Assembly (NCBI GenBank): GCA_963809485.1
Contig: CAWEJX010000020.1
Span: 512,001-576,000, forward strand
Source: an uncultured Acidobacteriota bacterium
GTDB taxonomy: Bacteria > Acidobacteriota > UBA6911
Direction: 5' to 3'
Length of the DNA stretch: 64,000 nucleotides
The translations under genes and the position numbers were made by a program. Positions within the stretch are counted from its first letter, which is position 1. Each line of letters begins with the position of its first letter. The notes under the pieces are model-generated. The model was not told the origin of the DNA and ran no database searches. It saw only the letters and a list, made by a program, of their open reading frames with translations. Shown piece after piece: positions 1 through 64,000 of this stretch.

Positions 1-1044
1 TGCCATCTTCAGCTGAACGCCGACTTCCGGGTCGGAAGCGAGTTCCAGTTGCAGAGGGCCGAGCGGGGGAGCTGAACGATGCTCGGCGGACAGAGTGAGT
101 TGATCCCGATGTTTTCTGAGATACAAAAAAGAGTCCAGCCACGCGTAAAGATCACTCGATCCGCGAAGACTGTAACCGGCTCCGGTACTGGAGGAAACCT
201 GTTTTCTGACATGGTGGACCAGGCAGATCGCAGTACCGCACTTGCGCTGCAGTGCTCTCAGGTAGCCAAGCAAGGCGGCGATATCTCCGCTGGCATTTTC
301 ATCGGCCATGTGGATTCTGATCAGCGGGTCCAGGATCAGAAGCGCCGGCCGGTGAAGGATGACGGTGGCCTCGAGCCTGACCTGATCGTCGGAACGATCC
401 AGGCGGAGGGAGTTGGTGACGATCACGCGCACGTCGAGCTGGCCAAAATCCAGTCCGCGCAGACTCGTGATTGTTTGGAGGCGGCGCCGGAGCGTAGCGG
501 CGGATTCCTCCGCCGCATACAGCAGAACGGGGCCAGGGGTGTGCACCGAGAAGGTTCCCAGACACGGAGAGGCGGATGCGACGGAGACAGCCATATCCAA
601 GGCCAATGTAGTCTTGCCTGATTTGGGCTGACCGCCGATGACCCCCACGGCCTCTGCGGTCCAAAGCCCTTCAACGAGCCACGGCTGTCGATTGCTGGAG
701 GCCTCAAGCGCAGCCGCTTTGACCACCGGCAGCACCGGATCCGAATCGGGTCGTTCATCGGAATCTGGGTTATGCGGGGAGGTTGGGACGGAGACCTCGA
801 ACGGCAGCAGAGTGCCGGCAGCTTGGTGGATTGCCTCGTTGAGAATGGCAGAATAGTTTTCCAGCAGGGATTGCTTGAACGCTTCACTGGGCACAGTTAG
901 ATGCACTCTGTTTCCGTCACAGCTGACAAACAGGATGGGCGGGAACCAGGTCTCGAAGCACTGCGGCCCGACATGGTTTTGTACATGAGCCAGGACTCGA
1001 TCCCAGAAGTCTGAGGCGCATGGGTATTGGGGTTGGTCGCTCAT
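1..1044 (-). CDS. DnaA N-terminal-like domain fused to RecA-fold/AAA_25 (RepA-type helicase-like) ATPase; runs off the window edge
   Basis: Not in the ORF track; translated manually. ATG 1044-1042 overlaps the ExeA stop (ATGA). Begins [64 protein letters not shown]; Walker A GGQPKSGKTT, Walker B LLILDPL, LVHHVRK, LRGSSDL. Open to position 1. Confidence 0.85.
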   Translation of the reverse strand, partial: MSDQPQYPCASDFWDRVLAHVQNHVGPQCFETWFPPILFVSCDGNRVHLTVPSEAFKQSLLENYSAILNEAIHQAAGTLLPFEVSVPTSPHNPDSDERPDSDPVLPVVKAAALEASSNRQPWLVEGLWTAEAVGVIGGQPKSGKTTLALDMAVSVASASPCLGTFSVHTPGPVLLYAAEESAATLRRRLQTITSLRGLDFGQLDVRVIVTNSLRLDRSDDQVRLEATVILHRPALLILDPLIRIHMADENASGDIAALLGYLRALQRKCGTAICLVHHVRKQVSSSTGAGYSLRGSSDLYAWLDSFLYLRKHRDQLTLSAEHRSAPPLGPLQLELASDPEVGVQLKMA

Positions 1045-1886
1045 AACAGTGCGTCCCCGCAGGCCTGAATGTCTTTCTGCACTACAGTCGCATCCACGAT
1101 GTTGGACTTGCCTTTGAGGGCAATGTTCAGGCACTGCTCACCGAGAATATCAAGACGGCGCATGAGCCCTCGGGCCGCCTTGGCCATCAGCAAAAGCGCA
1201 TCGTCACTGAAGACCTCGCGGCGGCAACCGGCGTTATTCATACGGTGACGGACGTAAAGCTTCGCCTGTTCGGCATCCAGAGGAGGAACCTGGATTCGAA
1301 TAGGAATGCGCGCAATCAGCGAAGCCAGAATGTTACGCTTGAGCATATCGCGCAAATCCGGCAGCCCCATCAGGATCAGTGATAGCCACGGTTTACTGTC
1401 CCGACAAAAATTGCCCAGGATATGAAGGTGCTCCAGTACCTGAATGCTCAACAGGTGGGCCTCGTCCAACGCGATTACAACATGCAGCCGGTGCTGGCTT
1501 GCCAGTTCCTGGATATGCTGACTGACGCCATGGTAGAGCGCAGCGAAGCTGGAGTGTGGCTCAAGCCCCAGCGCCACCGAGAGCTGCCGGTAAAAATCGC
1601 GACGGTTTACGGCAGAGTTCGATAAATAGTGAACACGATAGCGTCCTTGAGACAGATCTTCTTCCAACGCGCGCCATACACAGGTTTTGCCGCAGCCCGA
1701 ATCCCCCGTCATGACGGCGGAGGTTTGTCCTTCAACGGCCGCTTTCAGTGCCAGCAAAGCCTCTTTCAGGTGAGGCATCTGCAACATCTCGGAGGGATGG
1801 ATGTCCTTGCTGAACGGGGGACGAACCAATCCATCGCAGGAAAGAAGCTTATTCATGGTCGTCGCCTCCTTCCGGGGTTTCTTCAT
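1041..1886 (-). CDS. ExeA/GspA-like AAA ATPase (transposon-associated)
   Basis: Walker A GDSGCGKT, Walker [21 protein letters not shown]; overlaps the transposase 3' end. Confidence 0.85.
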
Positions 1887-3120
1887 CAGCTGCCTCGCCG
1901 GTGGGCGCCTGAGTGGGATCGGGGTGAATCATTTTTTCGAGGATCAAATCGGGAGCGTTAAGGCCGGTGTTGGGTTTTTCCTCGGGCTCAGGTTTCGAAA
2001 CGTTCCTGTGTCGATGGGCGTTGCCGACCGGATCGACGATGCGCAAAGGGATCTCGACATGGGCATCCAGCAGGCTGACCCGGTTCGTATCGAGTAAAGA
2101 GTACCGGAGTCGCACCTTGGTGCCGCACAGGTAGGGTGGCACTTCGTAACAGGTTGCCCGCCATTGCACGGTGGAGTCGTTGCGTGCCAGCCGCTCGACT
2201 TCGCCATAAAAGGCCTGTTCGAACTGGCTGTAGTCCGTGATCCAGCGGATATCGGCGGCATCGCTCTCCCAGACCTCGAGTGGAGTCTTGCCGGAAAGGG
2301 ATGCGTGAGGGCGACCGTGGTATTCCGATTCGACGTAACTCCAGATTCGCAGGTTCAGTTCATCGAGCGTTGTGACTGTTTTGGTGTCCAGGCGATCGAC
2401 CACGTGAGCCCGGAGTGTCCTCCAAAATCTTTCAGTTTTTCCTTTTTGATTGCCTGCGCGTACCTGGCAGGGGCGGGCGGCAAAATGATAATGGGCGCTC
2501 AGTTCCAGTAGTCTGGGATGAAAATGGATAGCGTCCCCATGCCCTTCCAGCACGACACTGCGAAGATTGTCGTAGAGCAGGACCCTGGGAATCCCATGCC
2601 AGTCTTCGAAGGCATGGATATGACCGCGTAGAAAACTCTCCATGCGCTGGTCGAAGAAGAACTCGAGATACAGCACCCGGGAATAGGAAAGCGTGATTAC
2701 AAAACAGGAAAGCCGACGGCGGGCGCGGCCAACAGGGACTTCCCCAAAATGCGCCCAGTCCACTTGTCCTTGCTCTGCAGGGAAAGTGCTCAGGCGAAGA
2801 AACGCTTCCCTGGGAGTTGGACGTATCCGGGCAATAAATCGCCGCAATTGCACGACGCTGCCATTGAAGCCGCGGTCCCGGATCATCTGATAAATCCGGG
2901 TTGCCCGTAAATGCGGATGTTTGGTCAGTATTTCTCGAATGAAGTCGGCATAGGGATCTGCCGCATTCCGTGGCGTTTTGGTCCCATTAAACCGATCGGT
3001 TTCCACAGCAGCGTTGACTGTTTCAGGATGCAGCCCCAATTCACGTGTAATGGTTCCGATTTTCCAGTGTTCTGCATAAAACAGGTGGCGAATCTGTGCG
3101 CGCGTTTCCTGGTCGATCAC
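1849..3120 (-). CDS. DDE transposase (IS21 IstA-like N-terminus, Mu/TnsB-like C-terminus)
   Basis: N-terminal [39 protein letters not shown]. Confidence 0.85.
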
Positions 3121-3125
3121 TTAGA

Positions 3126-3548
3126 TCACCTCCGTAGCTGAAAAGGATTCACAAACCGGCCCGGCCGACCGCAGATAATGCAGCAAGGAACTCCAGGCTC
3201 GATCTTTTTGCCGCTATTTCCGGTGAAAGCTGCCAGATGGAATACCGGCGCGATGATGCTGCCAGCATTCAGAGGCTTCCGGGAACCTTGATCCATAACG
3301 GAAAGTGCGGCACGACGTCGGCGGTAGGCTCGCTGCCGGTCTCGTTGATCCAGCTTGCCTTCCTGAGTTTTTCTGTGGCGGAGGTTCGCAGCTCGACGCT
3401 GCTCTCGGCGGGCTTTAGTGCGGCAATGCTCGCTGCAATATTGCTGGCCATGATCACAGCGGCGGCAGATCCAGAAGATGGCGTTACATTCTTTCCAGCG
3501 GCAAAACCTTTGACGGAGAACAACTTCGGCATCGTGTCGCATTCTCAC
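3126..3548 (-). CDS. Cys-rich basic hypothetical protein upstream of the transposase
   Basis: FWICRRCDHGQQYCSEHC and C-terminal CCIICG; 5 nt from the transposase start. Confidence 0.7.
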   Translation of the reverse strand: MRMRHDAEVVLRQRFCRWKECNAIFWICRRCDHGQQYCSEHCRTKARREQRRAANLRHRKTQEGKLDQRDRQRAYRRRRAALSVMDQGSRKPLNAGSIIAPVFHLAAFTGNSGKKIEPGVPCCIICGRPGRFVNPFQLRR

Positions 3549-3795
3549 CTGAAGGCGAGACTGGACAATCCATGCCGATCATGTCAGCTTAATGATGGCT
3601 GTTTAGAGCCCTCTCAACCGAGAGGTATTGCCAATGGACCCCGGTCGCGGACACGATCGGGGTCTCCTCTTGCTCAACCTTCCGCAAAACTTTACACGAT
3701 GATGATGACGGATTGCACGCCTTCGGCGTGGATGAAGTTGAGGCGTTTATTCCGGCGGGTGTTCAAATAAATACGTTTTTAGATGATCGATGACA

Positions 3796-4201
3796 CAAGG
3801 CGGCGCCCGATGATGTCCATTTCATCTTGATCGATACAAAACTTGTACAATTTGGCCCTTATGTAATGATGCCCCACCTGATCACTCCTGTTATAATTGA
3901 TTTGGTAGATGCCGCGACGGCACTCGCCTGGGTTGTGAACGAAATGGAGGCCCGATACAAAAGGCTTGCTCTTTGGGGAGTAAGAAGTGTCGACCAATAT
4001 AATGCCTTGGTTGGCAGTAACGCATTCAGCATGCTCGAAAAAGAATACGTGAGTGAGTTGAAAACAGCTCTTCCCCACCTGGTTATTGTGGTTTCTGAAC
4101 TGGCAGATCTTTGGGTCGGCTCAACTGCGTGCCGCAAATCGTTGACTCGCCTTGTCGATAGAGCTCATACCGTAGGAATTCACATTGCGGTCCCTGTTTG
4201 A
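3796..4201 (+). pseudogene. FtsK/SpoIIIE ATPase fragment truncated by the transposon
   Basis: KAAPDDVHFILIDTK...PHLITPV...LAWVVNEMEARYK...LPHLVIVVSELADL...GIH; Walker A region missing. Confidence 0.8.
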
Positions 4202-4309
4202 AAAAAGTGGCTGGTTTCGACTTATCAGCCTATAAGATAAGTTGGATCGCAGGTCAAATATGGCATCAATAATATGAAACCGCATTGGGAATTTAAGGAG
4301 GAGACGATA

Positions 4310-5998
4310 ATGAAAAAAATTTTGTCAATTGCGGCCATGGGGGTTTTTGCCTTCGTGGCCATTTACCTTATTTCGAAGGCTTTTTTTGCCAAGGATGCCT
4401 CGGAATATCAATATGAAGTCCTAAGTCCGTGGGCGGAAGTGGATCCCATTACCATCAGGGGAATTTCACCGAGAGTCGATACTCTGGCCGGCAAGAAGAT
4501 CGGATTGTTCGTCAACATGAAGCGCGCCGCAAGACCGATACAGGCCTATGTAGAAAAGAAACTCAAGGAAAGGTTTCCCGATTGTCAAACCAGCTATTTT
4601 GACGCTCCCTCGCAGAAGTATCTAGCGGAAAACCAGGAAAAGTATGCTGCCTGGGCAAAAGAAATGGACGCCGTTATTACGGCGGTTGGCGATTGAGGGG
4701 GCTGCACAAAGTACCTCACCTACAACAGTGTGGAGATTGAGGACTTTGGAACACCGGTCGTGCAACTGGTGAATCGCGGTTTCGTAGACGACGCCAAATC
4801 TGCGGCGTCCAGTAAGAGCATGCCAAATATTAGAGTTCTGGGAGAACCGATTGCATGTGAATCGACTGTTGCCAAGGACATCGAGTCGGGCATTGACATG
4901 GTATTTGATGATATTGTAGCGGCCTTGACTAGGCCTCTGACGGAGCAAGAAAAATCTCCGCAGATGAAGACCGAAGATGCACCAAGAATTGCGTTTAAGG
5001 GCAATCTGACGGAAGTGAATCAATTTTTCTACCGCAAAGGCTGGGGAGACGGACTGCCGATTATTCCGCCATCCGATGAAGCCGTGGCCGAGATGATGAA
5101 GGGAACGGATCTTCCGGCACACCACGTTGTGGCTAAAATCATCCCGCGGATGGGCAAGGCTACCGTGGAGAAGATTGCGGTGAACGCCGTCATGGCGGGA
5201 GCTCTGCCTACTCATATGCCGGTGCTGATCGCGGCGGTGGAGGCTGTGTGCGATCAGAATGCCGGATTCGGTAACTTTGAGGTGAGCACAGGATCATGGG
5301 CTCCTTTCATGGTCGTCAACGGCCCCATAAGAAAGGATATCCACATCAATTTCGGTTCCGGCGCTCTCAGTCCGGGGAATCTGCCCAACTCAGCAATAGG
5401 AAGGGCCTTGGGGCTGATCGTCAAGAATATCGGCGGAGCCAGGAAGGGTATCGAAGATATGGGAACGCTGGGGAATCCGGGCAAATGGTCGATGGTTATC
5501 GCCGAGAACGAGGAAGACAGCCCATGGGAACCCTTGCACGTCGAACGGGGATTCAAAAAGGAAGACAGCGCCATAACCATGTTTTTCCCGAACCAGCACG
5601 TCTATTCTGTACCGGGCGGCACGGATGCAAAAGGGATACTCGATTCGATTGCCCGCTCGAGTCCACGCTTTATGAGTGCCCTAATGATAATCCCATCCCA
5701 GGCAGACATTCTGGCGAGCGAAGGATGGACCAAGTCGAAGGTAAAGGAATATGTGACGAAACCCGGGGAGGCAGGTTCCGCTAAGTCCCGGGGTAATGCC
5801 GCTGCCCCTAATACTCCCCGAGACGCCTTAATGATCGTGGTCGCGGGCGGTCCCGGATCTTGGTATGGTGTGTTCAAGGGTTTCAGGGGCGGGCATATGG
5901 GCTATGATTACATCAGCAAAAAAATCGTGCTGCCGAAAAACTGGAATGAGTTGGCTGCAAAGTACAAAAACCTTATTCCTACCTATGAGAGGTATTAA
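4310..5998 (+). CDS. UGSC-family selenoprotein candidate (D-U-G-G-C) read through TGA 4694-4696, ~562 aa
   Basis: ORFs 4274-4696 and 4730-5998 share one frame separated only by GAT TGA GGG GGC TGC; RBS AAGGAGG before ATG 4310; downstream GWGDGLPIIPP and VEKIAVNAVMAG motifs. Confidence 0.8.
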
Positions 5999-6008
5999 AC
6001 TACTCTAA

Positions 6009-6049
6009 CCGCGGATTTACATGGGTTGTCAATCCGTGTAGATCCGCGG
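6009..6049 (+). terminator. Hairpin after the selenoprotein gene, abutting the IS end
   Basis: CCGCGGATTTACATGG...CCGTGTAGATCCGCGG inverted repeat. Confidence 0.55.
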
Positions 6050-7236
6050 GTCCTTCCGCCACCTACTGTTGTTACGCTGCCATTTTCTGTTCTCTGACTC
6101 TACTTAAAACTGCCTTTACGTAAATAAAAATGATCACAAAAGGAATTCGCCGCTGATCAGCCACGAATACCTCCCTGAAGCTGAGTCGTTTAGAAAGCAA
6201 TCCCGCCTGCATCGCCGGTGTCCTGATCTCGGGTCCGAATTTCAGCGCCCTGTGAGGCCTGACGAAATTGTAATGGCAGCGAAACAACTCGAGATGATCT
6301 TGGAGACGTTCCTTCCATCGTGCCTGACATATCGTCCGCCGACAAAGATACGCCGAGCCCTGTCGGATCGTCAGATTCAGCCGTTCGATAAAGGATGTGC
6401 TCAGCTTCAAGGAATCCTCGGAGTCGCGCAATGCCTGTTCGAATCGCCAGGCAGCGCCGATCACGGCTCTTCGCTCAACCTTGATAACACGATCGTTTCT
6501 GCGGGTCTTAATGACCTGGCCGTACAGACACGCTGGTCCAAAGACACGGCGGATACCTTTCGCATAAAAAGCCAATCCGTCCGTGGCAATTAGAGGAACA
6601 CATTCCAGATTCGATCGACTGGAGATATCTCGAAAGAGGGTGAGTGTGTTTCTATAGCTTCGCCTTCCAACAACGGTTGAAGGCCAAAGACGAGACCAGA
6701 CCTCAATCGCAGCAAAGATCCAAATCGGCTGTTCCTTGTCACGGATGATCGTGCGAATCTCATCTGCCTGAAGCTCTGAGATGGCGATCCCATCTATCTT
6801 TTGATCGTTGAAGCGGCGGCAAGAGTACGCCGCCTTTTGCAGCCAGCGATCGACCGTATTCCAGGCGATTCGCTTTGCCCGTGCAATTGCAGATTTGTTC
6901 AGGCCCTCAACACTCAGGACAGCAACTTCGTCAAAGGTCGCTCGACGATGCTGAAGTCGATGGTAGGGCGTGCCGGAATTGGAGCAGAAGGTTTTGCCGC
7001 AAGTGCCGCAACGATATCGACGACGACGCCCCCACTTAGTTTTGTAGAATCCGTGGCGGATGATGTTTCCGAAAGCGGCTTTTCCCGCCAGTGGACATTC
7101 CCTGTTTGGGCAGCTGAGACTCTTCATTGGTTTTGAACCGTGTCAATGATGGAACTGATTGCATGGAATTGAGTCTCAAACTATATCATGTGTGGGAGTT
7201 ACGGTCGCGCTGCCAACAGTCGACGGCAGAAGCACC
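6049..7236 (-). mobile_element. IS1-like insertion sequence
   Basis: Imperfect 23-bp terminal IRs GGTCCTTCCGCCACCTACTGTTG and (rc) GGTGCTTCTGCCGTCGACTGTTG; no flanking direct repeat. Confidence 0.75.
6072..7127 (-). CDS. IS1-like single-ORF transposase
   Basis: Zn ribbon CPNREC...RYRCGTCGKTF, HTH, LQADE, ATDG, TSFIERLNLTIRQ, YNFVRPH. Confidence 0.85.
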   Translation of the reverse strand: MKSLSCPNRECPLAGKAAFGNIIRHGFYKTKWGRRRRYRCGTCGKTFCSNSGTPYHRLQHRRATFDEVAVLSVEGLNKSAIARAKRIAWNTVDRWLQKAAYSCRRFNDQKIDGIAISELQADEIRTIIRDKEQPIWIFAAIEVWSRLWPSTVVGRRSYRNTLTLFRDISSRSNLECVPLIATDGLAFYAKGIRRVFGPACLYGQVIKTRRNDRVIKVERRAVIGAAWRFEQALRDSEDSLKLSTSFIERLNLTIRQGSAYLCRRTICQARWKERLQDHLELFRCHYNFVRPHRALKFGPEIRTPAMQAGLLSKRLSFREVFVADQRRIPFVIIFIYVKAVLSRVREQKMAA

Positions 7237-7246
7237 TTATTTTCTG

Positions 7247-7294
7247 TGGTGAGCCGTGAAGGAATCGAACCTTCAACCTACTGATTAAGAGTCA
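7247..7294 (-). repeat. att site: duplicated 3' 48 bp of tRNA-Lys
   Basis: TGGTGAGCCGTGAAGGAATCGAACCTTCAACCTACTGATTAAGAGTCA identical to 25967-26014. Confidence 0.95.
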
Positions 7295-7533
7295 ATACGG
7301 CAAGCCTTTTTCTGGTCAGATTTGGAACTAAAAGAAAAACATAATTCCTACCAAAACTCCGCATAAAATGCTTGCAAACTGCATGGATACTGGGTTCTAA
7401 TCGGGGCATTATGTTTCGCATCGTTTTTGCCGATTGTTCCTTCGAGTTTCATCTTTTTGGAACCAAGTTGGAACCAATTTTTTGGGGTTCCAAGATTTAG
7501 GAACGGAACAGCTGGTTCTGGCGGAGTAAATCT

Positions 7534-8811
7534 ATGCCGACTGCCAATCTGACTGATCGAAAAATTGACAGCTTGAAGCCTGGAAAAGAAATCGTTGAGT
7601 GGTGGGATAAGAAGATCCCGGGCTTCGGGATCCGCGTTTCTCCAAAGGGCAAGAAAACGTGGTTTGTGATGTATCGGTTTGCCGGATTAAGGAGACGCCT
7701 GAGATGTGGCCGATATCCGGCCGTTTCTCTCGATAAAGCCCGGCAGAAGGCAAAGCAGGCACTCCTGGATGTGAACGACGGGAAGGATCCGGCACAGGAA
7801 AAGAAAAACCAGGAAGCCCTCATAAAACGCGAGAGCCTGGAAGCTAAGACTTTTGCTCAATTGGCAAAGCTTTACATTGACGATTATGCCAAGGTGAACA
7901 AGCGCAGCTGGAAAGAAGACGACCGCATCGTCGATAAGCTGCTGAATCCGGAATTCGGCACAATCAATGTGAAGGAGATTACCAGGTCTCACGTTCGTTC
8001 ATTCCTGAAGGAAATGGCGGCAAAGACCAAAGTGCAGGCAAACCGGGCACACGCCTGTCTTCGAAAAATCTTCAATTGGGCGATCAAGGAAGAAACAGTG
8101 AACATGGAAGGAAATCCGGCTTCCGGGATCTCAAGCCCTGGTGGTAGGGAAAAGCCGAAGGAGCGGAGTCTTACCGATGATGAGATCAAAGCTGTTTGGA
8201 AAAAACTGGAAGCGGATTCGACCCCGCCCAAACGAGCCCTTCAGTTAATACTCATGACAGGTCAGAGGCCGGGGGAGGTCGCGGGCCTGCAATGGGAAGA
8301 GCTCAATATGGCCGATTCACTGTGGATGCTTCCAGGCAGCAGGGCGAAGAACGGTTTGGCGAATGTCGTGCCGTTAAGCAATCAATCTATGCGAATCCTC
8401 GAAAAGCAGCGCGAAGCCCTGGAATCACAGAGTAGGAAGCGTGAGAAAAGAAAACAGGAGGCAAGACAGACTGCGTTCGTTTTCCCATGCCGGCATCTCG
8501 CGACTGACAAGCCCATGACGGTCTACGCAATCGACCAGGAGGCTCAGATTATTTCTCGGGAACTGGGCATCCCGGGATTTGCTCCTCACGATCTTCGTCG
8601 AACCTGCTCAACGAAACTGGGAGAAATGCTGATCCCCGGCCATCTGATCGATCGTATTATGAATCACAAACCAGCCGGCATCACAGACCGCGTCTACAAC
8701 AAGTACGATTATTTTAAAGAGAAGCGGGAAGCGTTGAACGCATTTGGCGCCCGTCTTCTGCGCATCGTCAGCGAATTGGAAATAGTGGGAACTGAAACGG
8801 CAAAAAGATAA
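7534..8811 (+). CDS. Tyrosine integrase, P4-like with arm-binding domain
   Basis: GFGIRVSPKGKKTW, TGQRPGEV, PHDLRRT, IMNH, VYNKY catalytic motifs. Confidence 0.95.
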   Translation: MPTANLTDRKIDSLKPGKEIVEWWDKKIPGFGIRVSPKGKKTWFVMYRFAGLRRRLRCGRYPAVSLDKARQKAKQALLDVNDGKDPAQEKKNQEALIKRESLEAKTFAQLAKLYIDDYAKVNKRSWKEDDRIVDKLLNPEFGTINVKEITRSHVRSFLKEMAAKTKVQANRAHACLRKIFNWAIKEETVNMEGNPASGISSPGGREKPKERSLTDDEIKAVWKKLEADSTPPKRALQLILMTGQRPGEVAGLQWEELNMADSLWMLPGSRAKNGLANVVPLSNQSMRILEKQREALESQSRKREKRKQEARQTAFVFPCRHLATDKPMTVYAIDQEAQIISRELGIPGFAPHDLRRTCSTKLGEMLIPGHLIDRIMNHKPAGITDRVYNKYDYFKEKREALNAFGARLLRIVSELEIVGTETAKR

Positions 8812-8880
8812 GGCAAGGGCTCGATTAAGCCTGCTAAAATGTTGGTCACGTTGGGCTGAAACTAAGAAAGCCAGGTTACC

Positions 8881-9135
8881 TTGAATCCACGCAAACTACT
8901 TCAAAAGGCGCTGTCCTCTCCTGCGAACCTCCGATTTGAGGAAATCTGTGCCCTTGCAGTTGCTTTCGGATTTCACCTGTCCAGAGTAGGCGGAAGCCAT
9001 CATATCTATGCTCGTCCAGATATCCGTGAGCTCTTGAATCTTCAGGAAGTTGCCGGAAAAGCCAAGCCTTACCAGGTTAAACAGTTGCTAGGTTTGGCCG
9101 AACGATATAATCTGTCTATAGGTGAGAAAGAATGA
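8881..9135 (+). CDS. hicA: HicA-family toxin
   Basis: NLRFEE, GGSHHIY, AKPYQVKQ; coupled to hicB. Confidence 0.85.
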   Translation: MNPRKLLQKALSSPANLRFEEICALAVAFGFHLSRVGGSHHIYARPDIRELLNLQEVAGKAKPYQVKQLLGLAERYNLSIGEKE

Positions 9136-9362
9136 AAGATTACCATATCAACATTTTCTTCAGCGCAGAGGACGAGGGTTACATTGCGGACATTCCTGAT
9201 CTTCCCCACTGTGCTGCTTTTGGGAAAACGCAGGAACAGGCTCTGGCCGAAGTACTGAAAGCGAAAGCCGCCTGGCTGGAAGCCGCTCGCGCCGAGAACA
9301 AGCCGATCCCTGAGCCCTCATTCCGGCCGGTCATATACCAAACATCGAAAATTCCTGCATAA
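9132..9362 (+). CDS. hicB: HicB-family antitoxin (short)
   Basis: EDEGYIADIPDLPHCAAFGKTQEQAL...PIPEP. Confidence 0.9.
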   Translation: MKDYHINIFFSAEDEGYIADIPDLPHCAAFGKTQEQALAEVLKAKAAWLEAARAENKPIPEPSFRPVIYQTSKIPA

Positions 9363-10105
9363 AGCGCTCTTCATAGTCATTAGGCCTGAACGGCCGCAGA
9401 TTTTTGTTATTTCCCAGATCGTCGTCTGGGGAGACACGGTCACTTATCCGGATTGCCACAAACCAGGCAAGTGAAAAGTTCAATATTTAAGGGGATCTAC
9501 AAAGTCGGCATTAAATCACAGTTTCTCGTATTTTGAATTCTGCATCCTGAAAACTCGCCACCAAGCTTGCAGCCGGAGAATGGGGCTACCACGAGGGAGC
9601 GGTCGGCGAAACCGGAAAAATCATAGGGCGCTTCTATTGGGGAGGACCGCAGCAGCAAACGAAAGGGGCACGCCACCTGGCAACGGGCGTTTCCGGGGCA
9701 GGAAATCGGTTTGGGCTGGATGAGACGGACTGAAAGAGATCCGGCTATCCTCTGGCTTAATGGAGGGACGTGGGGCCATGCCGCTTTCGCCGAATTTGAC
9801 CCGTCAGCGAAAACTCTTACTCTACCTATCGGCCAAAGTTGATTTGGCAGAAGCAGTCATATGGATTGTCCTTGGCACGATTTTGGGAATGGAAGAATTA
9901 AGCTGTCTCCCAAATCGGTTGCGTAATTTGGCAAAAAAAAGAATTTGCATCCAATCGTTTGGACACTGCTTGGAAGATATCTCGCTTCTATGATTTCATT
10001 ACATTTTGGTGTCCCCATTTTAGGTTCGCTTGATTACAATATCGAATCAGCAACTTTGAGTAATTCTATTGCGCAGATTCTGGTGATTTTGTGGAACAGG
10101 AAGAA

Positions 10106-11668
10106 ATGCCCATTTACGTCATCGGGTCCGGCTTAGCCGCAACTGCTGCTGCTGTCGCGCTTGTACGCCAAGGCTGCCGCCCCATTGTTTTGGATGTCGG
10201 ACTCAAGCCGGATCCTGCAACGCAAATGCTGAAAAAGAGGCTCTCCTCAGTTGAGCCTGAGGACTGGAATCAGGAGGACATCACATGGCTCAGGCGAACC
10301 GGCCCAGTGGCAGCCAACGGTATTCCCCGGAAGCTAAATTTCGGCTCGGATCATACTTTCAGCGAACTGAACCTCGCTGTACCTGTTGAGTTATGTGGCG
10401 CCTCGATGTACCGATCCTTTGCCATGGGAGGATTCAGTAACGTCTGGGGAACCGTCATCCAGCCTTTATCCGCGAGAGAATTGGGGGATTGGCCAATCAC
10501 TGCTAGAGACCTTGTTCCCCATTACGCTGCCGCGTATTCTCTCATGTGCGATCGGCAAGAAGGAACCTCGACGGAAATCTTTCCCCCTGAGCCGATCCTG
10601 CGCCTGAGTCTCCAATCATGTGCGCTGCATTCAGATCTTATGGCAAATAGCAAGGCGCTGGAATCCCAGGGAATCCGATTCGGTTATCCGCGGCTGGGCA
10701 TACGTCAGGCTGATAAGGACGGGAAACAGGCCTGCCGCTACTGTGGGCTATGCTTGTACGGCTGTCCATATGACTGTACATACAATGCGGTGCCTACGTT
10801 GACGCGTCTTTCGGACGAAGGTTTGATTCATTATGTACCCGGGATACATGTGGACAAATTAATCCCAACGGGAGGGAACGTGCGGATCGACGCTCGGTCC
10901 GTTGCCGACGGCACTTTGCAGACCTTTCGTGCAAGCCGCGTTCTCTTGTCGGCGGGTGTGCTGGAGACTGCTCGAATCGTTCTAGTTTCAACGGGGCTCC
11001 GCAACACCCCTGTGCGCATTAAGCAAAGTGATATATTCACGCTGCCTCTTTTGCGATACAAGACGGCTGGCGACGTGTTCTCCGAAAAGATGCACACGTT
11101 GTGTCAGATGGTTGCAAGAGTCGAAGACAACACAATCTGCAAACGACCCGTGCATCTCCAATTCTATGGCTACAATGATTTATATTTAAAACTCTTAATG
11201 CAAAGGGTTTTCGGTGCCGGCCGCTATATCGCGCCCCTGTTGCGAACTGTAGTGGCGAGACTCTTCATAATATTCGGGTATCTGGATTCCGACGACTCGT
11301 CGGAGATTGAGATCAAACTCTCAAGTGATGGAAGGAAGCTCTTGGTGACGGGGCACAGAAACCCTGCTGCTGATGAAATCGTGCGGAAGGTGGCTCTGAA
11401 ACTTCTTCGTTGCTGCAGATTGATTGGTGGAGTCCCTCTCTATTTTTTGAGGCGGCTGGATCTGCCAGGAGGGAGCTATCATACCGGAAGCACATTCCCC
11501 ATGCGCCAGATTCCCAAATTCCTTGAAACCGACCGGCTAGGTCGTTTGTCTTCCTTGCCTGGAGTCCATATAGTCGATGCGAGTGTCCTCCCAGACGTGC
11601 CGACGTCAGCCCCGGCATTTACGGTCATGGCGAATGCCCACCGCATTGCCTCGGAGTGTCTGAAATAG
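10106..11668 (+). CDS. GMC-family FAD oxidoreductase with ferredoxin-type Cys motif
   Basis: VIGSGLAA, GGFSNVWG, CRYCGLCLYGCP, YHTGSTFPM, VDASVLP, TVMANAHRIA. Confidence 0.85.
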   Translation: MPIYVIGSGLAATAAAVALVRQGCRPIVLDVGLKPDPATQMLKKRLSSVEPEDWNQEDITWLRRTGPVAANGIPRKLNFGSDHTFSELNLAVPVELCGASMYRSFAMGGFSNVWGTVIQPLSARELGDWPITARDLVPHYAAAYSLMCDRQEGTSTEIFPPEPILRLSLQSCALHSDLMANSKALESQGIRFGYPRLGIRQADKDGKQACRYCGLCLYGCPYDCTYNAVPTLTRLSDEGLIHYVPGIHVDKLIPTGGNVRIDARSVADGTLQTFRASRVLLSAGVLETARIVLVSTGLRNTPVRIKQSDIFTLPLLRYKTAGDVFSEKMHTLCQMVARVEDNTICKRPVHLQFYGYNDLYLKLLMQRVFGAGRYIAPLLRTVVARLFIIFGYLDSDDSSEIEIKLSSDGRKLLVTGHRNPAADEIVRKVALKLLRCCRLIGGVPLYFLRRLDLPGGSYHTGSTFPMRQIPKFLETDRLGRLSSLPGVHIVDASVLPDVPTSAPAFTVMANAHRIASECLK

Positions 11669-11669
11669 C

Positions 11670-12938
11670 ATGGCCGATATTTGGTCTCCACATCCCCGGT
11701 TTCGCCTATATACCCACTTGTCCAACTACGCCCTCACACTAAGATATTTGCTATGCGGATTTCACAACTTAAATGAACCTGCTGCAAAACTAGAATCAGA
11801 AATTTGTCGACGCTTCGATGTGCCTGCTGCAACCTCCGTCCCGACAGCGAGAACTGGGCTGTTCTTAGCTTTGCGTGAATTAGTTCGGCCCGGTCAAACG
11901 GTTGTGATGTCGCCACTGACCATCCAAGACGTTGTGAACATGGTCATTCTCGCCGGTGGCATACCGCTGTTTGCCGACATCCGCAGACAGTCATGTGCGA
12001 TTGATCCCGACCAGGTGGAGGCACTGATTGATTCCCGGACAGGGGCGGTTTTGATCTCTCATCTGCATGGGGAGACTGCTGGAGCGCATATGTTCCAGGA
12101 GATATGTTCTCGTCGGGGAATTCCATTGATCGAGGACGCCGCCCAAGCCTTCGGGGCGGCTGAGGGGACAAGACGCCTGGGTACTATCGGCGACGTCGGG
12201 ATCTTCAGTTTTGGCTTCTACAAGAATGTAAGTGCTTGGCGGGGAGGCATGCTGGTATCACGCGACCCGACGTTGATCTCCAAAATTCGTCGACGGGTAG
12301 GCGAGCTTCCACTCTTGCCAAGGTGGCGCCTTTTCGCCCTTGCTTTGGGCGGATTAATGAGCGACCTGCTCACATCGCCTCCGCTGTTTGCCAGCCTCGT
12401 GCATCCAGTGATTCGTTATAGCTTTATACACGAGATTCATGCGGTTAATCGTCACCTGGACCCGGAGGGCAGGGCCCTGCGGTTGAAGACGATTCCGGCA
12501 GGCTACCTCTATGGTATGACTGCCTTGCAGTCAAATTTGGTCATTCGCCAGTTAAATCGTGTGGATGTCGATAGTAGAGCCCGCATCGCTCAAGCCGGGT
12601 TATATCACCGAGCTTTAGCGAATCTGAATGGTCTGATTACGCCTAAGAGGGGTCAAGGACTGTCCCACATTTACACTTACTACCCCATCCAATATAGCCA
12701 GCGGGAAACGCTCCTACGATTTGCGATGGAACGCAAGCGAGACTTTGCCCCTCAGTATTTGCGTAATTGCGCATCCCTTGAGGCCTTTCATGAGTTTAAT
12801 AGGGACTGCCCCAACGCCGAAACTGTTGCCCGCGAACTTATTCTACTGCCCACGTATCCCCGATACCCAGCCACAGAAATCCAAAAGAACGTTGAGGTGA
12901 TACAGGAATTTTTGAGCCGGGAAGGTGTTCCGCGATGA
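11670..12938 (+). CDS. DegT/DnrJ/EryC1/StrS PLP-dependent sugar aminotransferase
   Basis: LIEDAAQAFG, FSFGFYKNV (PLP Lys), GGML, LLPTYP. Confidence 0.85.
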   Translation: MADIWSPHPRFRLYTHLSNYALTLRYLLCGFHNLNEPAAKLESEICRRFDVPAATSVPTARTGLFLALRELVRPGQTVVMSPLTIQDVVNMVILAGGIPLFADIRRQSCAIDPDQVEALIDSRTGAVLISHLHGETAGAHMFQEICSRRGIPLIEDAAQAFGAAEGTRRLGTIGDVGIFSFGFYKNVSAWRGGMLVSRDPTLISKIRRRVGELPLLPRWRLFALALGGLMSDLLTSPPLFASLVHPVIRYSFIHEIHAVNRHLDPEGRALRLKTIPAGYLYGMTALQSNLVIRQLNRVDVDSRARIAQAGLYHRALANLNGLITPKRGQGLSHIYTYYPIQYSQRETLLRFAMERKRDFAPQYLRNCASLEAFHEFNRDCPNAETVARELILLPTYPRYPATEIQKNVEVIQEFLSREGVPR

Positions 12939-14770
12939 AAACCTGGACCACCAATACCGCTTTGGCGATCCTGGTTCTGTGCAGCATCGTCCCCTTTGCC
13001 TCGCGTGCCGTTTACATGGACGAGCACCAGTACCTCGATGTAGCAAGATTCGCCGCTGAAAAGGATTGGCGGTTTCCACAAGAAATGTCGTGGGTCTTCT
13101 TCGGAATTGATTACGCCAATATGGCCACGCAGACACATCCTCCAGTAGCTGAATACTATCTAGCCTGCCTCTTCAGGCTGTTCGGGCATTTTGACGAAGC
13201 CATTTTTCGTTTGTTCTTCTCCGTTTTTCCTGTGATGGCAATTCTTGCCTTTCATCGCGTGGCTAAACGCTTTACAGATAAACCGTTGCTTGTGACCTCA
13301 CTTTTTGCGGTGAGCCCGGCTTTTTTCGTGATGAATCCGAGCTTAATGATGGATGTGCCGATGCTGGCTTTCATGCTCATGGGCCTGTCCTTTTACTTGA
13401 ATTACATCCATGGGGATTCAGCGCAGCTCTGGCCTGCCTCGCTGTGTTTCATCCTGGCGGCAGGAGCCGGTTATGTCGTGCTGATTCCAGTTGGATGCCT
13501 CTTTGTCTGGGCTGTTAGCAGCGGCCGTGCGAAGCGAGAATGGTTTGCCCTAGCTGCTGCGCCAGCCGCTGTGTTCATGTGGCTGCTGATATTAAGGATT
13601 CACTTCGGTGTAAATGTTCCGGCTAAGTGGTCAAACTATTGGGGGCTGCATTTTTCTTTCAGTCAAAATCTCCTTCCAATGCTCAGCTTCATCGGCGGCA
13701 TCGGTATGTTTCCCTGGACATTTGTGGCAGTTGCCGATGTGCCTAGATGGAGAATGGTTGCCATACTGAGCATTTCAACGGCAATTGTCACGAGTTTTTT
13801 TTGCGTATGGTCTTCCTTCAGCTATCGATTATGGTTTGTAATCCTCGCATCTTCTGGGATTGCATGGATGATGCTGTTTGGTATAAAAGCCAAACAGCTG
13901 GTAAAGAGAAGAGAATCATTCCAGGCTGGTGGCTTTCTGATCGTCTGGTTGCCGGCTACGCTCGTCTTCCTGGTATTTGTTGCGGATATGGTCAACGCGC
14001 GATATCTTCTTCTCGGGTTGCCGCCGCTGTTTCTGGTCACCTTTCAGCATAGTCGACAGAAAGCTGCCTTGATGGCATTCTTGGCCACAACTATTTTATC
14101 TTTTTCCTTAGCCGTTGCAGATTACCGTTTTGTCAATTCCTATCGAAATTGGGTATCTCAAACTATCGTTCCTTTGCAGCGTCAGGGCTTTCGCTTTTGG
14201 AGCGCGGCAGAATCAGGTCTTCGGTTTTATCTGGAGCAGAAAGGAATCCCAACTCTCAGCGCGTTGGATTTGCGACCACGTGGAGGAGATCTGATTGTGA
14301 AACAAACATCTTTCGCCTATTCTCTTTCGAGCGACCTGGAGCCTCTTCTAATACCCATCAGGCGGATAGATCTTTTGGATTCGTTTCCGGTCCGCACTTT
14401 TTCCAGGGAAGCCGGCGCGGGATTCCATGATAGCCATTTCGGAATTGTCCCTTACATCTTCTCCAGGCTGCCCTTGGATCACCTGGAGATTGAAGAGGTC
14501 AGTCCCTTTGTAAAAGACCTGCCACAGATCGTTCCAGCCGACTTTTCGTCGGTACCGGTATGGTATCCGGGCGGTGTTATGCTAAAGCAGGTGCAACCAG
14601 AAATGAGATTCTCCATTCGGCTTCCATCAGACAGCAAAATCGAGTACGAGCTTGAAGGCAAGGGTAGCTCCAAAATGTCCGACGAAGGCATAACCCTAGA
14701 AAATCTCGGTTCCAGTCCTGCGATTTGGAGGAACTATCGAATTGTTCCCAACTCCTGGCCGGCAGACTAA
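12935..14770 (+). CDS. ArnT/PMT-like (GT-C) polytopic membrane glycosyltransferase
   Basis: DE pair after first TM (YMDEHQY), THPP motif, many TM helices, ARYLL, soluble C-terminal domain. Confidence 0.7.
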   Translation: MKTWTTNTALAILVLCSIVPFASRAVYMDEHQYLDVARFAAEKDWRFPQEMSWVFFGIDYANMATQTHPPVAEYYLACLFRLFGHFDEAIFRLFFSVFPVMAILAFHRVAKRFTDKPLLVTSLFAVSPAFFVMNPSLMMDVPMLAFMLMGLSFYLNYIHGDSAQLWPASLCFILAAGAGYVVLIPVGCLFVWAVSSGRAKREWFALAAAPAAVFMWLLILRIHFGVNVPAKWSNYWGLHFSFSQNLLPMLSFIGGIGMFPWTFVAVADVPRWRMVAILSISTAIVTSFFCVWSSFSYRLWFVILASSGIAWMMLFGIKAKQLVKRRESFQAGGFLIVWLPATLVFLVFVADMVNARYLLLGLPPLFLVTFQHSRQKAALMAFLATTILSFSLAVADYRFVNSYRNWVSQTIVPLQRQGFRFWSAAESGLRFYLEQKGIPTLSALDLRPRGGDLIVKQTSFAYSLSSDLEPLLIPIRRIDLLDSFPVRTFSREAGAGFHDSHFGIVPYIFSRLPLDHLEIEEVSPFVKDLPQIVPADFSSVPVWYPGGVMLKQVQPEMRFSIRLPSDSKIEYELEGKGSSKMSDEGITLENLGSSPAIWRNYRIVPNSWPAD

Positions 14771-14782
14771 ATGAGCTCTGAT

Positions 14783-15841
14783 TCAAGCGATAGCTTTGTC
14801 ATTCCTGCCAGTCCTTTCATACAAAGGAAGCCCGCGCCAGAAAGCCAAGCGCTCGGCAAGGGGGATCAGTTTGCCCACTATGAACGGGTCCAGTAAAAAG
14901 CCTGAAATAATCAAAGGGAGGCGAGGCTGTGGATACCAGCAATCCAGACACTCTGGGTGGTCGGATAAGTTACCTGTAATGTGGGCGAGCCGCAGAGACC
15001 TCATCTGTTCGCAATTCCATATCTCTCCTAATGAATTTTGGGTTACGTTACCGACAGGACCTGTTTTGTACAGAACTCCGGCAGATGCGTACACGTCTCC
15101 ATTTGTTTCTATCAAGGGCGGTCCCTCCCAAAGACGAGGACATGGGTTTTTGGATATCGGCCGTAAGCCTGGCTCCTTGTGCCAGGTTATTTCATTTCGC
15201 AGCACATCGTTTTTCACTCTGACGAGGTTGATATCCGGCACTTGGCGCCATAGCCTGTAGAAAGCTTCCAGCTGCGACATTGTTTCCGGCAAACGTATTA
15301 TCTGCATTATCACTAGTATCTTTGCTCTGCGCCTGCTTTTAACCTTCAGAAAGTTGTGAATGTTTGCAGTAACCTTTTCATAGCAAGGAGAACCGTGGAT
15401 TTTCTCGTAGACATCCGGTGTCACACCATTGACAGAAAAAATAATCAAATCCAGGCCCGAGCCAAGAATTGCGTCTGTCGTGCACTCATCCAGCAGTGCA
15501 GCGTTGGTTGAGAGCATCACGCGGACACCTTTGGATTTTGCATATCGAATCATCCGAAAAGCCTCGGGATTCATTAGGATTTCACCGGGCCCGTCGAGAG
15601 AGATGTATCGCAAGCAGGGATCCCCTTCATCAACGATTTTCCTGAAAAGGCTCTCTTCCATGTCAGGCCCATCGAATTTCCTTACAGCCCGGATGCACAT
15701 TCTGCAGCCCATGTTGCAGCGATGGGTTGTGGAGATGATTACGGTAGGAGGCGGCCCGGGACAGACAAGGGATCGATTGAGGTAGCAGGATAGTAATTGC
15801 AGTCGCCGCAATATTGGAGAATGGATTGGAGTCTGAGACAT
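14783..15841 (-). CDS. Radical SAM protein with degenerate SPASM/twitch domain
   Basis: CNMGCRMC; C-terminal CPRLW...GDVYAS...CLDC; RBS AGGAG before ATG 15841. Confidence 0.85.
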   Translation of the reverse strand: MSQTPIHSPILRRLQLLSCYLNRSLVCPGPPPTVIISTTHRCNMGCRMCIRAVRKFDGPDMEESLFRKIVDEGDPCLRYISLDGPGEILMNPEAFRMIRYAKSKGVRVMLSTNAALLDECTTDAILGSGLDLIIFSVNGVTPDVYEKIHGSPCYEKVTANIHNFLKVKSRRRAKILVIMQIIRLPETMSQLEAFYRLWRQVPDINLVRVKNDVLRNEITWHKEPGLRPISKNPCPRLWEGPPLIETNGDVYASAGVLYKTGPVGNVTQNSLGEIWNCEQMRSLRLAHITGNLSDHPECLDCWYPQPRLPLIISGFLLDPFIVGKLIPLAERLAFWRGLPLYERTGRNDKAIA

Positions 15842-15851
15842 ACATGTACTC

Positions 15852-16967
15852 CTATAGAATAGTCTCAACTTGTGCAGCGATGTGATTGCCGCCCATAATC
15901 CTGTTCCTGGGGACCAGATCGCAGCACCCACGGCAGTCTGGAAACAGACCGTTCTGCAATATCCGTTTTCGGAAAAGACGATAGCGCGGGTTGTTCCACA
16001 GCTTTCGGAGCGATTGTTCCCGCACGCTGCCGATATAGTAATTCAGACACGGATAGACACAGCCCGAAGGCGAAATATACATTACCATCCATGGCGATAT
16101 ACAATCGTGCTTTCTAATATCGAGCAAGTTGGAATAATGAGTGAGGATCACTTTCGGAGGCAGGTTCGGGAGAAACCTTACCTGGACTCTGGATTTCCGC
16201 GAAAACTCCGTTATGCGATGCAACTCGCGTTCCAGGTCTTCCACGGGAAACTCATAAAAAGGCGCGAGTGCCCCAGACAACTCAAGATCCTTGCGAACAG
16301 AGAACGCACCTATTCGGCTGGTGTTGTTCAGGATTTGAAAGGTGCAGTAGTCTGCTCCTGAGTCCTCGGCCACGCGTATGCTCTCCGAGAGTGCGCCGGC
16401 ATTTTCTGCCGTGATGGTTGTTTTCAGATTTAGCAAAGGAAATCTGGAGCCTTTGCGCGCCCTGGATTCCGCGAGCGCCTGAATGCCTGCTACGGACCTG
16501 CGGAAGGTCCCAAGCCCGCGCATCTGATCATGGACCTCCTTTGATCCTTCCGCCGAAATCGCAACAGAACTGAGGCCAAGGGAGACCCATTGAGCTGCTA
16601 TGGCAGGCGTAATGAGGGTGCCGTTGGTAAAGATGTGGCAGGGGTGCTTTCGACTCACTGCCCTGAGGATTTCCGGGAGGTCTTCACGCAGGAGGATTTC
16701 GCCTCCGGATAAAAGAAAGCATGCGCGAGGCGGCACCTGGTCGACGATGTCCTGGATTTCTGCATAACTGAGATCAGTACCGCAGTTCCTGTTCCCATTG
16801 GCATTCGGGAATCGCAGGTAACAAAAGGAGCACCTCAGGTTGCATCGATAGGTAAGTTCGAGAACTATGAAGATCGGCGGCAGTGCATTATCCCTGAGCA
16901 ATGGAACATACCTCGGGATTGTTCCATAGAGCCGGGCCAATCCTAAAACAATCGAATACGGGTCCAC
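15852..16967 (-). CDS. Radical SAM/SPASM protein
   Basis: CNLRCSFC, SGGE, CISPW...GCVYPC...CRGCC. Confidence 0.9.
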   Translation of the reverse strand: MDPYSIVLGLARLYGTIPRYVPLLRDNALPPIFIVLELTYRCNLRCSFCYLRFPNANGNRNCGTDLSYAEIQDIVDQVPPRACFLLSGGEILLREDLPEILRAVSRKHPCHIFTNGTLITPAIAAQWVSLGLSSVAISAEGSKEVHDQMRGLGTFRRSVAGIQALAESRARKGSRFPLLNLKTTITAENAGALSESIRVAEDSGADYCTFQILNNTSRIGAFSVRKDLELSGALAPFYEFPVEDLERELHRITEFSRKSRVQVRFLPNLPPKVILTHYSNLLDIRKHDCISPWMVMYISPSGCVYPCLNYYIGSVREQSLRKLWNNPRYRLFRKRILQNGLFPDCRGCCDLVPRNRIMGGNHIAAQVETIL

Positions 16968-17040
16968 TTTAATCTGTTGCCCCCAAGCCTTCTAATTTAC
17001 AGTTGAGGAATTTTCTGGCTTGGACCGTGTACATTATAGG

Positions 17041-17856
17041 TTAAAACTCCTGAGACGGTTTTTTCCACGCAACAACGATCAGACAATTCCCCCATCGACC
17101 TATTATGAAATTCCAACAGCGGAACAGAAACTTCAACATTTGACGTCCCGGCTTGCTGATCAGAATCCTGTGGACGAAATGGTAGTTAATGACTGGGCAC
17201 ACATATCTAGTGAAGAAAGGAAAATACTTCAATACATCACTGCCGAATGGCATCCACGCCGTGTGGCAACGCCATCGGGCGATGGTTTGAACGCTGGCGA
17301 AAACCTTATAAATCTCCCGGCGGCTGAATCTGTAAACGTAACCGCCTGAGGGGTCCCAGTTTTGGGCCAGACCGACTTTTGCCAGCAGACGAACGAGAAT
17401 CGAATCCTGACACTCCAAGATAGCGAAACCTTCTTTCGATACGCGCTCCATTTCGTACAAGCCCTTGATGGGACGGGCGAGGTGATGCAATCCTTCGCGT
17501 ACAACCGCCCAGTCGAAGGAGCAGTCCGGAAAGGCCAGCCATTCGGCATCCATACAGAGGCACTTGATGGCTGGGTTACGTATTCGCGCAGCCGTAACTC
17601 CAGAGATAGATAAATCGATGAGCGTGACATCGGCACCGAGTTGCTGCAAGAAATCGGCTTCCTCGCCGTCTCCACCGCAAACCGAGAGAATTTTTTTGCC
17701 TGCAAGCGGAATTCCTATCATTTCGTCCATTACGCGGAGCCGATAGCCATTGATCCAAGCTACAAGGGGATCACTGTTGTCGGCATGGCGGGGCTTGCAG
17801 GCGCGGTAATGCTCCCTCTCATAATACTTGATTTGGCGTTTTTTCTGATTTTCCAT
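17041..17856 (-). CDS. Class I SAM-dependent methyltransferase
   Basis: ILSVCGGDG, IDLS, DAEWLAFPDCSFD, GLHHL. Confidence 0.85.
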   Translation of the reverse strand: MENQKKRQIKYYEREHYRACKPRHADNSDPLVAWINGYRLRVMDEMIGIPLAGKKILSVCGGDGEEADFLQQLGADVTLIDLSISGVTAARIRNPAIKCLCMDAEWLAFPDCSFDWAVVREGLHHLARPIKGLYEMERVSKEGFAILECQDSILVRLLAKVGLAQNWDPSGGYVYRFSRREIYKVFASVQTIARWRCHTAWMPFGSDVLKYFPFFTRYVCPVINYHFVHRILISKPGRQMLKFLFRCWNFIIGRWGNCLIVVAWKKPSQEF

Positions 17857-18566
17857 ACCATTTATTTACAGGTGGCATTAAATCACCTTCAGCTGACTGG
17901 CTCAACACTGCAATGACCTGGCGCAAGAAATTATGCCAGGCACAAATTGTGTTTTACTATGAGCTATGTGATTTGGCGTTTTACTGTCTGTCAGTTCAAT
18001 GTTTCTGTGGCAGGTAGAGAAACGCATGCAGTTCTATGCTGAATGAAGGGAATCTATAAGCATTTCTATCCTTTAGGGCAAGAGTAACCCTAGGGAAATG
18101 AGCAAGGAAATACAAAGAAGCACAGTGGAAGTCAGAACTCAAACGGATTGGATGGGGCTTCACACAGATGAGGGCAGATCGTTTCCCATCCAACCCGGCA
18201 ATCACATACATGATTTATTCACATTGGTATCAGGAAGACGTTCGGAAGGCGGCGGCATTGACTACGCTTCTGACAAAACCAAGCCTCTATACAACCCAAA
18301 ATAAAGTAGCAAGGGGGCTATTTGCAGTTATTTCTGAAGATGATGAAAATCTGCATCACAATAGTTGGGAATTCATCCTAACGCTCAGTGGTCGATCTTC
18401 CCATGAATCTATCGACTTGATTAGGAATGCCTATCAGAGCTAGCATGTATTTATCGGCCATTGCATTAAAATAATCCTAAAGAAGACGAGACCACTGCAC
18501 AAAAAGCGTTGTCGGCCAGTTTCACGTTTAGGCACAACAGGAATAATGTAGACAAGGGAGGGTGCA

Positions 18567-19880
18567 ATGACAAAAACATTTGCCTTTATTGCCGCGGTTT
18601 TGTTGGCCATATGCACCTTGGCAGCATCGGGGCTGATTTTGAAAGGCGCCACCACACTTGTTCAGGCAGCGATACTTATCGGGCAAGCTGCTCCCGATTC
18701 AAATGGAGCGGTGTTTACGGGACTGGGCCGTCCGTCAATCAACAATCTTGGGAGTGTGGCTTTTCGAGGACAGCTGACGAGCGCAACAGTTTCTTATGGA
18801 AACACTCCCGGAAAGATTTCTCCCAGTGGGGTATTTCTGATTTCCAAGGGATTGCTCAAAAGGATTGCTAGCTATGGAGACATTGTTCTGCAACCAGCAT
18901 CGATGCTTACGAATTTTGGTGATCCAGTAATCAATGACTCAGACCAGATAGCCTTCATTGCGACGATGGGGATTGGCTACAAAAATCAAGGAATATTTCT
19001 AAAAACCGAAAACGGACTCGATAGAGTCGCACTTACTGGAAGCACGGCGCCATGAACAGGAGACTCGTTTGACACCTTCGGCCGGAATGGATTGGCTATG
19101 AACAATGCAGGCACGATCGCCTTCGAAGCGACTTTCGGCGGGTTGAGGAATGGAGATGGCATATTCCTGTATTCAGATGGGAATCTTAAGTCGATTGTTT
19201 TGCAGGGACAACCGGCCCCTGGCAAACAGAGCGAAATGTTTGATCGTTTCCTTGGCTTGGCGATAAATCAAGGGGGGCAAATAGCATTTGTCGCCTAATT
19301 GACCAACGAACAAGGGCCAACGAAGACTGGGATTTTCGTTGCCAACGATAATGGAGTGGTTACTGTTGCACTCCAGGGCCAGTCAGTTGGTGAGGGCAAA
19401 TTGCACATCCTAAGCGCTCCCTCGATTAATGACCTCGGAGACATCGTGTTTGTGGATTCAATCGTGCATCAGTCATGGAGCGAGATGCTATTCCCAAATG
19501 GTGTATATTTTGCTCATGCATCAGGGGGAATCTCTGCTTTAGCAAACACAGGGCGGCCAGCAAATCCCAACCATCCAACTTTGAGCGGCAATTTCCAGTC
19601 CCCAATGATTATTGCCAATGTCGATGGAACAAATACTATCTTGTTCTTCGGGTGGAGCCAAACCACGGGAAGGCAAACGCTCTGGCAGGATCTAAGCGAT
19701 ACACTCACACCAATCCTTCAGGAAGGTGATCCAGCACCCGTGGGCGGAGTCTATTCGTTCATAGGTAACTTGGCTGTTTCATCCTCCTGACAGTTTGCAT
19801 TTGTATCCAACCTACAAGATTCACCGGCTAAAGCGGGCATTTTTGTTAGCAAAACTAATGCTCAAGGGAGGAGCCAATGA
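18567..19880 (+). pseudogene. Secreted NxxGxxAF-repeat protein with three in-frame stops
   Basis: Repeats INNLGSVAF, INDSDQIAF, MNNAGTIAF, INQGGQIAF, INDLGDIVF in one frame; stops at 19053 (TGA), 19296 (TAA), 19788 (TGA). Confidence 0.8.
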
Positions 19881-20842
19881 AGTTACATTTAGAGGCCATA
19901 TTTTTGATCTCTTGCATCGCCGCTTCTTCAGGTGGACGTGACGCCCCGGCGCAGACGCAACCTGATAATAGCTATAGTTTTTCAGGCCTCAATTCGGGCG
20001 TCAAGTTGTTGCCCAGTGCGTTCATGGTTCATGACTTCGCTTGGTCCGCTGTTAACGTAAACGCGAGCAGTATAACTGTGCGAAACACATTGGCGAAATC
20101 CGGCTACCAATTCACACATCCCGATGATAAAGGGGGCTTGTTCTGCGGACCCAATAACAGCTATACATATCCAGATACGCCACTAAGTCCGTATGGAACC
20201 TACGCGTGGAATGTATTGAATGTCAGTGTGAAGGGATCCCCGCCACGACTCCTAAATGCAACACTAACCGTCGAGTCCCTTGGTGGTCAAGACTTTTACA
20301 TTTTTCCCCCAAGTACTTTCTCGGCGCAAGGTGGCTCAAGTTCCTCTGCGTGCGATGCGTATTACAACGCATGGCAAGGGGCAGCATGGTCAATACCTTG
20401 GTTCTGGGACGGCACGGCATCGGTCCTTGTCAGTCCATACGCTAACGGATGGCATAATCATGGCTGGTGGGATAAAGGCTGGAATACGAGCCTCAGTATC
20501 TATAACGGCGGCAATCAGTCTGTCCAATATGATATCAATTACATCAGTTCGCTGAATTATGGCATCCCCGTAATGAGGAATCCCAGTTCATGCTCTTCAA
20601 CGACAAATCTCAATCAGTCAAGGACAGAAACAATAGGTGCCTCTGGCAGTTGGTCAGGTAATCTCACCAATGACATTTTCAATCCCACGTCGGGGTGGAC
20701 AGTGCAAGAGGATGGATTTATCTACATCGCCTTGAACCCGGTGATCCCTGGAACGACCCCATCGTCAAACGTGAGCCCACATTCGTCGGGCACGGCAGGC
20801 TGTTACCCTGATTGTCCTCTGATTGAAACGTGCCATTGGTGA
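19877..20842 (+). CDS. Secreted Ser/Gly/Trp-rich hypothetical protein
   Basis: Signal-peptide-like N-terminus, RBS GGAGG, ATGA overlap with the previous gene. Confidence 0.7.
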   Translation: MKLHLEAIFLISCIAASSGGRDAPAQTQPDNSYSFSGLNSGVKLLPSAFMVHDFAWSAVNVNASSITVRNTLAKSGYQFTHPDDKGGLFCGPNNSYTYPDTPLSPYGTYAWNVLNVSVKGSPPRLLNATLTVESLGGQDFYIFPPSTFSAQGGSSSSACDAYYNAWQGAAWSIPWFWDGTASVLVSPYANGWHNHGWWDKGWNTSLSIYNGGNQSVQYDINYISSLNYGIPVMRNPSSCSSTTNLNQSRTETIGASGSWSGNLTNDIFNPTSGWTVQEDGFIYIALNPVIPGTTPSSNVSPHSSGTAGCYPDCPLIETCHW

Positions 20843-21140
20843 GCTGCGAATTAGGGGGGTAAACAACTGAGCCGGATTCTTTTCGTTGGTACCGTGCGCA
20901 TCCGGAGTACCAGGCGACCCTTTCAATTTCTAACCTGCACCCAAATCCTACAACGGGCGCTAGCCGGTTGAAAAAGGGAATGTGTGCAAATTCCTCGTAT
21001 TTTCCTTCCAAACCTGCATTAAAATGTCTTTGAGAGTCGAGGAGAATTCCTGAAAGTTTACATAAGTGGCTCTTATCGGAATCCCGGCAATAGCGGGGAA
21101 TTCATGGATGGAGAGGCATCTCTGGAAAAGGGCTCTTATT

Positions 21141-21584
21141 CTACCTATCGGCCCGCGGTGGCGGAGATGAAATGCGAAGTGGTTGCGCTGGATCATAATG
21201 GAAGATTTTCGTTTCAGTTGCCGGAATTGGCCGTGACTTGAGCGCCGCTATGCGCTTCTGAACTTCGTCTGAAGTCACAGGGGGCTCTGCATTAGGCATC
21301 TGCATCTTGGCTGAGCCATTATTCGGGTTGTTCTTGGCTTTCCGCTGAGCACCCTCGATCCTGGTTCGGCCAGCCTTCTTGGCTGGAACCGTCCAGCGCT
21401 GAACGAAGTCGTGAATCGTGCTTATGGATGCGTGGATTTGGAACGTATCCAGGACCCGGGCAATTTCCCGATATGTGCGGCGCCGACGCTGCAGTTCCTT
21501 AATCAAAGCACCGTAAGGCTCGAGGCGGGAACGAGACCGCTTTTCGGGCAGATTGTCGAGAATACGGTCAAAGTTTGAATCCAT
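21141..21584 (-). CDS. Small HTH-like protein of the mobilisation region
   Basis: RSRLEPY...RRRTYREIARVL...ASISTIHDFV. Confidence 0.65.
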   Translation of the reverse strand: MDSNFDRILDNLPEKRSRSRLEPYGALIKELQRRRRTYREIARVLDTFQIHASISTIHDFVQRWTVPAKKAGRTRIEGAQRKAKNNPNNGSAKMQMPNAEPPVTSDEVQKRIAALKSRPIPATETKIFHYDPAQPLRISSPPPRADR

Positions 21585-21622
21585 CGGGCTGGCCTGAGGC
21601 TAGAAATAACGGCGGAGTAATG

Positions 21623-21684
21623 CCGAACAACATCCGAACACAAGGCCGAACGGGAACCGAACACCTCCCGAACAACAACCGAAC
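21623..21684. repeat. Six helically phased CCGAAC hexamers
   Basis: Starts at 21623, 21634, 21646, 21657, 21668, 21679. Confidence 0.9.
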
Positions 21685-21741
21685 AAAGCTGAGCGATTGC
21701 CGTGTTTTAAAATCCTGAGGCAAAGCCTTAGGGATGGTGTC

Positions 21742-22071
21742 TTACTGATGATGACGTTCTGGATGTTGCCTACGAGCATGTGCTAATCCACTTTCTTCAC
21801 TGAAATCGAGGCTATCTGCAAACCAACGGAAGAACTGAACCGATCTGCCCTGCCAGGCTCCTGAAGCCGGCTCAACCTCGAGCAGACAAGTCTTCGAGGA
21901 GTTTATGAGACGGCTCCCAGTTACTACCACGTCATGCGTGCTGAACGCGAGCCGGATTTCCTCATTGCCGCCTTCCGCAAACAGAAACTGGCTCCATGGC
22001 AGCACAAATGTCCGCTTCAGGAGAACTACTTCGAGATTAGAGCTTGAGATCTCACTCGATTCCCCAGTCAT
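21742..22071 (-). pseudogene. Small hypothetical gene downstream of the relaxase, probably frameshifted
   Basis: FVLPWSQFLFAEG...LAFSTHDVVVTG followed by an implausible C-terminus. Confidence 0.45.
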
Positions 22072-23850
22072 GGCTATTCCCCACAATAGGTTGGTGTGGT
22101 GACTCTCTTGTCAACGTAAGCGGTTTTGCCAGCTGTGATATGAATTGGGCAGCCCGGCGAGCAAGGTTGCGAGCCAAGGCAAGGCCGCGGTCTACTCCCT
22201 GGTGAAGTCCGGGACGACTCTTTCGCTCCAGTTCCGATGCAGATTGCCGGGCATTCGATAATCCAACCGATTCCCGAAGTAGTTCTTTGTCGCTCGTGAT
22301 TATCTGCAGGCTTTCTCTTCCGCGGGAGGCAGCCACATAAAACAGCTCCTTGCGCATCCCGTCTCCGGAAATGATCACCTCATCCACAGACTTTCCCTGG
22401 CTGCGATGCGCCGTCACGGCGTATCCATGGGTGAGCTGCCTGAAACCATACGGGAGAACCCGGCCATCCGTTAAAGTTATCTGTCTCTTGTGGTCCACAT
22501 CGCCGACGCTTACGATTTCCCCGTTGGTTCAGCGGAATTTCTTGCCGCGTCTGTTGGCAGTAATCAAGAGCCTGTCGCCGCGTGCTATCTCAAAGCTCCG
22601 CCTTTTGCATACGTCAAAGCTCCTTGCATCTTCGGGAGTGATTGACTTTAGTCCACCGTTGGGAAGGCGGGCCATAATTCGATTGCCGTCTATCCGAATC
22701 ACCTCAAGCGCGTTATCTTTCGCAATTCCCTTAACCGCCTGATGAAATACAAGTACCTGCCCCGGCCGGTAATTCCGTAGGTCGCTTTTCTGCGCCGTGG
22801 TCCAGTTAAGCGTTTCATCCCGTCCGATCTCTATGCTGTTCCCAATCTGTCCCCGCAGTTTCCGGTTAGTTCGGATCCTTTCCGTAACCCTGTCTATCTC
22901 TTCGTGGGTGGGGCAAACTACCAGGACATTTCTTTCCTTAGCCTCTGCCTCGGCAAATGCCCGGGCTAAGGCTTCGGATCGATCCAGCCACGGTACTTCC
23001 CGTACGGCTCCCATGGCATCCAGCTTTTCAAATCCATTGGCTGGGTCTCGTCGCAATTCCTTTATCGCTTCGCGGCACTCCCTAGCGGTTTGGCGCTGGA
23101 CATGGACCAACTCAACGCTCTTCAGGCGGGACTCCTTTTCCAGAATTCGTAAAGCATCGCAGGCTTCGACACTCTGGATCTGTCTTGTGTCGCCGCTGAA
23201 GACAATTCGGGCTGAATGCTTCTCCATGAGATCCAGCAGATCGCGCATCTGCCGGCCGGAAACCATGCCGGCCTCATCCACAATCAGTACCTTGCCTCTC
23301 ATTGCGGCCTGGCGGCTCAGATCCTGCAGGAGTCGCTCAATCGTGGCTGCGTCCATGAACCCAACCTTCCGCAGTTCCTCCACGGCGCTCATGGTCGGCG
23401 CTATGGCCAGGACCTCATGGCCTGTTTCCAGCAGCGCCCTCCGTAGCTCCCGGAGCGTTGCCGTTTTGCCGGTTCCGGCAGCTCCTCGGATATTCACGGT
23501 TCGGTCACGGGAACTGAGAACAAACCGAATAACTTCGTTTTGCTCCGGGTTGAGCCTGCCCGATGGGATATAGCGGTTTGTTTTATCCAGGCGTTCACAA
23601 TCCCCTACTTCGCGGTTTACACAGGCAATCATCTCCTTTTCTCTCCGCAGGCTGGCTGTGGTGGCAGTCTCGCCACCATTCCGCAGAACCAACTCGAGTG
23701 CTTCCTGAACCGCAAGCTGGTTCTTCACTTGCTGATGATCTACCTGTCCCCGGTCATGCCGGAGAGCTTCGGCCAGGATTTCATAATCTTTGGCGACCGA
23801 TACGCGCTCAAACACATGGTCCTTGACATGTTCCAGGGATGCCGCGCCGG
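22052..23850 (-). pseudogene. TrwC/MobF relaxase-helicase remnant (helicase part only)
   Basis: HVFERVSV, GAAGTGKT, VDEAGM, GDTRQ, HGYAVTAHRSQGKSVD, FYVAASRGR; in-frame TGA at 22529-22531; HUH relaxase domain absent. Confidence 0.85.
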
Positions 23851-23879
23851 AATTCAGGACGAGGGAAAGGGGGGGGAAG

Positions 23880-24089
23880 ATGAGCGAATCAATTGAATAC
23901 AAGTGCAACGCCTGCGGCCTGGTCTTTGAGACGGATATCCGCGCATCCGATGTGAAGTTTTGTTTGTTGTGCGGCTATAAAAATCCGCAACCGATCTGTG
24001 CGCATTGCGGCTCGGGTCTTGCCGGAGCCTCTGCCGAGGAAATGGCGCGGGAGCTTAGGGAAGCCTTCAGACTGCCACCAGGCAAGTAA
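23880..24089 (+). CDS. Small zinc-ribbon protein (3 CxxC)
   Basis: CNAC, CLLC, CAHC; purine-rich RBS. Confidence 0.55.
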   Translation: MSESIEYKCNACGLVFETDIRASDVKFCLLCGYKNPQPICAHCGSGLAGASAEEMARELREAFRLPPGK

Positions 24090-24609
24090 CGGGCTTCCTA
24101 TGCCAAACTATGGCTTGGGCATGATCGGGGCCGCACAAGGCGCCATAACGGAAACGGGCCATATCAGGTAAGGGCCAAGCCTAGATCGTGCCTCCTGGGG
24201 CCGCACAGACGAAATTATTCAGAACCAGGCCGATTAGGTTCCCGAAATCCCGCCTGAAACCTTCCAGGCTGTCCTGGAGAAAGTTATTACAATAGTTATA
24301 GGAAATGAGTTCCGAACAGGTCTATCCGATCCTCTCCCGCTTCCAGGACCCTGTGTTGTAGCCATCCGTTTCGCTTCAGGAAAGGATACTGCTCGGCTAG
24401 CGCGACGTGGCGTTCGATCCGCTGTTACTCTCTCGGAAATACGCCAGTCGCTTCGGCTATATCCCGTTTTGAACCTGATTTCTTTGGTCGACCCCCACCT
24501 CTTCATCCACGTTTAGAGTTGTGTGGCGAATCGTTTTGCGGCGGGGCACATCACTATTATTATGGAATCGGTTTAAACTGCGATAGATCGGTTTTGCGAA
24601 AAAGGAAAA

Positions 24610-24629
24610 GGCCGCCCCGATGAGCGGCC
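24610..24629 (-). terminator. Intrinsic terminator of the PEP-CTERM gene
   Basis: GGCCGC...GCGGCC stem followed by a T-rich tract on the minus strand. Confidence 0.6.
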
Positions 24630-24665
24630 CTTGTCTGATTTCCTAAAAATCCTACGGAGAAAAAC

Positions 24666-25418
24666 TTACTTTTTCCTGCGCCGCACTGCCAATCCCAATG
24701 CTCCAAGGCCAGTGCCTAAAAGGAGTATGGATGCAGGTTCTGGGATGGGAACGAACTGGTCAGCGGTGAGATTAAAATTATCAAAAGCCGCAAAGACTGT
24801 CGTGTCATTTGTCTCGTTGTATATACCAAGCCCTAAAGTTTTAATCGGATCCGCACTCCCATTAGCTTGTCGTATCAATTGCCAGTCAGTATCTAAAGGT
24901 TCCCAATAGTAGGCAGACATTAAAGTGCCCATACGAGTAAATCGCAATAATCCTTCCATATCGGTGGTCGGGGCGCCATATTCATCGTCTATGCCGGCAA
25001 CGTATATATCACCCCCGTCAAGCGATCGACCCACGAAATAAGGATCATCCAGCAGTAGTCCATTACTCAAAAGAATGGCAATAGTAGGCTCATCTCCTGG
25101 ACCGACCAAAGGACTCAGCAGTTCATAATCGACCTGTATATCGAAGTCTCCGTAAATGGTGCCAAGAAGAGATATGCCAGCAAGAGCAATGGCGGAATTG
25201 GGTGCTGAAGGGTAAGGATCAATCGTGGCCTTTGCTTCAAGCCGTCCATTTATCTCTGAAACTGAAATAGAAACACCAGGGCCACCGCTGCCTATATTGA
25301 AAGGTACCCATAGCGAGGAATTCAGCGAATTGTCATTGAAGTTATCTCCTATCGTGTCAGCAAATACTAATCCTGGCACAATTAAGATAAAAAGGCTTAT
25401 AAATAACAATTTTTCCAT
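24666..25418 (-). CDS. PEP-CTERM exosortase-target protein
   Basis: Signal peptide and C-terminal PIPEPASILLLGTGLGALGLAVRRRKK. Confidence 0.92.
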   Translation of the reverse strand: MEKLLFISLFILIVPGLVFADTIGDNFNDNSLNSSLWVPFNIGSGGPGVSISVSEINGRLEAKATIDPYPSAPNSAIALAGISLLGTIYGDFDIQVDYELLSPLVGPGDEPTIAILLSNGLLLDDPYFVGRSLDGGDIYVAGIDDEYGAPTTDMEGLLRFTRMGTLMSAYYWEPLDTDWQLIRQANGSADPIKTLGLGIYNETNDTTVFAAFDNFNLTADQFVPIPEPASILLLGTGLGALGLAVRRRKK

Positions 25419-25966
25419 ACTAGCCCCCTTTTGCTAGACAACTGTATCCAAACATTAAGCAATTATTTATCCATCAAATTAGCGTCCCAAGGAACATCTC
25501 GGTATGTCTAACAAAAGCAAGGAGTTACTATGAGTAGGGAGAAAAACATGCCCTTGGTAAGATTTATCATGAGTCCCTCAAATTGTAAGGCAATTTTACA
25601 CGAATTTCGGCAATGATAATTTGTGATTCGCTAATTTATGGCAAAACAATGACTTGCGGAATAGTGCATTGGATCTTTGAATTGTAAGGTTTTCCGACGC
25701 TATGCGGCCAAATAGTGAATCAGGACAGGATTTCTGGGGCACAAACCTGTCCTGAGGCTTCCAGAGCAGCAACGGTCCGTGCACTACTATTGTTTCGCCA
25801 GGATCGATTCTATTTCAGGAAATTTGCATCCTGGCCTAATAAACTGCAACTCCGCCCCTTCAAGAGATCGGCGAAAATCCACAGTAGCCGGACGGCCGCC
25901 GTTAACCCAATGTTAACCTTAGCTGTTTTTGGTGATTTATGAATTTCGCTAACTTATTGATTCTGT

Positions 25967-26042
<76 letters not shown>

Positions 26043-26228
26043 ACTCTTTTTATGCAGGAGTGCTGCCCGCAAAATCCACCCGAATCCACCCGCGGCCAGC
26101 ACGACGCCCATGAGGTTAGCACGCCCGCGCCCTATTGTGAAGGCGGTTTTTTGAGACCGTCGGCCCATCCACACCTACAGGCCGGACGGCTCCGGGAAGC
26201 CGTCCTCGCCAATTTCCAATTCCTGCTG

Positions 26229-29200
26229 CTATTTCGTGGGATACGGCGGTGGCGGCGGAATCTGCACCGGCGCGGACTTCAGCTCCTGCAGTATCACCTC
26301 GATCGCCTTGTTCAGCTGCTCGTCGATCCCGGCAAATTCCTTCGCCGGATCATTGTCGACCACGATGTCCGGATCCACGCCGTGCCCTTCCATGATCCAT
26401 TCCTTGCCGGCCATGTCATAGCGCGAAAATTCCGGCCGGTTGAGAAAGCCGCCGTCCACAATCGGAAGCGTCCCGCGAATGCCCACGACTCCGCCCCAGG
26501 AGCGCTTGCCGATCAGCTTCCCCAGCTTGTACTATCTGAAGCGGTACGGGAAAATATCTCCGTCCGAAGCCGAAAACTCATCCAGCAGGCATACCTTCGG
26601 ACCGGCAATCAGATACCTCCGGATCGAAGCTCGGCGCCGTGTTGCGCGCGATGTCGATCATCGCCGCTTCACGCCGCAGCCGCTCAATCATCATCGGCGA
26701 AACATTTCCGCCGCCGTTCCCCCTCACGTCCACAATCACGGCTTCTTTGCGAAGCTGCGGATAAAAATATTTCACAAACTCATTCAGGCCGCTCACTCCC
26801 ATGTCGGGAATATGGATGTAGCCGACCTTCCCCTGCGTGGCCTTGTCCACCTTCTCGAGGTTCCCCTGCACCCAGGCGTAGTAATAGAGCGGCCTCTCAT
26901 CGTCGATCGGCATCACAACCGTTTCGCGGCTGCCCGCCTCCTCCGGCTTCGCAGTTCAGCTTCAGCCGGACCTGCTTGCCCACCGTATTGACCAGCGACT
27001 CGTAGATGTCCTTCATCTGATTCGTGGGCTTGCCGTTCACCGCGAGAATGTAGTCGCCTTCCCTCGCATCCACGCCGATCTCCGTCAGCGGCGACCGGAC
27101 ATCCTTGTCCCAGTTCTGCCCCTTCAGAATCTTCGCAATCCGGAAATATCCCGACGCCGCATCCTTCTCGATCACCGCCCCGAGCAGGCCCGTCTTGATC
27201 CGCTCCTTCTGCGGCAGATCCCCGCCGCCCACATAGGTGTGCCCCGCGCTCAATTCGCCGATCATCTCACCGATGATGTAGGTCAGGTCCGCCCGGTGCC
27301 GGACAAAGGGAAGCAGCGGCTCGTAGTTCTTGCGGACTTTCTCCCAGTCCACTCCGTGCATGTTGGGCGCATAGAAAAAGTCCCGCATCTGCCGCCAGGA
27401 TTCGTTGATAGATCTGCTTCCACTCGGCCGTGCGGTCGAGATTGACTTTCAGATCCGACAGGTTGAGCCGCTCGCTGATATCGAGTCTTGCGCCGGGCAG
27501 ATCGATGATGGCGTAGGAACCGCCCTGGCCGATCAGCATCTTCTTTCCGTCCGCGGACATTTCATAGCCGTCGCACTCCCCCAGCTCGGTTTCCTTCAGC
27601 TTGTCCAGGTCGATACAGCATCAGCTTTGCTCTTTTCGTCCGCCTTTGCGCCGCCTGGTAGTAGAGCTTGTTGCCCACGGAAACCAGATGCTCGTAGGTG
27701 GCCCCGACAACCGGAAATTCCGCGATGCGCGCCTGGATGCCGTCGGCATCCACCTTGACCGTCAACAGGCTTTGCCTGCGCGTTCGCCTTCTTCTCGCGC
27801 CCTCCTCTTTGCAGGCTCTTTGGCCGGTTCCTTTGCCGCGATCCTTGATCTTGACCTCGTCGCTCTTGGGTTCAAAGGGAGATTTGGTTTCCTTGGCCAG
27901 CGTCACCAGATAGATCTTCGCCATGTCCCGGTAGCTGTAGTTGAATTCGGTCTGACCATAGGTGGGATTAAAGGTCCTGATCGGAGATAAAAAAGAGGTA
28001 CTTGCCGTCCGCGCTGAAAGCCGGCTCGCCCGAATCAAACCAGCCGTCGGTTACGGCAAACGTTTCTTTCTTTGCGACGGAATAAAGATAGATCATCTGC
28101 ATCTTTTGCTCTTCCGGCTGGGCATAGGCAATCCACTGGCTGTCCGGAGACCAGTTGAATTCCGTGATTTCCCAGGCCTTCGCCTGGGCTACCTGCGTGA
28201 CCTCGCCGGAATCGACGTCGACAAACTGCAGGCGGAGCTTTCTTGTCCGACCAGAGCAGTTTCCTGCTGTCGGGAGACCAGAGCAGGGGGAATTTGTAGG
28301 TATCGGCGCCCCTCGTCAACTGCTTCGCCGGGCCCGAACCATCCTGCGGAATGATGTAGATTTCATCTTCGCCCGAGGCATCGGAAATATAGGCTATCCA
28401 TTTGCCGTCCGGAGACCATTTGGATGCGCGTTCATGCACGCCGGAAGTAGTTGGTCAGATTGCGGGTGTTCCCGTACTTTGCCGGAACCGTGAAAATCTC
28501 GCCGCGTGCGCCGAAAAGCGCCCGGTTTCCATCCGGAGAAATCTCATAATTGCTGATGAACCTGCTGACGATCCACCCATCCGCCGCGGCCTGTCGCCTG
28601 ATCGTCGGCGATGAAGATCGGCACCTTCTCCGCTTTCTGGCTTTTCAGGTCAAATCGATATATGTAGCCGCCATTCTCAAAAACGATGGCGTCATCTCCC
28701 AGCGACGGGAACTTGATGTCAAAATCCGCAAAGCTGTGAGCTTCTGCGTCTGCTTTCCCGAGGGATCGTAGGAATACAGGTTGAAACGCTTGTTTTCATC
28801 GCGGTCCGATATGAAATAGATTCTGTTCACCGGTCCACATCGGGAATATGTCCTGGGCCGGATTGTTCGTAATGTTGACCGTCTGCCTGGAATCGAAATC
28901 ATAGATCCAGACATCGTCCGCCTGGCCGCCCCGATAGCGCTTCCAGGTCCGGAATTCGCGAAAGACGCGGTTGTAGGCCAGTTTCTTCAGGTCCGGCGAA
29001 TACGAGCAGAATCCGCCGCGCGGCAATGGCAGCTGTTCGGAAAGACCTCCGTCCACGGGGACCAGAAGCAGGTCGCCCTTCCAGTCATTCCACTGGTCTT
29101 TGCGGGACCGGTAGAGAATCTGGTCGTGCCCCTTCCAGCCCATGACGATGTTGTTCGGGCCCATCCGGTCGGAAACATCGTCCCGGTCGAGCGTCGCCGT

Positions 29201-29520
29201 GTAGGTCAGCCGCTTGGGAATGCCTCCTTCGGAGGGCATCAGATAGACCTCGGTGTTGCCGTCATACTGCGCGGTGAAGGCCAGATTGTTTCCCATCGGG
29301 AGAGAACCGGGCAAACATCTCATAACCCGGCATCGTTGGTCAGCTTGCGGGCCGTTCCGCCTTTGGAATCGACCGTGTAAAGGTCGCCGGCATAGCTGAA
29401 CACGATCCGGCTCCCGTGAATTGCCGGAAAGCGCAGAAGGCGAGTCTCTTCCTGCGGGAAAGCCTCAAACGAAACCAAAAGCTGAAGGCCGAGCAGCAGC
29501 GGCAGAAAACGAATTTTCAT
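26229..29520 (-). pseudogene. Tricorn-type S41 protease, multiply frameshifted (possibly sequencing error)
   Basis: Collinear fragments in alternating frames: LLRFPAIHG, WKRYRGG, MRDFFYAPNMHGVDW, GYIHIPDM, DVRGNGGG, EGHGVDPD. Confidence 0.85.
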
Positions 29521-29553
29521 GTTTCCCCTCTCGATATAAATAGTTCCAAACCT

Positions 29554-30753
29554 CTAAGACTCAAGGACTCGAAGCTCTTTCCCGACGGCAATGAATTTTT
29601 CCACGCCAAAATCAAGGTCCTGCTCGGAATGGGTGGCGGAAATCATCACGCGAATACGCGCTTTTCCCATCGGGACCGTGGGGAAGCCGATGGCCATCGC
29701 GAATATGTTCTGCTCGAAAAGCCGGCGGCTGAACTCCTGGGCCGTTTTAGCCTCTCCCAGCATCACCGGCGTAATCGGCGTCTCGCTCTTCCCCGTGTCG
29801 AATCCCGCGTCGCGCATTCTCCCCTTGAAATAGCGCGCATTGCTCCAAAGTTTTTTCACCAGCTCGTCGGAGGACTCCAGCAGATCGACTGCTGCGCTGC
29901 AGGCCGCAACATCAGCCGGCGTGAGCGCGCTGGAAAACAAAAAAGGCCTGCCCTTTTGCCGCAGATGCTCCACGATGACCTTTTTCCCGGCCACGAAGCC
30001 GCCCATTACGCCAAAAGCCTTGGACATCGTTCCGATTTCGACGTCGACGCGGCCGTGCATATGGAAGTGATCCACGGCGCCGCGCCCCCCTTCACCGAGC
30101 ACGCCTTCGCCGTGCGCGTCGTCGACCATAATCATCGCATGATACTTCTCGGCGAGCTCGACCAGAGGCGGTAGAGGCGCGATATCCCCGTCCATCGAGA
30201 AGACGCCGTCGGTGATGATCAGCGCGCGGCGTCCTGTTCGGTCCATGTAGTTTTCCTGAAGCTTCTGTTCCAGCGACGCAGGAATACAGTGCTCGTAGCG
30301 TATGATCGGCGCGCCGGAGAGCCTGCAGCCGTCGATGATCGAGGCGTGATTCAGCTCGTCGGAAAAGATCAGATCCTCTTTACCGACCAGGGCCGGGATG
30401 GCCGCCAGATTGGAATTGAATCCCGACTGGAACGAAATCGCGGCCTCCACATGCTTGAAACGGGCGAGTTTTTCCTCGAGCTCCGTATGAAGGACCATGG
30501 TTCCGGCAATGGAGCGGACCGCCGCGGGGCCTACCCCGAAACGCTCGATGGCGTCCCGGGCCGCCTGCTTCAGTTTGGGATGGTTCGCCAGACCGAGATA
30601 ATTGTTGGAGCATAGATTCAGCACCCGCCTGCCATCCACATGAATCCAGGCGCCCTGGGGAGACTCGATCGTCCGCAGATTGATCAGCAATCCTTCCTTT
30701 TCAAGCCGCGACCTCTCATCCAGAATAAACTGCAGTTTGTCGTCCGTCCCCAT
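29554..30753 (-). CDS. kbl: Glycine C-acetyltransferase / 8-amino-7-oxononanoate synthase family
   Basis: [42 protein letters not shown]. Confidence 0.88.
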
Positions 30754-31019
30754 ACACACCTCCATCAACATTAACTGCCGAGAAAATAGTATTTATTCAT
30801 AATTTTTCAGCGTGCGTCAGCGTTAAAATTTATGGACAGGCCCCCGGAATCGGTTTCAAAACGGCTGTCGCGAGATGCTCGCCGGCAGTTTTGAGACAGT
30901 CTCTGGAGAGCTGTACTCACCTGAAGGATAGCAAGGCGTTTTCCCATAAATCCACGGCCAAACTCTGATCTGAAAAGACACGAAGTTTTGACGCACTCCC
31001 GCGAATTGCCCGATTGCCC

Positions 31020-31901
31020 TCACGCAGCGCGTATCTTTGCGCGCATCAGCGGACGCAATCCCCGTGTGCCTGCCAGCAGATCCTTGCGTTCCTCAGCATC
31101 CATAGGCAACAGGCCGTGGGCCAATTCCAGGGCCATCCGGAATAGCCTTTCATCTCCGGGAGGCACGGCCGCCGTTGCTCCTTCCGAAAGGGTGAAACGA
31201 AGGGCCTTGCGCGCAAGTTCTCTGTCCTCTATGGGACGATACCAGCAATTGGGGTATTTCCGCTTTTCCCCTTTGCGCCAGGGCCCATGCGCCATCGCCT
31301 TAATGGCAAGGATCGCAGCCCCCGATTCTTTGGCCCGGGCGACGACCTGAGGCCCGAAATTGCCCCGCGCATAGCAGATGAAATTCACCGGAAACAATAC
31401 GGAATCAAAATGGAAGCGGTCGAACATTGCAAGCGCCGCCTCGACGGAATGGGCGGAGAATCCGACATGTCGGATTTTGCCCTGCTCCTGCGCCTGCAGA
31501 AAAGCCTCCAAAGCTCCGCCCGGAGCAAATATCTCATTCACTTCTTCCAGATCCGAGACCGCGTGAAACTGGTAGAGATCAAAATGATCCGTGCGCAAAT
31601 GTCTGAGCGACTGCTCCAGTTCCTCCCTTGCCCCCTGCGCCGAACGCTCGAGAGTTTTGCACGCAAGAAAAATCCCGTCCCTATGGGAAGCCAGCGCGGG
31701 TCCCATTCTCTGCTCCGCCTGTCCGCTGCCATAAAACGGCGCAACATCAAAATAGTTGATGCCCTCATCGAAGACTTCGGCGACGATCCTGTCGGCCTCG
31801 CGCTGCTCCATCCCCACAAGGAGCATGCCTCCGAAGCCCAGGATCGAGAGATCGGTTCCATCCTTATATTTTCGCCTGGGGATCTGCCTGTTTTTCATCA
31901 C
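31020..31901 (-). CDS. Aldo/keto reductase
   Basis: LGFGG, YFDVAPFYG, TDHFDLYQFH, GKIRHVGFSAH. Confidence 0.92.
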   Translation of the reverse strand: MMKNRQIPRRKYKDGTDLSILGFGGMLLVGMEQREADRIVAEVFDEGINYFDVAPFYGSGQAEQRMGPALASHRDGIFLACKTLERSAQGAREELEQSLRHLRTDHFDLYQFHAVSDLEEVNEIFAPGGALEAFLQAQEQGKIRHVGFSAHSVEAALAMFDRFHFDSVLFPVNFICYARGNFGPQVVARAKESGAAILAIKAMAHGPWRKGEKRKYPNCWYRPIEDRELARKALRFTLSEGATAAVPPGDERLFRMALELAHGLLPMDAEERKDLLAGTRGLRPLMRAKIRAA

Positions 31902-31982
31902 AACTTCCCTGTGAAATCGGAATTAGCATTTTACCGCCAAGACCGGAAGACGCGAAGGGCCTAAAGATGGTAAATATATGGT

Positions 31983-33566
31983 GTGATCCAAATGCTTAAA
32001 GCAGTAATTTTGATGCTCCTTCTGGCTGTCTGCGGCTATGCGGACGGATACCTTCGGCAACCCGCCATCGACGTGGTCCACTACGACCTTTCCCTGGAAC
32101 TGACTGACACATCCGATTCCATCGCCGGGACGGCCCGCCTGCTCATCCGCATGCGTGATGCGGGCGTGCCGGGCATGTGGCTCGATTTCGCAGATATGGA
32201 GATCGACCGGGTCCGTGTCCGGGGAGTCGAAACCCGCTTCACATACGGCAACGGCCGCCTGTCCTTCGACTTCGGCCGGCCCTGCTCCAGGGACGAAATT
32301 GTCGTGGTCGAGGTTCAATACCACGGCAAACCTTTCGGCGGAATGTTGTTCGGCAAAAACAGCTATGGCCGCAGGGTCATCTTTGCAAACAACTGGCCCG
32401 ATCAGGCCCACCACTGGTTCCCCTCGGTGGACCACCCTTCGGACAAGGCCACGGCCGAAATCGCCATAACGGCCCCGGAGAAATACAGTGTCGTATCCAA
32501 TGGGCGCCTCGTACAGAAAGAATCCCTGCTCGATGGACGCCGGCTAACCCGATGGAGGGAAGGCAAGGACATTCCCGCCTACTCGATTACCATCGGTGTC
32601 GCCGAATTTTCGATCCTGCACCAGCCGGAAATGAACGGCGTGCCCGTGGACTGGTACGCCTATCCCCAGGACGCGGAGACGGCCGCGCGCAAGTTCGCCC
32701 GGACAGCCCTTGCCCTGTCCTACTTCACCGGCTTGATCGGCCCCTACCCTTACGAAAAGCTGGCCCAGGTTCAAGCCACCATAGGACCGGGCGCGATGGA
32801 GAATGCCAGTGCAATTTTCTATGATGAATCGCTTTTCCGGGGCGTGCCCTTGGCGGAGAATCCCGTGCCCCACGAAATCGCCCATCAGTGGTTCGGCAAT
32901 TCCCTTTCAGTGAACGATTGGGATCAGCTCTGGCTGAGCGAGGGTTTTGCCACATATTTCGAGGCGCTGTTCTATGAGCATCTCAATGGTCCGGAAGCTC
33001 TGAAACAGGCGATGGCAGCCTACTTTCAGGCAATCGGCAAGTACGATCACTCCGCGCCGATTGTGGATCCCGGCCTCAAGGATTTGATGAAGAAACTGAA
33101 CCCCCTGAATTATCAAAAGGGAGCTTGGGTGCTTCATATGCTTCGCGGCATGCTGGGAGACGCCAAGTTTTTTGAAGGAATCCGCCGGTACTACGCGCTG
33201 CACGAGGGAGGCAACGTCTCGACCGAAGACTTCCAGAATGTGATGGAATCTGTGAGCGGGACGAAACTCAGTGCCTTTTTCCGGCAATGGCTGTACCAGG
33301 GGGGGTGGCCTGAGTACCGTGTCGTCTGGCGATGGAATCAGGCCGCGGGCAAGGCTGAGGTCGATGTGAAGCAGACGCAATCGACGGGGCTTTTCGATAT
33401 GCCCCTGAGCCTCGTTTTCTCCGAAGGATCCCGCCGGGAGTTGCGAAGCATCCGTGTTTCGAATCAGGAGCAGACTTTCCGCATTGCGCTGCCTTTCAAG
33501 CCCTCATCCCTGGAAGTTGACCCTGACGGATGGGTGATGAAATCCCTATCCATCGGAAACAGGTAG
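31983..33566 (+). CDS. M1-family aminopeptidase (secreted)
   Basis: GAMEN, HEIAHQWFG...EGFATY, YQKGAWVLHML. Confidence 0.93.
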   Translation: MIQMLKAVILMLLLAVCGYADGYLRQPAIDVVHYDLSLELTDTSDSIAGTARLLIRMRDAGVPGMWLDFADMEIDRVRVRGVETRFTYGNGRLSFDFGRPCSRDEIVVVEVQYHGKPFGGMLFGKNSYGRRVIFANNWPDQAHHWFPSVDHPSDKATAEIAITAPEKYSVVSNGRLVQKESLLDGRRLTRWREGKDIPAYSITIGVAEFSILHQPEMNGVPVDWYAYPQDAETAARKFARTALALSYFTGLIGPYPYEKLAQVQATIGPGAMENASAIFYDESLFRGVPLAENPVPHEIAHQWFGNSLSVNDWDQLWLSEGFATYFEALFYEHLNGPEALKQAMAAYFQAIGKYDHSAPIVDPGLKDLMKKLNPLNYQKGAWVLHMLRGMLGDAKFFEGIRRYYALHEGGNVSTEDFQNVMESVSGTKLSAFFRQWLYQGGWPEYRVVWRWNQAAGKAEVDVKQTQSTGLFDMPLSLVFSEGSRRELRSIRVSNQEQTFRIALPFKPSSLEVDPDGWVMKSLSIGNR

Positions 33567-33818
33567 GCGCTGACCGAAATCCGCAGATATCAGGCCAAAA
33601 TGCGCCGGCCGTTCCGGCAGGATATCAGACCTTCAGACGGCTTTCTTCCTGATTTCAATTCACGAATATAAAAAAGGATCATTCAGAGGGGATTAAAGAA
33701 GGCACACGTATATTTCTCAGTGGAGAAATGCGATGTATCCGATCCTGCCGTGCTGCCTTTTACAGCAAATGCACGGAGGTTCCGGCTGGGCGCCGGAACC
33801 TCCCCATGGGAAATCAGC

Positions 33819-34022
33819 CTAGAGTTTCACAACATCCTGGGCCTGGTACCCCTTCGGCCCTTTTGCCACGTTGAATTCCACGTGATCGCCTTCGTTCAAC
33901 GACTTGAAACCACTGGCCTGGATAGCGGAATGGTGCACGAAAACATCATCCCCGGAATCGCGCCGGATAAATCCGTAGCCTTTTTCATTGTTAAACCACT
34001 TAACTACGCCTTGTTCTTTCAT
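33819..34022 (-). CDS. Cold-shock protein (CspA family)
   Basis: [24 protein letters not shown]. Confidence 0.95.
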
Positions 34023-34390
34023 TTTTCCTCTTCTTTGTTAATTACATCAAATCCTGCGCGAAGCGCAGAGACTCTAATCCTGTCTGTTTTCGTTCCATTC
34101 GAGACCCACGGGGGATCGAAACCAAATGGTGGAGATGTTTCCACATCCAGACTCTACGGACCCTTTTCTTTTCAGGTATATACCTTGATTGAGGTCGCCC
34201 ACGAATATACACGTAACTTCTTCAAAAAGCAATATCTACAAAAATTTTCCGGGGACAGTCGAGGCAGCCGCCCGTTCGCGAAAGAGAATCGCTTCACGCC
34301 TGGCGTCAGCATTTCATTTTTGTCGGCATTGCGAACTCCGGAACCGAATGACGGCATTGTTTTCCCGGCCAATTTGGATTTGCCGGTGAA

Positions 34391-34759
34391 TCAGGCTTCG
34401 AAAGCATCCGGAGGCGATATCATATCGGGCGGTTCTTCCAGACCTCGGGGCAGGCACTGGGAACACGGGCAAAGCTTGCGCAGATAATCGAAAGTATAGA
34501 TGCCGGATTTGTGGCCGTCGCTCCAGCCAAATTGCAGAGCATAATTGCCCACGGGTTCGACACTGACACGTTCCAGACTGGAAGGGATGCTCCCATGGGC
34601 CACTTTCCGCTCCCCGGTAAATTCCTCAACGCAATCGGCGCACTGGCAATTTTCCCGCAAATACCATGAGGGGTAAGAGCTGACATGACCGTCATTCCAG
34701 ATAATGTCGGTCTGCTTCGGACTGACGCGCTTAACGCGTGAGGGCATAAGATATGGCAA
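34391..34759 (-). CDS. DUF971 / GBBH-like N-terminal domain protein
   Basis: WNDGH...LRENCQCADC...VGNYAL..WSDGHKSGIY; AGGAGG before TTG 34759. Confidence 0.85.
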   Translation of the reverse strand: MPYLMPSRVKRVSPKQTDIIWNDGHVSSYPSWYLRENCQCADCVEEFTGERKVAHGSIPSSLERVSVEPVGNYALQFGWSDGHKSGIYTFDYLRKLCPCSQCLPRGLEEPPDMISPPDAFEA

Positions 34760-34814
34760 ATGAACCTCCTTTTCCCGCTTTCTTAACAACGCGGCGAATC
34801 TCTTAAACCAGACT

Positions 34815-36641
34815 CTACCGGCGGAGGGTTTCTCCAACGCGATCGAGCGCCCGGTTCATCTTGTCGAGGAAAACATCCTTCGGCTCGAAACCGTTCCCGC
34901 GCAGATCCGGCATTTCCTGCCCATTGGGATCCAAAAACACAAGCGTCGGCACACCCCGGACCTGGTATTTGCTTCTCAGAGCCTCCGTCCGCGGATCTTC
35001 CTCGGAAGTGAGATCTACCTTAAGCATCACAAATTGCCTCGACCGTTCCACAACCTCGGGCGCTGCGAATGTGTGTTTATCGAGTTCCTTACACGGAGCG
35101 CACCAGTCTGCGTAAAAATCGATGAAAACGGGCTTCCCTTCACTGGAAGCGCGGCGCAGCTGTTCTTCCGAGTAGGGCAACCATTCTATAGCGCTGCCGA
35201 GGTTCTTTCCGCCGGGCTGAATGGCCGGTCTCTCCATTTGCTGAATGCCGGTCACCGCGGCGTAAAGAGCAATGGCAAAGAAAACGATGCCGACCACATT
35301 CCGCAGGATCTGGAATGCCTTGCCTGCGGCCTCGACGGGATCGATCCACGCCAGATAGATGCCGGCCAGAAGCATGATCAGGGCAAGGGTCAGCTGGTAG
35401 GCCAGTAAGCTGGGGAAAAGAGTTTTGAGAAAAAACGCGGCCATGGCCAGCAGTATGAATCCGAAGATTTTACGCACCCAAACCATCCAGGCACCCGAGC
35501 GCGGCAGCCGGCGGATGCTCCCTGAAAATGCCCCGAGGATGAGAAAGGGGAGTCCAAGTCCGAGCGCCAGAACAAAAAAGAGCGAGAAGCCCAGGACTGC
35601 GTTCCCTTTGTTGCCCACATAAGTCAGGAGCCCCAGGACGAATGGCCCTATGCACGGCGCGGCGACGATTCCCACCGTCAGGCCCATGAGAAAGGTGCCG
35701 CCGAGGCCCTTCTGAGAGCCGCCGGCCAGGCGGTTCAGGAACGCAGGCAGCCGCAATTCATAAAGGTCGAACATGCTCAATGCCAGCAGCACCATCACGA
35801 GGGCTATGGCAATTAGCACCGGCGGATGCTGGAACGCGGCGCCAAAAAGCCCTCCGGTCATTGCGGCAACCACTCCCAGGGCTGAGTATGTCCCCGCCAT
35901 GCCGATGACATAGAGCAGCGCATGCAAAAAGATGCTTCCCTTTTTCCCCTGCGCCTGCCCTCCGAAATAGCTGATCGTGATCGGGATCATCGGGTAAACG
36001 CACGGCGTCAGGTTCAGCGCCAGGCCACCGAGGAACACCAGCAAAAAGGTTGCCAAAATTCCCCGGTCATCAAAATTCACGGGCGCCGATGCTGCAGCGC
36101 CTCCTTCTGTTCTCTGCGGAACAGAGAGCGGTGCGCTGCCCGCTCCGGTGGCTGCCCCGCCGGCGGGCAAATCAAGGCTGAAACTCAGATAGGCCGGTGG
36201 AAGGCAAGCAAAATTGTCACAAGCCTGGTAGCGGACTCTGCCTTTGATGGAGACCGTCTCTGCCGCCAGATCCGCAGCCGGAACAATTTCCACCGATATC
36301 CGGACAATACCTTCGTAAACGGACATGGGCGTTTCGGAAAACGGCAGTTTTATTTCGGGCGCGTCAGGAAAAACGGGCTTGCCGAATGTGACGCGAGGAT
36401 TGGGCCCAAATTCCAGGGTCGTTGGAATGAGAAAATCCTCCAAGGGCCGATCGGAATTAATGTGATAGGGGCTGGCTATGGTGAGCTCAACCGTCAGGGT
36501 TGCCGGCTTTCCCGGCGCCAGAGGTTCGGCGGGTGCGATGGCCCGGACAGATACAGCCGGAACTGTCTTCGCGGCAGAATTACCCACACCCAGAACCAAT
36601 ACAAACAGAATGGCGGCAAGTATTTGTTTCATGGCTGGCAA
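34815..36641 (-). CDS. dsbD: Thiol:disulfide interchange protein DsbD
   Basis: YQACDNFAC, LTPCVYPM, APCIGP, WCAPC. Confidence 0.92.
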   Translation of the reverse strand: MPAMKQILAAILFVLVLGVGNSAAKTVPAVSVRAIAPAEPLAPGKPATLTVELTIASPYHINSDRPLEDFLIPTTLEFGPNPRVTFGKPVFPDAPEIKLPFSETPMSVYEGIVRISVEIVPAADLAAETVSIKGRVRYQACDNFACLPPAYLSFSLDLPAGGAATGAGSAPLSVPQRTEGGAAASAPVNFDDRGILATFLLVFLGGLALNLTPCVYPMIPITISYFGGQAQGKKGSIFLHALLYVIGMAGTYSALGVVAAMTGGLFGAAFQHPPVLIAIALVMVLLALSMFDLYELRLPAFLNRLAGGSQKGLGGTFLMGLTVGIVAAPCIGPFVLGLLTYVGNKGNAVLGFSLFFVLALGLGLPFLILGAFSGSIRRLPRSGAWMVWVRKIFGFILLAMAAFFLKTLFPSLLAYQLTLALIMLLAGIYLAWIDPVEAAGKAFQILRNVVGIVFFAIALYAAVTGIQQMERPAIQPGGKNLGSAIEWLPYSEEQLRRASSEGKPVFIDFYADWCAPCKELDKHTFAAPEVVERSRQFVMLKVDLTSEEDPRTEALRSKYQVRGVPTLVFLDPNGQEMPDLRGNGFEPKDVFLDKMNRALDRVGETLRR

Positions 36642-36908
36642 TTATAGCGAAAATAATCTTCCCGTTGGGTGATTTCATCCGCAGAGCCAACAACCTCCGA
36701 TTTTGGAGGCTTGACTGCATAAAGCCTAAAGCATTTGGATAGGCTCCGCGGGCAAGGGTTGTGCTGACCTTTGTCTTTGGCATCGGTGTTTGTCAGCGTT
36801 TTATCAGCGTCGGTCAGCGTTCAATAATCCCGGAACTGTCTGGCTCTGTTAGTACCCCAGCAAAGATGTGGGATTATGGATATATTTAATAGAGACGGCC
36901 TTCCCGGA

Positions 36909-38042
36909 TCAGGTAAGCACAAAGACGATGATCATGAAAATTACGATGATGGCCTGACCCAGCCTGACTCTGTCGGGATATTTCTTTTTCAGATCGTGCC
37001 AGCGCCTGGCGAGGTAAAGCATAAAAATAATGATGAGCAGGCTCATGAGAAAGCAGCCTGCGTATCCGGATTGAAGCCCGAGGACCGCCCCCAGCAGTGT
37101 CCCCCTCAGGAGAGCGAAGATGATCCAGAGATGGACACCGTAAACCAGGAGGGATTCCTGGCCTGCCAGCTGAACCGGCTTGGGGACATTTTTCCCGCGG
37201 GTTTCCAGAACGTAAAGCAGTGCACAGACAAGCAGAACGCATCCCAGCCTTATGATGAGGTAAAGCGGGCTTGTGGTGTAGAAGTCCGACTTGCCGGGGA
37301 GCGTGTATTCGGAATTGCGCAGCAATAGGCCCGCCAGAATCATTCCGCTCCCCAGGCAGGCGATGCTCCACATGTAAAGCCGGGTTTTGCGCGCTTCCAC
37401 CGACCGCAGAAAAAAACAGGCGGCACAACTCCCGGCAAGCAGGAAGCACGTCCACGGGAAAACGGGAAAAAGCGAAATCCCGTGAGGATTCAGATATAAA
37501 GCGAGCGAAAGCGGAAGTGAACTTCTGAAATCCTGAGCCCACATCCACGGAGTCACAAGGGCCATCGCGATCGCCAGAAGCCCTGTCCCCCAGGGAAGCA
37601 ATCCCTTGCGGCGCAGGATGAATATGAGCAACAGTACAAGGAGCAGCGAGAACACGATGCACTGCAGGATATCAACCCGAAGCGCCCTGGCCCAGAAGGT
37701 ATAGTCGTTCCAGTTCTTCAAATACCTGCGCAGGCCGAAACCCTGCAGGTGCGTGTAATATGCCACGAGCAAAATAAAGCCGATGCGGCGCATCTGTCTC
37801 CAAAACGGCGCGCGAAAGTGCAGCCAGTTATCCCATTGATGGTTACTCTGCAGGACCAGGGAAAATCCGGACGCGAACAAGAAGGCGGGGGCAACCAGTC
37901 CGTTTGTGAAAGCAAGATAGAAAAAGAATGTGGAGCCTTTCCTCAAAGCCAGCGGCAGATACGCATTGACCACGTGGGTCTCGATCATCAACACCAGCGC
38001 AAAGCCCCTCAGCAGGTCTATGAATCCATACCGCTGCGCCAT
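36909..38042 (-). CDS. DUF1624 / HGSNAT-like membrane acyltransferase
   Basis: IDLLRGFALVLMIETH, DILQCI, FPVFPW, GQESLLVYGVH. Confidence 0.8.
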   Translation of the reverse strand: MAQRYGFIDLLRGFALVLMIETHVVNAYLPLALRKGSTFFFYLAFTNGLVAPAFLFASGFSLVLQSNHQWDNWLHFRAPFWRQMRRIGFILLVAYYTHLQGFGLRRYLKNWNDYTFWARALRVDILQCIVFSLLLVLLLIFILRRKGLLPWGTGLLAIAMALVTPWMWAQDFRSSLPLSLALYLNPHGISLFPVFPWTCFLLAGSCAACFFLRSVEARKTRLYMWSIACLGSGMILAGLLLRNSEYTLPGKSDFYTTSPLYLIIRLGCVLLVCALLYVLETRGKNVPKPVQLAGQESLLVYGVHLWIIFALLRGTLLGAVLGLQSGYAGCFLMSLLIIIFMLYLARRWHDLKKKYPDRVRLGQAIIVIFMIIVFVLT

Positions 38043-38173
38043 TCGATGCTCCCGATAATCCGGCCTGGAAACAGGAAGCCACAAATTAACACGAATTCCC
38101 CTGATCCGGATTCGGAATCCGTAAAATTCGTGGAATTCGCTGCCGCATTTGGCTATTTTTTATTGGAAAACAA

Positions 38174-39250
38174 ATGAGCAAACTGCCGATTCGCGAAAAT
38201 GTTCCACTTGCGCCATACACAACCCTGGGAATCGGGGGTCCCGCTCGTTTTCTGGTTGAGGCGGACAGTGAAGAAAAGATAGAGCAGGCTCTGGATTTTT
38301 GCCTCTCCCGCAGTTGTCCGCTGTTTGTCCTGGGAGGAGGAAGCAACATTGTGGTCGCCGACTCCGGCTTCCCGGGATTGGCGCTGAAAATCAGCCTCCG
38401 GGGCATTCAGCCGGTCGATGACGAAGACCGCGGAAGAATCGAGGCCGGTGCGGGAGAAAGCTGGGACGCTTTTGTGCAGCACTGCGTGAGTCGGGAACTT
38501 GCAGGTCTGGAATGCCTCAGCGGCATCCCGGGAACTGTCGGCGGGGCTCCCATACAGAATATCGGCGCATACGGCGAGGAAGCCGGCGAAGTGATCCTCT
38601 CGATACGGGTTTTCGACCGGGAAGCCCTTCGGGTCACCGAGCTGAGCAATGCCGCGTGCCGGTTCAGTTACCGGTCCAGCATTTTCAACACAACCCACGA
38701 AAACCGCTACATCATCCTGAAAGCCGCTTTTGCCCTGCGCCCATACGGCTATGCCCGGATCCACTACAAGGATCTGCAGCAATGCTTTTGGGGACGCACG
38801 CATAATCCATCCCTGGGCGAGGTGCGCGAGGCGGTTCTGCGGATCCGCAAAGCAAAGGCCATGGTCGTAAGCAAGGACGATCCCGATTCGAAAAGCGTCG
38901 GATCCTTCTTTAAAAATCCCGTCCTGAGCCCCGAGGAAGCCATTAAGCTTGAAGATTTGGCACGCGCCGCCGTTAGCCTGGCCGATTCGGAGGGCATCCC
39001 GCGCTTCCCCGCACCCGAAGGCAAGGTAAAGCTTCCGGCAGCCTGGTTTGTCGAGCACGCCGGATTCCACAAAGGGTACCAATACGGAAATGCGGGCATT
39101 TCCAGCAAGCATGCGCTGGCGATCGTTAACCGCGGCGGGGCGACCGCCCAGGACATCGTCGACATGATGCACAGGATCCAGAGCCGCGTCCGGGAACTGT
39201 TCGGCATAGAACTCAAGCCGGAGCCCGTTCTTATAGGATTCAGCAAATAG
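38174..39250 (+). CDS. murB: UDP-N-acetylmuramate dehydrogenase
   Basis: GGGSN, GIPGTVGGAPIQNIGAYG, GSFFKNP, KHALAIVN. Confidence 0.95.
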   Translation: MSKLPIRENVPLAPYTTLGIGGPARFLVEADSEEKIEQALDFCLSRSCPLFVLGGGSNIVVADSGFPGLALKISLRGIQPVDDEDRGRIEAGAGESWDAFVQHCVSRELAGLECLSGIPGTVGGAPIQNIGAYGEEAGEVILSIRVFDREALRVTELSNAACRFSYRSSIFNTTHENRYIILKAAFALRPYGYARIHYKDLQQCFWGRTHNPSLGEVREAVLRIRKAKAMVVSKDDPDSKSVGSFFKNPVLSPEEAIKLEDLARAAVSLADSEGIPRFPAPEGKVKLPAAWFVEHAGFHKGYQYGNAGISSKHALAIVNRGGATAQDIVDMMHRIQSRVRELFGIELKPEPVLIGFSK

Positions 39251-39308
39251 CGAATCCCGCGATTGAATGGGGAGCTTATTCGGTTTAACATTTCCAGCAT
39301 AATAGGGG

Positions 39309-39710
39309 AGTCAGGTACCTCCGGCAAAGCCGGAGGCTTGAAAGATTTGAACCGCTCAAAGCGGTTAGAGGAGTTACGCCGGTCTTGAACGCTGAATTAC
39401 GCGGGCAAAAGCCGATGAGGCGCTTCCGATCCCCGCAGGGGCCAGCGCTCCGCGCTGGACAGTTTTCTGCGGCGGCACTGTGGCAAGCGCCGTGCGGCAA
39501 GGGGATGAAGGGTATGAGAAACCGGGCGTTTGCCACAGTGCCGCCGCAGAAAACTTCATCGGAAGCGCCTCATCGGCTTTTGCTCGCCGACCCTCGCCGA
39601 ACAAATCCGCGTTTGTCAGCGCTTTTATCAGCGTTTCTCAGCGTTTCAAAATACGGAGCTGTCAAACTCTTTGAGTCCCCCGGCAGAGCCGGGGGTTTGC
39701 CAATGTAATT
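39309..39710. mobile_element. Non-coding IS200/IS605-like miniature element, copy 1 (long internal inverted repeat)
   Basis: End hairpins CCTCCGGCAAAGCCGGAGG, CCGCTCAAAGCGG and CCCCCGGCAGAGCCGGGGG; close match to 62699-62925. Confidence 0.75.
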
Positions 39711-39742
39711 GTGGTGATTGCCCCTTTTTCCAGGAGGATGCA

Positions 39743-40345
39743 ATGAGCAAAGGTCTGCTTGGCTGTCTCGGAATCATCGTGATCGCAGCGATCGTTCTCG
39801 GCTTCATGGCCTACGGAACCTACAATGACCTTGTCGCCCAGCAGCAATCGGTCGACTCGCAGTGGGCCCAGGTTGAAAACGTTTACCAGCGGCGCGCGGA
39901 TTTGATCCCCAATCTTGTGGCGACCGTCAAGGGCTATGCGGCTCACGAGAGCCAGGTGTTTGAAGCGGTGACGGCCTCACGGGCCCAGGTAGGGACGATT
40001 AAGGTAACGCCCGAAATGCTCAACAACCCTGCGGAACTGCAGAAATTCGAGCAGGTGCAGTCCGGGCTGACCAGCGCGCTCTCACGCCTGATTGCCGTCG
40101 CGGAAAATTACCCGGATTTGAAGGCAAACCAGAATTTCCTCGATCTTCAAAGCCAGCTTGAAGGCACGGAAAACCGAATCACCGTGGAACGTAAACGATT
40201 CAACGAGGTGGCCCAGACCTACAACACCAGGGTTATGCAATTCCCGGCCAACATTTTCGCCCGGTTCTTCGGATTCCAAAAGAAGTCATACTTCCAGGCT
40301 GCGCCCGGAAGCGACCGGCCGCCAACGGTAGATTTCACCAAGTAG
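39743..40345 (+). CDS. lemA: LemA family protein
   Basis: YQRRADLIPNLVATVKGY, ENYPDLKAN, EGTENRI; RBS AGGAGG. Confidence 0.95.
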   Translation: MSKGLLGCLGIIVIAAIVLGFMAYGTYNDLVAQQQSVDSQWAQVENVYQRRADLIPNLVATVKGYAAHESQVFEAVTASRAQVGTIKVTPEMLNNPAELQKFEQVQSGLTSALSRLIAVAENYPDLKANQNFLDLQSQLEGTENRITVERKRFNEVAQTYNTRVMQFPANIFARFFGFQKKSYFQAAPGSDRPPTVDFTK

Positions 40346-40352
40346 GCTCACG

Positions 40353-41240
40353 ATGCTTCGATTTGCGATTGCTGCGGTATGGCTTTTTCTCCAGGTTGCC
40401 GGAGCGCAGGCGCTTGACGTCCCTAAACTCCGGGACCGGGTAACGGATCTGGCGGGAGTATTGACGCCCGATCAGATATCCAGCCTGGACACAAAGCTAA
40501 AGGAACTCGAGACAACCGATTCCACTCAGGTTGCCGTTTTGATCATCCCCAGTCTCGAAGGAGAGCCGCTGGAAGACTACTCGATGCGGGTCGCCGGCGA
40601 ATGGAAAATCGGGCAGAAAGGACGGGACAACGGCGCGATTCTCTTGATCGCCATGAAAGAGCGCCGGATCCGCATCGAGGTGGGATACGGGCTGGAACCG
40701 ACCCTGACCGACGCGCGCAGCTCGCAGATCTGGCGGAATGAAATCGTGCCGCGATTCCGCACAGGAGACTTTTATGGCGGGATCGATGCCGGAGTGACCG
40801 CGATCATCCAAACTGTGCGCGGCGTCTATCAACCGCCCCCGCAGCAATCTCGCCGTCCCTCCGGGGGCTTTTCAAACTTTCCCATCATCCTGCTGATACC
40901 GCTCTTCTGGATCCTGAGTTCCGCCGGGAAGTGGGGCGGCGCCTTGGTCGGTACGGCCGCAGGGGTGCTCCTTCCCTATACCCTGATCAGCCACAACTGG
41001 ATGCTTCTGCTTTTCGGCGGCGTGGCCGGCGGCTTCCTGGGTCTCCTTATGGGCTCGCTGATCCAGGCCGCAGCCAGGTCCGGGCGCGGCGGCAGAGGGG
41101 GATCCGGGCCTTTCGGCCCGGGAGGTTTCGGAGGACCCATTACCTGGGGCGGAGGACACGGGGGAGGCTTTGGAGGCGGAGGCGGCTTTTCGGGAGGAGG
41201 CGGTGGCTTCGGAGGAGGCGGCAGCTCGGGCAGCTGGTAG
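40353..41240 (+). CDS. TPM-domain protein (YgcG-like), Gly-rich tail
   Basis: RVTDLAGVL, RIEVGYGLE, GGGGSSGSW. Confidence 0.92.
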   Translation: MLRFAIAAVWLFLQVAGAQALDVPKLRDRVTDLAGVLTPDQISSLDTKLKELETTDSTQVAVLIIPSLEGEPLEDYSMRVAGEWKIGQKGRDNGAILLIAMKERRIRIEVGYGLEPTLTDARSSQIWRNEIVPRFRTGDFYGGIDAGVTAIIQTVRGVYQPPPQQSRRPSGGFSNFPIILLIPLFWILSSAGKWGGALVGTAAGVLLPYTLISHNWMLLLFGGVAGGFLGLLMGSLIQAAARSGRGGRGGSGPFGPGGFGGPITWGGGHGGGFGGGGGFSGGGGGFGGGGSSGSW

Positions 41241-41299
41241 CGCTTCAAGCCCGAAGCAAAGCCGATCGAGATCAACCCCATCCGGCGAATGAGTAAACC

Positions 41300-41938
41300 A
41301 TGAGACCACTAAGCGACGAAGATAACAGGCGGATTGAGGAAGCCGTCAGGAAGGCGGAGGCTAAAACTTCGGGGGAGATTGTCGTTACGGTCGCCGATGC
41401 CTCGGGCAATTACGGTTCGGCCACTCTCCAGGGTGCGCTGATTGGTATGGCAATTGTAACAGCCGTCTTTCTGATGCTTCCCCTCCCGCACACGATGACC
41501 ACCCTCCTGTGGACGGAATTCATTTCCTTTGCCGTTTTTTATACGATCCTTCCCTATTTGCCCTGGCGGCGCTGGCTTATCTCAAAGCGCAAACTTGACG
41601 CCCGTGTCCGCGAAGCCGCTCTTATGCAGTTTTACTCCAGCGGGCTTTACCGAACCCGCGAATCCAACGGCGTGGAAATATACCTTTCGCAATTTGAGAG
41701 AGAAGTCGTGGTTATCGGCGACCGCGGAATCCATGAAAAAATGGGAGTTCAGCACTGGCATCAGGTACGGGACCTCATAATCAGCGGAATAAAGCAAGGA
41801 AACCTGTGCGGCGGCATCTGCGCGGCCGTTGAAAGCTGCGGGGAAGCGCTCGCAAAGCATTTCCCGCACAGGGCGGATGATGTCAATGAGCTGCCCGACA
41901 ACGTGATCCCGCGGCCCGTGAAGCCGGAAGCGTTGTAG
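41300..41938 (+). CDS. TPM-domain membrane protein
   Basis: AEAKTSGEIV, GDRGI, NELPD; lemA operon context. Confidence 0.88.
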   Translation: MRPLSDEDNRRIEEAVRKAEAKTSGEIVVTVADASGNYGSATLQGALIGMAIVTAVFLMLPLPHTMTTLLWTEFISFAVFYTILPYLPWRRWLISKRKLDARVREAALMQFYSSGLYRTRESNGVEIYLSQFEREVVVIGDRGIHEKMGVQHWHQVRDLIISGIKQGNLCGGICAAVESCGEALAKHFPHRADDVNELPDNVIPRPVKPEAL

Positions 41939-41944
41939 CAGTGT

Positions 41945-41997
41945 TTAGGGATTAGGGATTAGGGATTAGGGATTAGGGATTAGGGATTAGGGATTAG
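41945..41997 (+). repeat. (TTAGGGA)7 perfect tandem repeat
   Basis: Seven full units plus TTAG. Confidence 0.97.
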
Positions 41998-42053
41998 ATG
42001 GCTAAGCCCAATCCGCGGCATAGAGATGCGATTCGGGATGAAGCGGGGACGAT

Positions 42054-42284
42054 TCAGTTCTTGCAGCCGGCGCAGCTCGATGCATGGCATGAGGAGCAAC
42101 CGGAAGACATTGTATGCGTACTTCCGTCGCTGGAACGGGAGACACCGTTGAAGCTGGAAAACAATCTTTCGATTTCGCTGGACTGGCAGTCAGGGCAGCT
42201 TATCCCGTTTTCGGAAGATGCTCCAAACACGAGCTTTTCAAATTCAGAGTCGCATTTTAAGCACTTAAACTCAAATATAGGCAT
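42054..42284 (-). CDS. FmdB-family zinc-ribbon protein
   Basis: MPIFEFKCLKC...CPDCQS; Cys-rich tail. Confidence 0.9.
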   Translation of the reverse strand: MPIFEFKCLKCDSEFEKLVFGASSENGISCPDCQSSEIERLFSSFNGVSRSSDGSTHTMSSGCSSCHASSCAGCKN

Positions 42285-42431
42285 ATCACCCTCATCACCG
42301 TTTCATCTCACACCTTATCGTAGCCAATCTGGTCCAAGACTTCAAGCCGCCTGAAATTTCAATCGCCTATAACTAACTTGAACCAGATATTATCGAGACT
42401 TTTTCCGGCGATTGCCGCGCTGCTTTGCAGG

Positions 42432-42490
42432 ATCTAATCCCTAATTCCTAATCACTAATCACTTCTCGTTAACCGCTAACCACTAACCGC
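42432..42490 (-). repeat. Degenerate inverted heptamer array (CTAATCC/CTAACCR)
   Basis: ATCTAATCCCTAATTCCTAATCACTAATCAC...TAACCGCTAACCACTAACCGC. Confidence 0.8.
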
Positions 42491-42492
42491 TG

Positions 42493-43947
42493 CTATGGAT
42501 CAGAACCGGCGATTTCCCTGAAACTGATCTGCGACGCAGGAATCAGGCCTATCGCCATTCTAACCGCGTCCCTATTGGCCGTGATCCGGGAACTCCCGCC
42601 TATGGAAAGCCCCGGCACCCCGAAAGAGATTTCCTCGCCGGTACCGGAAAGATTTGCCAGAAATATTGCTCCGGTTATGCCCGGACCCGTTCCAGCAGCA
42701 GACAATCGGCCCGTACCGAGTACCATAATCAGGCCGCAATAACTGAAGGGTCCCGAATAGGACAAATCGCCTGTCACGACAAGCAGTCCTCCGCCGGAAA
42801 AACTGCCGCTAATATTCAGGTTGCCGTTCACCACGATCATCCTGGGATCCTGACCCGGAGCCTGGACCGGTTTGGCCGGATCATAGGCACCGGCATACGG
42901 GGTCATTCCTTCCATCCAGTCCTGGTCTCCGCCGTAAAAGTCATCGGCCATGCGGGGAGCTTTGTTGCGAACGAAATCCCACAGGTAACCCGGATCCAGC
43001 AGAAGACGTTCATCCGGCCCGGACAAAATCCTACCCGTTATGTCCTGAACGGACGGATTCGCCAGACCTCCCCCCGAAATCATCTTCCCTTCCCCCGCCG
43101 CGTCGCGGATAAACTGTTCCGGAAGCACCAAATCCGTCTGATTCGGGTCTATAACCCCAATGCCGGGAAACAGCCCTCCTGAAATTTCGCAGGTTTCCTC
43201 AAAATGTGCATCAATGCTGTTGCCCTCGACAACAAGCGCGGGGCCGAGATCAAAAGTTGAACGACGCCTGAACCGCGCTTCAAAGACAACCGCGGAGTTG
43301 CGTCGAAGAGACGTCTCTGTCATCTCCGATATGGTTCTGGCGATACCGATCGACCGTACAATGACCATTCCGTCACCGTCAAAAAAAGGATTGTCATCGG
43401 GGTCAAGGGCCAACTCGGAGGCTTCCCGGTTGTTATCCGCAACTTTTACAAAATAGCGGGACGTTGTTGTCGTACCTCCGCCATAAGAAGCCGTCTCGCT
43501 CTGGCTTATACCCGTCAAAGGGATCAGAACGGTACCGCTGGTCCCTTCGTAGAAGCCCGTGTTCAGGATGCCGTCATCGGAGAGTTCGGACAGATCACTC
43601 GCGGGATCGGAGATATCGAGAGAAAGGGCCAAAGAAACCGGAAGCGGATTGCGAAAGGCGAAGCTCCTGGCTTCCTCCCAGGATGCGGCGCTGACGGCAT
43701 GAGCGCCGTCCGGCCCCTTCAAAAGATCGTTGAAATCCAGGCCCCGCAGCAACGCACGAGCATGATTTAAACCCGCCAGCGCGGCATAGGTTGCCTTCAG
43801 ACGGCCTTCGTGATTATGGCTGATTTTCAAACCGGTTGTGGCCTCAAGAGTCATGTAAAGCCCGAGGAGCGAAAAGACAGACAGGGCTATCAGCGTTACC
43901 AGCAATGCAATTCCCTTTTCATCGGTGAAAATGCGAGGCTTTGACAT
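42493..43947 (-). CDS. PilX-like N-terminal domain protein (minor pilin)
   Basis: EKGIALLVTLIALSVFSLLG...ATYAALAGL. Confidence 0.7.
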   Translation of the reverse strand: MSKPRIFTDEKGIALLVTLIALSVFSLLGLYMTLEATTGLKISHNHEGRLKATYAALAGLNHARALLRGLDFNDLLKGPDGAHAVSAASWEEARSFAFRNPLPVSLALSLDISDPASDLSELSDDGILNTGFYEGTSGTVLIPLTGISQSETASYGGGTTTTSRYFVKVADNNREASELALDPDDNPFFDGDGMVIVRSIGIARTISEMTETSLRRNSAVVFEARFRRRSTFDLGPALVVEGNSIDAHFEETCEISGGLFPGIGVIDPNQTDLVLPEQFIRDAAGEGKMISGGGLANPSVQDITGRILSGPDERLLLDPGYLWDFVRNKAPRMADDFYGGDQDWMEGMTPYAGAYDPAKPVQAPGQDPRMIVVNGNLNISGSFSGGGLLVVTGDLSYSGPFSYCGLIMVLGTGRLSAAGTGPGITGAIFLANLSGTGEEISFGVPGLSIGGSSRITANRDAVRMAIGLIPASQISFREIAGSDP

Positions 43948-44230
43948 GGGAACCCAATTCACACAACTATTGTTTCGCGATCCCCGAAAATATTTCACAT
44001 TATTTCATCTATCCAATGGATTCCGCGATCTGGATGGAAACTCCGGGGACAGCTCCGGAACCGCTGGTCTGCCGATAAAGGCGCTGGCAAACGCCGACTA
44101 TGGCCGTAAGGTCCCGCAGAATTATTTATTTGCTCCGAAGGGCTTCATTCATTAACAAGGAAATCCCGGATACACAGTACGGATTGCGTGTTTTGGAGAC
44201 TTATGATAAGCATACTGCTTTGACTCCCAC

Positions 44231-45079
44231 ATGCCGCGTTCCCGTCAGTGCCCGGAGTCTGGGAAATGGAGATACGCAAAGATGCAGAATTGGCTTAGGA
44301 GGCGCTCTCTCGGATCGGAGTATCCACGCTCGGATCGATGCTTTTTCCCCTCTGGATCCTGCATGGCGTTGACTGCCGCCTCGGCGATTCTCATCCTGGT
44401 GCTTCAATCCGCCTGCATCCTGCCCTGGCGCCACAAGAAGCCCAAAGCCGCGCCTGCTCCTCCGCCGGTTGTGCAGGTGGCGTTTTTGCCCTTCAATGTG
44501 GCTGCTGCCGACAATGAACTGCGCTGGGTGGCCATGGCGGCGCCGGTCATGCTGGCGAAAGTGAGTGAACGTGCCCGGGAAATCGAGGTGATCCCTCTCT
44601 GGCAGGCGATGCCGATTGCCCTGGATGCGGCCGGCGCATCGCGCACGCTGACGGCCGATTCAGGTGCGCAGATTGCAGGCTATCTCTCGGCCAAATGGGC
44701 AACCATTGGAGAGTTCACCCGGACCAAGTATGGGGTATCCATTGTTGGGGATTTCATCCCGGCGCAGCGGACTCAAGTCCCGTTCCGCTTTATTAAAAGA
44801 GGCAGCATGGAAACGGTCGGATCCAACGTACCTGTCGCGATCAGTCAGTTCCTTCGATACGTGGCAGCCAGGCCGCTGTTGCCGGAAGTACACAAGACAC
44901 CGGATTTCCTGTCCTTGCGAACCCTGGCGGAAGCGCTTGACCGCGAATATGGCTGGTTCGTGGAAGCCCAGCCGGGGAAAGCGGATGAAATTGTATCGGA
45001 GTTGGCAAATTCGGATGAGCGGCTTGCCCGCCTGCTCTTCAGCCCGACCCTTTATCCTGCATTAGCCAAAACAAAATGA
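44231..45079 (+). CDS. Hypothetical protein, probable lipoprotein (start uncertain)
   Basis: Hydrophobic stretch ending QSAC, then VAFLPF. Confidence 0.65.
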   Translation: MPRSRQCPESGKWRYAKMQNWLRRRSLGSEYPRSDRCFFPSGSCMALTAASAILILVLQSACILPWRHKKPKAAPAPPPVVQVAFLPFNVAAADNELRWVAMAAPVMLAKVSERAREIEVIPLWQAMPIALDAAGASRTLTADSGAQIAGYLSAKWATIGEFTRTKYGVSIVGDFIPAQRTQVPFRFIKRGSMETVGSNVPVAISQFLRYVAARPLLPEVHKTPDFLSLRTLAEALDREYGWFVEAQPGKADEIVSELANSDERLARLLFSPTLYPALAKTK

Positions 45080-45313
45080 CGAATTACGAATGACGAATTA
45101 CGAATGAAACCACACTGTTGCGGAAGTGGCATGTCTCAGGCCATCAAGATTCAAGACGTTTATAGAATTCCCCCGAGTTAATCCCGTCACTCGTTTTATC
45201 CAGAATCACGAGTAAAATGCGCGAGAAGGGAAAGCGCCGCCTCCCAGCTCTTCCCTAAATCCCATCAATTAGGTCTGTTGTAATTCGTCAATCGTCATTC
45301 GTAATTCGTAATT
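45075..45313. repeat. Pair of inverted heptamer arrays (AATKACG)n ... (CGTMATT)n
   Basis: 45075-45107 and 45280-45313. Confidence 0.85.
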
Positions 45314-45638
45314 ACATTTCGACCCATTTTCCATGGCCTTCCCAAATGCGTAGAGTGAACGGGAAAGGTATGTGGTCTGCCAGTTTCCGCTTTATGGCCT
45401 CGCAGATGTTTTCAACCGAAGGATATTCGAGAAGGTCGTTCAGGGTTTTATGGTCGAAATAGCTCAAACCTTCCCTGATGTTTTTTTTGAGTATGGCGAA
45501 ATCCATGAGCATGCCTGACTTCTTCTCACCCTCGATCACGACCTCGATCTTGTAGGTATGTCCGTGAAGGGACCCGCACTTGTCATGCCCCGGCAGGAAA
45601 TGGGCACAGTCGATATAATCAATAACTCCCAATTTCAT
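45312..45638 (-). CDS. queD: 6-carboxytetrahydropterin synthase
   Basis: AHFLP..KCGSLHGHTY, DHKTLND, PSVENI. Confidence 0.9.
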   Translation of the reverse strand: MKLGVIDYIDCAHFLPGHDKCGSLHGHTYKIEVVIEGEKKSGMLMDFAILKKNIREGLSYFDHKTLNDLLEYPSVENICEAIKRKLADHIPFPFTLRIWEGHGKWVEM

Positions 45639-45860
45639 AGTATGCTCCCCAGGATAATCGCAATATTTGATTCTATCATGTTAAAGCGTGGAACGTTGAA
45701 ACGTTGAACGTTCAACGCTCCACGGCGGTTATTGACAGAGTCTGGCGGCTTTGCTAAATTGCCTGTTTGATTCAGTTTGATTGCAGGCTCGCCATTGTTT
45801 TTGCCTCGCCGGCTGCGGTTAATGCCAGACACCCGGAAGCAGGATCCAAATAGGAAGACT

Positions 45861-45945
45861 GCGAAAGTGGCGGAATTGGCAGACGCGCTGGACTTAGGAT
45901 CCAGTCCCGCAAGGGGTGGGGGTTCAACTCCCCCCTTTCGCACCA
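45861..45945 (+). tRNA. tRNA-Leu (TAG)
   Basis: GCGAAAG/CTTTCGC acceptor stem, CTGGA-CTTAGGA-TCCAG anticodon arm, long variable arm, CCA. Confidence 0.97.
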
Positions 45946-45950
45946 GACGC

Positions 45951-46088
45951 AATTACGAAATACGAATGACGAATGACGAATACAAACATACACTTCAGGC
46001 GACTGAAATAGACGGCGGAATCGACAGCAGGCGACCCCACGGCACTTTATTTTTAAATTCGGCATTCGTAATTCGTCTTTCGTCATTT
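45951..46088. repeat. Second pair of inverted (AATKACG)-type arrays between tRNA-Leu and tig
   Basis: 45951-45983 and 46063-46088. Confidence 0.8.
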
Positions 46089-46101
46089 TACAGGACAGGC
46101 G

Positions 46102-47379
46102 GTGAATAACTTGACAGTCGAAATCGTTGAAGTCAGCAGCTGCAAGAGAGATCTGGCGGTAGAAGTGACCGCGGAAGAATTCGAGCGGGAAATTGATGAG
46201 CTCGCGCGGGAATACTCCCGCAACCTCCGAGTTCCCGGATTCAGACCGGGCAAGGTGCCCCTGAACATCATCCGTCATCGATACGGTGGCGATCTGCAGA
46301 AGGAAGCCACTCAGAAAATTATTGAGCGGTCGTGGAAAAGTGCCATCGAGGAGCATAAGCTTCGCCCCCTGGCACAGCCTTCGGTAAAGGAACTGGACAA
46401 TACGTCTGGAAGCCCCCTGAAGTTCAAAATGAGCTTCGAGGTTCTTCCTGAACTGGAAGTAAAAGATTACAAGGGAGTTGCTGTTACATTGCCCGTGGCC
46501 CAGGTTACCGACGAGAATGTGGATCAGGAACTGGACAGGCTGCGCGAACAGCATGCCCAGTTTGTCCCGGTGGATGGCGCTGAAGCTCGTGACGGCCATT
46601 ACCTGACGGTAACAGTCGATGGGCAGTTCGAGGGAGAAACCAAGACAAATCATGAGGATGACGTAACGCTCGTCATTGGAAACCCTCAGACGAATGCCGA
46701 GTTTTCAGAGCGCCTGCGCGGCGCAAAGGCAGGGGAAACCAGGGTTTTCGAGGTTACCTACCCGGAGGACTCTCACAGGAAGCGTTTTGCGGGCAAAAAA
46801 GTCCAGTATGCGGTTCTTGTCAAGGACATCAAGGAAAAGCAACTGGCCGAGCTAAATGATGATTTTGCTAAAGATATTGGCTCGGAAAGCCTCGAAGCGC
46901 TCCGGGTCAAGGTGCGCGACGAATTGGTAACGCAAGCCCGGCAAAATGCCGAAAAGAAGGCGAGGGAAGAGTTGCTGGATTCAATCATACAGCGTCACTC
47001 TCTGGAAGTTCCGGAATGCTTGATCCAGGACGAGTTGGAGGCGCAGGCTCAAAGGATTGCCCGCAACCTTGCCTACCAGGGGATCGATATCAACAAGACC
47101 GCCATCGACTGGAAGAAGGTGTTCGAAGAGGAGCGACCTCGCGCCGAACAGTCTGTCCGCCGGTCGATCATCCTGGATGCGATTGCGCGTCAGGAAGAGA
47201 TAGAGATGACCAAGGAAGAAGTCGATGCGGAGTTTGAGAAGCTGGCAGAGGGGACCAGCAAATCGGCTGCAGCCTGGCGGGCTCAACTCGAAAAAGAGGA
47301 ACGGATTCAGGGTTTTGAGCAGCATCTGCGCCAGAACAAGGCGCTTGATTTCATCTATCGCAATGCTAATATAACCTAG
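46102..47379 (+). CDS. tig: Trigger factor
   Basis: PGFRPGKVP signature; tig-clpP-clpX-lon synteny. Confidence 0.96.
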   Translation: MNNLTVEIVEVSSCKRDLAVEVTAEEFEREIDELAREYSRNLRVPGFRPGKVPLNIIRHRYGGDLQKEATQKIIERSWKSAIEEHKLRPLAQPSVKELDNTSGSPLKFKMSFEVLPELEVKDYKGVAVTLPVAQVTDENVDQELDRLREQHAQFVPVDGAEARDGHYLTVTVDGQFEGETKTNHEDDVTLVIGNPQTNAEFSERLRGAKAGETRVFEVTYPEDSHRKRFAGKKVQYAVLVKDIKEKQLAELNDDFAKDIGSESLEALRVKVRDELVTQARQNAEKKAREELLDSIIQRHSLEVPECLIQDELEAQAQRIARNLAYQGIDINKTAIDWKKVFEEERPRAEQSVRRSIILDAIARQEEIEMTKEEVDAEFEKLAEGTSKSAAAWRAQLEKEERIQGFEQHLRQNKALDFIYRNANIT

Positions 47380-47391
47380 GGGTGACAAGGA

Positions 47392-47979
47392 TTGGCACTT
47401 ATACCGATGGTGGTCGAGCAGACCAACAGAGGCGAGCGCGCCTATGACATCTACTCTCGCCTCCTGAAGGATAATATTATCTTTTTGGGAACTCCGATCG
47501 ACGACAACGTGGCAAACGTCGTAACAGCCCAACTGCTTTTCCTGGAAGCCGAGGATCCGGAAAAGGACATCCATCTCTACATTAATTCGCCGGGCGGATC
47601 CATTTCAGCGGGCATGGCTATCTATGACACCATGCAGTACATCCGCCCGAACGTGTCGACCATCTGCATCGGTCAGGCTGCCAGCATGGGAGCCTTGCTG
47701 CTTGCCGCCGGCACTCCGGGAAAACGTTTTGCCCTTCCAAACTCAAGAATCCTGATCCATCAACCGTCTATGAGCGGCCTGGCGGGCCAGGCGACGGATA
47801 TCGACATCCATGCGAAGGAGATACTCAGGCTTCGGGAGTCGATGAATCAGATTCTTGCCAAGCATACCGGCCAAAACCTCGACCGGATCGAAAAGGACGT
47901 TGAGCGGGACTATATCATGAATGCCAGCCAAGCCAAGAACTATGGCATCGTGGACCTGGTTATCTCAAGAAAAGAGTAG
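47392..47979 (+). CDS. clpP: ATP-dependent Clp protease proteolytic subunit
   Basis: [26 protein letters not shown]. Confidence 0.98.
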
Positions 47980-48009
47980 GGTAGCCTACCTGTACTCCGG
48001 AGGACTCCT

Positions 48010-49260
48010 TTGAGAAAAGACGACGAGAGAGATGATGTCCTAAGATGTTCGTTCTGCTCTAAGAGCCAGAACGACGTCAAAAAGCTCATTGCCGGACCCA
48101 CCGTCTACATTTGCGACGAGTGCGTCGATGTCTGCAACGAGATCATTGCTGACGACGTGGTAACCTCTCCCATCGGCGAAAAGCTTCCCAAACCTCAGGA
48201 GATCAAGGAGTTTCTCGACCTGTATGTCATCGGGCAAGAGACGACCAAGAAAAAGCTGGCTGTAGCGGTCTACAACCACTATAAACGCCTGGAAATTTCC
48301 AAGAAACGCGGCGATCTCGAACTGCAGAAAAGCAATGTGCTTCTCATAGGCCCGACAGGTACGGGGAAAACTCTTCTGGCTCAGACGCTGGCAAAAATGC
48401 TGTCGGTTCCGTTTGCGATAGTGGATGCCACCACGCTGACCGAAGCGGGTTACGTAGGCGAGGATGTGGAAAACATCATTCTCAAACTGCTTCAGAATGC
48501 CGGCGGCGACAAAGAAAAATGCCAGCAGGGGATCGTTTACATCGACGAGATCGACAAGATAGCCCGGAAGGACGAGAATCCCTCCATAACGCGCGACGTA
48601 TCGGGTGAAGGAGTGCAGCAGGCCCTGCTTAAGATACTGGAAGGGACGGTCGCCAACGTACCGCCCCAGGGGGGCCGGAAGCACCCTCATCAGGAATTCA
48701 TACAGATCGATACCACCAATATCCTGTTCCTATGCGGCGGCGCCTTCGTCGGCCTTGAAAAAGTCATCGAGCGCCGCATCGGCAAAAAGAGCATGGGCTT
48801 CCTGATCAACGAGAAGCCCTCCAAAGTGCTGAAGAATCCGAAGAAGGATATGCCTGCCAACATCCTGGAAGCCTGTGAGCCCAGAGATCTGATCAAATAC
48901 GGCCTGATACCGGAGTTCGTCGGCAGGCTGCCCGTCATCGGTTCGCTCTCGGAACTGGATCACGCGGCGCTGATAGAAATCCTCACCAAGCCGAAAAATG
49001 CTCTTGTGCGCCAATACCAGAAACTTTTTGAATTTGAAAACGTCAAACTTAAGTTCACCGATGATGCGGTCGGTGTCGTGGCCAGCCTTGCTTTGGAGCG
49101 CAAGATGGGGGCTCGAGGTTTGAAAATCATCCTCGAGGATCTTATGTTGGATGTGATGTATCAACTGCCATCGCAGAAGAAGATTAAAGAATTTATGGTT
49201 ACGCGCGAAATGGTCGAGAATAAAGACATCGCTTTCGCGCTATTGGAAAAGGCCGGTTAA
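48010..49260 (+). CDS. clpX: Clp protease ATP-binding subunit ClpX
   Basis: CSFC zinc finger, [22 protein letters not shown]. Confidence 0.98.
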
Positions 49261-49268
49261 CTTTAAGA

Positions 49269-51665
49269 ATGACAAACGAAATTGTGCAGAAAAAAACTGA
49301 ACGTCTTCCCATGATTCCCATACGGGATGTGGTGGTCTTCCCCCACATGATGATCCCGTTTGTGATCGGGCGGCCCACCTCAGTGCGGGCCCTGGAATTC
49401 GCCCTCGAGGGTTCCAAGAGGGTTTTCCTGGCCACGCAGATGGACGCGTCGATCGACGAGCCCAAGGCTTCGGACATCTACGCGGTGGGAACCGCGGCGA
49501 ATATCGTCCAAAGCGTCAAGCTATCCGATGGAAACATCAAGGTCCTGGTCGAAGGCGTCCAGAGGGTCCGGGCAATCCGCTATTCGAATGAGCCGGGTTT
49601 CTTCGTTGCGGACGTCGAATTGCTCGAAGACACATCGGCTTTGAGCGCGCGCACAAACCTCCTGATCAAGCGGCTGCAGACGGTTTTTGAGCAGTTTTCG
49701 AAGCTCAGCCATCACGTGAATTACGACGCGATACTGAATGCCATGAAGACGCTGGAACCCTCCAAGCTGGCGGACAATATCTGCGCGAACCTCCCGATCA
49801 GCATTGAGGAAAAGCAGCAGCTTCTGGAAACGGTCGATCTCTCCGAAAGGATCGAGAAGATCAACGAGATCATCGAGATCGAGATGGAGAAGATCAAGGT
49901 CGACCGCAACATCCAGGGGCGCGTCAAACGCCAGATGGAGAGGGCCCAAAAGGAATACTACCTCAACGAAAAGATGAAGGCGATCCAGAAGGAACTGGGA
50001 CGCAAGGACGAAAAGACCGAGCTGGACGACCTGAAAAAGCAGGTTGAAGCCGCAAAGATGCCGAAGGATGCGCACGAAAAGGCGACGAAGGAGATTCAGC
50101 GCCTCGAAATGATGCCGCCGATGTCGGCGGAATCCATCGTCTCCCGGACCTATCTCGATTGGCTTCTGGCGATGCCCTGGAACAAGAAGACGCGGGAGAT
50201 ACGCGACATCAACTGGTCCAAGAAGGTGCTCGAGGAAGACCACTACGGTCTGGAAAAAATCAAGGACCGCATCCTTGAATTCCTGGCGGTACGCAGCCTG
50301 GTCAAAAAACCGCAGGGCACCATCCTCTGCTTCGTGGGGCCTCCAGGAGTCGGCAAAACATCCCTGGGAAAATCCATAGCGCGGGCTACCGGCCGGAAAT
50401 TTATACGGCTCTCTCTCGGCGGAGTCCGGGATGAAGCGGAAATCCGAGGACATCGCAGGACCTATATAGGAGCGCTTCCCGGCCAGATTATCCAGTACAT
50501 GAAAAAGGCGGGAGCACGCAATCCTGTATTCATGCTCGATGAGGTGGATAAAATGAGCATGGATTTCCGCGGCGATCCCTCGGCAGCTCTGCTCGAAGTG
50601 CTCGATCCCGAGCAGAACCACATGTTTGTGGATCACTATCTCGACACCGAATTCGACCTGTCGATGGTGATGTTCATCGCGACCGCGAATGTCCTGTACA
50701 CCATCCCCAGGGCTCTCCAGGACCGCATGGAAGTCATCCAGCTTTCCGGCTATACCGAGAACGAAAAACTCGAAATTGCCAAGCGGTTCCTGGTCAAGAA
50801 GCAGGTGGTAGCCAACGGGCTCAAACCGAAGCAAATTCAGTTCACGGACGAGGCCCTGCTGGAGATCACCCGCAAGTACACCCGTGAATCCGGGGTTCGC
50901 AATCTTGAGCGGGAAATAGCCAATGTCTGCAGGAAAACAGCCAAAAAGATCGTAACCTCCGAATTCAAGAGCGACTCGATCACTCCCGAAGTGATAGAAA
51001 AATTGCTGGGCCGGCCCAAATTCAGGATGCAGGGGATCAGCGAAGAAAACAATCAAATCGGCCTGACGACGGGTTTGGCCTGGACGGAAGTGGGCGGGGA
51101 AGTCCTGCAGACGGAAGCCACACTGATGGAAGGCAAAGGCCAATTGACACTCACCGGAAAACTGGGCGAAGTCATGCAGGAATCGGCGCGTGCGGCGTTA
51201 TCCTTTGTACGGACACGCGCGGCCGAATTCGGCATTGGCCGGGAATTTCATCGGAAAATGGACATACATATCCATATCCCGGAGGGAGCTATTCCCAAAG
51301 ACGGGCCTTCGGCGGGAATCACCATGGCTACCACAATCGTTTCCGCACTGACAAAAATACCCGTGCGCAGAGACGTGGCGATGACGGGTGAGATTACCCT
51401 GCGTGGTAAGGTTCTCCCTATTGGCGGAGTCAAAGAAAAACTGCTGGCGGCTCACCGCGCTGGAATCAAGAATGTCATCCTTCCAAAGGAGAACGAGAAG
51501 GACCTCCAGGACCTCCCGCCGGAAATTCTGGAATCCCTCAGCGTTAGTCTTGTGGAAACCATGGATGAGGTCCTGCAGATAGCATTGGAAAGACAGCCTG
51601 TCCCGAGGCCCGTGTCTCCGATTGATCTCGAGGGATCCCGTCCGAACGAGAGTGTCGCGCACTGA
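49269..51665 (+). CDS. lon: Lon protease
   Basis: [17 protein letters not shown]. Confidence 0.98.
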
Positions 51666-51685
51666 AGCCAAACCGCAAAACCCCG

Positions 51686-52261
51686 GTGATCCAAGCTGAA
51701 TTTATCATGAGCGCCGTTTCCGGCAGCAATTTCCCTCGAGAGGGGATTCCCGAGATCGTGTTTGCGGGGCGGTCCAACGTCGGAAAGTCGAGCCTGATCA
51801 ACCGGCTGGTCGGCAATGAGAAGCTTGCCCGTACCAGTTCCACACCGGGCAAGACTCAGAGCATAAATTTTTACCGGATCAACCGGTCTTTCATGTTTGT
51901 TGATTTGCCGGGTTATGGATATGCGAAAGCGCCAAAGGCGGAGATCCGGCAGTGGAAGCAGCTTGTCGATCGGTATTTTGAGGAACGGCCGGCAGTTGTC
52001 CTGGCCGTTCAGCTTGTCGATGCAAGAATGCCGCCTACGAGGCTGGATCTGCAGCTTTCCGGATGGATTGAGAGGCTGGAAATACCTCGCATGATCGTTG
52101 CTACAAAATCCGACAAACTGTCCGGCAACCAGAAAGCCATACAGATGCGCCTCATCTCCGGTTCGCTGAGCGGACAGCCGGTAACTATGTCTTCGGCCAA
52201 AACCGGGGCTGGCTGCAGAGAGATATGGGAACGGGTGCTGAAGGCGGCTGCGGTGGGTTGA
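51686..52261 (+). CDS. engB: GTPase YihA/YsxC
   Basis: GRSNVGKSS, DLPGYG, TKSDK. Confidence 0.95.
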   Translation: MIQAEFIMSAVSGSNFPREGIPEIVFAGRSNVGKSSLINRLVGNEKLARTSSTPGKTQSINFYRINRSFMFVDLPGYGYAKAPKAEIRQWKQLVDRYFEERPAVVLAVQLVDARMPPTRLDLQLSGWIERLEIPRMIVATKSDKLSGNQKAIQMRLISGSLSGQPVTMSSAKTGAGCREIWERVLKAAAVG

Positions 52262-52486
52262 CCCCGAATGAGGGATGAATGAAAGGTGCCCGGGAAAAGC
52301 CGCGGATGCCATAAAAAGAATACACAAATTATGCCATGTTCCGGCAAAAGAGAACTCTGAACGTGCAGCTCCTTTTTCAAACCAGCAAAGGTGATTTACT
52401 TCCGGTTTTTGGCGCAGGCAACCTCTGTTTGAAATTTGGAATAGCGTTTTAACCTACCTTTATACTCCCCCTGGAGAGAATCATTC

Positions 52487-53788
52487 ATGCCTGAAACGAC
52501 GCAACGTCGCAATTCCAACGGCCGCGAAAACGGCCATCTGAACATTCTTGAACTCAAGGAGATGAATATCTCCGCCCTGACGCAGGTTGCCAAGGATTTA
52601 AATGTCCCGGGCTACACGGGAATGCGCAAACAGGAGCTGATATTTCAAATCCTGAGGGCGCAGACCGAGCAAAGCGGCCTGATCTTTTCCGAAGGGGTTC
52701 TGGAGTGCCTGCCCGAAGGCTTCGGTTTCCTCAGGGCGCCCGACTACAACTATCTGCCGGGGCCGGATGACATCTATGTCTCCCCGTCGCAGATCCGCAA
52801 GTTCGACCTGAGAACCGGGGATACCGTCTCGGGGCAGATTCGCCCGCCCAAGGACGGAGAACGGTACTTTGCACTGATCAAGGTCGAGGCGGTGAATTTC
52901 GAGCACCCGGATGCGGCCAAGGACAAGATCTTCTTCGACAACCTGACGCCCCTCTACCCCCATGAGCACCTGAAACTGGAGACGGTGCCGGACAACCTTT
53001 CCGGAAGAGTGATGGATATGCTCGCGCCCATTGGCAAAGGGCAGCGCGGCCTGATCGTATCTCCGCCCAGGACGGGGAAGACGATGCTGCTGCAGTCGAT
53101 CGCCAACTCCATCTCCAAAAATCATCCGGAGGTCGTTCTCATTGTCCTGTTGATCGACGAGCGCCCTGAAGAAGTGACCGACATGCAGCGCTCCGTCAAA
53201 GGCGAAGTGATCAGTTCCACTTTCGACGAGCCCGCCTCGCGTCACGTTCAGGTTGCCGAGATGGTGCTGGAAAAGGCGAAGAGGTTCGTGGAGCACAAGC
53301 GGGATGTCGTGATACTGCTGGACAGCATTACACGCCTGGCCCGCGCCTACAATACGATCGTGCCCCCGAGCGGCAAGGTCCTCTCCGGCGGTGTCGACAG
53401 CAATGCGCTGCAGAGGCCGAAGCGCTTTTTCGGAGCCGCCCGAAACATCGAGGAGGGCGGAAGCCTGACCATCATCGCGACGGCGCTGATCGACACCGGC
53501 AGCCGGATGGATGATGTCATTTTCGAAGAGTTCAAAGGCACCGGCAATATGGAGCTTCACCTGGACCGCAAACTGGTCGACCGGCGCGTCTTCCCCGCGA
53601 TTGATATCAACAAGTCCGGGACGCGCAAAGAAGAATTGCTCATTCCGCAGGCCGATCTGAACCGCATATGGGTATTGCGAAAGGTGCTGACGCCGCTGTC
53701 CATCACCGAAAGCATGGAACTGCTGCTTGACAAGCTCTCCAAGGCAAGAACCAACGGCGATTTCCTCGGTTCCCTGTCCGGAGGATAA
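52487..53788 (+). CDS. rho: Transcription termination factor Rho
   Basis: [24 protein letters not shown]. Confidence 0.98.
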
Positions 53789-53814
53789 GAAAGCCGCAGA
53801 TTTCGTCGATGTCA

Positions 53815-54092
53815 ACTTCGTCCGGCAGAGCCGGAGGCTTGATTGTTTGCCGCTCAAAGCGGCTGGATGAACGGCACTGCCTCCAAGCGCTGACAAATGC
53901 TTGCAAGAGCCAATGAGACGCTTCCGATGCCTGAAGAGGAAACGTCTCATTGGCTCTTGCAGGACGGACGTTTCCTTTGTGATCAGCCTTCATAAGAGTT
54001 TTGTCAGTGTGGGTCAGCGTTCAATGACCCTGGAACTGCCAAACTTTGTGAGTACCCCATTAAAGCTCCGGGGGACTCCCGGTTTATGTATT
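53815..54092. mobile_element. Diverged IS200/IS605-like miniature element, copy 2
   Basis: CCGGCAGAGCCGGAGGCTTGA...CCGCTCAAAGCGG...GTCAGCGTT...AAACTTTGTGAGTACCCC; internal hairpin 53900-53961. Confidence 0.65.
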
Positions 54093-54351
54093 TCCGAAGC
54101 GTTCCCCGCTCCGGTCATGGGCTGCGACCTGCGGGGCTGCGGCCTCGAGTCTTCCGGGCGCGTATTCATGCCTGCCCTCAACCGCCCTGCCGCGGGAATC
54201 TGTTAAGGACCCGGAGCTCAGGATTTGCCTCCGCCGAAGATTTCCCTTGCTCTGCCGATCTCTCCCGATATAGAAATTTGCGGCGGAAGCAATTTTACTC
54301 ATACTGAATCAGTTGAACCATTCGCGCAATTGCCCGAGAAGGAGGAGGGAT

Positions 54352-55650
54352 TTGGATAACGACCGCCCGATAAAAACCCAATTTTACGGTTGGCGATTGC
54401 TGGCTGCATTCTGGGCAATCTCCGTCGTCAACCTGGCGTTTCCTAATTACGGATCCAGCGTCATGAATCCTTACATGGCGGCGGATTTGCAGCTGGACCG
54501 CAGGATGCTGGGGCTTCCATTTTCTGTCTTTGTGCTTATGTCCGGACTCCCGGGGCCTCTCATAGCCCTCTTGATTAACCGGAAAGGAGTCCGGTTGACT
54601 CTGGTGATTGGAGGCTTGCTGGTTCTGGCGGGATCCCTGGCAATGGCCCTGTTTGTGAACTCCGGCATGCAAGCCGTTCTTGCCTTCGGCGTCATTGTCG
54701 GCATTGGCGTGATTGCGGGCAGCACCGTCACGGCCCAGGCCGGGATCGCGCGATGGTTTGTCAAAAGGCGGGCCCTGGCGCTTGCCGTACTGTATTCGGC
54801 GAATAATTTCGGCGGTGTCATCGCTGCGCCGCTTCTGGACCGCATTATTTCCGCGGCAAACGGCAACTGGCGGATGGGATGGTGGCTGCTCGCAGGGCTT
54901 GCCTGCTTTTCAACCGCCATTGCAGCGCTGTTTGTGCGCGAGCGCCCTTCAGACCTGGGGCAACTGCCTGACGGAGGAGCGCAGAAAGATCCGGCGGCGG
55001 CCGGCAAATTGAGGAAGTCGGGCCGGTTCGCGGTGCAGGTGACTTCCGAAGAGTGGAAATACAGGGAAGTCCTTCGGTCGCATACCTTCTGGCTGATGCT
55101 GGCTAGCATGCTCGGCGCAAGTTCCGCAAGCTCCCTCTTTCTCGGACAGGGCGTTGCGCACTTGAAGGATATCGGCCACACTCCGGCGGCTGCGGCTCTG
55201 TCGATTTCCGTGAATATGGTTTTCAGCTTTCTGGCGAAGGTCGCCATTGGAGCGCTGGGAGACAAATACGATCCCCGGTATCTTTGGGCCGCGTCTTCGG
55301 CTTCCGCCGGCATGTCCATGTTCCTGCTGGCCCACGCCGGCGGCGCCTTGGGCGTCTACCCGTTCGCGGCATGCCTCGGATTCGGTTTCGGGGGATCGGT
55401 TGTGTGCATGATGGCGGTCTTGAGCAACTATTACGGTCTGTCGGTCTTTCCCTCGATAGCCGGGTTGGGCGTGGCCATTCAGACGACGGTCAGCGCCATC
55501 GTTCCTTACGCCGCAGGGCACTTATATGACAGCTACGGCTCCTATAACGCAGCGTTTTACATCGTCGGAGTATGGGGCTTCCTGGGAGCCATAACGCTTT
55601 TTCTTGTGCGCCCGCCCCGGATTCACTCGCCGGCGCTAGCAGATCGGTAA
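54352..55650 (+). CDS. MFS transporter
   Basis: FYGW start, ~12 TM, RWFVKRRALA, GALGDKYDPR; AGGAGG before TTG 54352. Confidence 0.9.
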   Translation: MDNDRPIKTQFYGWRLLAAFWAISVVNLAFPNYGSSVMNPYMAADLQLDRRMLGLPFSVFVLMSGLPGPLIALLINRKGVRLTLVIGGLLVLAGSLAMALFVNSGMQAVLAFGVIVGIGVIAGSTVTAQAGIARWFVKRRALALAVLYSANNFGGVIAAPLLDRIISAANGNWRMGWWLLAGLACFSTAIAALFVRERPSDLGQLPDGGAQKDPAAAGKLRKSGRFAVQVTSEEWKYREVLRSHTFWLMLASMLGASSASSLFLGQGVAHLKDIGHTPAAAALSISVNMVFSFLAKVAIGALGDKYDPRYLWAASSASAGMSMFLLAHAGGALGVYPFAACLGFGFGGSVVCMMAVLSNYYGLSVFPSIAGLGVAIQTTVSAIVPYAAGHLYDSYGSYNAAFYIVGVWGFLGAITLFLVRPPRIHSPALADR

Positions 55651-55757
55651 GCATCCTCCGCAGAGCCGGGGGATCTTTCCATTAATTGGAGAAAGTCCTG
55701 ATCTCCGGGACGGTCTTCAATAGCTAGAGGTCTAAACCTACACAGGAGGTAGATAGA

Positions 55758-56813
55758 ATGCCGAACAGATATCGAATGCTTGCTTTTGCGGTATTGCTGA
55801 CCCTTTTGACGTCGGCGGGAGTCACGCTGGCTCCGAAGTTGGCGGGCGGACAAGGTTCGAGTCCCTATGCCAAATATTTCGTCTGGGACTACCTCATGCA
55901 GCCCCTGACTCCGGAAATGGAAGCCAAGAGGAAGGAGGACCGGATCAAACAACAGACAACCGTGGAGGCGACCCGCCTGCTGAATATGAACACGAAGCGG
56001 ATCGAGGGAAGCCCCTATCTCGATTTTGTGTGGCTGTGGAAAGGAAACGCGAAGGGCTACAACGAAAAGCAGCATTACCATGAATTCGACGAATTTATCG
56101 GATTCATCGGCACCAAGGGCGGCCAGCAGGATCCGCAGGACCTGGGGGGAGAGATGGAGGTCTGGCTGGGCAGCGAAAAATACAGCATCACCAAGAGCTG
56201 CCTCATTTATGTGCCGAAGGGGCTCAACCACTGCCCGATCCGGTTTGTCCGGATCGACGCCCCCATACTCTTCTTTTCGGGGGCCGTCGGATCGTCCGCC
56301 ATATATAAGCCGATCATGACCGAATTCAAGACGGACAAGGCGGCCGAAAGAAACTACGCCAAATATATTTCCTATGACGTCAACTTCAGCAAAGTCTCTC
56401 CGGAAACCATGCAGAAAATGGGCGAGGCAAAGAAAAAGAGGGGCTCCACGATTCAGTCCACCCGTCTCCTGGACCTGGACAAGGTGGAAGGCGCGCCCTA
56501 CATAGATTTCGTGTGGCTGTGGAAAGGGACCGAAAAAGGCCCCAATCACCCGGAACACAGCCACGATTGGGCCGAGATATTCGGGTTCGTCGGCGCGCAA
56601 GGCCAGAAGGATTCTTACAGTCTCGGCAGCGAGATAGAACTGTACGTCGGCGGCGAAAAGAATCTCCTTACCAAAAGCTGCCTGATCTATGTGCCGCCGA
56701 ACGTCAAGCATTGCCCGATGCAGTTTAACCGTATAGACAGCCCGGTCCTTGTATTTACGATCGGGATGACCCATAAGTACACCTTGCAGGAATCCGAAAA
56801 GCAGCCGAAATAA
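55758..56813 (+). CDS. Secreted protein with two tandem cupin-like domains (paralog 1)
   Basis: Signal peptide; HYHEFDE...HCP and HSHDWAE...HCP internal repeat. Confidence 0.8.
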   Translation: MPNRYRMLAFAVLLTLLTSAGVTLAPKLAGGQGSSPYAKYFVWDYLMQPLTPEMEAKRKEDRIKQQTTVEATRLLNMNTKRIEGSPYLDFVWLWKGNAKGYNEKQHYHEFDEFIGFIGTKGGQQDPQDLGGEMEVWLGSEKYSITKSCLIYVPKGLNHCPIRFVRIDAPILFFSGAVGSSAIYKPIMTEFKTDKAAERNYAKYISYDVNFSKVSPETMQKMGEAKKKRGSTIQSTRLLDLDKVEGAPYIDFVWLWKGTEKGPNHPEHSHDWAEIFGFVGAQGQKDSYSLGSEIELYVGGEKNLLTKSCLIYVPPNVKHCPMQFNRIDSPVLVFTIGMTHKYTLQESEKQPK

Positions 56814-57400
56814 GGGCCGAGTCGGTACGCAATCTTTTTAGGATAGAAATTTGCTCCCGCCTGGCCTTCGGGGCAGGCCGCTCTTCCTGGAAATCATGGA
56901 GCTCGGAAAAACAGATTGATAGAGGATTGAGGGCGAGGCTTCATGCCTTCGAAACCGCTGTGCCCCGCCCTCGGGAAAAACATCCGGACCTACCTCCGCC
57001 TCATTGGGGCGGCCATTACGTTTGCTGTTCTTTTTGTTCAGCCTGAATCTTTGCGAGCACATCCGCGGAGATATTCATCGGCTTGATATCTGTGAAAATG
57101 TACTTCGATGTCTTCATCGGCGCATTCAGCACCTCTTTGCCGGTTTCCCTGCCCGTGACCGGATGCTTGAAGCGGAAGCGCAGCATTGAACCGGTTCCCT
57201 GTCGCAGATCGGTTTTATCCATCGGAACATCGGGCTGCGATCCTTGCCGCATTTCTGCCTCCGGCGCCCTTCTCCTCCGGTCTGATGGAATTCCTATCGG
57301 CACCCGCTTTATGATTGTTCTCCGGTAACCCGGCAGGTGCCCGTGCATCGATCCCTTCCTTTTTGCTGGACGTTGCCCGCAGGGACTGCCGAACCATGAG

Positions 57401-57470
57401 TTCAAATTATGGGACAATTGTCCCATAATTTGAATAATTCTGTTGACATTGTAAAGGATATAAATATGAT
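57401..57470 (+). promoter_or_regulatory. 34-bp perfect palindrome followed by a sigma70-like promoter
   Basis: TTCAAATTATGGGACAATTGTCCCATAATTTGAA 57401-57434; TTGACA 57443-57448, 16 nt, TATGAT 57465-57470. Confidence 0.75.
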
Positions 57471-57666
57471 GCCCACAAGCCCAATTAAGTATTTGCTCAA
57501 CACATCGGGTAAAAAGGATGGATGCCTGCCACAACCAGTCCAGCGCATGCCCAAGCTCGAAAGGACTCCTGCTATTACTGGCGCAATGGTTTTTGGCCCC
57601 TGATACAAGACATGACGGCACGTCCTTCGGAAGCATCCAACAGACATCGTGCGGAGGATAGAAACC

Positions 57667-60600
57667 ATGCATCGAGTTTTCATTGCTGCAAGCTTTTGCC
57701 TTATAGCCTGGGCAGCGTTTGCCCAGTCCGACCGCGGCACCATAACCGGCACCATAACCGATCCGGCCGGTGCCGTCGTTCCAGCCGTTACCATTGAAGC
57801 CAAAAACACGTCCACGGGATCCATTTACCAGGCAGCGACCACAGGGACGGGCAATTACACGCTCGCACAGTTGCCTGTGGGCAGCTACCAGTTATCTGTC
57901 TCGGTCCCCGGATTCAAGAAGTATACAAGGACCGGCATCACCGTTATGGTAGCGCAAATATTGCGAATCGACATCGTTTTGGAAGTCGGCAGCATCAATG
58001 AGACGGTAACGGTTGACGCGGACGCTGCCTTGCTGAGGACCGAAAGCGGGGAGTTGAGCCACAACGTCAGTTCTGAACGCATGGGCGATCTTCCGATGCT
58101 GGGCTTCGAAGCGAACATTCGCAATCCCTATGCCGTAACCCAATTGATACCCGGCGCCGCATATGCGGATAGAAACTATGTGCGGGTCAATGGGGCTCCG
58201 GCAAATACCCAAGCTTTGCGAATCGATGGCCAGGACGCAACCTTCGGACTGCTGCAAAGCCAGACGACGATGGCACAGCCCAGCATGGACGCCATCGAGG
58301 AATTTGCCGTTCAGACCAGCAACTATGCCGCTGAGTACGGTCAGGCCGGGGGCGGGTTTTTCAACGTTACCATGAAATCCGGAACCAACCGTTTTCATGG
58401 AAGCGCTTACGACTATTGGGCTAACGAAGCTTTGAATGCCAGCCAACCTTATGTCAATACCAAGTCACGTCAGCGCAGAAATAACTACGGCTTCACGCTT
58501 GGCGGTCCCGTCTGGATCCCCAAGGTTTATGACGGCCATGACAAAACTTTCTTCTTCTTCAACTTCGAGCAGTATCGGGAGACCAGAATCTACGCCTCGA
58601 ATCCGCAGACAGTCCCCACTTTAGCCTATCGAGCGGGCGATTTCCGCCAAGCGCTAACTGGACGGGTGCTCGGCAAAGATCCTTTAGGAAGGGATATTAT
58701 CGAAGGCACGATCTATGATCCAGCAACAGAACGCATCGTCAATGACCAGCGTGTCCGCGATCCTTTTCCCGATAACACAATTCCTACGGATCGATACGAT
58801 TCAGTTGCGGCCAAGATACAAGCCCTGATTCCAGAGCCCACCAACTCCAATTTAATCAATAATTATCTGGTACCATGGGAAAGTCCTAATATCCGGACAA
58901 TTCCTGCAGTCAAGGTCGATCAAAATGTCGGCAATCGATCCAAACTGTCCTTCTATTGGTCATCCACCAGGATCGATGCGCCCTATAGTGTTGGAAGTTA
59001 CGGCGGCGATGGTCTGCCTTCTCCGGTTACCGAGGCCAAGACAACGTATATCGACTCCTATACCTCGCGAGTGAATTATGACTTCACTATGTCGCCGACC
59101 ACAATCCTTCACCTGGGAGGCGGCGTCCAATATGCTGAGATCGTCGACGACGTGGACGCAGACGATTACGATCAAGCAGCGGAACTTGGCCTCTATGGGT
59201 CTCAAACTTCCATGTTCCCCCGCATGACCAGCCTTTCGGCCGGCCGCGGCGGTATGAAGAACATGGGTGCGATGCCGGGGATTGTTAAGTCAACCATGCT
59301 CAAGCCCACCGGCAACGCCAATTTCACATGGGTTAAGAGTAATCACACCTATAAGTTCGGCGCTGAAATGCGTGTCGAAGGCTATCCGATCCAGATAAGA
59401 ACAACCGCCATGGGCAATTACGTATATTCCGCAGAACAGACCACTCTTCCCTCAACCCAGGGACAGGATTTGAAGGGTGGAACCATCGGATTCCCATACG
59501 CCAGTTTTCTTCTGGGCCGCGTGAGCAGCGGAGACATTGGATACCCCGTAAATATCAGAATGGGAAAAACCGCATGGGCTCTCTATGCCCAGGACAGCTG
59601 GAAGATCAGCCGCAAACTCACTCTCGACTATGGGCTTCGGTGGGATTACCAGGGATATCTGCAGGAACAATACGGCCGCTTCTCCAATTTCTCGCCCGAA
59701 ACACCGAATCCATCTGCTGGAAACCTGCCGGGTGCCGTGATTTTTGAAGGCGAAGGGCCAGGTCTCTGCAACTGTGATTTTGCGGAAGTTTATCCTTACT
59801 CGTTCGGCCCTCGCCTGGGCTTGGCCTATCAGATCAAGCCTCAAACCGTACTAAGGATTGGATGGGGCATCATGTACGGCCAGACATCGCCTGAAAATGC
59901 AGTGTCGTCGTCAGGCGTAGGGTCCAACAACCCGTTCACCTCAACCTCATACGGAGACCCGGCAATGGTATTGAGCGAGGGTCTGCCAACTCCCGCTCCG
60001 TGGCCCAGCCTGGATCCCGGGCTGTATCCGCGGACCGGCACGATAAGCACCCCATCGGTCAATTTTGATCACAATGCCGGACGGCCGGGAAGGATGTTTC
60101 AATGGAGCATCAGCGTCCAGCACGAGATAACCAGAGACCTGGTGGTTGAACTTGCCTACGTAGGCAATCGCGGAGCATGGTGGGAAGCGAATGCGCTCAT
60201 TGATGTCAATGCATTGACAGCCGAACGGACCGCTGAATTCGGGCTCGATATAGACAATGCCGATGATCGTAAACTGCTGACCTCTCAGCTAAATTCGCAG
60301 CTTGCCGCAGATCGTGGATTCAACACCCTCCCCTACCCGACCTATCCGGCGACAGTAACTGTCGCCCAGTCCTTGAGGCCATACCCACAATTCGGCAAGA
60401 TTAATTATTTTTGGGCCCCCCTCGGCAAAACTTGGTACGACGCTTTTCAGATAAAGGCCACCAAGCGCTTCTCGCATGGGCTTGATTTCACCACCACCTT
60501 CTCATGGCAGAAGGAACTGACCATGGGCGCGGAACAATCAACCGGCGGCATGGCGGCGGCTGTCAATGACGTATTCGACCGGAAAACCAACAAGTACATC

Positions 60601-61206
60601 TCGGGATTTTCACGGCCATTTGTGTTTGTGACGGCGCTGAATTATACAGTCCCTCGAATGAATATCTATAAACCCCTATCCTGGGCACTTCGAGACTGGA
60701 CCATCGGTACCGTTCTACAGTATGCGAGTGGGATGCCGATAAAGGCTCCCATTGCACAGAACCAGCTCAGTTCACTGCTCTTCAGAAGCACCTTTGCAGA
60801 GCGCGTCGAAGGAGAATCGCTTTTTACCAAAAATCTGAATTCAGATTACGACCCGAGCTATGATTTCGTGCTGAATCCGAAAGCCTGGGTGGATCCGCCG
60901 GCCGGCCATTTCAGCTATGGGGCTGCCTATTACTCCGATTATCGGTATCAGCGCCGCCCTTCCGAAGCCGTAAGCCTGGGACGGATTTTCAGGCTCAAAG
61001 AAGGGGTCAATCTGAGCATCCGCGCAGATTTCCAGAACATCTTCAATCGGCCCTTCCCGGCCAACCCGACATCAACCAATGCCAAAGCCACGCAGACGGT
61101 CAGTCCAACGACAGGCAAAACCATATCCGGCTTTGGATTTATCAATACGGGAACAGTTGCCGTACCGCCGCGTTCGGGCCTGATAGTCGCTCGAATCTCA
61201 TTTTGA
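57667..61206 (+). CDS. TonB-dependent receptor (Oar-like, carboxypeptidase-regulatory N-domain)
   Basis: AQSDRGTITGTITDPAGA, QTSNYAAEYG, YAQDSWK..LTLDYGLRWDY, C-terminal F. Confidence 0.93.
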   Translation: MHRVFIAASFCLIAWAAFAQSDRGTITGTITDPAGAVVPAVTIEAKNTSTGSIYQAATTGTGNYTLAQLPVGSYQLSVSVPGFKKYTRTGITVMVAQILRIDIVLEVGSINETVTVDADAALLRTESGELSHNVSSERMGDLPMLGFEANIRNPYAVTQLIPGAAYADRNYVRVNGAPANTQALRIDGQDATFGLLQSQTTMAQPSMDAIEEFAVQTSNYAAEYGQAGGGFFNVTMKSGTNRFHGSAYDYWANEALNASQPYVNTKSRQRRNNYGFTLGGPVWIPKVYDGHDKTFFFFNFEQYRETRIYASNPQTVPTLAYRAGDFRQALTGRVLGKDPLGRDIIEGTIYDPATERIVNDQRVRDPFPDNTIPTDRYDSVAAKIQALIPEPTNSNLINNYLVPWESPNIRTIPAVKVDQNVGNRSKLSFYWSSTRIDAPYSVGSYGGDGLPSPVTEAKTTYIDSYTSRVNYDFTMSPTTILHLGGGVQYAEIVDDVDADDYDQAAELGLYGSQTSMFPRMTSLSAGRGGMKNMGAMPGIVKSTMLKPTGNANFTWVKSNHTYKFGAEMRVEGYPIQIRTTAMGNYVYSAEQTTLPSTQGQDLKGGTIGFPYASFLLGRVSSGDIGYPVNIRMGKTAWALYAQDSWKISRKLTLDYGLRWDYQGYLQEQYGRFSNFSPETPNPSAGNLPGAVIFEGEGPGLCNCDFAEVYPYSFGPRLGLAYQIKPQTVLRIGWGIMYGQTSPENAVSSSGVGSNNPFTSTSYGDPAMVLSEGLPTPAPWPSLDPGLYPRTGTISTPSVNFDHNAGRPGRMFQWSISVQHEITRDLVVELAYVGNRGAWWEANALIDVNALTAERTAEFGLDIDNADDRKLLTSQLNSQLAADRGFNTLPYPTYPATVTVAQSLRPYPQFGKINYFWAPLGKTWYDAFQIKATKRFSHGLDFTTTFSWQKELTMGAEQSTGGMAAAVNDVFDRKTNKYISGFSRPFVFVTALNYTVPRMNIYKPLSWALRDWTIGTVLQYASGMPIKAPIAQNQLSSLLFRSTFAERVEGESLFTKNLNSDYDPSYDFVLNPKAWVDPPAGHFSYGAAYYSDYRYQRRPSEAVSLGRIFRLKEGVNLSIRADFQNIFNRPFPANPTSTNAKATQTVSPTTGKTISGFGFINTGTVAVPPRSGLIVARISF

Positions 61207-61242
61207 AGCTAAGCGCGGATGAATTGAAAAGGCATGGAAGCA

Positions 61243-61273
61243 TGTGCGGGCCGGCACGCTGCCGGCCCGCACA
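61243..61273 (+). terminator. GC-rich hairpin after the receptor gene
   Basis: TGTGCGGGCCGGCA-CGC-TGCCGGCCCGCACA, 14-bp stem, no U-tract. Confidence 0.55.
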
Positions 61274-61494
61274 ACAAATCGATTCGGTTGGAGCAGCCAG
61301 ACAGACCTCTCGCTTCATGAAACAAAATCGGATGGAAAAACCGCAGAGAGTCTATAGGCCCTATTCGAACTGGCTGTTACTGCAGCGAATGACAGCGTGA
61401 AAAGCGCGTACAGGATCAACGCAGCTTTATGATGCGCAAAAGAATCCGTGCCCCGCGCCGAAGAATGAACCCTTTCTGCAGGGAGGAACCTGAC

Positions 61495-62550
61495 ATGCAA
61501 CGAAAATATCGAAAAGCAGCATTTGTGATTTTGGTTTTACTTCTGGCGTCCGCCGGCGTGGCAGTAATTTCAAAGCAGGCAACTGGACAGGCACAGGGTC
61601 CATATGCAAAAAATTTCATATGGGACTACCAGATGCCGAAGCTGACTCCGGAACAGGAAGCGCAAAGGAAGGCGGATCGGCTGAAACAACAGACCACCGT
61701 AGAATCCACGCGCCTGCTGAATATGAATCCATCCAGGATAGAAAACGCTCCTTACATGGATTTCGTTTGGCTCTGGAAGGGAAACGCAAAAGGTTACAAT
61801 GAAAAGCAGCATTACCACGAATTTGACGAATTTATCGGGTTTATCGGCACCAAGGGAGGGCAGAAGGATCCTCACGACCTTGGCGGGGAGATGGAAGTTT
61901 GGCTGGGCGGCGAAAAATACTCGATAACCAAGGACTGCCTAATATATATACCCAAGAGAATGAACCACTGCCCCATTAGATTTGTCCGAATCGACGCCCC
62001 CATTCTTTTCTTTTCAGGAGCTCCTGGGTCTTCAGTTTCGTACAAGCCCATAATGACCGAATTTAGCGAAGCCAAAGCGGCCGAACGAAACTACGCCAAA
62101 TATATCTCCTATGATGTCGACTATAAAAAGATTTCTCCGGAAGCTCAGAAAAGATCAGCCGAGGCAAAGAAAAAGAGAAGCTCTACAATCGAGGCAATCC
62201 GCTTGTTGGATGCAGACAATGTGGAGGGCGCTCCTTATCTTGACTTTGTATGGCTGTGGAAAGGAACCGAGAAAGGTCCCAACCATCCCGAACATCGCCA
62301 TGAATGGGCCGAGATATTTGGTTTTATCGGCACCGGAGGGCAGCAGGACCCCTATAATCTGGGCAGCGAAATTGAGTTGCACGTCGGCGGCGTAAAGAAT
62401 CTTATATCCAGAAGCTGCCTCATATATATTCCGCCAAATGTTGCGCACTGCCCGATGCAATTTAACAGAATAGACAGCCCAGTGCTCACATTTACAGTCG
62501 GGGCGACCCCCAAGTACACGTTGAAAGTTTCTGAAACACAGCCAAAGTAA
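61495..62550 (+). CDS. Secreted bicupin-like protein (paralog 2)
   Basis: Collinear with 55758-56813; GGGAGG before ATG 61495. Confidence 0.8.
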   Translation: MQRKYRKAAFVILVLLLASAGVAVISKQATGQAQGPYAKNFIWDYQMPKLTPEQEAQRKADRLKQQTTVESTRLLNMNPSRIENAPYMDFVWLWKGNAKGYNEKQHYHEFDEFIGFIGTKGGQKDPHDLGGEMEVWLGGEKYSITKDCLIYIPKRMNHCPIRFVRIDAPILFFSGAPGSSVSYKPIMTEFSEAKAAERNYAKYISYDVDYKKISPEAQKRSAEAKKKRSSTIEAIRLLDADNVEGAPYLDFVWLWKGTEKGPNHPEHRHEWAEIFGFIGTGGQQDPYNLGSEIELHVGGVKNLISRSCLIYIPPNVAHCPMQFNRIDSPVLTFTVGATPKYTLKVSETQPK

Positions 62551-62698
62551 AGCGGCATTGCAGGATTGGGTGCCAACCGTCTGTCTGTCTTGAAAGGCAC
62601 AAGGATATTGCATATCGTTAATTCCGGGCTCCGGTAAAGCTCTCCTCGTATTGCAGGGTGGAGCAATGGAGATTTTGGGTTCGTTCGGGGAGCCTGCA

Positions 62699-62925
62699 AG
62701 TCAGGCACCTCCGGCAAAGCCGGAGGCTTGAAAGATTTGTACCGCTCAAGGCGGTTGGACTAGTTACGCCGATCTTGAACGCTGACTTACGCGGGCAAAA
62801 GCCGACCCTCGCCGAACCAATCGGCGTTTGTCAGCGCTTTTATCAGCGTTTCTCAGCGTTTCAAAATACGGAATTGTCAAACTCTTTGAGTCCCCCGGCA
62901 GAGCCGAGGGTTTACCGATGTAATT
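62699..62925. mobile_element. IS200/IS605-like miniature element, copy 3 (short form)
   Basis: Matches both ends of 39309-39710 without the internal palindrome. Confidence 0.75.
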
Positions 62926-62996
62926 AACCAGACATGAGCTGATTGGATGCACGATGGGAATTCAGGCTGCTGGATTGTCGGATAGGAGAAAATGCC

Positions 62997-63950
62997 ATGG
63001 AGTTTTTTATCGCGCCGAACAGTCCCGTATCCGTCGTAAAACAGCTTCAGGAACAAATCAAGCTTGCTGTTGCAATGGGAGTGATTAAAAGCGGCGATAC
63101 CCTACCCTCGATCCGCGACGTGGAGAAGCAAACCGGAATCAAGCGCAGTCAAATACATAGAGCCTACGTTAACCTGCGGCAGTCTGGCCTGCTAATTCTG
63201 ACGCACGGGAAGGGGGTGATCGTTTCCACCGCCGCAGTTTCTCCTCATGTGAAGAATGAGAAATGCCGCCAACTAAGCAAGTATGTCTTTTCTCACGCGT
63301 GCCGGTTGGGTGTTTCCCCGACTGCATTTGCCAGATATTTAGCCCAGTACGCCCAGGAAGAAGAGAGTCACACGCCCTTCATCGCCTATGTCGACCTGAA
63401 AAAAGAAATCGCGGTTGAAAGAGCGGCGGAAATCTCCCAGGTCTGGCAGGTTCCCGTAATCGGGTTGACAGCTCCGGAATTGAGGGATGTCCTTGGGAAA
63501 GGCTCCAAGCTGAAAAAAGTTCTGGCGAACCATATCATGCGTGATCAGATCCGGTCACAGCTTCCCAGCAGAAAAATAGATATTATTCCCATTGAGATGC
63601 ATTACACAGAGCATACAATCCGCGAGCTTGCCCAAATCAGGCCCAACTCATCAATATTGCGAATTCTCCCCCCGGAATTCTGGGCTCATGCTTCTTTCAT
63701 TATTGCGCAGCTTCAGAAATGGATTGTAGCCCCAGGGATCCGTATATCTCCCGTCTCGATCTCCACAAGTAACGGATTAAGCCTGGCGAAATTGATCCAT
63801 CGTTCACACTATGATTACATAGTAGTAAATCCCGGCTTAAGTGAAGTTCCACAGAAATTGCCCAAAAGGATGAAGCTGATCATTGTCAATATGCAGCATG
63901 ATCCAGCGTCCCTGGAAGCAGCGAGGATCCGTGCAGGCGTAATTATTTAG
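62997..63950 (+). CDS. GntR-family transcriptional regulator (YtrA-like HTH, extended C-terminus)
   Basis: QLQEQIK...GDTLPSIRD...HRAYVNL...GKGVIV. Confidence 0.88.
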   Translation: MEFFIAPNSPVSVVKQLQEQIKLAVAMGVIKSGDTLPSIRDVEKQTGIKRSQIHRAYVNLRQSGLLILTHGKGVIVSTAAVSPHVKNEKCRQLSKYVFSHACRLGVSPTAFARYLAQYAQEEESHTPFIAYVDLKKEIAVERAAEISQVWQVPVIGLTAPELRDVLGKGSKLKKVLANHIMRDQIRSQLPSRKIDIIPIEMHYTEHTIRELAQIRPNSSILRILPPEFWAHASFIIAQLQKWIVAPGIRISPVSISTSNGLSLAKLIHRSHYDYIVVNPGLSEVPQKLPKRMKLIIVNMQHDPASLEAARIRAGVII

Positions 63951-64000
63951 GCTGCGCAGTCTCACTTGATGCCTGATAATTGAAGCATGCAGGAATAATG

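Follow-up and report, generated by a model that had tools for sequence, protein, structure and literature searches.

The open reading frame that fills the first 1044 nucleotides of the window (the 64,000-nt stretch of DNA analysed here, part of contig C20 of the source genome) is the last gene of a DDE transposon of ~4.55–4.72 kb with imperfect inverted ends. The gene, ORF4, encodes a predicted fusion of a DnaA domain I, a RepA-like ATPase, and a winged helix, and this suggests that the transposon carries a connection to DNA replication of its own. In the reading that we prefer, ORF4 is a helicase/initiator encoded by the element that would tie transposition, at its replication step, to the replisome of the host, and the copy in the window is a hybrid with an IS21-like element. 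To this explanation as a whole we give a probability of about 0.5. The anatomy of the element and of ORF4 is held with high confidence, and the replication role taken by itself falls a little short of an even chance. The first-pass annotation had supposed that the element may recruit or mimic the host initiation machinery, an idea that is plausible.

The four-gene transposon

The same order of four genes was found in 80 metagenome loci: ORF1 (DUF6431, ~250–290 aa), ORF2 (IS481-like rve transposase, ~450–475 aa), ORF3 (MuB/TniB-like AAA_22 ATPase), and ORF4. Where the upstream DNA suffices, the AAA_22 gene accompanies ORF4 in 65 of 67 loci, the transposase gene does so in 52 of 54, and ORF1 in 45 of 47. 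The ATGA overlap of ORF3 and ORF4 is retained in all six loci for which both coordinates are listed. The survey of homologue neighbourhoods proposed by the first-pass annotation thus revealed linkage to a transposase and an ATPase, and the description of ORF4 as the translationally coupled fourth gene of a transposase operon is true of the intact relatives.

ORF3 (window 1041–1886, minus strand), the stop of which overlaps the start of ORF4, matches PF13401 (AAA_22) with 74.9 bits and PHROG 296, the Mu-type 'DNA transposition protein' family, with an E-value of 2.7e-19. The ORF2 protein of the metagenome locus L027 carries HTH_32, rve, and rve_3 domains. Two intact ORF2 proteins score 163.6 (L027) and 152.9 bits with NF033577 (IS481), both below the cut-off of 224; no other family scores higher, ISNCY, IS21, and IS3 coming next. 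The element was not assigned to the IS481 family, since its transposase stays below the curated cut-off and it has four conserved genes instead of a single transposase gene.

The ends of the element are TGTTACGCGGCG..TGATCCAGGGG ... CGCCGCGTAACA (TGTTACG...CGTAACA type, imperfect). They were located from the point where the similarity among copies ceases: the copies stop being alike right after ...CGTAACA, about 170 bp beyond the ORF4 stop, which in the source genome is at window position −410. ORF4 lies inside this right end, the second end in which the first-pass annotation had seen a possible exclusion of the gene. The distance between the TGTTAC...GTAACA ends is 4545–4724 bp in 18 contigs, of which L044 consists of exactly the element. 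All 18 delimited elements have TGTTACG ends; one report (10.1101/2022.12.17.520857) gives such TGT ends for both IS3 and IS481. A blastn-short search for long terminal inverted repeats gave none that is convincing. The suggested check of the target duplication succeeded in part: the ends were delimited in these 18 relatives, and a duplication was evident by eye in only one of them (L079, GCTAT), in material where the metagenome flanks of repeats may be mis-joined. A palindrome with a stem of 15–17 bp is located 3′ of the ORF4 stop in 16 of 16 elements (window −249..−300 in the source genome), and TTCC/GGAA repeats occur at both element ends, including beside the left end. A junction promoter with an outward −35 box within the right end together with an inward −10 box within the left one, as in copy-out IS, was a poor match by eye. 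The Pfam and NCBIfam annotation of the element proteins reveals no gene for a primase, polymerase, resolvase, or separate initiator.

The homologues of ORF4 number 993 with E ≤ 0.001 among 8000 scored candidates. The lengths of their contigs pile up at 4.6–5.9 kb and several clusters occur on 7–16 contigs, as expected for a multi-copy repeat; one contig (L062) carries two copies of the element. One scan of metagenomes gave 396 confirmed stretches. The scan of genome contigs with the ORF4 protein alone gave one close locus only. The full fusion was found in 2 of 401 species-representative genomes of the phylum (the source genome G000 and G210), assemblies from which repeats are often missing. 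The transposon family is undescribed and unnamed; it appears to be widespread and abundant in soil and sediment metagenomes. The first-pass annotation knew of no characterised transposon with a DnaA domain I module, and our literature searches found none in print either. Two loci (L074 and L081) have a domain I-helicase gene directly after an IS21-type istA-istB pair.

ORF4 and the origin of its first domain

ORF4 is on the minus strand and starts with an ATG at window positions 1044..1042. The TGA of the upstream 281-aa gene is at 1043..1041, resulting in the ATGA overlap. The first-pass annotation had reported both this coupling to an ExeA-like ATPase and the absence of ORF4 from the ORF track; both were confirmed, the upstream gene being the AAA_22 gene described above. 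The ORF finder lists ORF4 only when open ends are allowed, which may explain the absence. No stop occurs before the first base of the window, and the 348 codons inside it (positions 1–1044) encode domain I, the linker, and the RepA-like ATPase. The reading frame is incomplete in the window, being cut by the window edge and not by the contig: in the contig it reaches a stop at −239..−237, and the full protein has 427 residues. The last 79 codons, encoding the winged helix, lie to the left of the window (window −237..0, C20:511764–512000).

The similarity of the first ~80 residues to DnaA domain I was borne out by both profile scan and structure prediction. Residues 12–72 (window 829–1011, minus strand) match PF11638 (DnaA_N) with 48.6 bits against a gathering cut-off of 24.6, and the motif quoted in the first-pass annotation is present and conserved in 40 homologues. 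A profile search of the PDB gives DnaA domain I of B. subtilis (4tps_B, E 2.8e-12) and also DnaA of T. maritima and E. coli. The AlphaFold2 model of domain I alone has a pLDDT of 83.9 and is predicted to adopt an alpha-alpha-beta-beta-alpha-beta fold, spanning residues 13–85, which superposes on solved DnaA domain I. Foldseek ranks 1 to 5 for this model are all DnaA domain I, 4tps (TM 0.71–0.82, rmsd 1.5–1.6 Å) being followed by 2wp0 and 2e0g; the next matches are DciA helicase loaders (8a3v, 7ykm). The source genome encodes a DciA. The positions most conserved in DnaA domain I (W14, F30, W33, P52, and F56) are retained. In the 40-sequence alignment, W14 is nearly invariant and F56 invariant; their aligned counterparts in B. 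subtilis DnaA are W and F. They may be the equivalents of W6 and F46 of E. coli DnaA, which serve in self-association and DnaB/DiaA binding. DnaA domain I binds DnaB and DiaA. A complex predicted for the orthologous host DnaB (contig C6, 20-row alignment) and domain I (residues 1–95, 40-row alignment) scored 0.03 against a mark of 0.32 in a run without controls, a result that counts neither for nor against an interaction.

ORF4 was also considered as a DnaA protein or paralogue. This was rejected: it has no match to the Bac_DnaA AAA+ domain or domain IV and carries the first domain of DnaA only. The match to TIGR00362 covers residues 14–98 only, with 27 bits against a cut-off of 344.

Residues 86–118 form a Pro/Asp/Ser-rich linker with pLDDT below 50 in the predicted model. 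The linker leads to the ATPase core (residues 107–282 by Pfam; window 199–726, minus strand), which matches PF13481 (AAA_25) with 122.5 bits against a cut-off of 27. The best solved relative of residues ~119–350 in the PDB profile search is RepA of plasmid RSF1010 (1g8y, E 3.3e-13), with the motifs aligned. Foldseek gives 1nlf, 1g8y, and 1olo with TM-scores normalised to the target of 0.70–0.72 and about 19% identity in the structural alignment. Both the linker and the AAA_25/RepA-type ATPase had thus been read properly from the sequence. In the 40 ORF4 sequences, the GGxPKxGK Walker A motif (K144), the catalytic Glu (E179), the Walker B residue D239, the HHxRK motif (H277-H278, K281), and the arginine of RGSS (R294) are invariant. 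Phage relatives of the core are annotated as primase/helicase and IncQ relatives as RepA helicase. In 72,556 plasmid records and in phage records, the similarity is confined to the ATPase core, with identity of at most 31.7% among the matches listed, and no record covers at least 80% of the protein. At the C-terminus, the AlphaFold2 model reveals a putative winged helix (helices 361–372, 379–386, and 390–402 and two strands), with weak GntR/MarR matches only by profile. On sequence and model, the layout of ORF4 (domain I, flexible linker, presumably oligomerising ATPase, and putative DNA-binding winged helix) copies that of DnaA, the predicted ATPase being a RecA fold of the RepA/DnaB class.

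PF11638 and PF13481 occur together in 112 of the 120 best homologues of ORF4. A search of representative proteins with residues 1–105 gave 601 matches with E ≤ 0.001, 22 of them at E ≤ 1e-10, mostly short fragments. Domain I is 42% identical to the host's only DnaA, and it shares 47–53% identity with DnaA from four Acidobacteriota MAGs. A tree of 63 domain I sequences places the 40 transposon rows in one group with six DnaA rows, including that of the host (SH-aLRT 95); the 17 other DnaA rows of Acidobacteriota fall outside this group. Because domain I nests among Acidobacteriota DnaA sequences, it was probably captured from a dnaA of the host phylum. A related transposon (L015) has a transposase, an AAA_22 protein, and an AAA_25 protein without domain I, which suggests that domain I is an addition to a pre-existing transposon helicase. 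More distantly related AAA_25 proteins of the same phylum begin with a Prim-Pol, Toprim, or DnaB-N module where ORF4 has domain I.

No part of ORF4 evolves faster than domain I: the mean pairwise identity within the family is 43.5% for domain I vs. 70.8% for the ATPase, the pattern expected of a surface that keeps up with partners in the host. ORF4 is also the least conserved of the four genes, with a mean identity to L027 of 55.5% vs. about 75% for ORF2 and ORF3; its lower conservation could also mean weaker constraint. Correlation of the per-gene identities across loci gave no readable signal of co-evolution, the range of identities being narrow.

The hybrid copy in the window

The copy in the window is a truncated hybrid of the four-gene element and an IS21-like element. 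The four-gene part, from window 2448 to −419, has 84% DNA identity to positions 2000–4835 of L027. It includes the 3′ part of the ORF2 transposase gene (1849–2448, minus strand), intact ORF3 and ORF4, and the right end of the element itself, which lies outside the window, 410 bp to its left. The adjacent stretch, window 2440–3795, is 96.98% identical over 1356 nt to C12:23511–24866, a region inside an intact IS21-like element of the source genome (C12:21562–24866) that encodes a 496-aa IstA and a 274-aa IstB. The 5′ part of the IS21-like istA (2440–3120, minus strand) is fused in frame with the 3′ part of ORF2 to give a 423-aa hybrid ORF (1849–3120). The junction is a 9-bp microhomology common to both parents (2440–2448), the codons of the NQKG/TKGK motif beside the catalytic Glu.

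The IS21-like part in the window comprises the left repeat, a 140-aa Cys-rich ORF, and the 5′ 227 codons of istA, without istB and the right repeat. The 140-aa ORF (3126–3548, minus strand) has a counterpart of 97% identity upstream of istA on C12. It was tried as a relative of ORF1/DUF6431 and has no significant similarity to it (E 0.097). The left inverted repeat, TGTCATCGATCATC..., occupies 3752–3795 (minus strand), and its inverted partner is found on C12 only (21562–21599). Two earlier claims therefore have to be abandoned. The genes to the right of ORF4 do not constitute one native operon, as the first gene (3126–3548) and the 5′ part of the transposase gene (2440–3120) are IS21-like, 97% identical to C12; and the 'TGT end' at about 3795 belongs to the IS21-like element, as its left end, and is not the partner end of the four-gene element. 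The window copy is probably immobile, as it lacks ORF1, the left end of the four-gene element, and the 5′ half of its transposase gene.

No contig of four other sequencing runs bridges the junction; those contigs continue into normal ORF2 or normal istA. The four runs, compared with window 1–4200, hold related copies, the best run sharing 0.26 of words; no RNA run was listed. The hybrid junction is known from a single assembly, and either an assembly error or a real hybrid would be compatible with the contigs of the other runs.

Possible roles of ORF4 and known systems

According to the proposed mechanism, the transposase helped by ORF3 would make a strand-transfer or single-strand-bridged intermediate. 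ORF4 would be brought to the element by its winged helix, which may bind the candidate palindrome and the TTCC/GGAA repeats at both ends, and/or via ORF3. It would form a ring and unwind the element, and domain I would engage the usual partners of DnaA domain I, namely DnaB, DnaA itself, or regulators. The replication step, whether of copy-out or of Mu-like replicative transposition, would then not have to wait for restart proteins of the host. Phage Mu depends for its replication on the PriA restart primosome of the host. For the PrimPol-helicase IEE, a role at the replication step of IS copy-out has been proposed (10.1101/2023.06.07.543989). In a more far-reaching and more tentative version, ORF4 would be a DnaA mimic, in which a captured domain I, a RepA-class ring, and an element-specific winged helix assemble on the palindrome and ends of the transposition intermediate and recruit the host replisome for self-initiated replication, the gene having moved between IS481-like/AAA_22 and IS21-type modules.

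Several points argue against a replication role. The TGT ends and the IS481/IS3-like transposase point to copy-out-paste-in, and a helicase is not obviously needed, because other copy-out IS families manage with host replication alone. Nor is domain I essential for this type of transposon, since relatives without it exist (L015). Membership in AAA_25 does not by itself prove a helicase, since AAA_25 proteins are not all helicases. Finally, the palindrome could serve the transposase or end transcription instead of being a site for ORF4.

ORF4 comes directly after, and is coupled to, the gene of a MuB/TniB-like ATPase, and it is at the position after the ATPase gene that Tn7/Tn5053-type elements keep their target selectors. 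It could accordingly be a selector like TnsE or TniQ: domain I, host-derived and fast-evolving, would dock on host DnaA, DnaB, or the replisome, the ATPase and winged helix would hold DNA, and together with ORF3 the protein would steer insertions to forks, origins, or replicating plasmids, the replication of the element not being driven by ORF4. We consider this unlikely. All helicase-type catalytic motifs are invariant, and a pure adaptor would not need them. Furthermore, the ten ORFs that flank elements on seven longer contigs, a small sample, are mutually unrelated (a flavoprotein, a TPR protein, a radical SAM protein, other transposases, and a second element copy) and include no dnaA or origin genes; the targeting of origins, which the first-pass annotation had considered, gains no support from them. 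In the source genome, the single DnaA is encoded on contig C7 and the ORF4 copy is on C20.

Slightly less probable is an episomal phase, in which the excised circle replicates as a small plasmid with ORF4 as its Rep (initiator plus helicase) and the palindrome as its origin, making the element a transposon-plasmid hybrid. The initiator-like layout of ORF4, its closest solved relative being a plasmid helicase, and the conserved palindrome next to the gene are all in line with this. So are the many contigs about one element long, L044 exactly so; however, contigs of element length are the usual assembler product of chromosomal repeats. No contig has joined ends or circular permutation, and each of the 18 delimited elements lies within linear flanks or stops at them. 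The element encodes neither a primase nor a separate initiator, and among the 72,556 plasmid records there is no relative above about 31% identity and none covering at least 80% of the protein.

One might also suppose that domain I competes with that of DnaA for DnaB, DnaA, or regulators, and that the element thereby delays or senses initiation, for instance so that transposition keeps step with the cell cycle; another role would fall to the ATPase. Domain I is indeed as close to DnaA of the host phylum (42–53%) as family members are to one another (43.5%), and it keeps the most conserved positions listed above. A decoy, however, needs no fusion to a conserved ATPase and winged helix, and transposon relatives without domain I keep the ATPase, making this an improbable explanation. 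That ORF4 is a passenger unrelated to transposition, such as a defence or addiction gene, is very improbable: it does evolve faster than ORF2 and ORF3, and its place after istA-istB in L074 and L081 indicates that a change of partner is possible, but 65 of 67 loci have the same order and coupling, the 4-bp overlap is conserved, PADLOC families match none of four element proteins, and the two alternative partners, each a pair of transposase and ATPase, favour a role in transposition.

A replication factor encoded by the element would be of general interest. The start of the replication step in copy-out/replicative transposition is known in detail only for phage Mu, which uses host restart proteins. 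A common compact transposon encoding a helicase together with the partner-binding domain of the host initiator would give a direct handle on this step, and reconstitution should be feasible because there are four genes, defined ends, and a candidate binding site. The family would also document the capture, by a mobile element, of a domain from an essential host replication gene, with domain I, judging by sequence, being a portable module outside DnaA. In any case, it adds an unnamed family to the known transposons.

In comparison with Mu, Tn552, and Tn5053 (MuA-MuB, TniA-TniB), the element shares an rve-type DDE transposase gene followed by an overlapping gene for a P-loop ATPase, TG..CA-type ends with extra subterminal repeats, and an ORF3 that matches the phage 'DNA transposition protein' family. 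It differs in the short, IS481-nearest transposase, in the lack of TniQ and resolvase, and in the additional DUF6431 and domain I-helicase genes. To our knowledge, no element of the Mu/Tn552/Tn5053 type encodes a helicase, and none was found in literature searches either. IS21 is another IS with a helper ATPase related to replication proteins (IstB, DnaC-like AAA+). IstB, however, is a loader-like AAA+ protein and not a RecA-fold helicase, and canonical IS21 has two genes and no domain I.

RepA is the hexameric replicative helicase of the IncQ plasmid RSF1010 and acts with a separate initiator and primase on the plasmid origin. ORF4 shares its RecA-fold ATPase and aligned motifs and is a predicted helicase from sequence and fold; unlike ORF4, RepA has neither domain I nor winged helix, and ORF4 sits in a DDE transposon. 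IEE, like ORF4, is a replication-type protein proposed for the copy-out step, in IS families that form circles (10.1101/2023.06.07.543989). IEE differs in that the IS on which it acts does not encode it, in its UvsW/DEAD-like helicase part, and in having a primase-polymerase instead of domain I at the N-terminus. The DciA helicase loader is the next structural match of domain I after DnaA. DnaA itself provides a parallel in design: its order of domain I, linker, ATPase, and DNA-binding domain is mirrored by ORF4, in which a RecA-fold ATPase and a winged helix take the place of the Bac_DnaA AAA+ domain and domain IV.

Domain architecture of ORF4

The ORF4 reading frame starts with an ATG at window 1044 on the minus strand and shows no stop up to the first base of the window; its stop codon lies in the contig beyond (window -239 to -237, negative coordinates denoting contig sequence to the left), which gives a protein of 427 aa. 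The upstream 281-aa gene (window 1041–1886) ends in a TGA that overlaps the ATG of ORF4 to form ATGA, confirming the claim of the first-pass annotation that an unlisted ORF is coupled in this way to the upstream ATPase gene. The two domains proposed there were also recovered by Pfam: DnaA_N at residues 12–72 (48.6 bits vs. a cut-off of 24.6) and AAA_25 at residues 107–282 (122.5 bits). A profile of 40 homologues searched against the PDB revealed the RSF1010 RepA helicase (1g8y, E 3.3e-13, ORF4 residues 132–299) and DnaA domain I of B. subtilis (4tps_B, E 2.8e-12), T. maritima, and E. coli.

The full-length AF2 model (mean pLDDT 76.6) contains three folded parts, with a disordered Pro/Asp/Ser linker (residues 89–118) between. 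For the core, Foldseek ranked RepA first, with a TM normalised to target of 0.70–0.72. Residues 1–95 modelled separately (pLDDT 83.9) turned out to have the anticipated fold: DnaA domain I occupies ranks 1–5 (4tps TM 0.71–0.82, rmsd 1.5–1.6 Å), and DciA helicase loaders come next. The C-terminal ~70 residues appear as a winged helix in the AF2 model, and this region gives weak GntR/MarR matches in homologues. GGxPKxGK, E179, D239, HHxRK, and R294 are invariant in the 40 ORF4 sequences and align with RepA motifs. Judged by its sequence, ORF4 has every motif of a RepA-class ring helicase; according to the models, it carries an authentic DnaA domain I and a predicted DNA-binding winged helix.

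The four-gene transposon

Of the 8000 candidates scored in the homologue search, 993 proteins reached E ≤ 0.001. PF11638 and PF13481 occur together in 112 of the best 120, the other eight being five fragments (254–387 aa) and three full-length proteins. Homologues are ~415–435 aa long, and the few with a named source come from Planctomycetota and Acidobacteriota MAGs. The longest contigs pile up at 4.6–5.9 kb, and the closest metagenome homologue is 94% identical to the window ORF4. A metagenome scan with the ORF4 alignment gave 439 pattern matches and 396 confirmed stretches, 80 of which were kept.

In contigs of at least 4.4 kb, ORF4 (DnaA_N+AAA_25) is the last of four genes on the same strand, after ORF1 (~245–290 aa; DUF6431, 27–29 bits vs. 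a cut-off of 26.6), ORF2 (~450–475 aa, 558 in one group; HTH_32+rve+rve_3), and ORF3 (~270–284 aa; AAA_22). ORF2 scores best against the NCBIfam family IS481, with 163.6 and 152.9 bits, under the cut-off of 224. ORF3 also matches PHROG 296, 'DNA transposition protein' (E 2.7e-19). The suspected linkage to a transposase and an ATPase gene is borne out by the neighbourhoods: where enough upstream DNA was present, ORF3 was found in 65 of 67 loci, ORF2 in 52 of 54, and ORF1 in 45 of 47, the exceptions to this order being L051 (cut), L074, and L081. The ORF3/ORF4 ATGA overlap is seen in all six loci with both coordinates listed (L027, L028, L030, L044, L049, L096).

The right end of the element was located by aligning the DNA 3' of ORF4 from the nine closest copies and the host copy. 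Similarity stops sharply past GCGTAACA, ~170 bp after the ORF4 stop, and several contigs terminate exactly there. The reverse complement, TGTTACG, occurs upstream of ORF1, 4545–4724 bp from the right end in 18 contigs. The termini are ~25-bp imperfect inverted repeats (TGTTACGCGGCG..TGATCCAGGGG), and one contig, L044, is exactly one element. Since the ends delimited in the 18 contigs flank the stretch from ORF1 to past ORF4, ORF4 lies inside the element and not beyond its second end, a location that the first-pass annotation had named as counting against its proposal. Inspection by eye showed a target duplication in just one of the 18 elements (L079, GCTAT), and the flanks of metagenome repeats may be mis-joined. 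On another metagenome contig, L062, two copies are present (1465–5028 and 6770–11441), the upstream one without the first gene, which fits elements that are multi-copy and were active recently.

Immediately 3' of the ORF4 stop, a palindrome of the form CGTTCCGTTCCCTTCCC-loop-GGGAAGGGAACG, with no T-run behind it, was found in all 16 intact elements examined and in the host copy (window -249 to -300, C20:511700–511751). Its stem is TTCCCTTCCC/GGGAAGGGAA and its loop contains CCTATAGAG. Similar TTCC/GGAA repeats lie inside the element beside the left end. The palindrome is a candidate protein-binding site.

The copy in the window and its surroundings

In the host genome, ORF3 occurs once, and so does a complete ORF4. 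From window 2448 down to -419, the sequence aligns with L027 (2000–4835) at 84% DNA identity, and the right end of this copy is at window -410 (C20:511590). Window 2440–3795, in turn, matches C12:23511–24866 with 96.98% identity across 1356 nt. That stretch is the left-hand portion of an intact IS21-like element elsewhere in the host (C12:21562–24866), which comprises a 140-aa Cys-rich ORF upstream of istA, a 496-aa IstA, a 274-aa IstB, and inverted ends. Homologues of the Cys-rich ORF at 46% identity were noted on C4 and C7. The 'TGT end' at about window 3795 is the IS21-like left repeat and not the partner of the transposon's own end.

The two parents meet at window 2440–2448 in nine common bases (NQKG/TKGK codons) directly before the codon of the catalytic Glu. 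This makes the 423-aa 'transposase' ORF (window 1849–3120) an in-frame chimera, its N-terminal 227 residues from IstA and its C-terminal part from ORF2; one family would supply both Asp and the other the Glu. On the transposon side, the copy lacks its own left end, ORF1, and the transposase gene's 5' half; on the IS21-like side, it lacks istB and the right end. ORF3 and ORF4 are retained intact. Thus, the description of ORF4 as the fourth gene of a transposase operon holds for the related loci, whereas in the window the transposase ORF is a hybrid and ORF1 is missing. Most simply, this would be explained by a deletion, at the microhomology, between two adjacent elements in the same orientation. 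An assembly chimera is possible: four other runs contain no contig bridging the junction, and their contigs holding a parent continue into normal ORF2 or istA. Taken as a deletion product, the copy in the window is a hybrid that has been truncated and is probably immobile. A relic of the last ~50 ORF4 codons at C7:154676–154826, beside a TetR-like gene (92% DNA identity over 124 nt, C7:154676–154799), is what remains of another copy that has been lost.

The surroundings of the hybrid form a hotspot for ISs. A ~1.2-kb repeat at window 6048–7246 with a 351-aa ORF (6072–7127, minus strand) has many full or partial copies at 85–99% identity on C20, C16, C7, and C4, and is an active-looking IS; the 425-aa ORF after it (window 7534–8811, plus strand) resembles a tyrosine integrase on reading alone. 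The hybrid element is flanked by paralogous genes of one family, a 140+422-aa pair on the right (window 4274–5998) and a 601-aa protein on the left (C20:509698–511503, window -2302 to -497). The pair is duplicated at 90% identity at C1:74856–76689, the match ending exactly at the IS that begins at 6048.

Origin and possible role of ORF4

The host has one DnaA (C7:454272–455573, adjoining dnaN), 68% identical to that of an Acidobacteriota MAG, which marks the host as Acidobacteriota-like. ORF4 residues 12–105 are 42% identical to its N-terminus, start of the linker included, and 47–53% identical to DnaA of four Acidobacteriota MAGs. Within the ORF4 family, identity is 43.5% in domain I and 70.8% in the ATPase core; in this domain, ORF4 is about as close to DnaA of the phylum as family members are to one another. 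A quick IQ-TREE analysis covered 89 alignment columns and 63 domain I sequences, with ten DnaA loci dropped for incomplete alignment and L130 left out. In this tree, the 40 transposon rows group with six DnaA rows (the host's, L004–L007, and the long-branched L158) at SH-aLRT 95, and the 17 other DnaA rows of the phylum stand apart. Domain I was probably taken from a dnaA of the host lineage and added to an already transposon-borne helicase; the tree is compatible with one or several such origins.

Among 401 species-representative genomes of the phylum, ORF4 is matched at E ≤ 1e-20 in 10, the host included, and domain I is part of the match only in the host and G210 (this tally and the host-DnaA comparison take in G049 and G024, flagged unpublished, whose sequences were not used and on which nothing else depends). 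One relative, L015 in genome G318, combines a transposase, an AAA_22 protein (28% identical to the window ORF3), and an AAA_25 protein of 323 aa that lacks domain I. AAA_25 relatives further removed have a Prim-Pol (L020), Toprim (L021), or DnaB N-terminal (L022) module at the N-terminus, which makes this position of the helicase core a slot for replication-partner modules. In L074 (192–2319) and L081 (2781–5839, with only the 3' part of istA in front), an IS21-type istB is followed immediately by a DnaA_N+AAA_25 gene that overlaps the istB end; hence, the helicase gene also occurs with IS21-type modules.

DnaA domain I is a platform for DnaB, self-association, and regulators, and phage Mu depends on the PriA restart primosome of its host for replication of the strand-transfer intermediate. 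The host of the window is a DciA/PriA organism, and DciA loaders share the domain I fold by Foldseek. According to one report, TGT-ended IS families related to IS3 and IS481 transpose by copy-out-paste-in, replication step included (10.1101/2022.12.17.520857); in another, the accessory PrimPol-helicase IEE (IS-excision enhancer) is proposed to act at this step (10.1101/2023.06.07.543989). In keeping with these facts, ORF4 may be an element-encoded helicase or initiator, a tentative reading to which we give a probability of roughly 40–45%. The order of its parts (domain I and linker, then an oligomerising ATPase and a DNA-binding domain) mirrors that of DnaA; ORF4 would bind the element, engage the host replisome through domain I, and act at the replication step of transposition. 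Against this, neither a primase nor a resolvase is encoded by the element, some relatives do without domain I, ORF4 shows the lowest conservation among the genes (55.5% vs. about 75% for ORF2 and ORF3), and target duplications are undocumented beyond the one in L079.

The same domain I platform could make ORF4 a selector of fork or origin targets, which we regard as unlikely. Slightly less credible is a plasmid-like phase of an excised element circle: matching plasmid and phage proteins are annotated as RepA helicase or primase/helicase, but only the ATPase core was matched, at no more than 31.7% identity among the matches listed, and no plasmid or phage record covers at least 80% of ORF4. Interference with or sensing of host initiation, for which the host-type domain I would be suited, is rather improbable. 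Unrelated cargo is very improbable for the last gene of so constant a unit, even one of low conservation.

The host has two DnaB helicases (C7:609850–611202 and C6:66238–67569) on contigs whose base composition matches C20. The C6 protein is the orthologue, 78–97% identical to DnaB of 12 same-genus genomes and 62–71% to G407 and G220; the C7 protein is only 53–56% identical to DnaB of those same genomes and 48% to that of G220.

In the full-text literature searched, no DDE transposon with a domain I-helicase gene was found described, an unnamed ISfinder or TnCentral entry being possible, and DUF6431 receives only two mentions, both incidental. ORF4 itself lacks domains III and IV and so is not a DnaA; nor is it a plasmid RepA. 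The transposase is IS481-like, yet under the curated score of that family, and the four-gene make-up means that the element cannot be filed as a simple IS481. With its transposase and MuB-like ATPase, it works like the two-component transposons of the Mu/Tn552/Tn5053 type.
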